A DNA stretch of 64,000 nt from Selaginella moellendorffii (GCF_000143415.4 NW_003314322.1:807430-871429); one strand, 5' to 3'; counted from the stretch's first letter, positions 1-64,000 are shown. Numbers and translations: made by a program. Notes: generated by a model not told the origin, from the sequence alone.

Positions 1-2450
1 ATGAGTTTAACTTTTTGTTAGCGTAATTGCCATTTATGAGAGGATTTATTATATGTGTAGTACAATAGAATTTGAGTATATGTATATTGCTTTGCATTAT
101 TATCTTGCATGTTTAAATTGAACCATTGTGCAAACATTGTTTCATTTTAAGTGGCTTTTTCTAGTGCTCTTTGTTCATGACTTAGTATGAAATAAACATT
201 TTGAAAATTAGGTAAATGAACTAGAAGGTATATAATAGTTAATGATTTATCATGCATACAAAACTTAAATATATGCTATATGGCTTTAAAAGCAAAAATA
301 TATTGAGCATCGATAAAATTTGAGATTTTGTCCCAATTTAAAGTCCCTCATTTTTCAGATGCAATTAAGAATTCTAATGTTGCACAATTATAACCTTTGT
401 GTACATATTGAAATAAATATTTAATACTTTTAATAAAAGCACAGATTTTTACATTGATATGTGATTTATATTTCTTACAAAGGTATTTAATATAAAGAAT
501 AATCCATCTATTCTCAATAGTACAACCATTTTTTATGAAAGTGATTCCATTATCAGGTTAGTAGTAATCAGGATAACCATCAACACAATAAATGGTTTCA
601 ACATTAAATTCTTTTGGATAATTCTTAGAGCATTTGTTATTTTTTATGCAAGGGCTTCTAGGATTTAAATAACCACATGGACCATGTATCATATGATTTA
701 TAATTATGTTATGCAATTTTAGTTTTAGTAGTGGATGTGGCAACTGTGCAATCTCAAATTCATCAACTGAGTTATGGTTTCTTATCTTGTCTTCACTTGA
801 TAACATTACTAATAAATGACAATGAAACAAACCTCTTTTCTGGAATTCAATAACATAAATATATATGATGCACTTCCCAAAAATTCCTTTAATACTTATA
901 TCATGTAGGAATTCTTTAAGTTTCAAGTTGAAAACTCTTGAAATAAAATCAAGTCGATCTTGAAGTGATTCATTTGGTTATAAGTTTTTCACAATTTCAG
1001 GCCACTTTAGGTTGTATGTAAATGTAATAAATAAGTCAAGTTTTCCAAAATATGTGATAATAACAATAGCATCTTGACAATATTGTTGCATTACTCGTGG
1101 GCTACTAAGAAATGTAGAAGGCAAAATTATAGCTCTTTTAGTTTCAGTGTTATTAGTAGCGGCTCTGTTACTAACATAGTCCATAAAACCTGTGTAATAA
1201 TCCACTTTTAAGTGTTTTTGATGAGTGCAAAAAAAAATTAAAGTTGTTAGATTCAACCTTTACATAAGCATTAATCATAAATTGTTAAGTGAACTTCCCA
1301 ACATATAGCAATTGATCATAAAGGAAAGAGTTGCCAATGCTATCTCGTTGAAATAATTTATATGTATAGTATTGGAGTAGCATTACATGCAACTCATTGT
1401 GGTAAATTTTTTCATACCAACCTTTATCACCAAATAGTAAAAGTAAAGGATAAATTATAAGATCACAATTTTCATTAAGAATAAAAAGTTGTTTTATGGA
1501 TGTATGCATATTTCTCTATTAAGAGATGGCTCACCTTCATCAATAGCAAAAACAACAATAACATCATTAATCTGTGGCAAGTTATAACAATGTAAATTAG
1601 TACCTTCACTTCTAACAATCATGTAAATACCATGCTTCAGAGTTCTATTACAAATTAAGTGATGTTGTTCTTGTAGTTCAAGATTATACATCATTTGAAA
1701 AGCTTGTGCATATGGGTTTATTATTCTTAACAAATGATCTAACTATAATAACAAATTAGGATCACAATTTATGTTGAATGGGTTTTGCTTTCTAATATTT
1801 ATAGCCTCAGATGCGTCAAGTATGTAAAGTTGTCCATATGATGGTGGTATCTTAGTAGCAGGATATGCTAAAGTAATATTGTGATAAATTTGACCATGTA
1901 TTCTAAAACAATATAAGCCTTTACCACTTAAATTATCAATATTAACACCCATTGATGCAAAAGCACTATTGAAATTTCTTATGTTAATTTTAAAGTTGGA
2001 GGTTTTATTTTCATTAGGTAAAGATGAAAGTTGAGGAAGGGAAATTTTTCCATTCTGGCAACACATTGATCTTGACTCGTTTTCAAAATGTAATGCACCA
2101 CAAAAGACACATATGGATGACATATTTCCAATATTAAACATATGTGTTGTATGGTCATTATAATTCTTTGATGTACTAATTTATAGACAGTATAACTATG
2201 ATGATTGCATGCATTTGTATTAGTTTCATTAGCATTTTCAATGTCTATATTTGTATGACCTTCATCAGCATGTGCTATATTTGTATTAGCATCGTAAAGA
2301 TCTTAAGTAATTTTTGCATTAGCATGTTCAAAGTCTAAATTAGTTTCTTCATTAGCATATGCAAAGTTGTTGTGAATATGAACATATGTGTTAGTATCAA
2401 TAGTTAGAGGCAACTGGTGATGTATGCCTTTTAATACTCCATGAAGCCAA
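1..2450 (-). mobile_element. Decayed Helitron Rep(/helicase) coding relic, running off the left window edge
   Basis: Broken minus-strand ORFs carry Helitron Rep motifs in the expected order: CVFCGALHFENE..CCQNGKISLP, FRIHGQIYH, YGQLYILD, ILPSTFLSSPRVMQQYCQDA..FGKLDLFITFT..WPEI, YVIEFQKRGLFHCHLL (HUH motif), MIHGPCG, and HINVKIC..SIKYLFQYVHKG. Many stops and frameshifts; AT-rich. Confidence 0.9.
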
Positions 2451-3631
2451 GGCATATTTGCTAGGGAGGAATTTTTGTTTGATAAATGAAATGAAATAAC
2501 CTATCTAGTGCAAATTTAAACATAAGGCAAAAAGTAGATGCGAGTGATGCATCAATTTAAAGGAAAATCAAAGAACTTATCTTAAAATTTTCAGAGGTTT
2601 TAAGTAAAAGCCAAAACTCATGTTCTTACACCCGAAAAAAAAATTTAAGAAAAATAATCGAAGACTATATAGTGAGAGCACAATCTATACATGCCTTAAG
2701 CTGTAAACAAAAGAGACTAATCTAACAACCAACAAAACCTAGACACAGGACTAGCACACATTTTCTAGGGTGTGGTGAGCGCCCAAAAAGCCTCCCATGC
2801 TTTTAAGAATACAATGACACTTGATCCATGAGAGGTGGGTGGGGTCGAGAACTCACCTTGGGCTTATTCTCTCTTGTAGAAGGACAGGGACTGCAAACTC
2901 TTTGATGGTTATGGCTGTGAAGGCTAGCTCTGGCACTAGATGGCATCCACAAACCCAAATGAAGACGTCTCAAATTTTCACAACACACAAAATCCAGATT
3001 GTTGGGGTTGGGGGCCAAATTAGCAGCTGCCAGCCTGATGCTGAACATGAATCTCTGCAGGAAGGAGTGCAATTGCTGCGATTGCCACTGATCTGGCAAG
3101 CAAGCGTTAGCTCAATTACGGCAGGGCATCTACGGTGAGTTAAAAAGAACGGGCATGGAGGCAAGACATCAATAGTGACACATGTTAGATGCCTGTTTTG
3201 CCTCACTTGGAGCCAATGAGCACTGGAGCTGTGGTGGTCTCCCACTAGCCAGTGCAAACATCAGAAAAATTTCTCATGCAACCATGGCTACCAACCCTGG
3301 CCCAGGCCTGGGATCCAATGGCCGGCGGCGCTATCACTTTATAAATATAAATATAAATAAATAAATATATTTATATTCATCACTTTAATATTCCTTTTTG
3401 CTCAAACATTATAATAGTTTAGACACTCAGAAAGCTTTAAAGTCTCATTTTGATCTTCATCCATCATAAACACTTAATGCTCCCTCTCAAGGTGATCTAC
3501 CTCATACTAAACCTTGGATTATTTTGCTGTATGTCTAGTCCCAAAATCTAACTTCCTCTTCTACCTCTGAAACTGTCCCTCCAATCTCTCCAAGAATTTT
3601 TATATCCCTTTCAAGATATCTATAATTATGC

Positions 3632-3732
3632 TTTACCTCTCTAGAACTATCATGGCTTGTTGCCTCTTAATCTATCCTATACTTTACCTCTCTAGAACTA
3701 TCACGGCTTGTTGCCTCTTGATCGATCCTATA
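3632..3732. repeat. Tandem duplication of about 51 bp inside a decayed repeat-derived region (about 3400-4950)
   Basis: tttacctctctagaactatca(t/c)ggcttgttgcctctt occurs twice in tandem. A motif tccctctcaaggtg.tctacctca..ct....cttgga recurs at about 3481 and 3982, and in inverted form near 20850-20890. Confidence 0.6.
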
Positions 3733-6110
3733 GATGCCTCTCTCTCAATAACACTTCCCAAAGAATCTTCTCACTGTTCTCCTTTAACCCAATCCAGAGC
3801 CATAATAGCTCTCTAAACCAGCCACCTGATGCTAACGCCTCTAGCTAGTGCCTCGCCTCTGAGCTGTGAATAACCAATCCATACCTCTGGACCACACTCA
3901 CACCTGCCTATGCCTCTGCTCCACAACAAGATCATAAACATTTCCTTTTTTGGAAGTCTCATCCTCTAATTGTTACATTGCTCCCTCTCAAGGTGCTCTA
4001 CCTCAAACTGAGGCCTTGGATAATCTAAACCACTTGAAGCAAGAGCAAGGATCTCTGGAAGGTAATGCTCTTGTGTGGAGTTATAAGCCACTCTCTAAAC
4101 TAGCCGTCCACAGGTTCTCTCTTCTAGCCAGCACCTTTAGACCCTACCTAAGAATCACAATGCCTCTAGCTAGTGCTTATCATCACCTTAATCCAGCACA
4201 CCTAGAGCTAGTGCCCTCTAGGTGCCTCTCCTAGCACTCAGCACCTCCACCCAACACCCAGCTTTGGTGCCATGCTGCCTCATCTCGCCCTGAGCAACTC
4301 ACCAGCCGCACTCCAATAGTGTCTAGTGCTCGGCCTGGCTTGTTGCATTGATTGATGGATCAATCACGATGCATAGAGGGAGAATGGAAAGATGGGGCCC
4401 CAGGCTCTGAGTAGCCAACCCGAAATTCCAATGCACCGCAAAGGGATAGAGGAGCGATTAGAAAATCGCAGGGCTACAACGCCCATGCATCGCCTCAGCT
4501 TGCCAACAGCGTCTACAGCCTCTAGTGCCTTTGCCAGTGTCTAGTGCTCTACCTAGTGCCTCAGGACACTGTCTAGCACCTCTACTAACACAAGCCTCTA
4601 CCCTTGAGCTCCACACCACACATAGCACATAACACCACCTATCTCAACATTTACCACCTTTGCCCTGACCTGGGCCTTAATGTAGCCATAGCCAAGAACT
4701 TCCTTTGCAGCCACAATTCTGTGACTCGCTCTCTTTGCCAACTTCCTTGCTAATCCACCTTTGACTAGCCACTTTGCTAGTGAGAGCCATCATCCCAGGA
4801 TCTAAAGTCTGAATAGTGACAATAGATGAGCAAAGGATATTTCTCTGATATATCAAACAACAAAAAAAACAAGAAGAATAGTTGAGCTCCAACTCTTCCT
4901 GGGCAGCAGGTTGCAAACGGCCAGCTCCCTCCTCAGGATAAGCCCTAAACCCTAGCCCTAGAACGTAAAGATTTTCTTGACTGTGATGTACTGTGATGAA
5001 ACACAGCCTTTTGGGATCACATAGCCTGGAAGAGAGAGAACACCATGATGTAATCTCAAAAAGTAGGAAGATTACATTCTACGTCCTTGAGTGCCTTTGG
5101 CATCACTCCTTGAGCCAAGCCGGACGAAAACCTGCGGTCAAACAATGCGTAGAAACAAAGTTTATCTGTCTAAAGTCTTGGCATACACTGCCGGAGAAGG
5201 ACTGTGTAAGCTCTCCTTCCTAGCTGGAGTATATAGCGTGAATGGATAGATACCATCTGTGTGGTTGGCCACAACGCAGCTGCCGCAGATGAGCTCAACA
5301 TGCGAAACTTTCTTGTGGAAACCGATCTCAGAAGTGTAATGCTTGTTTTCTCCCTTCATTTTTGAAACGAACAGGGAGCGAGTCGAACAGGGAGGATGTC
5401 GGGACGTGATCCTCCTAGCCAGCCTAAATCCCTAGGCCATGAAAGGGAATATTTCTGTTTTTTGCTACACAGGCCGAAATTACCAAGGCTGATCAAGGTT
5501 GGCATGCGGGAAGCTCCAGACTAGGGAAGTTAACGTATGGAAAGGTTTGCTTTTATGACTGCCGAAGCTTGTTTCTATCTCGCGACTCGTCCATGGCGAT
5601 GCATGCCGACACGCCCTGGAAGTCGACCCGGGGGTGGTGGTCTCTCTCGTCGGCTTCTACGGAAAGTGTGGTAGCATGGCCTCTGACGCGAGCTCGCTGC
5701 TCGAGTGGTGGCCTGGAGCGTGCTCTTGATGGGCAGGTGATAGCAAACTGGTGCTCAAATGTTCACGGACTGGTTCTTGCAGCTCTCAGCAGTGGTGCTC
5801 GTCGATCAAGGCCGGGGGATCTTCCAGGCGATGGAGCGCCGCCTGGGGATGGACCATACCTTGAGCCAGGTGGAGGGGGTGGAGGTCACTAGGAGGATGT
5901 CGGGACGTGATCCCAAAATGGAGAGAGCAACCAGAAGATCCAAACCTGTTTGATCACACCATGCGAATTACTTCACCTCTCATTCGGGGCTTTATACTTT
6001 TCTCAGATAAGCGCGGCATCGCAATACCAGTAGAGACTGGAACAAAGTCATGCTGTTTTCCAACGCTCAACAATTCCCTTGGCGATAAGATTGATCCACT
6101 GGGAGCAGTT

Positions 6111-7539
6111 TCACAACACACTCCGCATCTCAGATATGAACGCACCCAGTTTTGCAAGCCCTTCCTTCGGGGAGCTACTTTCACCCAAGAGCTTCACAGC
6201 TGCGCTACCAACAATTACACCGTCCGCTCCCCACTTAGCAATCTGTTCCAAAAGAGCACGCTATAACAAAGTATGCGGTATGGTTTGCTTACTTGAGCTG
6301 CTTGTTCGGGCGTCGAAACACCAAATCCAACAGCTATCGGCTTCGTCGTCACCTGAAAAGTTGAAAGTTTATTATGACTGGAGAAAACCAAATCAGCAAT
6401 ATACCTGCTTGAGGTCTTTAAGAAGCTCCTCGACTCGGATACTGAGAGAAGCCCTTGCCCCTGTCACACCGGTCAAGCTCACCTACGGAAAGATATCAGA
6501 TCTACTGCGATAGTTAAAGACCAAGAACTCACAAGATACACAAAACCCTGTGATGATTTGGCTATTTCTTCCATTCTTTCCCTCGGTGTGGTCGGCGTGG
6601 TTAGCAGCACCTAGAAAGATCAACCGAGAGTTAAAGTCAAGAACAAAAACTATCCAAAAGAGGTGGGCTCTTCAATGACACTTCAACTGAGAGCACTGGT
6701 ACCTGATGCTTACAAGCTCAATATCTTGTGCCGCTGTCTTCTCTCTCAGAGCTTGAGTTTCTTCCAAAGGTACATCGGGGACAACCAAGCCTAAATTCCA
6801 GATTTCGTAAGCTTTGGCAAGAGAAAAAAAGCATCACTCACCAGAAACACCAGCCTCTTTGATTGAGGCCACAAAGTTGTCAATCCCGCGCTTGAGGATT
6901 GGATTGAAATAAGTGAAGAGCACCAGCGGCGCAGACAAAGTTGGTGCTACCTGTTATTAAAAAAAACTCGTTGTAAAAGAAAACCTGTTATATAAGAAAA
7001 ATAGAAACTTTGGAGACATTTACCTCATGAACCATACTAAGAACGTTTTCCAGCGTCGTACCATTCCTGAGAGCCTTTGTGGCAGCAGCCTGAAAGATTG
7101 AAAACAAACAAACAAAAAATATCCAAAGAAAGTTGGATCAGGAAGAATAAAACAACGATGCAAAAAAAAAAAAAAAAAACTTACTTGAATCACTGGTCCA
7201 TCGGCTAAAGGATCCGAGTAAGGAACGCCCAGCTCAATAATATCCGCGCCTCGAGCATCCAGAAGCTTCAAAGCATCAGCCGTGGTCTCCAAGTTGGGAT
7301 CGCCAGCAGTGATATACGGGATCAAAGCAATCTACAGCTTCACATTTTGTATCAATCACAAAAAGGAGAGGATGGATCCTCACCTTCTTCAATTCGCGAA
7401 GCTGGGCAAACTTGGCGCTGACTCCCTTTCCAGTCACCACTGGAGTGCCGACGGCCGCCACGGCGAAAACCTGAGCACGTCCACTGCTAGATCTGATGAA
7501 GGGCGCACTGTTCATCCCCACGGGCTGGAGAGCCGCCAT
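6111..7539 (-). CDS. TSA: Tryptophan synthase alpha chain, plastid-targeted, 9 exons
   Basis: Spliced translation: [46 protein letters not shown] / [14 protein letters not shown] / [11 protein letters not shown] / LLTTPTTP / [15 protein letters not shown] / [13 protein letters not shown] / [15 protein letters not shown] introns; ATG at 7539, TGA at 6111-6113. Confidence 0.96.
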
Positions 7540-7624
7540 GGAAGAAAACCCCTCAAGAACCCTAAATGACTGTGGGCATTTTCCCGCCCAAACGTTTAAA
7601 ATGCAACGGAGAGCTAGGGTTCCA

Positions 7625-9808
7625 TCAATCGATGGTGAGCTCGTTGATATTGGCCAGGGTCACATAGGGCGCGGATTTCTCCGGCTCCAGGGCATAGATG
7701 TGCTCCGCCGCGCGGCTGCCCAGCCCGGCATCCACATGAATCCACGATGCCGTCAGCAAATTCCCCCAGCTGATCCTCCCCGGCGCCACCGGCATCGAAT
7801 CCACCAGGCCCTCGGCGTCCCCGAGCTCCCCAGCCCGGCCCAGCGCATCGATCATCGCCGTGTAGTGCCCTAGCGACGGATGATCCAGCCCAAAGTCGCG
7901 GGAGATCGCGGCGAAACATTCGTGCGCCTGCGCGATGGATCCAACCGCGCCGTGCGCCAGCAGCATCGTCGTCAGCGCGCTCTCGTCCGCCCGGATCCCG
8001 TGGAGCAGCATCTCGCGGAAGAGATCGATGGCGTCGCGGTGGTGGCCGTGATGGGCGAAGCCCGCGAGCATCACGCTCCAGAGGATTGGGTCGGGGATCC
8101 AGCGCGCCTGGCGGAACATCGTCGCGGCCTCGCGGATCTTGCCATTGCGCGTGTACGCCGCCATCAAGCTGGTCCACAGCACAAGATCCGGCTCGTGGAT
8201 TCGATCAAACAGGCGCTGGGCCTCCTGGAGCTCGCCATTGTCGGCGAATCCACACACCACGATCGTCCACACTGTCACGTCCCACTCGGGCATTCGATCC
8301 AGCACAGCTTTCGCCGCGGCGGCCTCTCCCCAGCGCGCGTAGGCGGCAACCATCGCGGTCCATGACACGATCGAGTGGAGCTCGCGCTTGGAATCGAAGA
8401 GGGCTTTTGCCGGATCGAGATGCCCACTTCGCGCATACGCCTGGAACATCGTGCTCCACGCGCCGGATCGAGACGAGACTGGGGTCTCATCGAAGACAAG
8501 CCGGGCTCCCGCAAGATCCCCATTGCGAGCAAATGCCGCGATCATCACGTTCCTCGAAGGGAGATCGCTGCTAGGCATGAAAGCAAAGATTCGAGACGAT
8601 GAATCCAGATTTCCGCTCGTAGCGTAGCCCTGGCAGAGAACGCTCCACGCGATTGGATCGGTCTCGGGCATTCGATCGATCACCCGGTGCGCAAAATCGA
8701 CTTGCCCAGAGAGAGCAAATGCGGTAGCGAGGGCAGTCCACGAGACATCGTTCTTCGCCGGCATGGATTGATCGAAGAACTCCTTGCAGGAATCTAGTCT
8801 TCCAGTTTGCGAGTACGCCGACAGCATCGCATTGCAAGCGACAGTGTCGATCTCCGGCATCGCATCAAACACGCTCTTCGATTCCTCCAGATGCCCTCTC
8901 TGGGCAAGGGCGTCGATCACTGCGGTTCCCGCGACGATCGAGTGGTGTGGCATCTTTTGGAATATTTCCCGCATCTCCGGAACATAGCCCGCCTTGGAGA
9001 AGGCGGCGACGATGAAGTTCCAGGTCACAGAGTTCTTCCCCGACGCAAGATCAAACAGACTCTTGGATTCCTGGAGTTGCCCGAGCTGCCCAGCTCCCGT
9101 GATCATCAGGTTCCATGAATTCAAGTCCCGGGTCGGCATGAGATCGAAGATCTTCCTCGCGGCGTCGAGGTCCCTGTGCTGGATGTGGATCTTGCAGGCG
9201 GCATTGCAAGCGATGGCGTCCCACTCTGGCATCCGGCGGAAGAATTCCAGCGCCAGCGACAGATCAAAGAGATGATCTTGTTGTTCTTCCCAGGAAATCT
9301 GTCCCAGGGCCGTGACCATAGTGATCCAAGACACAGCGCTCCTCTCCGGCATCGTTTCAAAGTAATGCTTCGCTCTATCAAGATGCCCAGTTTGGGCATT
9401 CACTGATATTACGGTGTTCCAGGAGATTGTGGCTCTCTGCGGCATTCGATCAAACAAGTCTCGCGCGTGATCGCAATCCAATGCTCTTGCGTAGGCACTG
9501 CAAAGAGAATTCCAGGTCACTACATTTCTCTGCGGCGCCCTATCGAAGAGTTCTTTGGCTTGCAGTGGATGCGCGGCTGTGGCATATGCCGCGATGATCG
9601 TGTTCCACGAGTAGATGTCCGGCAATTCGATCGCGTCGAAGGATCTCCGTGCCAGATCGAGGCTGCCGCATTTGCTGTACATGTTGAGCGCGAGATTGGC
9701 AAGATAGACGCTGCGCCGGTGCTTGCTCTCGAGGATCGCACTGTGGATCTGTGATCCCTGGGCTAGATCCCGGCAGTGCAGGAGCGCCCGGGCGAAATCC
9801 CCAAACAT
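7625..9808 (-). CDS. Intronless PLS-class PPR protein (long run of short ~31-aa motifs, C-terminal E domain, no DYW)
   Basis: 745-aa ORF starts at a GTG; first ATG is at 9808. Repeated 'A..LFDRMP.R...SWN.MI.AYA..G' motifs. Ends HYTAMIDALGRAG..AEGLVDSMPVAPGRISWGNLLTAS..APYVTLANI (E-domain-like). Confidence 0.93.
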   Translation of the reverse strand: MFGDFARALLHCRDLAQGSQIHSAILESKHRRSVYLANLALNMYSKCGSLDLARRSFDAIELPDIYSWNTIIAAYATAAHPLQAKELFDRAPQRNVVTWNSLCSAYARALDCDHARDLFDRMPQRATISWNTVISVNAQTGHLDRAKHYFETMPERSAVSWITMVTALGQISWEEQQDHLFDLSLALEFFRRMPEWDAIACNAACKIHIQHRDLDAARKIFDLMPTRDLNSWNLMITGAGQLGQLQESKSLFDLASGKNSVTWNFIVAAFSKAGYVPEMREIFQKMPHHSIVAGTAVIDALAQRGHLEESKSVFDAMPEIDTVACNAMLSAYSQTGRLDSCKEFFDQSMPAKNDVSWTALATAFALSGQVDFAHRVIDRMPETDPIAWSVLCQGYATSGNLDSSSRIFAFMPSSDLPSRNVMIAAFARNGDLAGARLVFDETPVSSRSGAWSTMFQAYARSGHLDPAKALFDSKRELHSIVSWTAMVAAYARWGEAAAAKAVLDRMPEWDVTVWTIVVCGFADNGELQEAQRLFDRIHEPDLVLWTSLMAAYTRNGKIREAATMFRQARWIPDPILWSVMLAGFAHHGHHRDAIDLFREMLLHGIRADESALTTMLLAHGAVGSIAQAHECFAAISRDFGLDHPSLGHYTAMIDALGRAGELGDAEGLVDSMPVAPGRISWGNLLTASWIHVDAGLGSRAAEHIYALEPEKSAPYVTLANINELTID

Positions 9809-9897
9809 GGGAGGAGGATGGATCAATGCGGCTCCACATCGAGATTTGAGTGGGAGAATCACGAGCTAGGGATAGGGTTTTTGGGAGTGAGGGAGGT

Positions 9898-12800
9898 ATG
9901 GCGTCGCCCATGGCGCCACCGGGCTCTCCAGATTCGCAGCACAATGTGGAGGAGGAGGAAGAGGAGGACGATCGCGACGATGCGGCAGCTGGAGGAGCTG
10001 GGGATCTCTACTCGACAGTGGTGTACAAGCCAGATCATCACTCCAGTGCCTACTCGGCCGCGCTCCACAAGAGTGCCAAGGATCTCTCGGCGCTACTCGA
10101 CAAATCCGCGGCCGGGGGCGATCTCGATGGGGAGGATGATATTTACTCCACTGTTGTGTACAAGGGATCGGCCAGGGAAGACGAGGACGAGGAGAGTGCC
10201 GTGAAGAGGAGCGATCCTGTCTCTGGGGAATTCAAGGCTAGCAGGGAGGAATTCTCGACAGTGATCCTCAGGACTGGTGAGTCGTTCGTTCGCAAGACTC
10301 CGGAATCTAGCGCGTTTCTCCGGAAGAAACCGAGCCTTCCCAGGTCCAGGGACGAAGTTCTAGCTCCTCCCCAGAATGACGAGAGGTTTGCAAAGCGCAG
10401 AGGCAGCAGCAGTCCTGTGCATGAGAATGTGGCTCGTGAAGATCCTTCTTTGAAGTACGATCTTCTCAACCAGCTTGGTAAGGATTTGTGTTCTTCTTCT
10501 TCTTTTCTTTCCTTCTCTTGATGGAGAGTGGGATTTTCGCAGGAAAGGGATCATATGGAGCGGTGTATAAGGCTCGGGATCGTAGAACATCCGAGTTCGT
10601 CGCGATCAAAGTTATATCCTTGACGGAAGGGGTAAGAAAGTTTGTAGTACTCTTTCAAGTGGTTCTTATATTATTTCCGTAAGCTAGGAAGAAGGCTATG
10701 ACGAGATACGAGGAGAGATTGAGATGCTGCAGCAGTGCAATCACCCCAACGTTGTGCGCTATCTGGGAAGCTATCAAGGAGAAGAATACTTGTGGGTAAG
10801 TTGTCGAGCAAGGAAAGAAACAGCAAGTGGTAATGGTTTTTTCCAGATTGTTATGGAATACTGTGGAGGAGGCAGCGTTGGGGATCTCATGAGCATTACT
10901 GATGAACCTCTGGAAGAAGTTCAAATCGCCTATATATGCAGAGAGGCTTTGAAGGTGCGTAAAGAAAGAATTGTTTTTGCACAAGATGCTTAGTGTTTGC
11001 CTCTTAGGGACTTGCTTACCTTCATGCAATCTTTAAAGTCCACCGTGATATCAAGGGGGGAAATATCTTACTTACGGAACAAGGAGAGGTGAAGCTGGGT
11101 AAGGATCTAGATTCTGGCGTACAAAAGAGATCAATCTTTTGCACTACTCAACTCACGTCTGTGCAGGTGATTTCGGTGTTGCGGCGCAGCTTACAAGAAC
11201 GATGTCTAAGCGTAACACTGTAAGTATGGAAATGTTTCTTTTGCATTGCTATAAGCTATTGCTTTGCAGTTTATTGGTACTCCTCATTGGATGGCTCCCG
11301 AAGTCATACAAGAAAGTCGGTATGATGGCAAGGTAAGCGTGTCTTTGATATTTGTTTCCTGTGAGAACTAATCTCTCAGCTAGGTGGACGTATGGGCTTT
11401 AGGAGTTTCGGCAATTGAAATGGCAGAGGTAAGTAACTATAATAACAAAGCATGCAAGGACTGAAACTTATTATTGATGCAGGGGCTTCCTCCAAGATCG
11501 AATGTTCACCCTATGCGTGTAAGACGTTTGTTTAGTTTCGATGAAGCATAATTTGCTGCGTTTCGTTTCAGGTATTGTTCATGATTTCCAGAGAGCCTGC
11601 GCCAATGCTGGAGGATAAAGAGAAATGGTACGTCAATCGTCCTGGTTTATGTGTGCTAAATCTCGAGCGTATTCAGGTCGTTGGTTTTTCACGATTTTGT
11701 AGCCAAATGTTTGACAAAGGAGCCACGTCTCAGACCGACAGCAACCGCGTTACTTCAGGTGTGGTTCTTTTTGTAGAATCAGTTTAATCCATCACATTTC
11801 CGTGAATTTCCCTGTGCAGCACAAGTTTATTGAGAAATGCAAAGGTAGCGCTACATCTATGCTTCCAAGGATCGAAAGAGCTCGAGCGTTGAAGGAATTG
11901 TCTGCTCGAACGTTTGGTCCAGAACAAGCAACAGTTTCCTCGGGGAATGGGGTGAGCTTTGATAATTTTTGCTTCGTTGATTTGAAAGTCATTTTGTGTG
12001 CTTCAGCAATGGTCATGGGAGAGGGGTCAAACCGTAAAAATGCATGAAAGCGTGGCTGCGACTGTATTAGTTAGACCAGACAAGGAAAAGGCGGATATTG
12101 ACAACGAGGATACTGATGGTTGACTATTCTTGGATTACAAAAACTTTGCGTTCTGATGCTTTTCTTTTGTGTGTGTGTGTTAGTTGGCGACTTTGGAACG
12201 ATGGTCGTTCACAGAACTTCGTCGTTAACGGCACAATCTAGTGACTTGCTTCCGCTGAATCAATCAAGTACCGACCTGCAAGGGGATAATGCCACCGTTA
12301 AAAGCAATGCGAAGGTGGAAAGCGAAAATGTAGTTGGCGAAGAAAGGTACGCGTTCGTCGTTCATTGACGGCTTTCTGGACGTTCTAATCCCGTTAATTT
12401 TTCAGACATGACGAGCCTGTGATTGCAGCGCCAATCGATCTCCCTCCGTTCTCCCCGGCTACGCCACCTTCTTTATCACCAAATCAACAACTTTCTAACG
12501 AGAACCAAACCCTGAGAAGAAGAAAAAGTCCTGGAGATGGAGCTACTACTGTGGGTGGAACAACGCCCCGTAATCTAGGAGGGTTTGCTTTGCATGACAA
12601 GGTACACAATTCTCTTTCGTTTCCTGGAACTTTTGCTTGATCCAAATTTCCGTGGCAGCTAGTGTCCATCTACGCGGCTGGAAACACTGTCCCAATACCG
12701 TTTCTACGAGCGACTGACATCTCTGCAATAGCCTTGCTATCCGACGACGTCTTGGGGAACGGTTTTGCCGATCACAGCGGCGCTGTGGCGCTGCAAACCG

Positions 12801-13189
12801 TCGAAGAACTCTACAATGCGGCCGGGGTGGCGGATTCCACATTCAAAAAGGGGAAGAAGCCAGGAACTAGTGAGGTATTTAACACACAAGCTGCTCTCTT
12901 GATTGAACCGGTGAGTGACGAGCTCCTTTGCACAGCAGACGCCTCTGCCCGCAAGCGTCTATCAAAGCCTGGCGACAAGCAGCACGCTCCAAAATCTCGC
13001 GCGTGCTCTAGCTTATCACAAAAGGTACTACCACTATCCATCTCGACAGTGCTTCCAAGTTCTAAGCGTCTCTCTCGCTTCTCATACAGATGCTACGAAG
13101 AAATGCCGCTGCAAGGTTGGCAGGCTGCTCAAGAAGAGCGCGTCATTGGCAACTTATCTGACACCCTGCGAACAATCTTGCGCCTGTAG
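9898..13189 (+). CDS. SIK1: STE20/MAP4K family Ser/Thr kinase, SIK1-like (plant Hippo-like), multi-exon
   Basis: [92 protein letters not shown]-terminus [20 protein letters not shown]...[19 protein letters not shown] matches my recollection of plant SIK1. Confidence 0.92.
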
Positions 13190-13399
13190 AAGAAGAATGG
13201 CAGCTTTGTGCAAAAATCCCAACTCCAGTGTAAGTAGCTAGTCAAATTAATCCAAGAGCTTGTTATTCTCTTACCATCTAAACCAGGATCTAGAGCAGCC
13301 AGTGGGAGCAGGCCACCTGGGCATCATCTTAGCCACTTAAAGACTTGTGGTGCTAGCGGTAGAGTGTCCGAGAGGAGTTTTTTTGGAGCGAGAGGAGCA

Positions 13400-14068
13400 A
13401 TGGCGGCAGTGTTGGAGCGCTCGGCCTTCTGCGGCTCGTCCCTCGCGAGAGCACCAGTGGCAGCACGGGGCCTCCCGGCGTTGAGCATCCGCCTCACCGT
13501 CACAGCCAGTGGAGGCAAGAAGATCTCGACCAAAACACCTCTAGGTACGTGCAAACTTTAGCTCGTTTTTACATCCTCACTCTTCTTTCATTCCAACCTC
13601 ACAATCTCGATCCAAACAGGCCCTTCTGGAGACCTCACTTTCAAGTCGGGAGTGGACGCATCTGGTCGCGGAGCCAAGGTATTTGATAGTTTTTCTGCGG
13701 TGCGCTGAACCATCTCGGTTCTTGTTTATGAATCACAACAGGGGAAGGGCGTGTACCAATTCACGAAGAAATACGGGGCCAATGTGGACGGATACAGGTG
13801 AGCAAGGAAACGAGAAAATAACGGAGAGAAGTCTAACGAAGCTGGAAATTCTTGCAGTCCCATCTACACTCCAGACGAATGGTCGCCTTCGGGAGATGTT
13901 TACTCGGGTGGTAAGTGGAAGTTTGCTTCGTTTTTTTCCTTCGAGTTGTAAGGTTTTCTTGTTGGATTTCCAGGCCAGACGGGGCTGTTGCTATGGGCAA
14001 TAACGCTGGGAGGTGTGCTTCTGGCTGGAGTGTTCCTTGTCTACAGCACCAGCGCTCTCGCAAGCTAA
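13400..14068 (+). CDS. PSBR: Photosystem II 10 kDa polypeptide, 5 exons
   Basis: Transit peptide, then ASGGKKISTKTPLG / GVDASGRGAK / GKGVYQFTKKYGANVDGY / PIYTPDEWSPSGDVYSG / TGLLLWAITLGGVLLAGVFLVYSTSALAS*. Confidence 0.96.
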
Positions 14069-14248
14069 AGTCTTGTAAACATTATCCTGTGGATAAAAAG
14101 ATTTTACGTATTCGACGACAAGCAAATATCCCTAGGTAGCTAATCTGATCGCAAAACAAATATGACTCGAAATATGAAAAGAACAAAGTAAACATTTGTA
14201 AAGTCTGTTTTGTGTTCATCCAGAATTTGGTTTAATCACGCCATATGC

Positions 14249-15443
14249 TTAATAACTTATAAGCCTCCAAGTTTTCTCACCATCTTCGACACACGATTCA
14301 ATTACGATCGTTTGAAGCTCGCAATTCTCAAGCCTGTAATGAAGGTTTTCATACAGAAAACTATAGAACGGAGGAATTACCACCCAAGATCAGATGTAGA
14401 GCTTCCACTGATAGCTCTAAGAAACTCGTGCAAGAAGTAGGAATGAGAAACCACCGCCATCTCCTTCTCCTCTCGACTCATCAACCTGGCACGAACCAAG
14501 CTCCAAGGATTCAACTCCAAAAGATCGAGCGGGCGAATCATCTAGACAAGCTTGTTACCATTGGAAGAAAGCTTTGGCTCGCTCTTGCATTTCTTGGAGA
14601 GACTCCTCCACCCCGGGCCGCCACAGCACATCCTGATCGTGTTGGACGAGCGAGAAATCAATCCCTGGGAACTCCGCGCTGTAGGAGCTGATATCACGCC
14701 TGCGATGCGCGGCCGAATGAGCCTGGCGCGCGCGAGAGGACATTAGTAAACTCTGGAACGAAAAAGACGAGAGAGAGGCCCTCACAATGTGCTCTCGACA
14801 TAGCTCTTGCGCTACAAATGGTGGAGATTTTGTCGATGGCTTTGCTCTTGTGCAAGGATTCGTCTTCCCTTTCTTCATGAGGATCGGTTTTGCTTCACCA
14901 TTGTCGTCGTAAATCTCTCGCTCGCCAAACACCCCAGCGGCTGTTTGCAGTGTCCTGTTTGTTTTGAAAGGAAAAAGAAGTAAGAAAACTTTGATCGAAG
15001 GGAGCTTACCTTGTCATTGGAGAGACTACAACTAATCCGATTTTGCTAGCCAGTCCGCTCGCTACAACCATTTGACGACACTTCTCGACCTGATTGATTT
15101 AGAACGATAGAAACTTAGAACGAAGGAAAAAGGACAGGGTTTTTTCTTTTTTTCTTGTTTCCTATACCTGTAGCCAGCCCGTAGGAGTGAGACTGGCATC
15201 AAACCTGTAGGATGGAACGATGCGGGACAAGATGGATAGCCAAATGGAGCTCAAGAGTTGCAAGAGACGCCCAAGTTTGATAGTTCGCCATCCTCCAAAA
15301 AGAATCAAGCGCCGGAGCTCCGTGAGAGTTGTTCTCGCGAGGTTGTGGTAGCCTTGAGCGTGACGAATCTATAACGAGGAATGGAAACACGCGCTAGCAA
15401 ATTTTTCACAAACCAGGTGTATCGTTTTGTACTGAGTCGCCAT
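14249..15443 (-). CDS. Phosphoglycerate mutase-like (histidine phosphatase superfamily) protein
   Basis: MATQYKTIHL, a 45-nt intron, then IRHAQGYHN...FDASLTPTGWLQ / LVVVSPMTR / TLQTAAGVFG / ELCREH / FPGIDFSLV / EMAVVSHSYFL / LENCELQTIVI. Confidence 0.88.
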
Positions 15444-15935
15444 CTCTGGAGCTATAGGGTTACCTCAGGGTTATTAAGTCCTTTTCAATATGATGTTGTG
15501 GCAACTATTTTACCAGTATTTTCAAACCTAAGACCAACATTGCACAAACATTGCACAGAATGGGCATTGCACAAAAACGATGGCGTTTCGGCACGCTACA
15601 AAGGTATGGAGCTCTAGGAACGTGGTCATCAAAACCGCTGGAGAATCCTCGGGATTGAGTGGTCGCGCCGTCGCTCTCCAAGTCGAGCGGCATAATTTAA
15701 TCCCTCGTTTCGTTCTTCAACAGAACGAGCTCGGCGATGTCTATCTTACGTGCTGTTCGAGCGGTGAGTTGTGTCAGGGACAAACATCCGATCGACGAAA
15801 TCTCGAGGTAAGATATGAAATGGACTGATACGCTGTGGTCTTAACGATCTCGAGGTTGATGGTGGTTGCAAGAGCTACTTCTTGGCTGCTATATAAACTC
15901 GCCCCTTTGGAACACATCCGAAAAAGCATAGAAAA

Positions 15936-17751
15936 ATGCCTGCATTGAAGTTCTTCTTCGAGGCTCTCTTTCTGGCCGCGATTTTTATCCTCCAGGCTCT
16001 CTGCGAGCCTCAGGGTTCCAAGGGAGTCACCAGTCGATTCGTGAGAAAGCTCCAAGACTCTGGGGATTTGCCAGAGACGAGCGAATGGTTCATCACTTTC
16101 GACGCAACTTTGAACCTTCCCGAACAGGTAACTCCTCAAGCGAGCTTTTGTGTTAGTCTCGCGTTGATGATCTGATCATCTCTTCTTGGAAAGGTTCACT
16201 TGACGCAAGGAGATTACATTGGCCAAACAACGACGGTCTCGTGGGTAACTTGGGCCAGCTCCAGCGGCAACATCGTCCAGTATGGAAAGAGCAAAGACAG
16301 CTACACAAGCAGCATCCAAAGCGATGTCACAACGTACACATACGGCGACTACACATCTGGCTTTATCCACCATGCCAAATTGGAGGGACTCGATGTAAGC
16401 CTCGCAAAACTCCATCTTTGTTTGGTTGAATCTTGGAACGAACCTAAGCTTTTGTCTATAGTATGGGACCACCTATTTCTACAAGGTTGGAGATGGAAGC
16501 TCTTCTCGGGAATTCTCATTCACAACTCCTCCAGAAGTTGGTCCGGATGCTGCTCACGTTTTTGGGATCACAGGTAGCTTTAGTCGATTTCTAGAGCTCT
16601 AACCGAGATTTCTCCTCTTTTTCTTTCTTGAAGCTGATCTCGGACAGACTATAAACTCTGCTCAAACAGTCGCTCACTACACACGAAGTGGCGGCCAGAC
16701 GATGCTCTTCGTAGGAGACATGTCTTACGCTGATAGATACAAGAGCAACAGCCAAGTGAGATGGGATACATGGCTTCGCCTCCTGGAGAACAGCACCGCA
16801 TTCCAGTCGTGGATGTGGGTGGCGGGCGATCACGAGATCGAGGCCAAAAGCAACAGCGTAAGAACTTACGAGGCCAAACAATTTCCTCCATTTTCCTTCC
16901 ATCTGAAAGTTTCGATCTTGCCAGGGAGAGACCGAGAAGTTCAAAGCTTTCAACAAAAGATTTCCAGTGCCTTACCAAGCATCCGGGAGCACGTCGAGCT
17001 TGTATTACGCGTTCAAGAGAGCCTCGGCTCACTTCATCGCAATCTCATACTACGATGACTATTGTAAGCATGCAATTCCAATTCTTTTCCCAGCACTTGA
17101 AAACTCTAAACATGTTTGCCTATTTCCTGGATAGCCGAAGGTAGCACTCAGTACCAGTGGCTACAAACCGAGCTCTCAAAGGTGGATAGAAGCACGACGC
17201 CATGGCTGATTATCTTGGAGCACGTCCCATGGTACAATAGCAACACACACCACTACCAGCAGGGAGATGGAATGCGCTCCGTGCTCGAGCCTCTCATTGT
17301 TAATGCCAAGGCCGACATATTCTTTGCTGGTCACGTCCATGCCTACGAGCGCACGGTAGAAAAATGTGAACTATTTTCCCCTGAAGAAACTGTCGACATT
17401 TTTTCGCTTTTTCCAGTTTCGTGCTTCATCGCTCAATTGCTCTGGCGGCTGTAGCGATGAAAACGCTCCCGTTTACATCAACATTGGAGATGGTGGAAAC
17501 TCGGAAGGCCTGGTTGGAAGGTGAGTGATTGTTCTTTGGTTCTAAAGGTTTCTTTGTTTGCTCATCAAGATCATATATATAGTTTTGTGAGCCCCCAGCC
17601 GAGCTACTCTGCATTTCGGGAAGCAAGCTATGGATTTGCGACGCTGGACATCAGGAACAGGACCCATGCTTTGTACAATTGGCACCGAAACGACGATGGC
17701 GATGCCGTCGTAGCAGACTCTACATGGATTATCAATCGCGTCTCCTCGTAG
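15936..17751 (+). CDS. Purple acid phosphatase (secreted, high-molecular-weight type)
   Basis: Signal peptide; [101 protein letters not shown]. Confidence 0.94.
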
Positions 17752-17799
17752 TTTAAAATTCAAGCTGCTCAACCAGCAGACTAACTTACAGAATGTAAA

Positions 17800-18515
17800 T
17801 CAGGCCCAAACCCTGTTTCGCTTTATCAAGTCGGAGGTTTTGAGTTTGTCTATCTTGGCTGCGAGGATGAAATCATTTTCTGTGAGGCCACCTGCGCAAA
17901 AATCACAGGTTTCTTAGCGATCGACAAAAAGCAAGAAAAGAAATCCTGAGAAGGGAGACTACCAAGTGACTCCGTCCATATGTCGACTTTTGCTCTGTTT
18001 TTCCGATCGAGCGAGAGGCTGGGGAAGTAATTCTCGGCCTTGGCTACAGCGGCAATCCTCTGGAAGAGCTCCACTCCAGCGCTAAAACTCGCCAAGTTCC
18101 ATTCGCCCTGTAGCTTCAAGCAGCCATCCTCGTTTATGATCCTCCATCCCACCACCTATCCAATGGGAACCTTACAAAAGAGCAAAAAAAAGATTTGGCA
18201 TGCCTTGCGAAGAAATTCCTTGGCCTCTTTCTCGGTCATGGCTGTTGCACCACGGGGAAGCTCAGCGCAAGATTTCTGGGCAATCTCCACCGGGCGGGAG
18301 GGAACAAGGATGATGTGCTCGGTGCTGGCATTCCCAAGAACCTTGTCCCCAAATTTGCTCTCCAGCTCCTCCGGGAATGGATCCCTGGCTCCAAGTTCGA
18401 TGTCCTTCCCTGCTGCTGTGGCTCGGACGAGCATTACCTTGCGTGTACCACAGGCGGGAAGCTGGAATGAAGGCCAAGATGACGGCATTGCCACGCCAAG
18501 AAGAGCCATCGCCAT
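17800..18515 (-). CDS. RAF2: Chloroplast pterin-4a-carbinolamine dehydratase-like protein (Rubisco accumulation factor 2 type), 3 exons
   Basis: Transit peptide, then ELGARDPFPEELESKFGDKVLGNASTEHIILVP, VVGWRI, GVELFQRIAAVA, IWTESLGGLTENDFILAAKID..RVWA*. Confidence 0.88.
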
Positions 18516-19679
18516 GGCCTTCAATTTTCAACAAACACATTCTTAAATAGGATTTCATAATTATTTATTATTTCATATCCTGTTTATTCAGGTATAAACT
18601 TCTTTTTGTTATAATAGAAAACAATTAGCATGCATCTAAATATTATTTTGTTGTGCAGCATGGTTTTCTTTTTTATTTTAAATGCTAATCTTTTTTAGTT
18701 TTTAAAGCCATGAATTATTTATGAATATTTATTTTATTGCAAAAAATAATATTATAGTTGTTCACAGTTTATAATGACAAGATAATCTATATACTAGTCA
18801 CTTAGTGAGGGGTGAACACTTTGGTGGTACTTCTTCATTTGCCTCACTACCCAATAAGATGACAGAATGAGTGTTGTGATTTGGCCATGTCTATATTAAC
18901 TTCTATCATCGTTTAGTAATCTAGCTTAAGATATATGTCAAGTAGAAGCTGTCTTAATCTTTTTGTGCACTCCAATTGATACAAAATCTACAACCACATT
19001 TAAATAACTTCAACACCTTTTCACACTGGCATTGTACACAAACCAATTGGATTTACAGTGTAGTGAACCTCAAATTTGGAGTGGAGGTGATCATTTATAT
19101 ACCAAGAAACCAATTGCCAAAAGATCATTAAACAATTCTGTCGTCTGAAGATTATCTTAACAATAATTTCTTGTCCTTCCTATCAAGAGTTTTGAAGTAA
19201 AGTTTGCTACTGTTGTTGCTGAAGCAATATTAGAATATTGACGCAGGAAAAATAACAAGAGAAAGAAGCATGAAAGCATGAGTGCCTCATGGCTGCTCAG
19301 ACACTTGGTGTTTAAGAATGTTAATAAATTATAAACATATTTATAATTTATAAACACCATAAACACCATAAAGTTCATGATCACTTTCAGCTATAAATTA
19401 AGATGAAATGCTATTGAGAAGTTATTATTAGCCTAACTAAAAGAGAAGGTTCTATCTTATTTCTAAAAGACATTCTCAACTGTTATAATTCTAAGTAAAA
19501 ATAATTGTTAAATCTAAATAATTCCTGAAGTTACTAGACAAAAGAAATTGTCAATAACAAAGGAATTTAAGAATATCAGTAACAAACATCTTTTGAATAA
19601 AGAATTTAAAAAAAGTGTATTGTGATTTGCTCATTTTGCTATAATATAGACCCTACCCCTTGTAGTATGTTTTAAGAAA

Positions 19680-20310
19680 ATTACTAGGGCATTAAACATT
19701 TTTCTAGTTTATTTATTTATATTAATTTATGCAGCTGAAATCCAGAAGATACAAATTTTATAAATTCAAACGCTACAAATAGGATTTGTAGCATTTATCA
19801 TTTTTTCTTTTGATGATAAAGCTAAGCTTCTTCCTATTGTAGAAATACCATCTGGTCAAGGTATTAAATCTGAAATAACTTTACCAGATGAAATATATGG
19901 TAAAATATATATGAATATACAACTATGGCTTTATAGTCATGAAAGAGGTAACAGTTCTTAGCATTGTTTTTCTTATCCTACTGGAGATAATGGTAACACT
20001 ACTATAGCCATATTTGACTTACTTAGTTCTACTATAATATTAGGAATTTATAGTATTTATTATTGGGATAGAAACATACCTCCTATGATCATTTCAATAA
20101 TTAGCTCTATAATTTATAATACTTTATTAGAATTTCTGTTTAGAACACCTCCAAATAAAGCAGATTTACAACTTAATTGAGTTATATAGAGTTATATATT
20201 AAAAATTAATCAAAGTGGATTATATTAGGAAATTATATTAAATATTAGCTTGTATTAATGGTGATAGAAATTTAATTTATATATTATAAACAGTTAAGTT
20301 GTGTGGTGAC
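19680..20310 (+). pseudogene. Decayed, diverged paralogue of the AT-rich bulb-lectin gene at 39502
   Basis: Translates PIVEIPSGQGIKSEITLPDEIYGKIYMNIQLWLYSHERGNSS*HCFSYPTG, versus ATLPVGQGIVGRINLNDEIYGRITVYVQIWLYSRERGKSYRHCSVNPTG at 39660-39800. Upstream aaattgtcaataa.aaaggaatttaagaa is also shared (about 19545 vs 39383). Confidence 0.85.
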
Positions 20311-20319
20311 CAAATTTAT

Positions 20320-20605
20320 TAACCTTAGTTGACTTAATTATGAATTATCGTTTTATTCATATATGTTAAGGTTCTAGGTTAGTTGCTCTAACATCAGATA
20401 TTTATGTATTTATTGGTGGGAGAGATATACCCCCTTCCATAAGCTCTAGCTTTAGACCATCAAATAAGCTTAAATTTTTTAATGATTGTTATATTTAATT
20501 GAGTACATTCATTAACTCTACACTTTATTTAGTATTTTAGGTTATATACAAAAGCACAAATTTATCTATATTCTAATTGTAAATTAGAATTATATACTGA
20601 AAATG
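20320..20605 (+). pseudogene. Second partial relic of the same lectin-domain gene (middle part)
   Basis: tctagctttagaccatcaaat.agcttaa...ttgagtacatt...ctaa.tg.aaattagaattatata aligns with 39838-40145. Confidence 0.8.
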
Positions 20606-21139
20606 TGTTTTTTTATGAGACAAAGGTGCATTTTTCATTTATAGTATTTTCTAATTCAGGTAAAAAAAATTTGGGACATTAAAAAGTTATTAGTTGTTAA
20701 GTGTGGAGACATGTGGCCAAATATCAAATAAAACAAAAAGGTAAAAAAACCCTTCAAAAGAAAAAAAAAGGTCATTCTTCAAAGTTAAGGAGGAGAGGAT
20801 GGAGGTTCTTTAGTTATGTTTCCAGCGTCAACATGTAGATCACAACAGCATGATCCAAGGCTCAATAAGAGGCAAATCACCTTAAGAGAGAGCAAAGAGA
20901 ATAATGAAGGAGCAATTTTCTTAATGAGGATCAAAGGGAAACCTCCATTCCAGTGTTTAAGCTTTTATGATGTTCAAGCAAGAGAGAATGTTGAGATAAT
21001 ACATTGTTCTCCTTATGAAATCCAAATGGCACATGCCTTGCCACCTCCCTAATTCCTTAGGCTAGGTGGTCACTAGAGGGTTATTAGTCACAATCCTTGG
21101 TTTCTCCTCTTGTTATATATATTCAAAGTGATATATTTT

Positions 21140-21550
21140 TGTATGTAGGGATGGCATTGGTTCATGGACGATGCACATGCTGTTATGACCAACCTTGACA
21201 CTAGAGGCATGGCATACGTAAGAACAACCTAAAACATCCACACTCACATCTTAGATCACACCTCTCTCAATGATCTCAGCCTTATCCTTCACAAGTCCTT
21301 CATGGACATGGATTGGGAGTTCCAGGCCACTACAAAGGACTCATTGGATCCAGACTCAGTGCTTTATGAAGGAGAGCACATCAAGGCTGTGGGTGGTAGT
21401 GTTACTTTTGGGTGGCTCAAGGATCTCAATGTGAGCAGGAGAGGACTACTGCCTCAAGATCCCAGCCAAGCTTTTGTTTGAGAAGCAACAATTAAGCACA
21501 ACACCAGAGACCAGGAAGACATTTCCAGGGATTGAGTTTGTGGCAGTTAT
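21140..21550 (+). pseudogene. Decayed, internally deleted copy of the PP2C gene at 38260
   Basis: gggatggcattggttcatggacgatgcacatgc..ccttgacactagaggcatggcatacgt, cacaagtccttcatggacatggat, ggctcaaggatctcaatgtgagcagg and gggattgagtttgtgg are colinear with 38330-38945, with deletions. Confidence 0.9.
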
Positions 21551-22174
21551 ACAATATAACTATAGTCATAATTTACTTTTAATTAATTATAAAATTTTAA
21601 ATTTGAGTGCATTTTACTGTTCATAAAAGGGTAATTTCTTATTAATCTTTTAAAGGAAAGGCCAGAATGAAAATAAACTTTCATAATGAAATGTATTATT
21701 CTTAGAAAACATTAAGTTTCTTATGTATGACCCATAGATAAACAGTGTTAATAAAGGGTTAAATATAAAGTAGTAAAATTTGGTGGATAATAAAATATAT
21801 AAAACACATTCATTAGAATATACTATATCTATGGCATATCTGTCTCCAAAAATAACTAATCATTAATGCCAAAACCTAACTCCCTTTGTAAAATTCTATA
21901 GCTGGCTCTTTACTTAGTCAAAAGGCTAAAGATCTCCTTCTTAGGATAACCTACCAAAATCTCTTTATCAAACCTTGATTGATGAATATATATAATTGCT
22001 TTTGCTCTAGTATGTCTAGCTAATGCCTCCAGCTTGTTCCCAACCATCAATGACCCAAACTCCCACACAAGTAGCCTTTGATCTATGCATAACCTTTAAT
22101 GCATAAAGGTTGTTAGCTTGGATCATACTCACACCCAATGCAACAATGCTCTTTACATACTTTTACTCCACCAT

Positions 22175-24110
22175 TGTAGCATATTTGATCATGGGATGAA
22201 ATTTAATTATATTATCATTGTGAATCTTTAGAATCTTAGGGATAAATAGGGATAAAATAGCCACAAAGGGTTTTATTTTATCAAGTACTTACCCATTTTC
22301 TAGTTGGCTAAGAGAAGAGAGATATAGTGTGTATTAGAGTAAATAGTTTTATTTTCATTAATTAATAGCTAAATAATACAATAATTATACAAAATATAAT
22401 AAAATATTAACTTTAGCTATGATTAAAATCTAGTCTCTCATTTCACTATCTCAGCCACACCAGTGACTCACTCACAGCTGTGAGATGTATATGCCAAGCT
22501 GGATGGCACCATGGCTGCAGTAAGAACTCTCACTTGTCCACGAAGGCCAACTAGCACACATCATAGTTGTTGCTCTCGACACAGCCAGGTGCAAGCTTGT
22601 GACTTACAAGCAGTAACAACATAGCCTTGTCCAGCCTGAATATATGTTTAATATTTGAATTTATTTGGAATATACGATAATAAATATAATGCATATTTTA
22701 GAATTTAGTAACATTAAAAGTGTAAATATGAAATTAATTCAAACTTTGACCATCTTGTGCGTTGTTGATAGTTAGCACTTTTGATGTTAAATGTATAGGT
22801 TTAGGCTATGAATGCCTTCACTTGGGTTTTCTAAATATGACCAAATCCCCATTGGCACATTTGATTTTGTTTTCTAATGTTATAGTAATTTCTTTACTAT
22901 TTAAGGATGACTCACAGCTTTACAGAACACATTTATGGTGTTCAGGGTTTTTTTTTCTAGTTATAGCTTCTGCCTAGGTCTTCTTCTTCATTGGCACACA
23001 TTTCGAATTGGCCAGCCCCACCACCTGCCACCCCCCAACCTTCTCTACATGGATTGGATTTTGGATTTGCTGCCCCTGAGTTCTTCAGTTTCAAAAGGTA
23101 AGCGGCTGGATCACATGACTGGAAATCTCTTGTGGATGTCATAAGACCTAGAATTGGCACCACACTCATGATCACAATAGCGTCCAATGGGTACATATGT
23201 AGAGCTACTCACCTTTTCAAGCATTTCTGAGTGGTAAGAGAGTCTTTGATGCCTGCTTCATGCAACAGTATACGAAATCATGTTGCACCCTTCAAGCCTT
23301 TGTCCACAAATTGGAGCTCCAAACTAGTGTCAATAGTTCCTTAGGACAGCCAATATAGGCAGTTGGACAACCTTCAAAGGTCTCGTCTATATTGCTACCA
23401 GCAGCATGTTCTTTGTCCCTCCAAAAGTCTGTAGTGCTAGGTATCCATCGAGAACTCAAGCAGCTACATCGTGTCTAACATCTACTACAACTTTGTTAAC
23501 ACAAGTGACATCTAGCTTTCTCCACAATCAGCATCTTTGGCTTGGCTTTGTCACAACTGAGAAATTGGAGAGCACCTTTTGGTGGACACTCTTCCTAAGC
23601 ATTATAAAATATAGAAGCCAATTACTAATGGCAGTTGAACAAAAAAAAAATCTTGGGGACAGATGAAACCTCACACACCTCAAATGATATGCTCAGACCA
23701 GCAAAGCCACATGTATATTATGGACTGCCTAAAAAAATGAAAGATCTTACCTCACTTGAAAAAGAGTAGACATCTTTAGTAGTAGGCCTTGCATATGGAT
23801 CACGAGATAAGAGTTGACACATGTATGCCCCCACCTTGCCTAGTGGTCCATCTTTAGTAGGGAGCTAGCCATTGTGCAACTTCTCTATAATGGTGTGGCA
23901 TTTCAATACATTATACTCTCTTAGTGTAGTGCATGTGATCATGGGATAAGATTTGGATATACTATCACCATGGATCCTTGGAACCTTAGGGGATAAATGG
24001 GGATAAAATAACCACTAAGGGCTCTCTCATTAAGTAATTGCCATTTTTCTGGGAGAGAAATAAAGTGTATGGTATTAGAGTAAATGGCATGGGTTCAATT
24101 CCTATTGATT
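22175..24110. repeat. Two copies (about 22175-22360 and 23925-24110) of a ~190-bp dispersed repeat; the second interrupts kinase relic A
   Basis: tgtag..cat.tgatcatgggat.a.attt....atta..atc...gtg.atc.tt.gaa.cttagggataaat.gggataaaata.ccac.aaggg...gtattagagtaaat is shared by both copies. Confidence 0.7.
22449..22610. pseudogene. Scrambled fragments of the PQQ beta-propeller gene at 41249 (one forward, one inverted)
   Basis: 22449-22521 matches 41534-41603 in forward orientation. 22522-22608 (aagaactctc..gtccacgaaggcc..ttgctctcgacacagccaggtgcaagcttgtgact) is the reverse complement of about 41643-41739. Confidence 0.85.
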
Positions 24111-25440
24111 AATGGCTACTTAAAATATAATATACCCTTAAACAAGGTATATTCCTGCCTCTAAAATTTAAAATCATATGTATTAGGCATCCATGCGTAC
24201 GTCCTTCCTCTTGTGGAGCATCCCAGACGAAGGTAAGAGAAATAAAGTGTGCTACACCCAACCAAAGCTTGAAGATGATGACTTTGCGTGTGTAGAGATT
24301 GACTTTACTTGTGCCTGCTGCTCGAAGCTCCACTTCTTAAATAATGGTAAGAGAAATAAAGTGTGCTACACCCAACCAAAGCTTGAAGATGATGACTTTG
24401 AGTGTGTAGAGATTGACAACTAAAGCTTGAAGATGATGACTTTGAGTGTGTAGAGATTGATTTTACTTGTGTTTGCTGTTCCAAGCTCCACTTCTTAAAT
24501 AATGTAGATCCACATCCTACTATGTCAGAACTCACTTGTCCATTGGTGTTCGTGGCAAGGCAAAAGTTAGCCACCTTGATGATCAAATCCTCATTTAGCA
24601 TGATATTTTTGGGAGCCAAGTCACGATGGATAATTTTATGCTCATGGAGATGACACAACATTCTTACAATCTCCAACACTCACCATGACCTATGTGAAGA
24701 GAGAGTATGTTATTTCTTCTTGTTGCAAAAGTAGTCCATTAGCTTTTTTGGATAGTACTCCATCTGTATATAAAGCATGTGTTTTACACTTGTAGTGCCA
24801 AAAGAACCTATGATGTTAAAATTAGTGTTGCCATTGTTGCTAGAGCTATTTTTTCTTGTAGAAAGGGTGGAAGTGCAAGAGTCATAAACATGTTGCAGTA
24901 GCAAGCTTTTAAAGGCTATATCATCATTATTTTAGACTCCACCAAGCTGTTGGATTTGTCCTCCTCAAGTAACACCAAGTTCTCGATGGTTGTATTGTCA
25001 ATAAAAAGCTTCTTGAGAACCTTGTTCAGACCTTCTTTAGTTGACACCATTAGCAAACTACTATTGTTGGCATCACCACCATTTTCCTCCATGCTCACAC
25101 TCTGTGCTTTATCAGGGTTGTTATGTGGAGTCATAAATTCTTCCACCACCTTCTCAACCTGGGTAGTATGGTAGTAGATAACATTAATGTAGCAAGTTTG
25201 TGCCATGTAAATAATTTCTTTGCAACTCAAACACACATATAACATGTTAAAATAAGGTATTAACCCACAATATTACCTCAAAACATGGTCAATTTAAGAA
25301 CAAGTCTTGTTATTGTTCATAAAGATTTTTTTATCTATCCAAGAAACTTGTCTATTCAATAACTTATCCAATAAACTTGTCTATCCACTTTAGGTAGAAA
25401 CTTCTAGATGCTACAGAATACGCCTGAGTCTAGGAAAAAA
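23750..25440 (-). pseudogene. Decayed GCN2/eIF2-alpha-kinase-like domain, copy A (the only copy with C-lobe remnants)
   Basis: SGVFCSI*KFLPKVD, INVIYYHTTQVE, an acidic/Ser insert, LYIQMEYYPK, LHEHKIIHRDLAPKNIML..IKVANFCLA, TSKVNLYT.KVIIFKLW, QLLSRDPYARPT. The subdomain VIII-IX region is locally triplicated (24232-24503). Confidence 0.8.
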
Positions 25441-25449
25441 GAAAAAAGG

Positions 25450-25549
25450 NNNNNNNNNNNNNNNNNNNNNNNNNNNNNNNNNNNNNNNNNNNNNNNNNNN
25501 NNNNNNNNNNNNNNNNNNNNNNNNNNNNNNNNNNNNNNNNNNNNNNNNN
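25450..25549. other. Assembly gap (100 N)
   Basis: Run of N inside the tandem array. Confidence 1.
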
Positions 25550-28500
25550 GAGTAACGAGTCCTACGTTGACGGTCAAAGGGCAAGATAATATTTAAATAA
25601 AAGTAGCATTCATAAAGAAGAGAGCATTGTCCTGTGCAAAGGATAAGGTGCTCCAATTAAAATTGTTAACCTTTGGAGGCCAAGCTTTATGATTATTAAA
25701 CAAAGCTGCTCTCATATAGCAATGTTAGTTACCATTAGGGACACCCTCTTTGCTCTACCCTAGAGCATAGATGTGCAAAATTGGTTGAATAGCCAAAGCA
25801 TTTGAACGATGTGGCTTGTGATAAGTAATGATAAGTATAAAAACTATGTAATAACTTTTATAAATTATTATGCCTACAAAGGAATCTTGGTTAATTTAAA
25901 TTTGTTACTCTATTTTAATAGATGAAACTTGCCTTAAGGCAAAGTTCCATTACACCATGATCATTCTCCACCATTGCTAAAGGAATGAGAATTGCTATGT
26001 ATTATAGAATATATAATGTATTAGAAAAGTGAACAAGTCTAGCTTTCTACAACAAACAACCATGGTCCATGTGTTCCTACTTTGATGCTTGATACAAGAA
26101 AAAAAAGGAGAAAAATAAGAGTCTAGAGCAAAGAAAAACATATAGACCTAAGTGCGATCACTTGAGGTTGTCACCCCAAGTTATAGTGGAATGAATCTGT
26201 GTCAGTCTCAAACATGGACTCACTCTAGGATCTTAGTGTAAAAAAAAATTAGAGATTCCAAATTGACACCCATACTACAAACAAAAGAAAGGGTAAAAAA
26301 GGGAGAAGCCAAAATTATGGCTGACAACTTACCCTAATAGTCTTGGCTCTATAGAAACAATGGGATTTTTTTCTTGCTCAATGGGGCAGCATAAATGTTA
26401 GACAAAGCCTCAACTTCTCTTCCACCACAAGTTAATGCAAAGGAAACTAAGTAGATGATGCTTATGGTACCTTCTTGCTATAACAAATCCCATCCATTGG
26501 ATGAGCTGCTTTGAGAGTTTACCTAGCTTGGACCACACTGACAACTTATAGAGCAGAGGAAGAAGTGATGCCTAAACTATGGATCTCAAAGGTGGTAATA
26601 AATCAAAATTGAAATTGTAGTACTAGAACCTATAAAATAGTTAGACTATATAAGCTTCATAACCTATAAAACTTTGTTAAACTTTGTAATAAAAAAGAAT
26701 TTTACCTTCTTGACCATGGTCATCCTTAGAAAGGGCAAGATCATCCACAAATAAGAGAGAGAATAACACTTATAGGGAGGAGAGTATTGTTCTATGAGAG
26801 GGATAGGGATCTTGAATCAAAGTTGAAGTGGAAGTTGATCTTTATGATTATTAAATAAAATTAGTCTCATCTAGCAATGCTAACTACCATTAGGACATCC
26901 TCTTTGCTCCATCCTAGTGCAATGATATGCAAGACTGGCTAAATAGCCAAAGCACTTATGTGACAAGCACATTTTATGATAAGCTATGTGAAAGCATAAA
27001 AAGTCATGTGATAACTTGTATAAATTATTATATCAAGCCAATCCTCTAAATGAATCTTGTTTAATTGAAATTTGTTACTCTATTCTAAAGGATGAAGCTT
27101 GTTTGAGATAAAAACTCTATTGTGCCATGATCATCCTCCTCTACTGTTGAAAAAGTGAGAATGGCCATGTATCACAGGATATATAACATCTTAGAAAAGA
27201 GAATAAGCTTGGCTTTCTAAAATAGTTAACCGTAATCTTTGTGTTCCCACTTCAATGCCTAATAAAGGAAAAAAGGAGAAAAACAAGAGTGTAGAGTGAA
27301 GCAAAGTGTACATACTTGATGTGATCACCCAAGGATTGTCACCTTGGCTGTAGTGGAATAATCCTAAACATGGACTCACTCTAAGATCTTTCTATAAAAA
27401 AAAAATTAGAGATTGCAAATCCATGCCCAGACTACAAACAAAAGAAGTGGTAAAAAAGGGGGAAAAATAAGGAGCCAAATTGCAATTAATAACTTATATT
27501 GATAGTTTTGGCTCCATGGAAAAGATGACACTTTTTTCATGCTCGATGAAGCAACATAAATGTTGGATGATCCATAACTTTTCTTTCCAAAGCCACATAA
27601 TAAATTTATACCAAATATTAATGTAAAGTAAACTATGTAGCCAATGCTTATATTACCTTCTTGCTATAACATTGCTTATATTTAGATTCCATCCACTAGA
27701 TGAGTTGCTTTGAGAGCCTGTCTAGCTTGGACCAAACTGACAATTCATAAAGCAAAAGAACCAATGATGCCCAAGCTAGATCTACTTTTACAAAATGTAA
27801 TGGGGGCAACTAATTACCACTGCAAAAAATGTGAACTATATTGATGGATAATCCCGCATTAATGGAGATGATGTAGCTCTAACACCCACTATGACCTATG
27901 TGAAGTATTGCTTCCTCTTGCTACAAAGGTAATCCATTAACTTTTTTGGACAATAGTTTGTATATAAAGCATGCATCCTACACTCGATAGTGCAGTGCCA
28001 AAGGAACAAATGCTGCTAGAACCAGTGTTATCATTATTATTGAAGCTAGTTTTTTTTGTAAAAATGGTGGAAGTGCTAGAGTCATAAGCATGTTGCAATA
28101 ATAAGCTTTTGGAGGCCACAACATCATTGTTTCTAAGCTCTTCTAAGTTGCTAGAGTTTTCCTCTTCAAGCAACACCAAGCTCTTATTAGCCACATCATC
28201 ACTAAAAAACTTCTTGGAAACCTCGTCTAGGCTTTCTTTAGCTGCCTCTAAGATATTTCCAACCATTAGTGAGTTGCTATTGTTGGCATCACCACCGTTT
28301 TCCCCATGCTCACACTATATATCTTGTCAAATCTGTCATGCAGAGTGACAAGTTCTTCCACCACCTCAACCCAAGCAGCATAGTAGTAGATGATGTTGAT
28401 GTGGCAAGTTTGTGCCATGCAAACAATTTTCTTGCAATGCAAACATCCATGTAACATATTAAAATAAGGTAGCAACCCACAAAGGGTGTACTATTACCTT

Positions 28501-30264
28501 AAAACATGATCAAGTTGAGAATGAGTTATATTCTTGTTAATAAAGATCATGATGGCATAAACTTGTCTATCCACTTTAAATAAACATTTCTAGATGTTGT
28601 TAGATGTGCTCAAGCTTAGGAAAAAAAAGGTATCAAGTCTTAATAGAAAAACAAATGGTATAATTATCAAGGCAGCTATAGATCTCAAAGTTAGTAAAAA
28701 ATTGAGACTAAAACCTTTGGAGGTTGTGACTTTGTAAGCTTACAACTTGTAAAACTTTGTAATGAGGAAGAATTTTACTTTCTTGGCCATGATCGTCTTT
28801 AGAAAAGGACAAAACTTGCATAAGGCAAAAGCACTTTTATGCCATGATCATCCTCCTTCCCCATTGAGAAAGTAAGAATGGCTATGTATCATATGATATA
28901 TGGTATCTTGGAAAAAAGAATAAGCTTAACTCTCTATAATAATCAAATATAGTTTTTATGCTCCCAATTTAGTGCCTAATATAGGAGAAAATAAAAAAAA
29001 CAAGAGTGTAGAGTGAAGCAAAGTATACATATTTAAGTGTGATCACTCAAGTATTGTCATCTTAGGTTGTAGTGGAATAAATTTGTATCAGTGGACATGG
29101 ACTCACTCTAGGATCTCGCTATAAAGAAAAATAAAGATTTGAAATCCACATCTAGACTATAAATAAAAGAAAGAGTAAAAAAGTGGAAAACAAAAAAAGC
29201 CAAATTGCAATCAATACTTTACCCTAATAGTCTTGGCTCCATAGAAATGATAACACTATTTTCTTGCTCAACAAGGCAACATAAATGTTGGATAAGCTTT
29301 GGCTTCTTTTTATAGAGCCACATAATGGATTTACTAAAAATTAATGCAAAGCAAACTATATAACTAATGCTCATACTACCTTCCTAACATTACTCTTATT
29401 TAGATCCCATCCACAAGATGAGTTGCTTTGAAAACCTACCCAACTTGAATTAAATTAATAACTCATAGAGTAAAAGTAGTGATGCCTAAGTTACCTAGCT
29501 TTGAGAGCTTGCCCAACTTGGACCACACTGATAATGCATAGAATGGAGGAAGGAGGGGAGCAATGATGCTTGAACTAGATCTACTTTTATAAAATGTAGT
29601 GGGGGCAACCAATCACTTCCACATCTAAGAATGTGAACCATATTAATGGATAATCTTGTACTCATGGAGATGTAGTGCCAACACCCCCTTTGACTTGTGT
29701 GAAAAGAGAGTGTGCTATTTCCTCCTGCTGCAAAGATGGTTTATCAATTTTTTGGGATAATATTCTATCTGTATATAAAGCATGCATCCTACATATAGTG
29801 CAGTGCCAAAGGAACCAATGCTATTGAAACCAATATTGCTAGAGCTGATTTTGCTTGTAGAAATGGATAAAGTCATAAGTATATTATAGTAACAAGCTTT
29901 TGAAGATCACATCATTATTGTATTTCGGCTCCTCCAGGCTACTAGAGTTGTTTTCCTCAAGTAGCACCAAGGTCTCTATAGTTATATTGTTATTGAAATT
30001 TTTCTTGGAAACCTCATCTATGTTGCCTTTGAGATGCAACCACTAATGAGCTACTATTATTGACATCACCGTTATTTTCTTCCACACTCACACCATATGC
30101 CTTGTTAGGATTGTTATATTGAGTAACAAATTCTTCCACCCTTCTCAACCTAGGCAGTATGGTAGCAGATGACATTGATGTGGTAAGTTTATACCATATA
30201 AATAGTTTCTTTGTAGCACAAACACATATGTAATATGCTGAAATTCTATAGCAACTTACAAAAG

Positions 30265-32287
30265 TGTAAGCCCTTGAATTTAGACTTCTTATAATGTCAC
30301 CCAACCTAATACTACTCAAACCAAAGGTTAACCCCAAGTACCCTAAAACCCTTAACCGATGGAAAAATGTGGTGCACTTTTATTCATATACCTTTTCCTT
30401 TTACCTTTGTGAATAATTTTTCAATTCGTTCTTTTTGGTTGCTTGCAATCTACCATTTTTCCTTGCAAGTTTATACCTTTGCGAATAAAAGTTGAAAGTT
30501 GCATTTCTTTCAAGAACCTCACTCTCTTGACACTTTATCCCTTGAGTTAATAAATATATATGTACATTTCTAATGTCCCTTAGGGACAAAAAAGTATACT
30601 ATAAAACTTAATTGAAATTCTCTTGAACATGGAAGTCTCAGTGTTGATCATGGTCCCTCTGCCTCCCAAATGACTCCTTTGCAAAGCTAAAGCCACCCAC
30701 TATACCCTAGGGAATGCAAGACTCTTTAGGCACTCTTCCTCTCAATTGCCAAGATATTGAGCCATTTTTCGTCCAATCAGCTTCTTTTGTCGCTAATGTG
30801 ACTTCAAGTATCAAAAGGACTAGCTAACAGGTAACTTTTGATACCCGAAGTTACATTTGTGACATCTTTGAAGCCACATCATGATGAACTTTACCTACCT
30901 TGGAGCGTGACCCTCCTCTAATATAAACTACTAAAGCGTGCATCCTATTCATGAAGATGCTCTAGACCACTTCAATATGTGCCCCATCCTTGAAAGAACC
31001 TAGGCTGTCCATGCAAACCCCCTCGATTGGAGTATTACAACAACAAAATCCCAAAGATCTCTATTATGCAACTCTATGTCAATCTAACCCAACATCCAAG
31101 CAATCAAGCAAAACGAGAGTGATATAATATTGATGCAACCACCCTCCATTGTGGTGACAACAAGTTTTGCCACTAGATCCACAAATTTCCCAAAGTCCTC
31201 TCACTTATGTCCATGAAGAATATTTTGAATGTGCCAAGAGAGAAATTTTTGAACTATACAGTAAAGAAAACATCACTGAGCCATGACACTAGCACCAAAG
31301 ATCCTCCAACCTATAGCTTCTATACCCTCAAACAACTCTAGCCACCATTATAGCAAAGCCTAAGGTGAGGAATCTTGAGACTTTGAGATCAATTGCCATG
31401 CGTTTCCATTGGTCAATTGCCATATCGATTTGTAAAATGTAACAATTTATGGGTATTAGGGTAGAAACCCTCATGCCAAATCTTGAATTGAGCTTCTAAG
31501 GGGATGTAAACAGTCAGTTATCCCTTTGTGAACTTTCATGCTGAAATTCACAGTCAATCTAAAGTTATGAGCCCTAAAAGACTAGAAACCAAGCAAAGAG
31601 TGGAAGAAAGGGAGGAGAAGAGAGAAAAGAGATAGAGTGATGTTGTTGAAACTATAGAGTTACTATTAGCCCTTTCTTCTCCTTCAGATCTTCCTAACCT
31701 ACAAAACCCTAGCCACCACACCTAGAACCCTAACCTTGGCCACAGCTAGGGTTAGCAAGATCTCTAGATTCATGGCAAATCTTGTTGTGTTATTGTAGGA
31801 GAATGTGAAGCTCCCCAGCCGTTTGAAAAAAATTGAAATCCAAAAGTGAAAAAACTTTTTTCAAAAAAGGAGGAAAGATGAGAGTCATGTTTGATGCTGT
31901 TGCAACATGTGTGTTGTTACTACCATCTTCCATACTCCCTCCCTCACTCTTCACTCCTCACTCTCCCCCCCCTCTCTCTCTCTCTCTAACACCTTCAAAC
32001 TTGCTCCTCACTTAGAATTTTTTCCTACCCCTTGGGTTAGCCAGACCAAACTAATATGTGGTGTAATTACCCTAGCCAACCAATAGAGTTGGACTTGAAA
32101 CCTATTTTTTATACCAAATGTAACCTTCTAAATTTAGACTTTCAAAGAGGTCACCCAAATTAGTACTACTCAAACCCAAAAAACATTTATCCTAAAACTT
32201 TTAAACTATTGGAAATAAAAGGTACACTTTTATCCATTTCCCTTTATATTTAAACCTTATAGATTGTTTCTCATGTTTGGTTGCTTA
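30265..32287 (-). mobile_element. Small degenerate LTR-retroelement-like insertion splitting kinase unit C
   Basis: Direct repeats of about 170-180 bp at 30265-30445 and 32119-32287, both beginning tgtaa.c...aatttagactt. On the minus strand the right-hand repeat ends ..TTACA, followed by TT-TGGTAT (PBS-like). Host unit sequence resumes on either side. No recognisable gag/pol. Confidence 0.6.
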
Positions 32288-35200
32288 TAAAGGGTTGTAA
32301 TGTTAATTTAGACTACTATCAATTTGAGAATGAGTCATAGTCTTGTTGATAAAGATCTTCTTGATGGCATAAACTTGTCTATCCACTTTAGATAGATACT
32401 TCCAAACACTGCCAAATGCATTTGAGCCTAAGAAAAAAAAAAGGTATCAAGTCCTAGGAGAAAAAAAAAGTATTAAGTCCCAGAAAAAAAAAAGAGGCAT
32501 AATCACCAAGGTAGCCTTGGATATCAAAGTTGGTAATAAACCAAGATTGAAACCATGGTACTGAAGGCTATGACTATGCAGGCTTCATAACCTATAAAAC
32601 CTTCTAAATCTTTGTAAAAAAAAAAAGAATTTTATTTTCTTGGCTATAGTCATCCTTAGAAAGGGCAAGATCATTTGCAAACAAAAGAGTAACATTCACA
32701 AAGTGGAGAGCATTGCCCTACAAGAAAGATAAGAAGCTTGAATTAAAATCATCAATCTTTGAAAGCCAAACCTTATGATTATCAACAAAATTACTCTCAC
32801 CTAGCAATGCCAGTTGCCATTGGGGATGCCCTCTTTGCTCTACCCTAGAGCAAAGATGCATAAGACCAACTGAACAGCCAAAGCACCTAGACGATATAGC
32901 ATGCGATAAGCAATGATAAGCTATATAATAAGTATAAAAGCTATATAAAAAGTCATAAAAGTTATTATGTCCATTGCTCCACAATCATTCTCCTCCACTA
33001 TTGAAAGAATGAGAATGTCCATATATCATAGGATATATGGCATTCTAAAATAGAGAAGCTTGGCTCTTTACAACAATCAACTATGGTTTTTGTGCTCCCA
33101 TTGTAATGCCTAATATAATAGAAAAGGAGAAAAACAAGAGTCTAGAATAAAGGAAAGCATGCATACCTAAATGTGATCACTCAAGGATTGTCACTCTAGG
33201 CTATAGTGAAATAAATCGGTATACATGGACTCACTCTAGGATCTCATTGTAAAACCATAATAGAGATTCCATATCTATGCCTAGACTACAAAAAGAAGAA
33301 GTAGTAAAAAAAAGGGAAAGAATAAAAGCTAAATTGCTACCAAAAACTTACCTTGATAATCCATACTCCATGAAAATAATGAGATATTTTTTTTGCTTGA
33401 TAGGGTACCATAAATGTTGGATGAGCCTGGACTTCTCTTCCCAAAGCTATACAATGGACTTGTACCACAGATTAATGTAAAGCAAATTAAGTAGACAATG
33501 GTCATGGTACCTTTTTGCTATAACATTGCTCATATTTAAATCCCATTCACTAGATTAACTGCTTTGAGAGCCTACCTAGCTTGGACCAATTTGACAATTC
33601 ATAAAGTGGAGGAAGTAGTGATGCCCAAGCTAACTAGCTTTAAGAGCCTACCCAACTTAGACCACACTAATGACTCATAGAATGGAGGAAGAAGGGAAAA
33701 AGTGATGCCCAAGCCAGATCTACTTCTACAAAATGCAATGGGGGTGACTAATCACTACTATATCTAGGAATGTAAGCCATATTGAGGGATAATCCTGTGT
33801 TTATGGAGATAATGTAATACCAACACCCATCATGACATATATGAAGAGAGAGCATGCTATTTCATCCTATTGTAAAGGTAGTTTATCAATTTTTTTGGAC
33901 AATACTCCATCTATATATAGAGCATACACTTAGTGGTGCTATGTTAAAGGAACCAATGTTGCTAGAACCAATGTTGTTGTTATTGCTAGAGCCAATTTTA
34001 CTTGTAGAAATAGTGAAAGTGCTAGAGTTATAAGCATATTGTAATAGTAAGCTTTTGGAGGCCATATCATCATTGTCTTTGGGCTCCTCAAGTTGCTAGA
34101 GTTGTCCTCCTCAAACAACACTAAACTCTCAACAGTTGCATTATCATTGAAAATCTATTTGGAAACCTTATCTAAGCCTTCTTTAGTTGCTTTCAAAATG
34201 CCTCCTACCACTAGTGAGTTGCTAAAGTTGGCATTACCATCATTTTCCTCTATGCTCACACTAGGTGCTTTGTTTAGGTTGTCATGTGGAGTGATAAATT
34301 CTTCCATCACCTTCTCAACCCAAGTAATTTAGTAGCGAATGATGTTGATGTGGCAAGTTTGTGCAATGCAAATGGTTTCCTTGCAATGCAAACAAATAAA
34401 ATAAAGTAGCAACCCACAAAGGGTGTAATACTACCTCAGAACACAATCAATCTAAGAATGAGTCATACTTTGGTTGACAAAGATCTTCTTGATAGCATAA
34501 ACTTGTCTATTCACTTTAGATAAACACTTCCAAATGTTGCCGGATGTGCCTGAGCCTAAGAAAAAAATAAAGGTATCAAATCCGAAGAGAAAAAAAGAGG
34601 TATAATCACCAACCTTAGATCTCAAAGTCGGTAACAAACTAGGATTGAAACTATGGTACTGGAGGCTGTGACTATGCAAACTTCACAACTTATAAAACCT
34701 TATAAATCCTTGTAATAAAAAAGAATTTTACCTTCTTGGCCTTAGTCGTTCTTAAAAAGGGTAAGATCATTCATAAACAAGATATTAACATTTATAAAGA
34801 AGGCATTGTCCTATGAGAAGGATAAGAAGCTTGAATCAAAATCATCAATCTTTGGAGGATAAACTTTATGATTATTAAATAAAGTTACTCTCACCTAGCA
34901 ATGCCAACTACTATTAATGATGCCCTTTTTGCTCCACCCTAGAGCAAAGATGTGTAAGACTGGTAGAATAGCCAAAGCATATGAACAATGTGGCACATAA
35001 TAAGCACCTTTTATGATAAGCTATGTAATAAGTATAAAAGCTATAAAAGAAGTTATATAAGTTATTATGTAAAGCCAAGCTTGCAAATGAATCTTGTTTA
35101 ATGTAAACTTATTACTTTATTCTAAAAGACGAAGCTTGCTTGAGACAAAAGCTCTATTGTGCCATAATTATCCTCCTCCAGTGTTGAAAGAGTGAAAATG

Positions 35201-37813
35201 TCTATGTATCATAAGATATACAATATTCTAAAATAGAGAAGCCTAGCTCTCTCTAACAGTCAATTATCATTTTTGTGCTCCCACTTTGGTGTCTAATATA
35301 GTAGAAAAGGAGAAAAACAAAAGTCTAGAGTGAACCAAAGCATACATACTTGAATATAATCACCCAAGGATTGTTACACTAAGCTATAGTGGAATAAATT
35401 TATGTTAATCCCAAACATGGACTCACTTTAGGATCTTGTTGTAAAACAAAAACAAAGATTCCAAAACTATGCCTAGAGTATAAATAGAAGAAGAAGTAAA
35501 AAAGGGAGAAAAAAAAAAGCCAAATTGCTACTGACAACTTGAAATAATGGAATTTTTTTCTTGCTCGACAAGGTAGCATAAATGTTAGATGAGCCTTGGC
35601 TTTTCTTCCTAAAGCCATACAGTGGACTTGTACCACAAATTAATGCAAAACAAATTAAATAGATGATGCTTATAATATCTTGTTGTACCATTGCTCCCAT
35701 CCAAATCCCATCTATTGATGAGTTCTTTTGAGAGTCTACCTAGCTTGGACCAAATTGATGACTTATAGAATGGAAGAAGTAATGATGCCCAAACTAGCTA
35801 ACTTTGAGAGCATGCCTAACTTGGACCACACTGATGACTTATAGAGTGGAAGAAGAAAGGAAACAATGATGCCCAAGTTAAATATACTTCTACAAAATGC
35901 AGTGGGGATGACCAATCACCACTATATCTAGGAATGTGAACCATGTTCATTAATAATCCTATACTCATGGAAATAATGCAATGCTAACACCCACTATGAT
36001 CTATGTGAAGAGAAGTCCATTAACTATTTTGGACAATACTCCATTTGTATATAAAAAATGTGTCCTACACTTAGTGGTGTAGTGCCAAAGGAACCAATGC
36101 TGCTAAAACTAATGTTGTTGTTGCTACTAGAGCCAATTTTGCTTGTAAAAATGGTGGAATTACCAAAGTCGTAAGCATGTTGTAGTAGCAAGCTTTTGGA
36201 GGCCACACAATCATTGTCTTTGGGCTCCTCTAAGTTGCTAAAGTTGTTTTCCTCAAGCAGCATTAAGCTCTCAATGCATTTATTATCATTGAAAAGGTTT
36301 TTGGAAATTTCATTTAGACCTTCTTTATTTGCCTCCAAGATGCTTCCAACCACTAGTGAGTTGCTATTGTTAGCATCACCACTATTTTCCTCCACACTCA
36401 CACCATGTGCTTTGTTGAGGTTGTCATGCAGAGTGACAAGTTCTTCCACCACCTTCTCAACCTAGCAATAAAGTAGTGGATGACATTGATGTGGCAAGTT
36501 TGTGTTATATAAATAGTTTTTTTATAATACAAACATGCATATAACATGCTTAAAATAAAGTAGCAATGCACAAAGGGTGTAATGTTACTTTAGAACACAA
36601 TCAATCTGAGAATAAGTCATGTCTTCTTCATAGTGTAAATTTATCTATCCACTTTAGATAGACACTTTCAAATGCTACCAGATATACTTGAGCCTGAAAA
36701 GAAAAAGGTATCAAGTCCTAGGAGACAAAAAGAGGCACAATCACCAAAGTGGCTGTGGATTTGAAAGTCAATAACAAACCAAAACTGAAACCATAATACT
36801 GAAGGCTGTGATTGTACGCTTCATAGCTTATAAAACTTTGTAAATCCTTGTAATGAAGAAAATTTTTACCAATCCTTAGAAAGGGCAAGATTATTTACAA
36901 ACAAGAGAGCAACATCCACAAAGTGGAGAGCATTGTCCTGTGAGGATAAAAAGAGCTCAAATCAAAATCATCAATCTTTGGAAGCTAAACTTTACGATTA
37001 TTAAACAAAGTTTTTCGTAATCATATTCATACAATTCATTAATCTGGATCTTAATTTGCTCTCCAGCTGCTATTGGGGATGCCCCCCTAGAGCAAAGACA
37101 CTAAGACCAGCTGAATAGTGAAAGTACCTGGATGATATAACACATGATAAACACCTTTAATGATAAGTTATGTAATAAATATAAAAGATATATAATAACT
37201 TCTATAAGTTATCATGTTAACCCAAGCCTATCTTGGTTGATCTAAACTCATTACTCTGAAAGCATGTATACATGAGTGCAATCACCTAAGGATTGTCACC
37301 CCGGGCTGTAGGGAAAAATTTGTGTCAATCCTTGACATGGGGATCTCAATCAGAGATTCCAAATTGATGCCTAAAGTACAAATAGAATAAAGGGTACAAA
37401 ACGGTGAAGTTAAATCATGACTCAAAACTTACTTTGATAGTCTTGGTTCTATGAAAACAATAAAACTTTTTTCTTGCTCAACAGAGAAGCATAAATGTTA
37501 GACAAGCTTAAGCTTCTCTTCTACCACAAGTTAATGCAAAATATATTTAATAAACAATGCTCATGATACCTTCTTGTTGTAACATTGGTCCCATCTAAAT
37601 CCCATCTACCAGTTGAGTTACTTTGAGAGTTTGCCTAGTTTGGACCACACTAAAGACTTATAAAGTGGAAAAGTAGTGATGCGCAAGCTGGCTGGCTTTG
37701 AAAGCGTGCCAACTTAAACTACACTAACAACTTAGAGAATGAAGGAAGTAAGATGCCTAAACTAGATTTACTTCTACAAAATGCAATGGGGGCAACTTAT
37801 CATTAGCAACATA

Positions 37814-37836
37814 TCTCTCTCTCTCTCTCTCTCTCT
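37814..37836. repeat. (CT)n microsatellite marking the right end of the kinase array
   Basis: tctctctctctctctctctctct. Confidence 0.9.
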
Positions 37837-38259
37837 AAATTGGTTCTGTCTTGACCTGCAAACCAGTCCAATCCACATCGCTGCGACCATGCCTCTGAAC
37901 AAAATGAGTACAGCACTTTGTAGCTCCTGTGAGAAAAAGAAAAGAAAACATATATACCAGCAAGCGACTATCTTTATTCGTCATCACAATGTGCTGAAAA
38001 ACTGCATGTTGGGGTTGATTCATCTTGTGCCATATCTTGGTTGCCTGCACAAGAAAAAGAAAAAAACGATATTTGGAAGCCATGAATGAAAAGTGCCGCT
38101 AGAGTCGCGCCTGAAATATACTCTACCTGTAAGACCGATGCAGCGCGCCATGGCAAAGCGATTGTTGATCCTGACGGTACAATGCTCATCTAGAGGTCCC
38201 TTTAGATCCCTTTTTGTCTCCTTTTTCTCCCCGCAGGACGAGAGAAACCCTAGAGAGCG

Positions 38260-39168
38260 ATGTTGAAAGCAGCAAAGCGCGAGAAGGTGTCACAGGATGT
38301 GGAAGGCCCCTACTGTAAGATCGGTGTGTCGTGTATGCAGGGATGGCGCTGGTTCATGGAGGATGCTCACGCCGTCCTTGCCGACCTTGACACTAGAGGT
38401 ATGGCATACGTGGGAGTCTTCGATTCCCACATCTCTCCAAGAGCAGCCCAGTTCTGCGCCCAAAACATGCATGCTCGCGTCCTAGATCGCTCTTCTCCCG
38501 ATGATCTCGACCTCGTCCTCCACAAGTCCTTCATGGACATGGATCGGGATTTCCGGGGCACCATAAAGGACCCATCGAATCCAGACTCGGTGTTTCGTGC
38601 CGGGGGCTGCACGGCCACGGTGCTGCTGCTGAGCGACCGCGGCACAAAGGTGACGGTGGCAGGTGTGGGCGATTGCCGGTGCGTGGCTTCCAGGGCCGGG
38701 ATGGCGGAAGAGCTGAGCCGGGATCACAAACCGGACCTCCCTGACGAGAGAGAGCGCATCGAGGCCGCGGGTGGCAGCGTTACTTTCGGACGGCTCAAGG
38801 ATCTCAACGTGAGCAGGGGCATCGGGGACTACCGCCTCAAGATCCCGGTCGACCTTCCGCCCGAGAGGCAGCAGCTGAGCGCAGCACCGGAGATCAGGGA
38901 GGCGAAGGTGGTTGGTGATCCGGGGATTGAGTTTGTGGTGGTTGCGTCGGATGGTGTTTGGGAGTGCCGATCCAGCCAGGAGGTGGTGGACTTTGTGCGT
39001 GGCAAGCTGATGGAGAGTGAGAGCCAAGGAGGGCCATTGGTATCAAGGATTTGCGAGGAGCTTATGGATTCTTGTGTTAAGGCTAAGAATCCCAAGGATA
39101 AGGACGAGCCAGGGACAACGGACAATATAACTATGGCCATCCTCGTTCCAGTGCCAGCACGCGTTTGA
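38260..39168 (+). CDS. Intronless protein phosphatase 2C (PPM1G/clade-I-like), divergent
   Basis: SCMQGWRWFMEDAH, VFDSH, GCTA, GDCRCV, LSRDHKP, LNVSRGIGDY, VASDGVWE, TTDNIT; 302 aa. Confidence 0.92.
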   Translation: MLKAAKREKVSQDVEGPYCKIGVSCMQGWRWFMEDAHAVLADLDTRGMAYVGVFDSHISPRAAQFCAQNMHARVLDRSSPDDLDLVLHKSFMDMDRDFRGTIKDPSNPDSVFRAGGCTATVLLLSDRGTKVTVAGVGDCRCVASRAGMAEELSRDHKPDLPDERERIEAAGGSVTFGRLKDLNVSRGIGDYRLKIPVDLPPERQQLSAAPEIREAKVVGDPGIEFVVVASDGVWECRSSQEVVDFVRGKLMESESQGGPLVSRICEELMDSCVKAKNPKDKDEPGTTDNITMAILVPVPARV

Positions 39169-39501
39169 GCTTATAAACCAAAGTGGGGAATGGGGAAATC
39201 GTGCTTTGTATCTCGCGCTCCAACACTGAATTTTTTTAGGAAACTGAAAACCTTGTAAGCAAATAGGAGTCGGGTATATTTATTATATCTCATATATTAT
39301 AACAAACACTGTTGTGAATATATAATATAACTTTCAGAGAGGTATTAAATTAATAAGAATATGCTTAAAATTATGGACAAATAAATTGTCAATAATAAAG
39401 GAATTTAAGAATTTTTTGATAACATCAAAGAGAATAAAGTTTAAAATAGGCATAGTCACAAGTATTAAACTCTTTTAGTTTGGCTAGTCTTGAGAAAATA
39501 T

Positions 39502-40406
39502 ATGGCTTTAAGCATTTTGTTATTGATTTTATCCAGATTAGTTAATGCACCTGAAATCGGTTTTAGACCAGAGGATACAGATCTTATAAATTCAAATACT
39601 ACAACTAGGATTATATCAAATTTACTTTTAATAATAAATGTCAGAGTTCCTCGTCATGCAACACTGCCAGTAGGTCAAGGTATAGTAGGTAGAATAAATT
39701 TGAATGATGAAATATATGGTAGAATAACTGTGTATGTACAAATATGGCTTTACAGTCGTGAGAGAGGGAAAAGCTATAGGCATTGTTCTGTTAATCCTAC
39801 TGGAGAGCGTGTTAACACTAATGAAATGTTACGAGACTTGGTTAACTTAATAATGTATTATCGCCCTGCTCTTATAAGTTTAGGTTCTAGATTGATCGCT
39901 ATAACATCAGGGATTTATGGTATTTATTACTGGGTTAGAAATACAAATTTACCTCATTCTATAAAATCTAGCTTTAGACCATCAAATCAGCTTAACAATT
40001 TTAATGATTGTCATATTTCCTTGAGTACATTAATTAGCTTTACACTTTATAATACTTTATTAGAATTTCAATTTATAACATCTCCAAATAGAAAAGCACA
40101 CCTTTATTTACATCCTAACTGCAAATTAGAATTATATATCGGAAATGAATCAAAGTGGTTCATATCAAGAAATGATATCAATTGTTATCTTATATTACAA
40201 GACGATGGTAATCTCGTTTTATATAATGTAAATAAGAAAGCTGTGTGGTCACCAAATAAGTAAATATCCAGCCAAATTGTGTCATGAATACTTATCTTTC
40301 TTTACAAAATAATTGTAATCTAATTTTGTACCAAAATAACCAGGATATATTTTCTAAAGTACCAAGAGTTAAAACCCTTTGGTCAACTGATACATTTTGT
40401 AATTGA
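39502..40406 (+). CDS. AT-rich intronless secreted protein: unrecognised N-terminal domain plus C-terminal bulb-type (GNA-like) lectin domain; apparent frameshift at about 40261
   Basis: Hydrophobic N-terminus MALSILLLILSRLVNA. Lectin-like repeats HLYLHPNCKLELY and CYLILQDDGNLVLYN..KAVWS. After TAA at 40261, an offset frame (40263-40406) reads NIQPNCVMNTYLSLQNNCNLILYQ..TLWSTDTFCN*, a third repeat. Confidence 0.72.
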
Positions 40407-40833
40407 AACAACAAAAGGAAGGGTTTGTATAAACTGTTTATTGAATGTCATAGTGTTATGTTTATTTAATAATCCAATTGATCAAATGCAAATTTAAAAT
40501 TATAGAAATTAACTGATGGTAGAATATACTAGGAAGTGTTTGAATAACAACCGTTAGATAGTAAAATATTCTAAAATTTCCAAGCATATTCACTAACAAA
40601 TGAAAAATTTTAAACTAAATATTGTAATTAATTTTTTAATTAAAAAATTAAGATCACTGAAGGTCATGGTGACTCAGGTTCAAATCTAATTTCAGGCTCT
40701 TGAGTTGGGATCACTTAATATTCTTAATGTATTCTAAAGAATATTATTCATACTGCCTTGCACTTTAGAAACAATTCGTATCCTTCACTTATGAAATCAC
40801 TGTTCAAATGCAGAATAAACATGCTTGACACTG

Positions 40834-41052
40834 GCGATTCAGCTTCCCTCCTGTGTACACTCAACCAAGCCACAGCAGCAGCAGCAGGGAAAGAGATTAA
40901 CTTTGGAGCCACAAGGATTGCAAGCGCCGAGTACGTCATCCTTGCCCAGTGGAGATCGCGGCCCAGAAAGCTTGAGCTGTTGGTGTAAACGAAGATGGCT
41001 GCTTGAAGCTATGAGAGGATTGCGCCTGTAGCCAGGGCCGAGAATTACTTCG
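40834..41052 (+). pseudogene. Collapsed, inverted relic of the RAF2 gene
   Basis: cagcttcc..cctgtg.tacac, cacagcagcaggga..ttggagcca, catccttg..gtggagat..cccagaaa, aaacgaagatggctgcttgaagcta and agaggattgc..tgtagccagggccgagaattacttc match the sense strand of the RAF2 gene (18020-18465) in order. Confidence 0.85.
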
Positions 41053-41248
41053 ACGAGTCACTCCAACGTCGTTATATTTTTCCGTTTGTTCTATGCATTA
41101 ATATTAGCTAGCAGTCAACACGCTGACCGACAACAGTTTCTTCATGAGAAGCACCTCTTGCATTGCGCGCCTCCTTTTCTCACCTTGCAAAGTTTCTGAT
41201 AAAATGATCGAGCCTTCCCTTTTATGTGGTTGTTTCGTCCAAGAAACA

Positions 41249-42994
41249 ATGCTCGTCCTCAAGGATCTCCATTTTAAATCTGTGCTTGTCTTCGTCATTC
41301 ACTGGATCTTACGGGTTGAGTCGCATTACGCGGTAACACAATACAAAAGAAAAACAGACACCGAAAAAAAGAGAAAGAAGAACTCACCATGTGGTGCCTT
41401 TTGCAGACGAAGAACTGGATTAGCCACGGAGGAGACCTGGGAAATCGACGCTATGCAGCGAGCGAGCACAAGATCAACTTAGAAACCGCACCTTCGCTCG
41501 CTCTCCGGTGGAGATATGTCACTCAGGGAGATGTCTCGGCCACACCGGCGATTCACGACTGCGCGGTGTATGTACCAAGCTGGAACGGCATCGTGGCTGC
41601 AGTGGCCATGGACGGGGCTACGCTGTGGCAAACCAACTTGTCGCAAGTCACAAGCTTGCACCCGGCCGTGTCGAGAGCAACGCCAGTGGTAACCAAGCGA
41701 TGTGTGTTAGTCGGCCTTCGCGGACCTGCGAGAGTTCTTTGCCTGGATCGAATGACCGGAGATCTCTTGTGGATGTCACAGGACCTGGAACTGGCACCAC
41801 ACTCAATGATCACAATGTCAGGAACGGCGTACGATGGGTACGTAAGAAGAGCTACTTACTGTTTCGAGGATTTCCGAGTCACAGCAGCCGCTTTGGTGCC
41901 TGCTTTGCAGAGCTTACTACGTAGGAGTGTCGTCCATGCAGCAGCACGCGAAATCATGTTGCACCTTCCAAGGCTCCTTCCACAAACTGGACCTCCAAAC
42001 TGGCCAAACGGTGTGGTCGACGTACATGGTTCCTCGGGACAGCCAGTACACGGGAGTACCAGTGTGGGGAAGCAGTCCTGCCTTGGACGAGCGCAGAGGC
42101 CTCGTCTACATCTCTACCGGGAGCGTTTTCTCTGTCCCTTCAGAAGTCCGGCAGTGCCAGCAAGCCACCGGAAACTCGAGCAGCTGCATCGTGCCCAGCG
42201 TCTGCTACAATTCCGTCGTCGCTGTTGACACGAGAGACGGAACTATCCGGTGGTGCAGTAGGATGACGATGAGCGAGATCTGGGAGAACGCCTGCCGGAG
42301 CATTCGTCCTCCACCAAACTGTCCTCCACGGCCAGATCCAGACGCTGACTTTGGAGAAAGCCCCATGCTCGTCACCATTCAGCAACAAGGAGCATTGAGA
42401 GATGTTGTCGTCACTGGACAGAAGACTGGCTTCGTGTGGGCTCACGACCGAGAAACTGGAGAGCTCGTCTGGCATGCGGTACTGAAAAGCTTTTGCCTTC
42501 GTAGTAGTGAACTTTGATCGTTGTAGGTGGCTGGACCCGGCGGAAGCGGAGGTGGAGCGAACTGGGGATCAGCAACGGACAACTCTCGAGTCTTCACAAA
42601 CATCGCCAACAGTGACCGCCAATCTTTCCTCCACGAGCCATCGCAGCTTGTAACCACGGGAGGTGGCTGGGTTGCGATGGCTGCTACAACTGGACGCTTG
42701 CTCTGGTCCACTCCCAATCCAACCGGCCAGCCAGCCTACGGTCCCGTCACTTACACACACGGAGGTGTTCTTCTGTGCACGTCCTTCGACAGCAATGGCC
42801 ATGTCTATGCCATCAACTCCTACAGCGGAGAAATAATCTGGAACGCTACCACTGGCTCGACTGTTTACGGAGGCTTCTCAGTTGGTTGCGGCTGTGCCTT
42901 TGTCGGAGCAGGCTATGCTTCGACACCAACGGGCCTGGCTCTTGGAGGCACTCCTGGAGATTCACTGTTCGCCTTTTGTGTCCCTCCCTACTAG
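41249..42994 (+). CDS. Secreted PQQ-type beta-propeller (polyvinyl-alcohol-dehydrogenase-like) protein, 4 exons
   Basis: Signal exon, then NWISHGGDLGNRRYA, GDVSATPAI, VYVPSWNG, ITMSGTAY, CCTFQGS, YTGVPVWGSSPALD, DADFGESPML, GQKTGFVWAHDR, GGANWGSATD, TVYGGFSVGCGCAFVGAGY. Confidence 0.88.
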
Positions 42995-43057
42995 TACTTC
43001 GTTTTGATGAGAAGTTCCAAGGGGAGCTTCGGGAAAAGAAAACGAGCTCACTTGTCA

Positions 43058-45202
43058 TCACCAGTAGTCCTTGCAAGAACACCCACCCGTTGCAAACGTA
43101 TGAAACCGATTTGCGTCTCTGACCACGATTTCCCGATTGGAGATAGTCGATATGTACTTGAAAGCTGTGTGACAGTCGGAACACATCCGGAGATTGTTGA
43201 CAACGCACAGACTCGTACCAGGAGGTGTGTTTATCAGACCGTAAACAACTGCCAGCCTTTCACTGTGGTGGAAAAGCGTTGCTTGCTTCGTTTCCTCGTC
43301 CACATTATGTAGCACCAAGCTTGTGTCTGGCACATAACCGGCTTCCTTGATCTCCAGCGTCAACTTCCTCAGCTCTTCGTAGATCAAGTCCTTCTGTGGA
43401 TGAGATTTATTGGCAGCACCAAACTCGTGTAGCCTGTTTTTCACTTCTATGCAGCTCAGGCCCGGTTCCTTCTTCACACCTCGCCTTTCCATGAGTCGCC
43501 TCACCTTCTTAACATCGTCCCACCTTTCGAGAGCAGCGTAGAGGTTTGACATGAGAAGATAAGCGGAAGGACGTGTCGGCTCAATCTCGTAGCACTTCTC
43601 CGCAGCAATCTCGGCCCGTAGGACATCTTTCTGCAGTCTACAGGCACTAAGCATTGTTAGCCATGCTGTTAAGCCTGGCTCGAACGGCATAGTGTCGATC
43701 ACTTCCTGCGCCTCCTCAAGCCTGCCTCCCCGTCCTAGAAGATCAATGACACACCTGAAGTGCTCTGGCAGCGGGAAGAATCCATGATCTGCCATTGCTA
43801 TGAAGCAGTCCCGAGCCTCGTCCAGATATCCCGAGTGGCTGCATGCGAAAACCAAGCTCAGGAACGTCACGTTGTTGGGCTTGATTCCTTCCAGCTCCAT
43901 TCTTCTCATCAAGTCCTTGGACTCCTCGATATGTCCGTGCTGAGCTGATCCTGCCACTATAGCCGTCCATGCTACCACGTCCATTCCTTCCATCTGATCG
44001 AACACCTCTCTTGCCTCCACCAGCTTCCCGCACTTTGCATACATGTTGACGAGTGCTGTTGCCACGATAAGTTCCCTGTCCAGTCCATTCGCCACCAAGT
44101 TTTGGTGGATCACTCTTCCCAGTGCCAGTGCCGAGGTACTCGCGCACGCTTCCAGAACACTTATGAACGTAGCCGAGCCAGTCTTGACGCCTTCCTGCTG
44201 CATTCTCTGGAAAATCTCGAGAGCCTCCTTCCCATACCCATCTTGAGCGTAGGCCGTAACGATAGCATTCCAGGTGATAGCATCCTTACAAGGAATCCTC
44301 TCAAATACCAACCTCGCGTTTCCCAAGCTGTGGCACCTCCCATACATATTGACGAGCGACGTCCCAACAACAGTCTCGGCTTCCAGGCCAACTTTCTCCA
44401 CCATCTTGTGAATTGCGATGCCTTGCTCGAGAGCACCAAGCGTGGAGCAAGCACTGATCACGGTGCTGTACGTAAACTTGTCCGGAGGGACCTGGGAATC
44501 CATCATCTGGAAAAGAGACAGTGCCTCCGACTCATGCCCATTCTGGGCATACGCTGCCAGGATGATATTCCAAGAGAAAAGGTTCTTCCTGGAGATCCCA
44601 TCAAACACGGCCCTCGCATTTTCCAAGCTGCCACACTTCCCATACATCTCCACCAGCAAGTTCGCAATAAACCTCTCGTTGGACCGGTTGCTGAGGAGAA
44701 TGTGAGCGTGGACTCGCCTCCCCTCGTCCAAAGCTCTGAGACTCCCACACTTCTTGAGCAGTGCTGCGTATTCGTCACCGCTGACTTGGTCTGTGTAGTC
44801 CAATCTATCTACTAGCTGCTTCAAATCTCGACGACCGGTAGCTGAAGAAGAAGAGGAAGCAGAAGCTCGCGGAAGAGAAGAGTCGAAGCTTTCTTGTTGC
44901 ATTTGACGCCTGCTGGAAGCCTCTGAATCCGACGTCCAAGAGGGTCTGGAGCGCTTTGTGATCCTGTTCCTTTTGCTGATTCCTGAGTCATTATCACCAC
45001 CACTTCCATCTGCCCATGCCCACCACGACTGTCCATCCGATTCCATGCGTGCCATCCAGCTCAAGCTGTTGTCGGAGAGAGATTCCACCACACCATCATC
45101 GAGCTTGAGAAAATCTCTCGGAGGCAATGCTGAAGAACCTGCTGTAACAGCACTTATCCCCGACTGGAGGAGTCCCGGAAACTGAGAGGCCGCGCTTTCC
45201 AT
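43058..45202 (-). CDS. PLS-class PPR protein with E/E+ and DYW deaminase domains (organellar C-to-U editing factor type)
   Basis: 714-aa intronless ORF; PLS repeats, PG box KKEPGLSCIEV, HSERLA (HxE), NLRMCSDCH (CxxC), terminal CSCKDYW. Confidence 0.96.
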   Translation of the reverse strand: MESAASQFPGLLQSGISAVTAGSSALPPRDFLKLDDGVVESLSDNSLSWMARMESDGQSWWAWADGSGGDNDSGISKRNRITKRSRPSWTSDSEASSRRQMQQESFDSSLPRASASSSSSATGRRDLKQLVDRLDYTDQVSGDEYAALLKKCGSLRALDEGRRVHAHILLSNRSNERFIANLLVEMYGKCGSLENARAVFDGISRKNLFSWNIILAAYAQNGHESEALSLFQMMDSQVPPDKFTYSTVISACSTLGALEQGIAIHKMVEKVGLEAETVVGTSLVNMYGRCHSLGNARLVFERIPCKDAITWNAIVTAYAQDGYGKEALEIFQRMQQEGVKTGSATFISVLEACASTSALALGRVIHQNLVANGLDRELIVATALVNMYAKCGKLVEAREVFDQMEGMDVVAWTAIVAGSAQHGHIEESKDLMRRMELEGIKPNNVTFLSLVFACSHSGYLDEARDCFIAMADHGFFPLPEHFRCVIDLLGRGGRLEEAQEVIDTMPFEPGLTAWLTMLSACRLQKDVLRAEIAAEKCYEIEPTRPSAYLLMSNLYAALERWDDVKKVRRLMERRGVKKEPGLSCIEVKNRLHEFGAANKSHPQKDLIYEELRKLTLEIKEAGYVPDTSLVLHNVDEETKQATLFHHSERLAVVYGLINTPPGTSLCVVNNLRMCSDCHTAFKYISTISNREIVVRDANRFHTFATGGCSCKDYW

Positions 45203-45509
45203 TGCGGAAGAAGCTCGAGCTTAGCAAACAAACAAACAAACAAAAAAACAAAAACAAAGTTTGTGCAAGTTTCCAACTAAATTTTTGCAGCGTACCTCGT
45301 GGCCACGAATCCAAAACATTTTTAAAGCGTCGATCAAATCCCTGTGTACCACCGGATGCATCAAAGTCAGAGGAAGCAATACTGCCAGTACCCGTGTAAC
45401 ACCGACTTAGCAAAGTATGAAGGAACACGAGAAGGATCGCGAGAGAAAAAAAAGAATCGTGTGATTGTTATCGTATATCTGGAGTGGATTTCCTTACTGT
45501 TACACACAG

Positions 45510-46114
45510 CTACCGTGCTTGAAATGGTGCTTGTGACAAATCCACTGCTTTCTCCAGCAACTGCGCAAATTTTCAGTCAGCTTCTAGCAAGAAAAAGAAA
45601 AGCATGGGAGAAACCTTGCTCAGAGATTTGAGCTCGCGGAAAATCGGTTGCAACGCTTTGGTATTGACTGTGGGAGGCTTCACATCGATCGGCCACACCT
45701 GGAACAAAAAAAAAAGAAAAAAAAAAAACGTGATTGTAGCTCTCGGAGAATGAAATGGCTCGAAATCTTACTAGAAACATCACACCTGGATTCCAAGAAC
45801 TTTAACAGGCTTGACGAGGCCAGGGATGATGCAATCCGGGCCTGCCGCCTCCACCATAGCCTCCTCTGCTAATCCCATGCCAATTGGATCCGGATGCTGG
45901 AGATTCTCGAGTTACAAGACGAATGCGGCCCAATCCCGGGGTTTACCTTCATGATGCTGAGGGCGTAGTCGAAATTCCTGCTTTTGCTGACGATGATCGC
46001 GCTTGGAGGAGAAATTCGAGGCAGCGGAGGCTCACCGGGGCGCGACCGCCATGGCGCGTCTCCGGCGAGCTGCTTCTTCGTCGTCTTCTTGCTTGACGAG
46101 CTCGTCATCGCCAT
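45510..46114 (-). CDS. Small conserved plant protein of unknown function, about 4 exons
   Basis: GDAPWRS..LPRI..YALSIMK / HPDPIGMGLAEEAMVEAAGPDCIIPGLVKPVKVLGIQ / VWPIDV..LQPISRELKSL / ..AVDL. GT-AG introns; resembles an uncharacterised land-plant family from memory. Confidence 0.7.
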
Positions 46115-46285
46115 AGCCAAAGAAGATTCCAGGCTCTCCCCAAGCCCTAAGTTTACGTGCGCATCGCCACCGTCGGCTTGGTAGAGAATATGGACCGTCC
46201 GATTTGAACGGTCAAGTGGAAAACAAAATGGTTTTTTGTCAATTATTTTCGCAAATTTACAAGACAAACTCTTCCTTCCGCAGCG

Positions 46286-47887
46286 TCATCTCGAAGCGAA
46301 CGATCTGCAAGAACAGTAAGAGCAGTGAAAAAGCTTGTTCTTGCAAGAGATGGAGATGGAGAGAAGAAACTATGAAACGAAAGAGTTCCGGAACTTACGA
46401 TCCAAACGAAACCGAAAACGTCGGCCTCAATGTCCTTGGCGCATCGCCCTGGAGCTTCTCCGAGATTTGCTGTAGTTCCTGAGAACCCAAACAGTTTATA
46501 GAACTTGAAAAACAGCGAGAAACCACCTTCAATCCGCTGCTTGTCGACGCCAAAGACGAGGCCGAGGACGAAGATTTCGACGAGGAAGCCAAGGATGACG
46601 ACGATGGGCTTCCGGACTTTAGCAGCGGAGGTTTCGGGGCCTGGAATGCACACAAGGTTGTAGAGGAAAATGACAAGTATCGAAAAGCTGTACCTGTTGT
46701 AAGAGATCTAGCTTGCGCTTGGATTCCAGCAAGCCGGGGCGTCCGTGCTCCAAGTCTTGCACGTACTGACACAGCAACAGAATTCCTCTGTTGGCAAAAT
46801 CTTGCTTGGATTGAACTTCGCCAATCTTCGATTCCTAAACCCACAAGAACACATTCACTCCCGCATATCCTCGGCAAAATCAAGCACATACCAAGCCTTC
46901 GACCATTTGCTGGACAACCTGGACGTCGCCACCGCATTTTACGACGTCGCTTCTCATGTCAAGAACCTGGAAACTATCGAAGATAAGCGAAATGACGGAA
47001 AGGTATCAGTGTCAGTACCTGATTCTTTATAACACCTTGGACTTCGGCACTATCTTCTAAGGCTTTTGATACATCTTCTATTCGCATCGACAGGTGCCTT
47101 CGAGTTGCCTGAGTTTCACATATAGCGGGATGAGGAAAAAGCATACAGAAGACATTACCGCAAGCACTGCCGAGACTTGATCGAACTGCTTCGAAACCTC
47201 CGAAACAGCATTTGCCATATGACGCTTCGTAACATAGAGAAAGTCGGTTAGACGCCATCCCTGCAGCTTCCAAAGCTTAGAATTCGCAACACTCGCATTT
47301 AAACTTACCCGCCACCGAAAGTATCCATATCCCGCAGCGCCAACAACAACCGCGGGCATTGCGAGGGAGGAGATGTTTGCTCCTGTCAAGAACTCGAATT
47401 AGGACGACTGGCCCGAGAAAAATCAATCCCACATACCACTGCCGCTTCCAGAACTTCCATTTATAAATGTGACATCTTTAGAGGCCGCTAACTGCATGAG
47501 TTCCTGCCTTAGTCTCATGAGCTGCAGGGAGCGAGACGAAGTGAGCTTGAGGAAAAAAAGAAAATTTCAATCGCTAACCTGTCCAGCCAATTCGGTAGTT
47601 TTGTCTGAAACCTTCGCAGACACATCCCCGTCCTCTAGATGCTTGGAGATGACCTAAACGCGAGAAAACTTCTATCAATCTCCTCAAAACTATCTGGAAT
47701 GATCGTCTACCTTGGAGAGGTCTGAGATGAAGTCCGTGAGGCGGCCATTATTCACAAGGAACGTTCCCGTCAGTCCTGCAAGAATCACCGCGTGAGAAGG
47801 CGGCGCCGAGCTCGATTGAATCGCGCGCTTACCGGCACCAACGAGAATCAGCACCTTGACGGTCGAGACGCCGGCCTGGAGCGCCAT
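46286..47887 (-). CDS. DUF1664 family protein, multi-exon; 3' end uncertain (46286 or 46395)
   Basis: MALQAGVSTVKVLILVGA / GLTGTFLVNNGRLTDFISDL / AVVVGAAGYGYFRWR / GWRLTDFLYVTKRHMANAV..SKQFDQVS / ATRRHLSMRI. Confidence 0.85.
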
Positions 47888-48006
47888 CGCGAGCTGGAAT
47901 CAAAGCAGAGACCCAGGCATTACGCCCAAAATCTGGCACAAACCCTAGTAGCAGAGTTCCAAGCCCTAGAAAATGTTTTAACAGTACCCTTAGAACATTA
48001 GCCTTT

Positions 48007-48070
48007 AGTCAAACAAAAGCTAAATTCATTCTTCTTCTCTGGTCAACGAAAGTCAAAGGAAGGTTTGACC
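48007..48070. promoter_or_regulatory. Cluster of four W-boxes (TTGACY) in the divergent DUF1664 / hevein-TM intergenic region
   Basis: agtcaa 48007-12, ggtcaa 48041-46, agtcaa 48051-56, ttgacc 48065-70. Confidence 0.6.
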
Positions 48071-48258
48071 ATCCTTGTTGTGCACGACAAGCGATGGAGT
48101 TCATCCATTACCTCACACACCTACACGCGAAAAGAAAAGAAACTAAAACTTTTAGTGAAGTGACCAACAACCTCCCTCGAGCTCTCTCGCGTGATCAATC
48201 CAGCAGAGAATTTCCCCCCATTCTCCTCTTCCACCATCGCCTCTCTTTCTTCTCCGCC

Positions 48259-48675
48259 ATGGAATCGCTCATCGCAATCATCCCGGCATTGCTTATCCTT
48301 TTGCAGCGAAGCAGCGCTCAGATCCCTTGCGCGCCTCCATCCACGTCAATTTGCCCCGGGAGCTCCTGCTGTGGAAAGAATGGCTACTGCGGGATTGGAG
48401 AGAGCTACTGCGGCATTGGCAATTGCCTCTCACAGTGTCCGCTCGCGTACTATCCCCCGCCGGAGCTCCCCGCGGGAGGCTACTACTACTACTATCCTCC
48501 GCCAGAGTTTCCAGTGGAGGAGACGATTGAGCCGGTCGACCGCGGCCACCATAGCATAGCGTGGTGGCTCGGGATAATTGCCGCGGTGGCTGTGGTAGTA
48601 GTAGGGATCCTCGCGGTTTGCTGGCTGGTAACTCGCTCTGTCTCCAGGCATCGCAAGTGTGAGTGTGATTCGTGA
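48259..48675 (+). CDS. Signal peptide + hevein-like chitin-binding domain (CBM18) + Pro/Tyr stalk + transmembrane helix + short cytosolic tail
   Basis: MESLIAIIPALLILLQRSSA|QIPC..CPGSSCCGKNGYCGIGESYCGIGNCLSQC (8-Cys hevein spacing), YYPPPE twice, TM IAWWLGIIAAVAVVVVGILAVCWLV, basic TRSVSRHRK. A possible donor gtgagt at about 48659 could alter the tail. Confidence 0.85.
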   Translation: MESLIAIIPALLILLQRSSAQIPCAPPSTSICPGSSCCGKNGYCGIGESYCGIGNCLSQCPLAYYPPPELPAGGYYYYYPPPEFPVEETIEPVDRGHHSIAWWLGIIAAVAVVVVGILAVCWLVTRSVSRHRKCECDS

Positions 48676-48855
48676 TCTTTCCCTCAACTTTCTTCGCATG
48701 ATCTCTTCCCCGATGAGAGTGATGCCTGTAAGTAATTTGGCTCTCCAAGGAGATAAGTTGCGACATTCTTCACGACATTTCGGGGTCGTGTTCTTATCTT
48801 GTCATGGATTCAAAGCAAAGTTTTCTTTTTCTTTCTCTCTCGCTTGCGTGCCGAT

Positions 48856-50131
48856 CTAGAGCTTTGATGTTAGAGTTTTACGAGCCAGGCAAGCCTGGAT
48901 AGATCCGTGAGGTTCACTCGTTGGGAGGTAGACGTCGTGATCAAACTGCAGATGGATGGAAGCGAGAAATTTCAGAGGAGAAATGGGGACAAAAAGTACC
49001 TTCACACCAACAGTGGGCATGTTGACAGGCAAAAAATGGAGATTTGGCATGTTTAATTCGATCGAGCTGACTTCCGGGACACTGAAAGCTTAAAGAGTGA
49101 CAGAAAGAAACAAGCATGAATTATATACTCGAACCTTCGCAACACCTCTTGTGCCATAAGATAGAGCGTGTTCTGCACGGAGGGGCTGTAGACTCCACTC
49201 TTGGATGGCCCAAAGAATGTTTCAAAGAGAGTTCTTGTGACTTTGTCATAGGTTCCAGTGTAGCACGATGGCTTTCTCGCATATCTGTCAACAAAAACAA
49301 GTTTTTTTATGCGTAGAAATGTTTCTTTTCACCTCCATTTTGCGGTGACCGTCGAAGCAAGCAAGCGCTCTCTCACTTCAGGAAGAAGCGTGAATTTATC
49401 GCGAATAAACCCCTCAAAGCCGGACTGGAAGATCACCGAAAGTTGGTACTTTTTCTTCGATGGTTATGAGATCCACACACCTTGGTTGTTTTGAGCAAGC
49501 TGAGGTCCGTGAATCCAGAGACCACGTCCACGCTAGATTTGTCTCGAGAGATGGTGATCTCCGCGGTTCTTTTTTGAGATCCAAGCTTGAAACCTGGTGA
49601 GGGAAAACTATAAGAACTCTGAAAGAAGAAAAACTTTTAACCGTGTTGGTGTGGGATTCCATCGATTGAGACGCGTTCCCAGTTGTTTTGGACGAGAGAG
49701 ACGCAAGCTCCAGTCACCTGTGCAGCGTTTTTTTAACGTGAAAAGCCACACTCAAAGAAAGATGTGTGCCTACCTCTTTGTATGTATCGAGGAAGTGAGA
49801 GGCAAGCTTGATCCCAAAAGTTTCTATAGACACCGGCTGGTGACAGAGCTTGGCGAGAGCATACACCTTTTCTCACAGGATATGTTGGGTAAGTGGATCC
49901 AGCCAAAACAAAGAAAGATATATAAAGCTTAACTGTGTTCTTGATGGAATCAGTGGCCACGATGCTGGAATTGTCGCCGGCGGAGTACGCAGGGATGCAA
50001 TCCGAGGAGAGAATGATCGAAATTGTCCACTCCACAAACTCGTGATCTTTGCCATCGCCGCGCCACACGCGAGCAACGCGAACTCTCGCCTTGCCGTGGC
50101 ACTGCTCCTTCACTACGATCTCGTCAGGCAT
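48856..50131 (-). CDS. UOX: Uricase (urate oxidase), peroxisomal, multi-exon
   Basis: [87 protein letters not shown]-terminal PTS1 SKL. Confidence 0.97.
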
Positions 50132-50144
50132 GGATTGGTTCTAT

Positions 50145-50355
50145 CGAAACCCCTAAAAATGAATAGGACATCTCACTGTTGGCTTTACTGGCCCAGTAGC
50201 TATCGAAACTGGCGATGCTGCCCACAAAATCTGGATACCTCGGCAGGCGATCGCTGTTGGTGGGCTCTCTCGCAATGCTCCAAGTGGCGAACCCACGATG
50301 GGAGAAACGTGAAAAACGATCGCGATGATGAGGACCAAGAGTTGGATAGACAAAC
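50145..50355 (+). pseudogene. Decayed copy of DEG5 exon 1 directly upstream of uricase
   Basis: tggcgatgctgcccacaaa.tctggat..caggcgatcgctgttg.tgggctctctcgcaatgctccaagtggcgaacccacga..gatgaggaccaagagtt is near-identical to 55560-55765. The start codon is altered and the frame is broken. Confidence 0.9.
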
Positions 50356-50389
50356 ACTATAAGCATCACCAAGAAGGATAAAACTCAAC

Positions 50390-50560
50390 TCCAGTGACTC
50401 TTGGAGATGGCTGCAAGCATTGTTCCCCAGGCCACCACGTCCTCATCCGATCAAAGTCTCTCCCAGATCGTTAAGATGACGACGATCCCATGCGAGCCCG
50501 GGCTTCTTCCACTCGCCCGATCTGCGCATAGCCAGTGATCGTCATGTCAGATGAGCTGCA
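50390..50560 (-). pseudogene. PPR gene fragment
   Basis: The minus strand gives MTITGYAQIGRVEEARA and FDRM..DVVAWGTMLAA in broken frames. Confidence 0.55.
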
Positions 50561-50615
50561 CAGCCTCCTGTGAAATCCTCCGCTATCCATGGCTTCGCGC
50601 TGCTCGTAGCTGGAA

Positions 50616-50926
50616 TACTTGCATCCGAACATTCGAACGCAACCGGATTCGAACGGGTATCGAACGTTTAATACCCGTTTAGCTTTTTTTCGAACGGGTA
50701 TAATGGTTTTCAGTTTTTTTCGAACCTTGATTTTACAGTTTTTTTCGAACCCTGATTTTTTTTTTCGAACCCTGATTTTACATGAACCCTAATCCTAAGT
50801 AAAAGAAAGCATATTCTTTAGGGTTTTTAAAAATATTCTTGGCGTTTAAACGTTGTTTTAAACGCCATATTATACGTGCGTTTTAAACGGCGTTTTTTAT
50901 TAATCGTACCTGTTCGAATGCAAGTA
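50616..50926. mobile_element. MITE (~310 bp) with terminal inverted repeats and TA flanks (Tc1/mariner-Stowaway-like)
   Basis: Left atacttgcatccgaaca (50615-31) and right tgttcgaatgcaagtat (50911-27) are 16/17 inverted-identical. TA lies at both ends. Many internal ttcgaac and tttttcgaacc.tgatttt repeats. Confidence 0.85.
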
Positions 50927-51049
50927 TCAGACTGAGTGGAGATCATCCCGGTCCAAGACAACGAGCATATATGGTGATCGTGGCAGTCCACTGGCTGGGC
51001 GCCTTTGTTTAAGAATGTTCTTGCTTTTTGAGTCAGAATATTTCAACGT

Positions 51050-54000
51050 CGTCTAAATGATGTCATTAGAAGGCATGTGCTGTGAGCATTAGGTGCCAGG
51101 TTATGACATTCCTGTGGGAGATTCAATGAGTAAACTTTCTTGCATTGGTAATGTTTTGCAAAGAGATCTTCTTTCTAGTGAGCCATTTCATTAAGTTTTT
51201 ATTTTGGCGTCCAACCCTAAGTTATTTCATAAATTTAATTTAGGTATTGTCTATGTTAATCTCAGGGTTTCGACAACACTTGACATTTATAAAATGAAAT
51301 GTATATATAAATTATCTAAATCATATATTATTTAAATGTCATGTCAGGCCTTGGTTTCCTTGGTTTCCTTGGTTTCCTTGGTTTCTCACATCCATTGGTG
51401 TGGCAACTAAACCACCATCCTAGCGAGAAAAAAGGCTTTTATAGCATCACTATAGAAAAATCAAAGCAATAGCCAAGGCATGTTAGAAATTGTCACCATC
51501 CTTGTAGCCACTCAGTGTCCATATTGGTTCCCTTTACAATTTGAGTTAGGTCTTCATGATCAAAAAGTTCTTTTCAACGTATTAATCTCATTGGGGAATT
51601 GTACTATTAATGCTTTGCATGGCTAACTGTTCCTTTAATAGAATTGATATCAACTTTATTTTTTGAATTTGAATCCCATTTAAATTGGCCTTTAAATCCC
51701 ACCTTGAAATACAATATGTTTTGGAAGGATGACGGGTGTACAAATCTTATAGGTGGTGGTCAAAACATAGAGTTGGACAGTTATCTTTACTTTGATGAAG
51801 ATATATATTACAAAGTGACTAGAAAATTCAGTAAACATGGTTTGACAATTGAAGTTAGTGACTTATGGGAATTTTATCTCAAGTAAATTAGATAATTATT
51901 CTATTTCTAGTAAATTAAACATTTTAGCCATTTTGTAACATTTTCCATCAAAATCCATTATAAATGACTATCCATCTCCATGTTATTTAAATTTGGATAA
52001 TCATCTCTACTTTTGGAGATACATGTTATAAAATGGCTAGTAAACATGGTTTGAAAACAAAAGCTAGTTATCTCAAAACCTTATTAAATAATTATTCTAT
52101 TTTTTGAAAATTATTTAGGTTTATTCTAGGATATTTCTTAATCTAACAACTATGATTTTTTATCCTTAAAATTTCTCTCATTCATTTATAATCAATTTTA
52201 AGTTTTATTTTTCTGTACTTATACTAATTTTAATCATGTTTACATTTTCTAAATATCAAAACTGAATTGAGCGCTGTGAACAACATTGGTTTCCACCTCT
52301 CCCCACCCCAAGCCGAGAAAGAAGTGGTGGGGTTTCCCAAACCACCACACTCACTGCACTCTCCATAAAAACTATGCATAAAGAATAAAGATTAAAATCT
52401 TAGGCTAATGATTTTTCATTCTTGTGTTTTTCTAAGAAAGTGTCAACTCATTATTTCTATATAATAAAAATAATTTTTTTATAATGCAAGATATAGGATA
52501 ATATGGTGTCAATCTTCACTATCTTCTTGTTTAAAACTTAATAATCCATGCACATCTATATTGAACCTTTTTTTTTTTTTTGACAAGAAAAACAAGAGCA
52601 CTGAAAGAAGATTTATTAGGCTTGATAAACCCATAGAAATAAAGAAAGAAAGAAAAAAGAAAAATATAAAAGAGAAAAGAGAGAGTGAGGTTAAAATCTA
52701 AATAAAATGAATCCCAACCTATATAACTTTATACTATAATTACTTTTAGATAGAGCAATTTTAAATTTAAATGAAATAAGAGAAGAGATGATGCATTGCT
52801 TAAGGATGTAAGCGGGTGAATGGAAGGTGAGAGGATTGCTCAATCAATGATATAATGTGCAATTTATAAAAGTGTAAAAGATAATGCATAAAATTTTATT
52901 CAGAACATGTGTAAAACTTTTATAAATTTATGTAGGACAACCACCTTCATGCCAATACCAATGGCCCCTCTCATGGCTTGGATGAGGCCATCTATAATCT
53001 CATAAACCCAATATTTTGGCATATCAGTAAAACATTCTTTAAAGCACTATATTATTATCTTTTTTAATTGATCTTTAGACAGCACTATAAGAAGTATGCA
53101 CCCCTTACTTGTGCCATTACTAAATCTAAATGTCTTTACATGCAAGGGGTTAATCCTTGAAGCAAATATCATTTCCTTCTTAATTTCTTCTAGCTTGAGC
53201 TGTTTGTTGGCTTAATTGATGGATTTTTTCTAAGCAACCTCCCAAGCTCTAGACAAAATTTATGAATGGAATGGTTGAATCTCAAGGCCATTATGATGGG
53301 AGCTCAAAATATAATTTGAGGATCATGATCTTATGTTTCCTCAAATACAATAGAGACCATCTCTCTTCAATAAACATCAATATTTCCTTCTCACTGCCTA
53401 AGACCAAGAATTAAGTGGCTCTACTCAAATGAATTGAGGAGTGGAAGTAGGAACTTTTTGACAGATCTTGATATAAATTTACAAAGAGACTGTGCCCAAG
53501 ATCATAATATGTTTGATAAGAGTTCTTGGGAAGAATATAATAATCTACAAAGCTTCACTTGCTCTATAAAATTAAAGCTCTAAAGTGGCCTTTTCTTCAC
53601 ATATCCCAAGCTCCCCTAGGTAAAATCTTTTTTAAAGAATGAATTAAATAAATGGCTCTAGCATCATCAGATAATTACTAATGGATTTTTACCACATGTC
53701 TAATTTATTATTTGTAAATTTTACACATGACTTTTTCATGCTTTGTAAATTTTCTGCCATAAATGACCAACTGAAGAGTCACAAACAGCCATCTATATAA
53801 TCTTTATAGTAGTATCAAAGAAAAGGTGGTGGATTATCTACACAAAAAATTACCACTTACTGAAAAAGGTGGAATGGGATTGAAGCCACTCTATTAAAAA
53901 GTCTTAAATACCTCTTTACATAAAGCCTAACTAGCCACTAAAAGTCTTAATTTGTCACTAAGTTGAAATTGATGTGTTGATCTAATCAAAATTGTAACAT

Positions 54001-55260
54001 GTAAATGATAATGGAAAATGTTGAGGCCAACTATAATGTTATGGAAAAACATGGAGTTATATTTATGGGAAACATTGTAAAAAATGATTAAAAGCAATAA
54101 TAGTGATTATAAATGATGAAAAAGAATGCTAAGAAGATAGTATTAAAAGTGATAAAAGGTAAAATTTAAAACCTTCAACATGATCTAGAAAACTCAAAAC
54201 TTACTGTTTGTTGAGATAAAGTAGTATGAGGTTGAGAACTATAGTCTAAGAACACTCTTATAGCTATATGACCTAAAAAGAGAAACATAAAAATAAGATG
54301 AGAAGACTAAAACATAAAAAGAAAAATAAAAATTAATAAAGAAAGAAAAAAATGTTCAATGCAGAATGGCTTGAGGTGATAATGGTGCATAAAAAAGATT
54401 ATATCCTACCTGAAAGGGCATTGTTGCAAGGCATGCATAAATCACTAAGAAAAAAGAAATATATGTATTAAGTGGTACTGATGTGAATGACCAAGACTTA
54501 GTGACTAGAAAAAAAATTCTATTTCATGTAGAGACAACAAAAAAATGGTTGCTCTTCAAAATTGCCACTTTATAAAATATTTACTTACATCAACTTAAAA
54601 TTGACATGAAACATGTCTAATATCTCAATCAATAAATACAAAGTGTGTAAAAAAATATCTTAAAGATTGCCATAGAGATATAGTGCAAAAATAATTGATA
54701 GAAAAATTGTTGTAAGAGAAAACTTATTTATTACACCAAATACTAAGAAACAAAATTCAAAGTTTTTAATTTTTTCTATAGCCTCCTCAAAGTTAATATG
54801 AAGCTCCTTATTCTCCTTTGTAAAACTGAAAACATAGCTAAATCAACTAACACCTCCAACTACTTCATATCATGTATTTGTAGAATTTAAGGATAACTTC
54901 TGACAAATTGATCTTGACTAGATATGACTTGACATGAGAGTCTAAAAATCTTGTCTAGTTAGATTGCAAAAACAAGACACTATTACAATCTACCACCTTA
55001 GTCTCTAGCAATTATGCAAGTGATAGAATCTCTCAGTCTAGTAGAGAATTCAAATGAATATAAAGCTTTAAAATAAAACTTTTGGAATCATGAAAGTGAA
55101 AAGAGATTAATAACTCTAAAATGGTTCTAAAAAAGAGGATTATTGAAAAGGGGACATAAATGAATGGAATAGGATATCCAGCTTGGGTATTTCAAAGTAT
55201 ATCTAGGAATATCCCTAAAATCATACTTCAATATGAACCTAGGAAGAAATCGCAAATAAA
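51050..55260. other. AT-rich, CpG-poor decayed island, probably TE-derived; includes a (ccttggttt)x4 minisatellite at 51349-51386
   Basis: No convincing ORF; strong AT bias; local direct and inverted repeats at 51830-52105. Confidence 0.5.
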
Positions 55261-55297
55261 TCCTATATGAGCCTTCTTGAGTTTGGGCTTCTCACGC

Positions 55298-55560
55298 TGC
55301 AGCTTGCGTCTCTGTCGTCCAACACAACTGGCTTCTTCAGAGTTACGTTGGATTTGTCTTAACTCTTATCAGGTTTTAATTCTCTCGAGACAGATGTACT
55401 GTGGACCTCAGCTTCTCAAAACAACCAAAGCAAGCTAAGTGGCGAGAGTATACACTCTTGATGGAATCAGTGGCCACAATGCTGGAATTGTCGCCGGCGG
55501 CGGAATGCGCAGGGATGGGGAGAAGGATAGAGCATCCGCGCCACACGGGAGCAACACGAT
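55298..55560 (-). pseudogene. Scrambled relic of uricase exons 1-3 directly upstream of DEG5
   Basis: 55441-55560 matches uricase 49852-49867 joined to 49939-50080, with deletions. 55298-55331 is an inverted piece of uricase 49680-49712. Confidence 0.85.
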
Positions 55561-55575
55561 CAAAACCCCTAAAAC

Positions 55576-56854
55576 ATGGGGCATCTCAGTGTGACTGTCT
55601 TGGCCCAGCAGCCATCGAAAGTGGCGATGCTGCCCACAAAGTCTGGATTCGTGGCCAGGCGATCGCTGTTGATGGGCTCTCTCGCAATGCTCCAAGTGGC
55701 GAACCCACGACGCGCATTTGGGAGAAACGCGAGAGACAATCGCGATGAGGACCAAGAGTTTGAGATAAGAACCATGCAGCTGTTTGAGGTAGCCTATCTT
55801 CTTTCTTGATCTTCCTTTTGTATTGACAAGGATGTTTCTAGCAATTCCAATGCGTAGAGCACAACGCGCTCAGTCGTCGCGATCCAAGATTTGGACCTCT
55901 CGAGCAATGTCGCAGCAGTGGACATGGACGATGGTGAGATCCAAGGCATTGGCTCCGGATTTGTGTGGGATCGATTCGGCCACATTGTGACAAATTATCA
56001 CGTTATCTCGAAGATAGCTAAGGATACGAGCGGCAAGAAACAGATAAAGGTCTCTTTCTTTTTTTCTTCTTTTGTGGCTACAAAGTCGTGTATGATCGAT
56101 CACAGGTGGTATTGCTGGCTTTGAATGGAGACGTCGATTCTTACAATGCAGCTATCATCGGTCTCGATCCTTCTCGTGATCTCGCAGTTCTCAAGGTACA
56201 GGAAAATCTTTTCCACTGGTTGTTTACAGTCTTCTTCTCTTGGGTGTTTCAGATTGAAGTTCCAGAATCCAGTGTGTTGCGTCCAGCAGTGATAGGAAGC
56301 TCCAAAGATCTTAGAGTCGGCCAAAATTGCTACGCGATAGGAAATCCTTACGGATACGAGCACACCCTCACTACTGGAGTACGCAAAACCTTCTCTTTTC
56401 TTGCTTCACGTAGCTTTGTTCTTCGCAGGTAGTCAGTGGATTGTGCAGACAAATTCCTTCACCCTCTGGCAAACCGATCTTCGGTGCCATACAAACTGAT
56501 GCATCGATAAATGCGGGTATAATACATCGAGTGATTAGCTTTGGAAGAACTAGAACTAAAAAGACGATCTTGCAGGGAACTCTGGAGGACCATTGCTCGA
56601 TTCATTCGGACGAGTCATCGGTATCAACACCGCAACCTTCACCCGGCGAGGTAGGCATAGTTTTCTTTCTCATTCTCACACAAACATTCTCTCAAATTCC
56701 AGGCTCGGGAACGTCCTCCGGTGTGAATTTCGCAGTGGCGATCGATCTGGTGAGGCAAGTCGTGCCCCATTTGATCGTGGAAGGCGCGGTGAGCTCTAGC
56801 AGATCAGTGGAGCGAGGTGTTCTTGGGCCTCCCAGATACCTCTCGCTTCCATGA
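55576..56854 (+). CDS. DEG5: Thylakoid-lumen Deg/HtrA protease without PDZ domain (DEG5), about 7 exons
   Basis: Twin-Arg RRSLL signal; [18 protein letters not shown] (His), DLAVLK (Asp), [34 protein letters not shown] (Ser), [10 protein letters not shown]; no PDZ domain. Confidence 0.93.
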
Positions 56855-56920
56855 AAAAAATCCAAGTTCCTATAGACGCAAAACCCTAAGAACTAGGGTT
56901 TAGGGCTTTTGGGGTTCTCG

Positions 56921-57898
56921 ATGATGAGGCGCGCGTGGAGGAATCGCTGCCCCGCCCGGCGCTGCTACGAGAATGGAGGTATTCCTTCCAGGTCCTTGCA
57001 CGGCGCGGCGAGGCGCGGCCCCTACGATGATGGCGGCGGCGCCGACGCGGCCCCGGCGCCATCGGCCAAGGTGCTCAAGATCGTCGAGGACATCGCCAAT
57101 CTCACGCTGCTCGAGGCGGCCGACATGTCGCTGCTGCTCAAGAAGAGGCTGCGCATCCAAAACGTGCCCGTCATGTCCATGGGGATGAATGTGATGCACG
57201 ATATGTGGTATGATCCTTTGCCGCTCCCCGCCGCCGGTCCTCCGCCGCCTCCTCTTCCGCGGCGTTCCCTCGGCGGCAGCCAGAGGGTTCTTCCGGAAGA
57301 GATCCATCTCCAGCACGGGCTCTTGCGCAGTCCAAGTGGTGCCGCCGCCACCGCCGCGAGCTCCTCCTCTTCGCGGTCGGTCCATGCAGCGATCAGCGAG
57401 AGTGACAAGTATCTCTATCAACTCCCCTCGGCGTCGTCGGACACGGACTCCTACGACAACGAGCTGGACGATCGCGACCACGATCGCGACGTCGATCGCG
57501 ACGACGACGACAAGTTTGGCACCGGCGTGGAAGAAGAGGATCGTTGGGACGATGACGAGGTGACAATGCCTCGAGCGAAGAGTTTGAGCAAGGCGCAAGG
57601 TGATGGAGCACAGACTGTTGCTGCAGCAAAGAAGGCCGCGACGCCGACGAAGAAGAAGGCTCCAGTGGCGAAAGCCACAGCAAGCAATGGAGCTCCCGAT
57701 GGATCGCCCGCTCCCGCGGCCGCCATCAAGAAGAGAGGTGGCCGGAGACCAAAGGCCAACGAGGGAGCTGTGCCGTCTTTCACAGCGCCAGCGCCGGACC
57801 CCCCGCCGCCTGCGAAGAAACCAGCGGCGGCGACGAAAGCAAAGGCGAGAGCTTCGACCACCAAACCGGCTGCTGCCGCTGCAAAGGCTGCTGCGTGA
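56921..57898 (+). CDS. Organelle-targeted protein with a ribosomal L7/L12 N-terminal dimerisation domain followed by Pro-rich, acidic and Ala/Lys/Pro-rich tracts
   Basis: Arg-rich presequence; KVLKIVEDIANLTLLEAADMSLLLKKRLRIQNVPVMSMG resembles L12_N; no L12 C-terminal domain; intronless 325 aa. Telo-boxes (aaaccctaa / tagggttt) at 56881-56901. Confidence 0.7.
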   Translation: MMRRAWRNRCPARRCYENGGIPSRSLHGAARRGPYDDGGGADAAPAPSAKVLKIVEDIANLTLLEAADMSLLLKKRLRIQNVPVMSMGMNVMHDMWYDPLPLPAAGPPPPPLPRRSLGGSQRVLPEEIHLQHGLLRSPSGAAATAASSSSSRSVHAAISESDKYLYQLPSASSDTDSYDNELDDRDHDRDVDRDDDDKFGTGVEEEDRWDDDEVTMPRAKSLSKAQGDGAQTVAAAKKAATPTKKKAPVAKATASNGAPDGSPAPAAAIKKRGGRRPKANEGAVPSFTAPAPDPPPPAKKPAAATKAKARASTTKPAAAAAKAAA

Positions 57899-59155
57899 GA
57901 TCGATCGATCGATCGAGCAGGACGAGGGGAATCAAAGAGCTGATGAAACAACAAACTCTGAAAAGGAACTTCCGACACACAGGTTCCAAAATCGTATCGT
58001 CGTTTATCTTCGTTTTTTCGCTTTGCTTTGGTCCACTTTCAGGGAATGAAGAGGCACAAAGTCTCTTCACCTTTTTGCTTTCTTGGAAGGTCCTCTAAAG
58101 TTTGACAACAGGGATCCTTCCTTCAAGCTTGCCAAAAGAAAATGCGAGAGTACTTTTGCAAAAGATAACTCTCATGCAAGTTTATAATCTAGTGTCAACT
58201 TTTGGCAATTGCCCTTTCCCGGCATGTGGCGCTACAAGAGAATTCCGCTCTATTCCAACTCACGCCTGTAAGGCCACAGCCTTATAAAACTATTCCCGAT
58301 GAAGAATGGAAAGATAATCGCTTTGGTTCTCCATGATCATCGCAACATGCCTGACCAAAATTATACCTTGCGTGGAGTGTAGCGCATTCCATCCCACCAA
58401 AGTAATCAATCATGGGATACCACAAGATTTCTAAATGCTATAGTTTCACTATCAATCTAAACATCACATGGTTTGCTTGCTTCACGCTACATCCCAGCCG
58501 TCGATTCCAGAAGCCCACCAAACGCTTTTAACACCTTGTCGTCGTTACCCTTTTTGTACGCACTCATTAACATGGACGTTAGGCGCATATGCCGCGATAT
58601 ATTCTCCGCCGCAATATCCCATTGACGGCGCTGGGCATATTCCGTGTGTGTGGTTTAGTGCTCGTGAGAGGGGGAGGACCACCCTGCCCGCGAGCGCCCG
58701 CGGGGACCGAGACGATGATGAGCGCTGCGCCGCCAGGTATGATCTCTGCTCAATCTGGCGCTGGCTCCAGCTCCACTAGCCGCGCTGGAGCGATTTCCAG
58801 CAATGCCTAGGTCTCCCAGCGTCGATTCTTGCTGCTCTTGGGATATTTCATCGCGTTGTGCTCGGCCAATGCGCCGGAGCTGCGCAAATTGCCCCGGAGC
58901 TCGGGATTTTTCTCTGCTGTGTGGCTGGATCTTTGGGAGGCTTGTGTGGAATCGTGTGAGCATTGCAATGCCTTGCGTGTGAACGAGAGATTTCTTGCAA
59001 GCCAGTTGTAGGTAGTTTTTACATCGTTTTTTCTTCCTCTGCTGGATCTTGACCTTCGTTATTTTTTTGCCATTGCATAGAGAGAAGAACTGGCAACTGG
59101 CACAAAGTGGTGATCCCAATGCGCTGCGCTTAACACGAGGAGGACGAAGAATAAG

Positions 59156-61113
59156 ATGGAAAGAAATCGCTGCGCACTTCTAATCGTCCTGGCAGTTCTG
59201 GCAATGCCCGGTGGTGGTAACGCGGACGATAAAGACGTGCTCATGGCATTCAAGGCTTCGGCAGATGTGTCGAACAGGCTAACGAGCTGGGGGAACGGAG
59301 ATCCTTGCAGCGGCAATTGGACTGGTGTAAAGTGCGTGCAAGGACGGATTCGCTATCTCATCCTCGAAGGCTTGGAGCTGGCCGGATCAATGCAAGCGCT
59401 CACCGCACTCCAGGACCTCCGCATTGTCAGCCTCAAGGGGAACTCTCTCAACGGCACTCTTCCGGATCTCACGAACTGGAGATACTTGTGGAGCTTGTAT
59501 CTTCACCACAACAACTTTAGCGGCGAGCTTCCACCCAGCCTGTCCAACCTCGTACATCTTTGGCGGCTCAATCTCTCCTTCAACGGCTTCTCCGGACAGA
59601 TACCGCCATGGATCAACTCCTCGCGGCGGTTGCTCACTTTGAGGCTCGAGAACAACCAGTTCTCGGGGGCTATTCCGGATCTCCGGCTCGTCAACCTCAC
59701 GGAGTTTAACGTTGCCAACAATCGGCTGAGTGGAGAGATCCCACCGTCGCTCAGGAACTTCTCAGGCACTGCGTTTCTGGGGAATCCATTCTTATGTGGT
59801 GGCCCTCTGGCGGCATGCACGGTGATACCCGCGACACCGGCACCTTCTCCGGCAGTGGAGAATATAATCCCGGCCACACCGACGTCCAGACCAAACGAGG
59901 GAAGAAGAACGAGGAGCCGACTTGGGACAGGGGCCATCATCGCCATTGTCGTTGGTGATGCGGCGGTTCTCGCCTTGATCGCTCTGGTTTTCCTGTTTTT
60001 CTACTGGAAACGCTATCAACACATGGCGGTGCCTTCTCCAAAGACCATCGACGAGAAAACGGATTTTCCAGCGTCACAATACTCGGCTCAGGTGCCGGAA
60101 GCGGAGAGAAGCAAGCTGGTATTTGTCGACTCCAAAGCCGTGGGCTTCGACCTGGAAGATCTCCTGCGAGCTTCTGCCGAGATGCTGGGAAAAGGAAGCT
60201 TTGGAACGGCATACAAGGCTGTGCTCGAGGACGGAACAATAGTTGCGGTGAAGCGGCTCAAGGACATTACAATATCTGGAAGGAAAGAGTTTGAGCAACA
60301 TATGGAGTTGATCGCAAAGTTTCGACACCCCAACGTGGTTAAGCTCATCGCATACTATTACGCCAAGGAAGAAAAGCTCCTGGTGTACGACTTCATGCCC
60401 AACGGGAACCTGTACACGCTTCTTCACGGTATGTTTGTCATTGTTTACAAATTCCTAGCTCATCGACTGCTCTTGCAGGTAACAGAGGTCCCGGAAGGAA
60501 ACCCCTGGACTGGACAACGCGCGTTAAGATCGCTCTGGGTGCGGCTAAGGGCCTGGCCTTCATACACCGTCAGCCAGGCGCTCAAAAAATACCGCACGGA
60601 AACATCAAGTCTTCGAACGTGCTTCTCGACAAAGATGGCAACGCTTGCATTGCAGACTTCGGCCTAGCGCTGCTCATGAACACGGCAGCGGCTTCTCGTC
60701 TAGTAGGCTACAGAGCTCCCGAGCACGCAGAGTCAAAGAAGATATCTTTCAAGGGGGACGTCTACAGCTTCGGGGTCTTGCTCTTGGAGCTCCTAACTGG
60801 GAAGGCGCCGGCACAGTCACATACTACGCAGGGGGAGAACATCGATCTTCCACGCTGGGTACAGTCCGTGGTTCGGGAGGAGTGGACTGCCGAAGTCTTC
60901 GACATCGAGCTCATGAAATACAAGAACATCGAAGAGGAGATGGTGGCCATGCTACAGGTTGGGATGGTTTGCGTCTCGCAGTCGCCGGACGATCGGCCAA
61001 AGATGAGCCAGGTTGTGAAGATGATCGAGGATATAAGAGCCGATCAATCTCCAGTGGCCGGGGACTCGACTTCGCAGTCACGCTCTGGATCTCCCTCGGA
61101 CGCAAGCCATTGA
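59156..61113 (+). CDS. LRR-III receptor-like kinase (RLK902/PXC1-like, atypical kinase), 2 coding exons
   Basis: Signal peptide, about 5 LRRs, TM helix, [27 protein letters not shown], intron 60429-60478, [32 protein letters not shown]. Confidence 0.95.
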
Positions 61114-61651
61114 CTGGATGAAACATTTATTTCTACTATACTGGTACGTTTTTCTCATTGTTTTTCTACTTTGGAAGTCCTGATCTCTTCTCTTCGCTGG
61201 CGCAGGGTTCTCTGCGACTTATTCATTCGTGGAAGCTCTGCTAAGTGCATTACATCTATTCACAGGAAAGTCTCAATAACAGATTGGGCTCTCATTATTT
61301 CTCCAGCTTATATTGACAGAGCTTCGCTATAAACTTCCAAGTAAACGAATCCAAATGGATTTTTTGTTTCTGATTTGGTTGCTATTACTCTCGAGTTTCT
61401 ACAGCGTAGATCACTGTCTCTTAAAAACGCAGGCGCGAGTCCTTTCCACCCAGGCAAGGAAGAATTTATTTTTTCCTCGCAGAAAAAGAGATAGCCTAGC
61501 TAACCAGCCGAGTCGAGCCAAGCCGACTTTTCCTTTTTCTGTGCCAGCAGCTAGCTGATGTGCTCAAAACAACAACACCCAAGAAAAAAGCAAAAAAAAC
61601 GAAATGGAGATGATTTCGACACGAAGTTCCTTGCTTGGCTTTCACTTGGAC

Positions 61652-61730
61652 TGACTGGACTAGTGAGTCAACGCCGGGGCTGACTAAGGCCGTGAACTGA
61701 CTAAGTTGACTAGAATTGACTGATCTGACT
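61652..61730. promoter_or_regulatory. Dense TGACT / W-box cluster
   Basis: Seven TGACT cores in 80 bp, three of them full TTGACT (61666 minus, 61706, 61716). More W-boxes at about 61963, 62126, 62152 and 62169. Confidence 0.5.
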
Positions 61731-63728
61731 TTTATACGAGTCGAGCTATCTTTAGACTTTACAGCAACGCAGAATTGAATCCCCGCCACCTTTGGACAAC
61801 GAAACAATATTCAGATTCTAAGTTTCTTGTCATTTATTTATATTTACACTAATTCCAAGGCCTGATAATATTGCAGGCATTTTCTTGGTTTGGCAAAGTC
61901 ATCAGAAGTAGCAAAACTAGCTCACGAATTGGTCAGAGCAGCACGAACCAAAGATCGATCAATTTGACTACATTTTCCCAGCCAAAGGACCACCACCATG
62001 AAAATGAAAATTGAAAAGCCAAGATTCTTTTTTGTCTCCTTTTTTATAAATATATATTTTGACAAGACAGACTGATTGCTTGGATTCCTCTCGGAACAAG
62101 AAACTACAACTTTGACGGCACGACCGGTCAACGTGCAGTGGAACCGGATGGTTGACTGGCTTAACACTGGTCAACGCTGCCGGCTGGTCCAGGGCCGACT
62201 CCTTCTGGCTCCACTGTTACAAATCTGCCACGTTTCTGTACTTCGTAAAGTCCCATTCTCTCTTTTGCAGCTGGATGCCAATATTTGGTTTTTCATTAGA
62301 CTAAAGAAATGGTTCTGGATTTTCACTCCAATCTTCCTGCACATGAAGATTCAGCGAGTTTTTGGAGATGTTTCCAATGTTGGATAACGTACAACATATA
62401 TGTATACATAGTTGTTATATACTTTTGTGCGGATCCAACAGAAGCTGGCCCATTGAGAACTTTGAGAGTCTATAAATTCGCGGGACCACGATCACTCACG
62501 TTCACGTTCCCATTTATAATGTCCCTTTGTGATCAGTGATAAGTGAGCAGCGACGATCGAGCGAGGAAGGACCCGATTCAAGTACTATGACAGGAACACC
62601 CAAACCCGAAGGTGATCACTGACACACTGCGCAATTGAATTCGAGCTTCGTACCGCACAGCGAAAACGATTGAATATAGTGGAGTCTCAGATGTGTTTGT
62701 GGCTGGAGAGGCAAACCAAAGTTTCTTGCTCCTTTTTTACAGCTGATTTGATTTGTGTGGACTCCTGGAGAAACATGCCAGGTGAAAGTGTTTGTTTAGG
62801 ACACGGGGTTCGACACCACACGTGAGATCGCAGGACAACTAATACCTGAGGAGCGATCAAGAGGTTTATAGCTAACTTGAGTCACCTTTCCTTCAATTCA
62901 ATGCTCGTGGAAACTCTCCCATCTCGTCTATAAGATCTGGGGACCAACGTTTTTCTTTATTCTCAAACTTAATCTGTGCTTTGGCGCATGAAATCTAGCA
63001 AAGCATTTGATTAAGTTGTGAGCCGGGAGACGAGGCGTCGCTCTAGGCGAGAATCAAGCGATCATTAACTTTGTAACCAGCTAGGATGAAACAAACCAGA
63101 GCGATCATCTCATGCATTGGGAACAGCGTGTATGCTGCTGGCTGGCCACAGCCTTGCGCATAAAAACTAGAGCAACTTTTCTTTTGGTTTCTCTCAGTCG
63201 ATCCGAAATGTTAGTGCTTTTGTAAGAGCTTGAGTCAACATGACAAGCTTTTGTATAGCCAAAAACACGAACTTCCACACCACACGTGCACTAAATAGCG
63301 AGATACCTGGACAGAATCCTCAGAAGTTTGTGTCCTAGTTTACAGGTGAATGGGTACCAAAATCAAGATGCCCAAAACCAAAACGTATAATGCATGGAAC
63401 TTGATTTCAAGTGACCGACCACAACCAATCCATCCATCAGCATCATCAGCCCGCACGCTCGCAAGGTTTACAAAACCATTCCATAGCTTTCGGCCAAATG
63501 GCTAAAATCTTGTTAAGTTCCGCGGGCGGGGGTAATTCAAACCGCAGTGTTGTCTGTGAAGTGGACAAGGTATGGATAGATTGGATGAACACCGTGCATA
63601 TATAAAAGATCTTTTATATAGCAATGCAAAAACCCTCTTGATTGCATCTTGGATCCAAATTACGAGACAAGCGTTGTTTTTATGATCCATGATCCACGTT
63701 CACGTGCACTGATCATCACTGCCAAGCG

Positions 63729-63779
63729 AAAACCTTAAACCCTAAGTTAAACCCAAAACCCAAACCTGAACCCCTAAAC
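63729..63779. repeat. Degenerate telomere-like / telo-box tract
   Basis: aaaaccttaaaccctaagttaaacccaaaacccaaacctgaacccctaaac (CCCTAAA variants). Confidence 0.5.
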
Positions 63780-64000
63780 TTTTGATGTTGATTTGCGAGA
63801 AAATGTTGGTAGCATAACTTTTGCTCACAAGAATGTCGTACGCTGGCCGGTTTGCTCTACACAAAATCCTGCCCATAAACATCAAGGCTGTTGGTCGCCT
63901 AACACTCATTTAATGCCCCAAAGTCCCGGACTAAACCATCCCAATGTCAATGAGAGGATTGACAATGTTTGGGATCTCACCACTCGCGCCGGGCTTCCAG

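What the first reader, a model, noticed from the sequence alone, without database searches (positions are those of the whole stretch)
48007..48675. Kinase-less, membrane-anchored hevein-domain protein behind a four-W-box promoter: candidate non-LysM chitin/glycan receptor-like protein
Seen: a 138-aa ORF with signal peptide, an 8-Cys hevein-type domain, a YYPPPE-repeat stalk, a 25-aa TM helix and a short basic/Cys tail, with four perfect W-boxes within 65 bp about 190-250 nt upstream. Known: plant hevein (CBM18) domains usually occur in soluble lectins, antimicrobial peptides, class I/IV chitinases and PR-4, whereas membrane chitin perception uses LysM proteins (CERK1/CEBiP); W-boxes bind WRKY defence factors. 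The site is altered: CCGKNGYCG replaces the canonical CCS-x-aromatic-G-aromatic-CG, so the Ser and one aromatic residue are lost. Inference: a defence-induced plasma-membrane glycan sensor or decoy with an unusual architecture, possibly with a changed ligand.
Basis: partly seen in the sequence, partly recalled or inferred. Interest (0 to 1): 0.8.

Follow-up and report, generated by a model that had tools for sequence, protein, structure and literature searches.

The report
Unannotated membrane-anchored hevein-like protein, spikemoss
A small spikemoss (Selaginella moellendorffii) gene that no searched annotation lists encodes a cell-surface protein carrying one divergent chitin-lectin (hevein) module on a membrane anchor without a kinase, a layout that published plant lectin surveys do not list; its role in sensing chitin is untested.

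Summary
Window 48259-48675 (+) is an intact 138-aa ORF. It has a signal peptide, an 8-Cys hevein-like domain, a Pro/Tyr-rich stalk, one TM helix and a 14-aa basic, Cys-containing tail. Four W-boxes lie at 48007-48070.

The window is Selaginella moellendorffii. The gene is missing from every protein set searched, and no gene is called at the allelic place. Three spliced RNA assemblies cover it unspliced. The uricase gene converges 180 bp downstream, so "kinase-less" is right.

The ORF is intact in both haplotypes. In a third haplotype it is almost invariant while its flanks vary.

One paralogue, SELMODRAFT_440210, has the same layout and the same CCGxNGYCG motif. An algal or plant transcriptome protein carries five hevein domains, a TM helix and an RLK kinase. 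The predicted fold matches hevein structures, but both paralogues score below Pfam's cutoff.

Not supported or untested:
- Defence induction. Transcripts occur in many data sets, the W-boxes sit in a promoter shared with a divergent DUF1664 gene, and the paralogue has none.
- Chitin binding and any receptor role.
- The transcript strand and 5' end.

Verdict: a real gene and a new variant of a known kind, of moderate interest.

The parts
48007..48070 (.). Cluster of four W-box cores (TTGACY): 48007-12 (-), 48041-46 (-), 48051-56 (-) and 48065-70 (+). The last two form an inverted pair, AGTCAA-N8-TTGACC.
   Evidence: One search lists the sites. One search gives P about 4e-4 for such a cluster in this window. 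The cluster is identical in the allelic haplotype, and no difference is listed in the third haplotype X2 between 47914 and 48155.
47832..47965 (-). First exon of the divergent neighbour, a DUF1664 gene (ATG at 47887, 324 aa when spliced). Its mRNA 5' end is at about 47965.
   Evidence: The RNA contig ends at 47965 followed by adapter letters, and 11 CT..AC introns of 48-94 bp are seen. Spliced translation. Pfam DUF1664 on the allelic gene.
48041..48258 (+). Putative 5' UTR. RNA contigs begin at 48041, 48082 and 48170. It contains an in-frame upstream ATG at 48094, which would give a 193-aa product.
   Evidence: In haplotype X2 a net 8-nt deletion (at 48191-48198) puts that ATG out of frame, so the extension is not conserved.
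48259..48318 (+). Signal peptide, aa 1-20.
   Evidence: Hydrophobic core with an S-S-A|Q motif; helix 4-16 in the model.
48319..48441 (+). Hevein-like (CBM18-like) 8-Cys domain, aa 21-61.
   Evidence: Pfam Chitin_bind_1 at E 2e-5, 25.1 bits (27.2 for the ectodomain alone) against a cutoff of 27.8. PDB phmmer hits ADL and WGA at E 3e-7. AF2 pLDDT is about 90, and the top 30 Foldseek PDB hits are all hevein-type.
48442..48552 (+). Pro/Tyr-rich stalk, aa 62-98 (YYPPPE twice, YYYYY, then an acidic stretch and HH).
   Evidence: pLDDT is about 63, i.e. predicted disordered. The YPPP, PPP and HH positions align with the paralogue.
48553..48630 (+). Transmembrane helix, aa 99-124.
   Evidence: KD maximum 3.1; AF2 helix 100-136 at pLDDT about 90. 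The only allelic amino-acid changes, I107V and V115A, are conservative and lie here.
48631..48675 (+). Cytosolic tail of 14 aa (basic, with C-x-C-D) plus the stop codon.
   Evidence: The R-S..R..C-x-C-D pattern is conserved in the paralogue. There is no splice at 48659.
48676..48855 (.). 180-bp interval between the two convergent stop codons. It must hold both 3' UTRs, and RNA contigs run through it.
   Evidence: contigs run continuously from 48041/48082/48170 to 48945.
48856..48945 (-). Last coding exon of urate oxidase (ends ...SKL, stop at 48856). This is the downstream boundary of the gene.
   Evidence: ORF ending TLTSKL; CT..AC intron 48946-48999; Pfam Uricase on the allelic gene, whose CDS end maps to 48856.

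Best explanation
This is a real, transcribed and so far unannotated gene of Selaginella moellendorffii. It encodes a 138-aa single-pass type-I membrane protein. After signal-peptide cleavage, one divergent hevein (CBM18-like) module sits outside the cell on a roughly 37-residue disordered Pro/Tyr-rich stalk. A single TM helix follows, then a 14-residue basic, Cys-containing tail that may be S-acylated. There is no kinase or other signalling domain.

Shown here: ORF integrity in three haplotypes, constraint on the CDS, RNA coverage without splicing, the hevein fold, and a paralogue with the same layout.

Inferred: it acts at the cell surface as a small glycan-binding subunit, probably for GlcNAc-type ligands. 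The altered site keeps two stacking tyrosines but lacks the Ser and the first aromatic residue. To signal it would have to work through a partner, as receptor-like proteins do. It is the kinase-less counterpart of hevein-ectodomain receptor kinases. The W-box cluster in the short promoter shared with the DUF1664 gene suggests WRKY input, but this is not shown.

My confidence is about 0.85 for the gene and its architecture and about 0.3 for the glycan co-receptor role. The figure of 0.55 given for this explanation is for the whole statement.
For: - ORF and segments.
- Organism: searches give exact matches of neighbouring proteins to S. moellendorffii; the allelic scaffold is GL377584.1.
- Transcription: X1, X5 and X6 are shown to be RNA by roughly 50-bp intron skips in the neighbouring genes. 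Their contigs cover 48041/48082/48170-48945 with 0 mismatches and no joint inside the ORF. The ORF-only stretch 48175-48640 is held at a share of 0.8 or more by 13 transcriptome-sized runs from 5 studies.
- Constraint: in haplotype X2 there are 14 SNP or indel events in 398 bp of flanks against at most 2 in the 417-bp CDS (Fisher P 4e-5 to 1.4e-3). The allele carries 1 synonymous change and 2 conservative TM changes, and the ORF stays intact.
- Fold and family.
- Paralogue P0014 (SELMODRAFT_440210): BLASTP 1e-17 over the full length, with the same order of parts, the same CCGxNGYCG, GNCLSQCP and tail C-x-C-D.
- Kinase counterpart P0042: 5 hevein domains, a Pro-rich stretch, a TM helix and an RLK/Pelle kinase.
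- No room for further exons: the uricase stop is 180 bp downstream on the other strand.
Against: - Strand not shown. All RNA evidence comes from unstranded contigs, which merge this region with the spliced uricase mRNA. Coverage could in part be a long uricase 3' UTR.
- Uncertain N-terminus. Two contigs begin upstream of an in-frame ATG at 48094. If that ATG were used, it would bury the signal peptide behind 55 residues.
- The Pfam score is below the gathering cutoff in both paralogues.
- The Ser and first aromatic residue of the canonical chitin site are missing, so chitin binding may be weak or lost.
- The AF2 alignment consisted of hevein domains, which biases the model toward that fold.
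- There is no induction, localisation or binding data.
- The W-boxes are not conserved at the paralogue, and they are as well placed for the DUF1664 gene as for this one.
Confidence: 0.55

Rival explanations
1. Wall-to-membrane tether or wall-integrity component. The Tyr/Pro-rich stalk is hydroxylated or glycosylated and cross-linked through Tyr into the cell wall, as in extensins and PERKs. The hevein-like knot is then a structural cap or binds an endogenous wall or arabinogalactan glycan, not microbial chitin.
For: - The stalk has YYPPPE twice and a YYYYY run and is predicted disordered.
- The paralogue's stalk is longer and more extensin-like, with SPSPP and APPPP.
- P0042 has SPPPP-type linkers, and its kinase is closest to the PERK, ALE2/extensin and CRK groups.
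- The canonical chitin-site residues are lost in both paralogues.
- Transcripts occur in many data sets.
Against: This protein has no canonical Ser-Pro(3-5) extensin motif. The stalk is only about 37 residues long. No experiment bears on the idea. The conserved Tyr42 and Tyr49 would be unexplained.
Confidence: 0.15
2. Membrane-tethered precursor of a hevein-like antimicrobial peptide. Like the three-part precursors of hevein-like peptides (signal peptide, mature knot, C-terminal propeptide), the ectodomain is cleaved in the stalk and released. The TM segment serves only for sorting.
For: - The best structural and sequence matches include hevein-type antifungal peptides: WAMP-1a 2lb7, EAFP2 1p9z, Ac-AMP2 and SmAMP.
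- The single knot followed by a C-terminal extension has the same order as those precursors (my knowledge of that family).
- A W-box promoter is typical of PR-type genes.
Against: The TM helix and the tail motif (R-S..R..C-x-C-D) are conserved between paralogues that share only 33% identity, which argues for a function of the anchored form. There is no dibasic or other obvious processing site in the stalk. Known propeptides are not TM helices.
Confidence: 0.12
3. Not a gene. The ORF is a chance open frame lying antisense in a long 3' UTR of the uricase mRNA, and its hevein-like pattern is a relic.
For: The RNA contigs are unstranded and continuous with the spliced uricase mRNA. No annotation pipeline called the gene, and no exact product is on record.
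Against: - The full-length paralogue has the same architecture.
- The CDS is far more conserved than the flanks that would belong to the same UTR.
- The ORF is intact in three haplotypes.
- The contigs stop 76-205 bp short of the neighbour's 5' end, as expected of a promoter gap.
- A 3' UTR of 690-815 nt would be unusual between genes this tightly packed.
- The antisense 157-aa ORF has no family match.
Confidence: 0.06

Closest known systems
SELMODRAFT_440210 / 448760 (UniProt D8R987 / D8T9Z7), 'Chitin-binding type-1 domain-containing protein', S. moellendorffii
   Same: Same order of parts: signal peptide, one hevein-like knot with CCGxNGYCG and GNCLSQCP, a Pro-rich stalk with YPPP, PPP and HH, a TM helix, and a basic tail ending C-x-C-D. 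It is intronless. BLASTP gives 1e-17.
   Different: It has 197 aa, a longer and more extensin-like stalk, and only 33% identity. It lies on another scaffold without synteny and has no W-box in its upstream 630 bp. It is annotated but uncharacterised, and no paper mentions it.
Hevein-ectodomain receptor-like kinases (for example P0042 from a EukProt transcriptome). Hevein plus protein kinase architectures are reported for ferns, Chlorophyta and Marchantiaceae in PMC6362431.
   Same: Extracellular hevein domain(s), a Pro-rich linker and a single TM helix; the hevein domains are 47% identical.
   Different: Those proteins have several hevein domains with the canonical Ser and aromatic residues, plus a cytoplasmic RLK/Pelle kinase. 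This protein has one altered domain and a 14-aa tail.
LysM receptor-like proteins for chitin (CEBiP, LYM2). This comparison is from my own knowledge.
   Same: Kinase-less, membrane-attached proteins that expose a small GlcNAc-binding module and need a kinase partner (CERK1). This is the functional analogy.
   Different: The fold is unrelated (LysM, not hevein) and the anchor is GPI, not a TM helix. There is no homology, so this is an analogy only.
Soluble hevein-domain proteins: hevein and PR-4, class I/IV chitinases, WGA, UDA and ADL lectins, and hevein-like antimicrobial peptides
   Same: The 8-Cys knot and fold: TM-score normalised to the target is 0.68-0.74, rmsd 1.7-2.2 A. The Gly and non-aromatic variant of the site also occurs naturally in the fourth domain of the Arundo donax lectin (the CCGASGYCG alignment).
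   Different: All of these are secreted or vacuolar and soluble. Surveys of angiosperms list only hevein alone, tandem hevein, hevein/barwin and hevein/GH19 (PMC5485960). None has a TM anchor.

Membership tests
Hevein / CBM18 (Pfam PF00187 Chitin_bind_1) | Eight Cys in the hevein spacing (C-x8-C-x4-CC-x5-C-x6-C-x3-5-C-x3-C) | tested here: met
   The spacing here is C24-x7-C32-x4-C37C38-x5-C44-x6-C51-x4-C56-x3-C60, and it aligns column for column with 31 hevein domains. Only the first loop is one residue shorter.
Hevein / CBM18 (Pfam PF00187 Chitin_bind_1) | Score at or above Pfam's gathering cutoff (27.8 bits) | tested here: not met
   25.1 bits for the whole protein and 27.2 for the ectodomain alone (E 2e-5 and 5e-6). 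The paralogue scores 21.8. The match is significant but below the cutoff, which would explain why Pfam-based surveys miss both.
Hevein / CBM18 (Pfam PF00187 Chitin_bind_1) | Hevein fold (short antiparallel sheet plus helical turn, disulfide knot) | tested here: met
   In the AF2 model pLDDT is about 90 over residues 31-60, with strands 37-39, 43-45 and 56-58 and helix 48-51. Foldseek PDB ranks 1-30 are all hevein-type, with probabilities of 0.95-1.0 for the best, but E is no better than 0.019 because the domain is tiny. Caveat: the alignment used was made of hevein domains.
Hevein / CBM18 (Pfam PF00187 Chitin_bind_1) | Sugar-site residues Ser19, Trp21, Trp23, Tyr30 (hevein numbering, from my knowledge of hevein/WGA studies) | tested here: not met
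   The equivalents are Gly39, Asn41, Tyr43 and Tyr50 in precursor numbering, as aligned. Two of the four are kept. The same pattern is found in the paralogue.
Hevein / CBM18 (Pfam PF00187 Chitin_bind_1) | Binds chitin or GlcNAc oligomers | not testable with these tools
   This needs a recombinant ectodomain and ITC, a glycan array or a chitin pull-down.
Receptor-like proteins (kinase-less cell-surface receptors) | Signal peptide, ligand-type ectodomain, membrane anchor, and no kinase | tested here: met
   Searches give the segments. The stop is at 48675, there is no splice at 48659, and the convergent uricase stop is 180 bp away.
Receptor-like proteins (kinase-less cell-surface receptors) | Ligand-dependent association with a signalling kinase | not testable with these tools
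   This needs co-immunoprecipitation or genetics.
Lectin receptor kinases with a hevein ectodomain | Cytoplasmic protein kinase domain | tested here: not met
   The tail is 14 aa and no kinase hit appears in Pfam. There is no downstream plus-strand exon before the uricase gene.
Hevein-like antimicrobial peptide precursors | Signal peptide, a single knot, and a C-terminal propeptide that is removed | tested here: inconclusive
   The order of parts fits. However, the C-terminal part is a conserved TM helix with a tail, and processing cannot be tested here.
Extensin / PERK-type Pro-rich ectodomain | Repeated Ser-Pro(3-5) motifs | tested here: not met
   This protein has only YPPP twice. The paralogue has SPSPP and APPPP.
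WRKY-regulated (W-box) promoter | Clustered TTGACC/T cores close to the transcription start | tested here: met
   Four cores lie within 64 bp, P about 4e-4. They are invariant in three haplotypes and lie within 0-160 bp of the RNA contig 5' ends.
WRKY-regulated (W-box) promoter | WRKY binding and elicitor- or pathogen-induced transcription | not testable with these tools
   Only unstranded contigs without treatment labels were available.

The most novel reading that the evidence does not exclude
Lycophytes have a second way of perceiving chitin or GlcNAc-glycans that does not use LysM. A WRKY-controlled, TM-anchored hevein-type receptor-like protein (this gene and SELMODRAFT_440210) would present ligand to a partner kinase. 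It would be the kinase-less relative of the hevein receptor kinases of ferns, liverworts and algae, a system later lost in seed plants.
Probability: 0.12. Interest if true: 0.8.

Novelty: new variant of a known kind. Interest (0 to 1): 0.45.

Why it matters
Plant hevein domains are textbook soluble defence modules, found in lectins, PR-4, chitinases and antimicrobial peptides. Membrane perception of chitin is attributed to LysM proteins.

A conserved, expressed, membrane-anchored hevein protein without a kinase is a different case. It sits next to hevein receptor kinases in other non-seed lineages. This suggests that early land plants also used the hevein knot as a cell-surface module.

It gives a concrete, small and easily expressed candidate for testing non-LysM glycan perception or wall sensing in a lycophyte. 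It also shows that small intronless genes with sub-threshold domains are still missing from the S. moellendorffii annotation and from a published genome-wide hevein survey.

Tried and rejected
- Word-index protein search with the ORF: no hit. With the profile of the two paralogues, only P0014 itself came back.
- ESM Atlas by features: nothing above 0.78. Atlas by shape: only soluble chitinase, hevein and barwin clusters, and no hevein+TM cluster.
- Exhaustive phmmer: 55 hits, all through hevein domains. The top hit, P0001, is a low-complexity repeat artefact matching the TM region.
- The search with P0042 was swamped by kinase hits and showed no further hevein-RLK, so the range of that family remains open.
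- Exact look-ups of the 138-aa and 193-aa products: not on record.
- tblastn of the protein on the window: no second copy.
- W-boxes upstream of the paralogue: none.
- The bacterial-type promoter and terminator scan is irrelevant for a plant gene.
- Smo403798 and Smo425957 from PMC10378081 were considered as possible models of this gene and rejected. They have the canonical S/F/Y site residues, three exons and other scaffolds.
- The haplotype-versus-haplotype comparison alone does not show constraint (3 of 417 bp against 12 of 784 bp, P 0.18). The third haplotype does.
- No poly(A)-signal-like hexamer was found on either strand.

Full report
**What is there.** The plus strand carries an ATG at 48259 and a stop at 48673-48675, giving 138 codons.

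The product reads in this order:
- A hydrophobic signal peptide (aa 1-20, S-S-A|Q).
- A 41-residue knot with Cys at 24, 32, 37, 38, 44, 51, 56 and 60.
- A 37-residue Pro/Tyr-rich stretch (YYPPPE twice, YYYYY, then acidic residues and HH).
- A 26-residue hydrophobic helix (Kyte-Doolittle maximum 3.1).
- The tail TRSVSRHRKCECDS.

The positive charges after the helix, and the cleavable signal peptide, predict a type-I topology with the knot outside the cell. Otherwise the description is accurate.

**Organism and annotation status.** Two intronless neighbours, a DYW-type PPR protein and a PP2C, match Selaginella moellendorffii proteins exactly. They place the window on a 1.28-Mb scaffold, with the allelic haplotype on GL377584.1.
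- The 138-aa sequence is not in the 15-billion-protein collection.
- Nothing closer than 33% identity over the full length appeared in an exhaustive phmmer scan of 1.84 billion cluster representatives.
- At the allelic place no gene is called between the uricase and DUF1664 genes. The ORF there is L002 6550-6966 on the minus strand.
- A published genome-wide survey of S. moellendorffii hevein-like genes lists ten genes. It includes neither this gene nor its paralogue (PMC10378081).

**Gene limits and transcripts.** Three run sets (X1, X5, X6) are RNA, because their contigs skip 48-94-bp CT..AC introns in both neighbouring genes.
- Each has one contig that covers 48041, 48082 or 48170 through 48945 with no mismatch and no joint. 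The GTGAGT at 48659 is therefore not used, and the TM helix and tail are retained.
- The same contigs continue into the spliced uricase mRNA on the other strand.
- The uricase stop (…SKL) is at 48856, only 180 bp from this gene's stop. The two genes converge and their 3' ends must overlap, which explains the merged unstranded contigs.
- This geometry leaves no room for further plus-strand exons, so the protein is kinase-less.
- On the other side, the DUF1664 mRNA (minus strand, 324 aa when spliced) ends at about 47965, where a contig runs into adapter sequence. The untranscribed gap between the divergent genes is therefore only about 75-200 bp.
- The ORF-only stretch 48175-48640 is held at a share of 0.8 or more by 13 transcriptome-sized runs from 5 studies. 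Expression is therefore at least basal and widespread.

What the data cannot show is the strand, the level or the exact 5' end.

One complication remains. An in-frame ATG at 48094 lies inside two of the three contigs and would add 55 residues in front of the signal peptide. In the third haplotype a net 8-nt deletion between the two ATGs breaks that frame. The extension is therefore not conserved, and 48259 is the likely start.

**Evidence that the ORF is under selection.**
- The allelic haplotype differs at three CDS positions: one synonymous, plus I107V and V115A in the TM helix. The frame stays intact.
- A more divergent DNA haplotype (run X2) shows 14 SNP or indel events in the 398 bp flanking the CDS, all within the transcribed region. 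At most two unlisted SNPs fall in the 417-bp CDS. Fisher P is 4e-5 to 1.4e-3, depending on whether 0 to 2 SNPs are assumed.
- A chance ORF in a 3' UTR would not be spared in this way.

**The domain.**
- Pfam Chitin_bind_1 matches residues 30-60 with E 2e-5. The score, 25.1 bits (27.2 for the ectodomain alone), is under the 27.8-bit cutoff.
- phmmer against PDB sequences finds Arundo donax lectin, WGA, WAMP-1a, pokeweed lectins and hevein, with a best E of 3e-7.
- In an alignment with 31 hevein domains all eight Cys fall in register.
- An AlphaFold2 model built on that alignment gives pLDDT of about 90 for the knot and for the TM helix, and about 63 for the stalk.
- The 30 best Foldseek PDB matches are all hevein-type modules, with target-normalised TM-score up to 0.74 and rmsd 1.7-2.2 A. 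E-values are weak (0.019 or worse) because the domain is so small.
- At the sugar site, Gly replaces the canonical Ser and Asn replaces the first aromatic residue, while the two tyrosines that correspond to hevein Trp23 and Tyr30 remain (residue roles are from my knowledge of hevein and WGA work).
- This is not decay. The paralogue is only 33% identical overall but has the same CCGxNGYCG. A similar variant occurs in the fourth domain of the Arundo lectin.

**Relatives.**
- Only one hit shares the whole layout: SELMODRAFT_440210 and its allele 448760. It has 197 aa, is intronless and lies on another scaffold without synteny.
- Conservation extends beyond the knot to YPPP and PPP in the stalk, an HH before the helix, and the tail pattern R-S..R..C-x-C-D.
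- One further hit, P0042 from a EukProt transcriptome, has five canonical hevein domains, Pro-rich linkers, a TM helix and an RLK/Pelle kinase. Its kinase is closest to the CRK, PERK and ALE2/extensin groups.
- Angiosperm surveys list only soluble architectures (PMC5485960).
- I found no paper on a TM-anchored, kinase-less plant hevein protein.

**The promoter.**
- The four TTGACY cores at 48007-48070 are a real cluster: the window has 48 sites in 64 kb, and P is about 4e-4 for four within 64 bp.
- They are identical in the second haplotype. No difference is listed in the third haplotype between 47914 and 48155.
- They lie 189-252 nt before the ATG. Relative to the RNA contig starts they span -34 to +30 (contig start 48041) or -100 to -163 (contig start 48170).
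- They are also 42-105 bp from the 5' end of the divergent DUF1664 gene, so they cannot be assigned to one gene.
- The paralogue has no W-box within 630 bp upstream.
- WRKY control is therefore plausible but unproven. 'Defence-induced' is not supported by anything I could test.

**How it most likely works.**
- Shown: an expressed, constrained gene for a membrane-anchored hevein-fold module with no signalling domain.
- Inferred: the knot is displayed some nanometres above the plasma membrane on a flexible, probably hydroxylated stalk. It binds a GlcNAc-type or other glycan through the two retained tyrosines, with changed affinity or specificity.
- Inferred: any signal must pass through a partner, by analogy with CEBiP and CERK1, and the juxtamembrane and tail cysteines are candidates for S-acylation.
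- Rivals: a wall-membrane tether using the Tyr/Pro stalk, a tethered precursor of a hevein-like peptide, or, least likely, no gene at all.

**Verdict.** This is a new variant of a known kind. The domain family is classical. The TM-anchored kinase-less architecture, the conserved altered site and the missing annotation are new. At present the family has only two known loci in one species, and its function is open.

Noticed in passing
window 48676-48945: This gene and urate oxidase converge with stop codons 180 bp apart. RNA contigs run straight from one into the other, so their 3' UTRs must overlap. They form a possible natural antisense pair.
   Followed up: partly
window 48094-48258: An upstream in-frame ATG would give a 193-aa product with the signal peptide buried. 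It lies inside two RNA contigs, but an 8-nt net deletion in a third haplotype puts it out of frame. In that haplotype it would become an upstream ORF overlapping the main start.
   Followed up: partly
window 61666-61721 and 61964-62174: There are two further local groups of W-box cores: three within 56 bp, and four within 211 bp. I did not examine the genes beside them.
   Followed up: no
P0042 (EukProt Trinity transcript, 807 aa): A receptor kinase with five hevein domains, Pro-rich linkers, a TM helix and an RLK/Pelle kinase. No second example appeared among 120 listed hits, which were all found through the kinase.
   Followed up: partly
window 46000-47965 (-): A DUF1664 gene with 11 introns of 48-94 bp, 324 aa here against 325 aa in the allelic model. 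One RNA data set has a 3-nt GAC insertion at 46566, which would account for the extra residue.
   Followed up: partly
L001 4001-4594 (GL377574.1): The paralogue SELMODRAFT_440210 scores only 21.8 bits on Pfam Chitin_bind_1 and has no precomputed Pfam hit. It is absent from the published list of ten S. moellendorffii hevein-like genes.
   Followed up: yes
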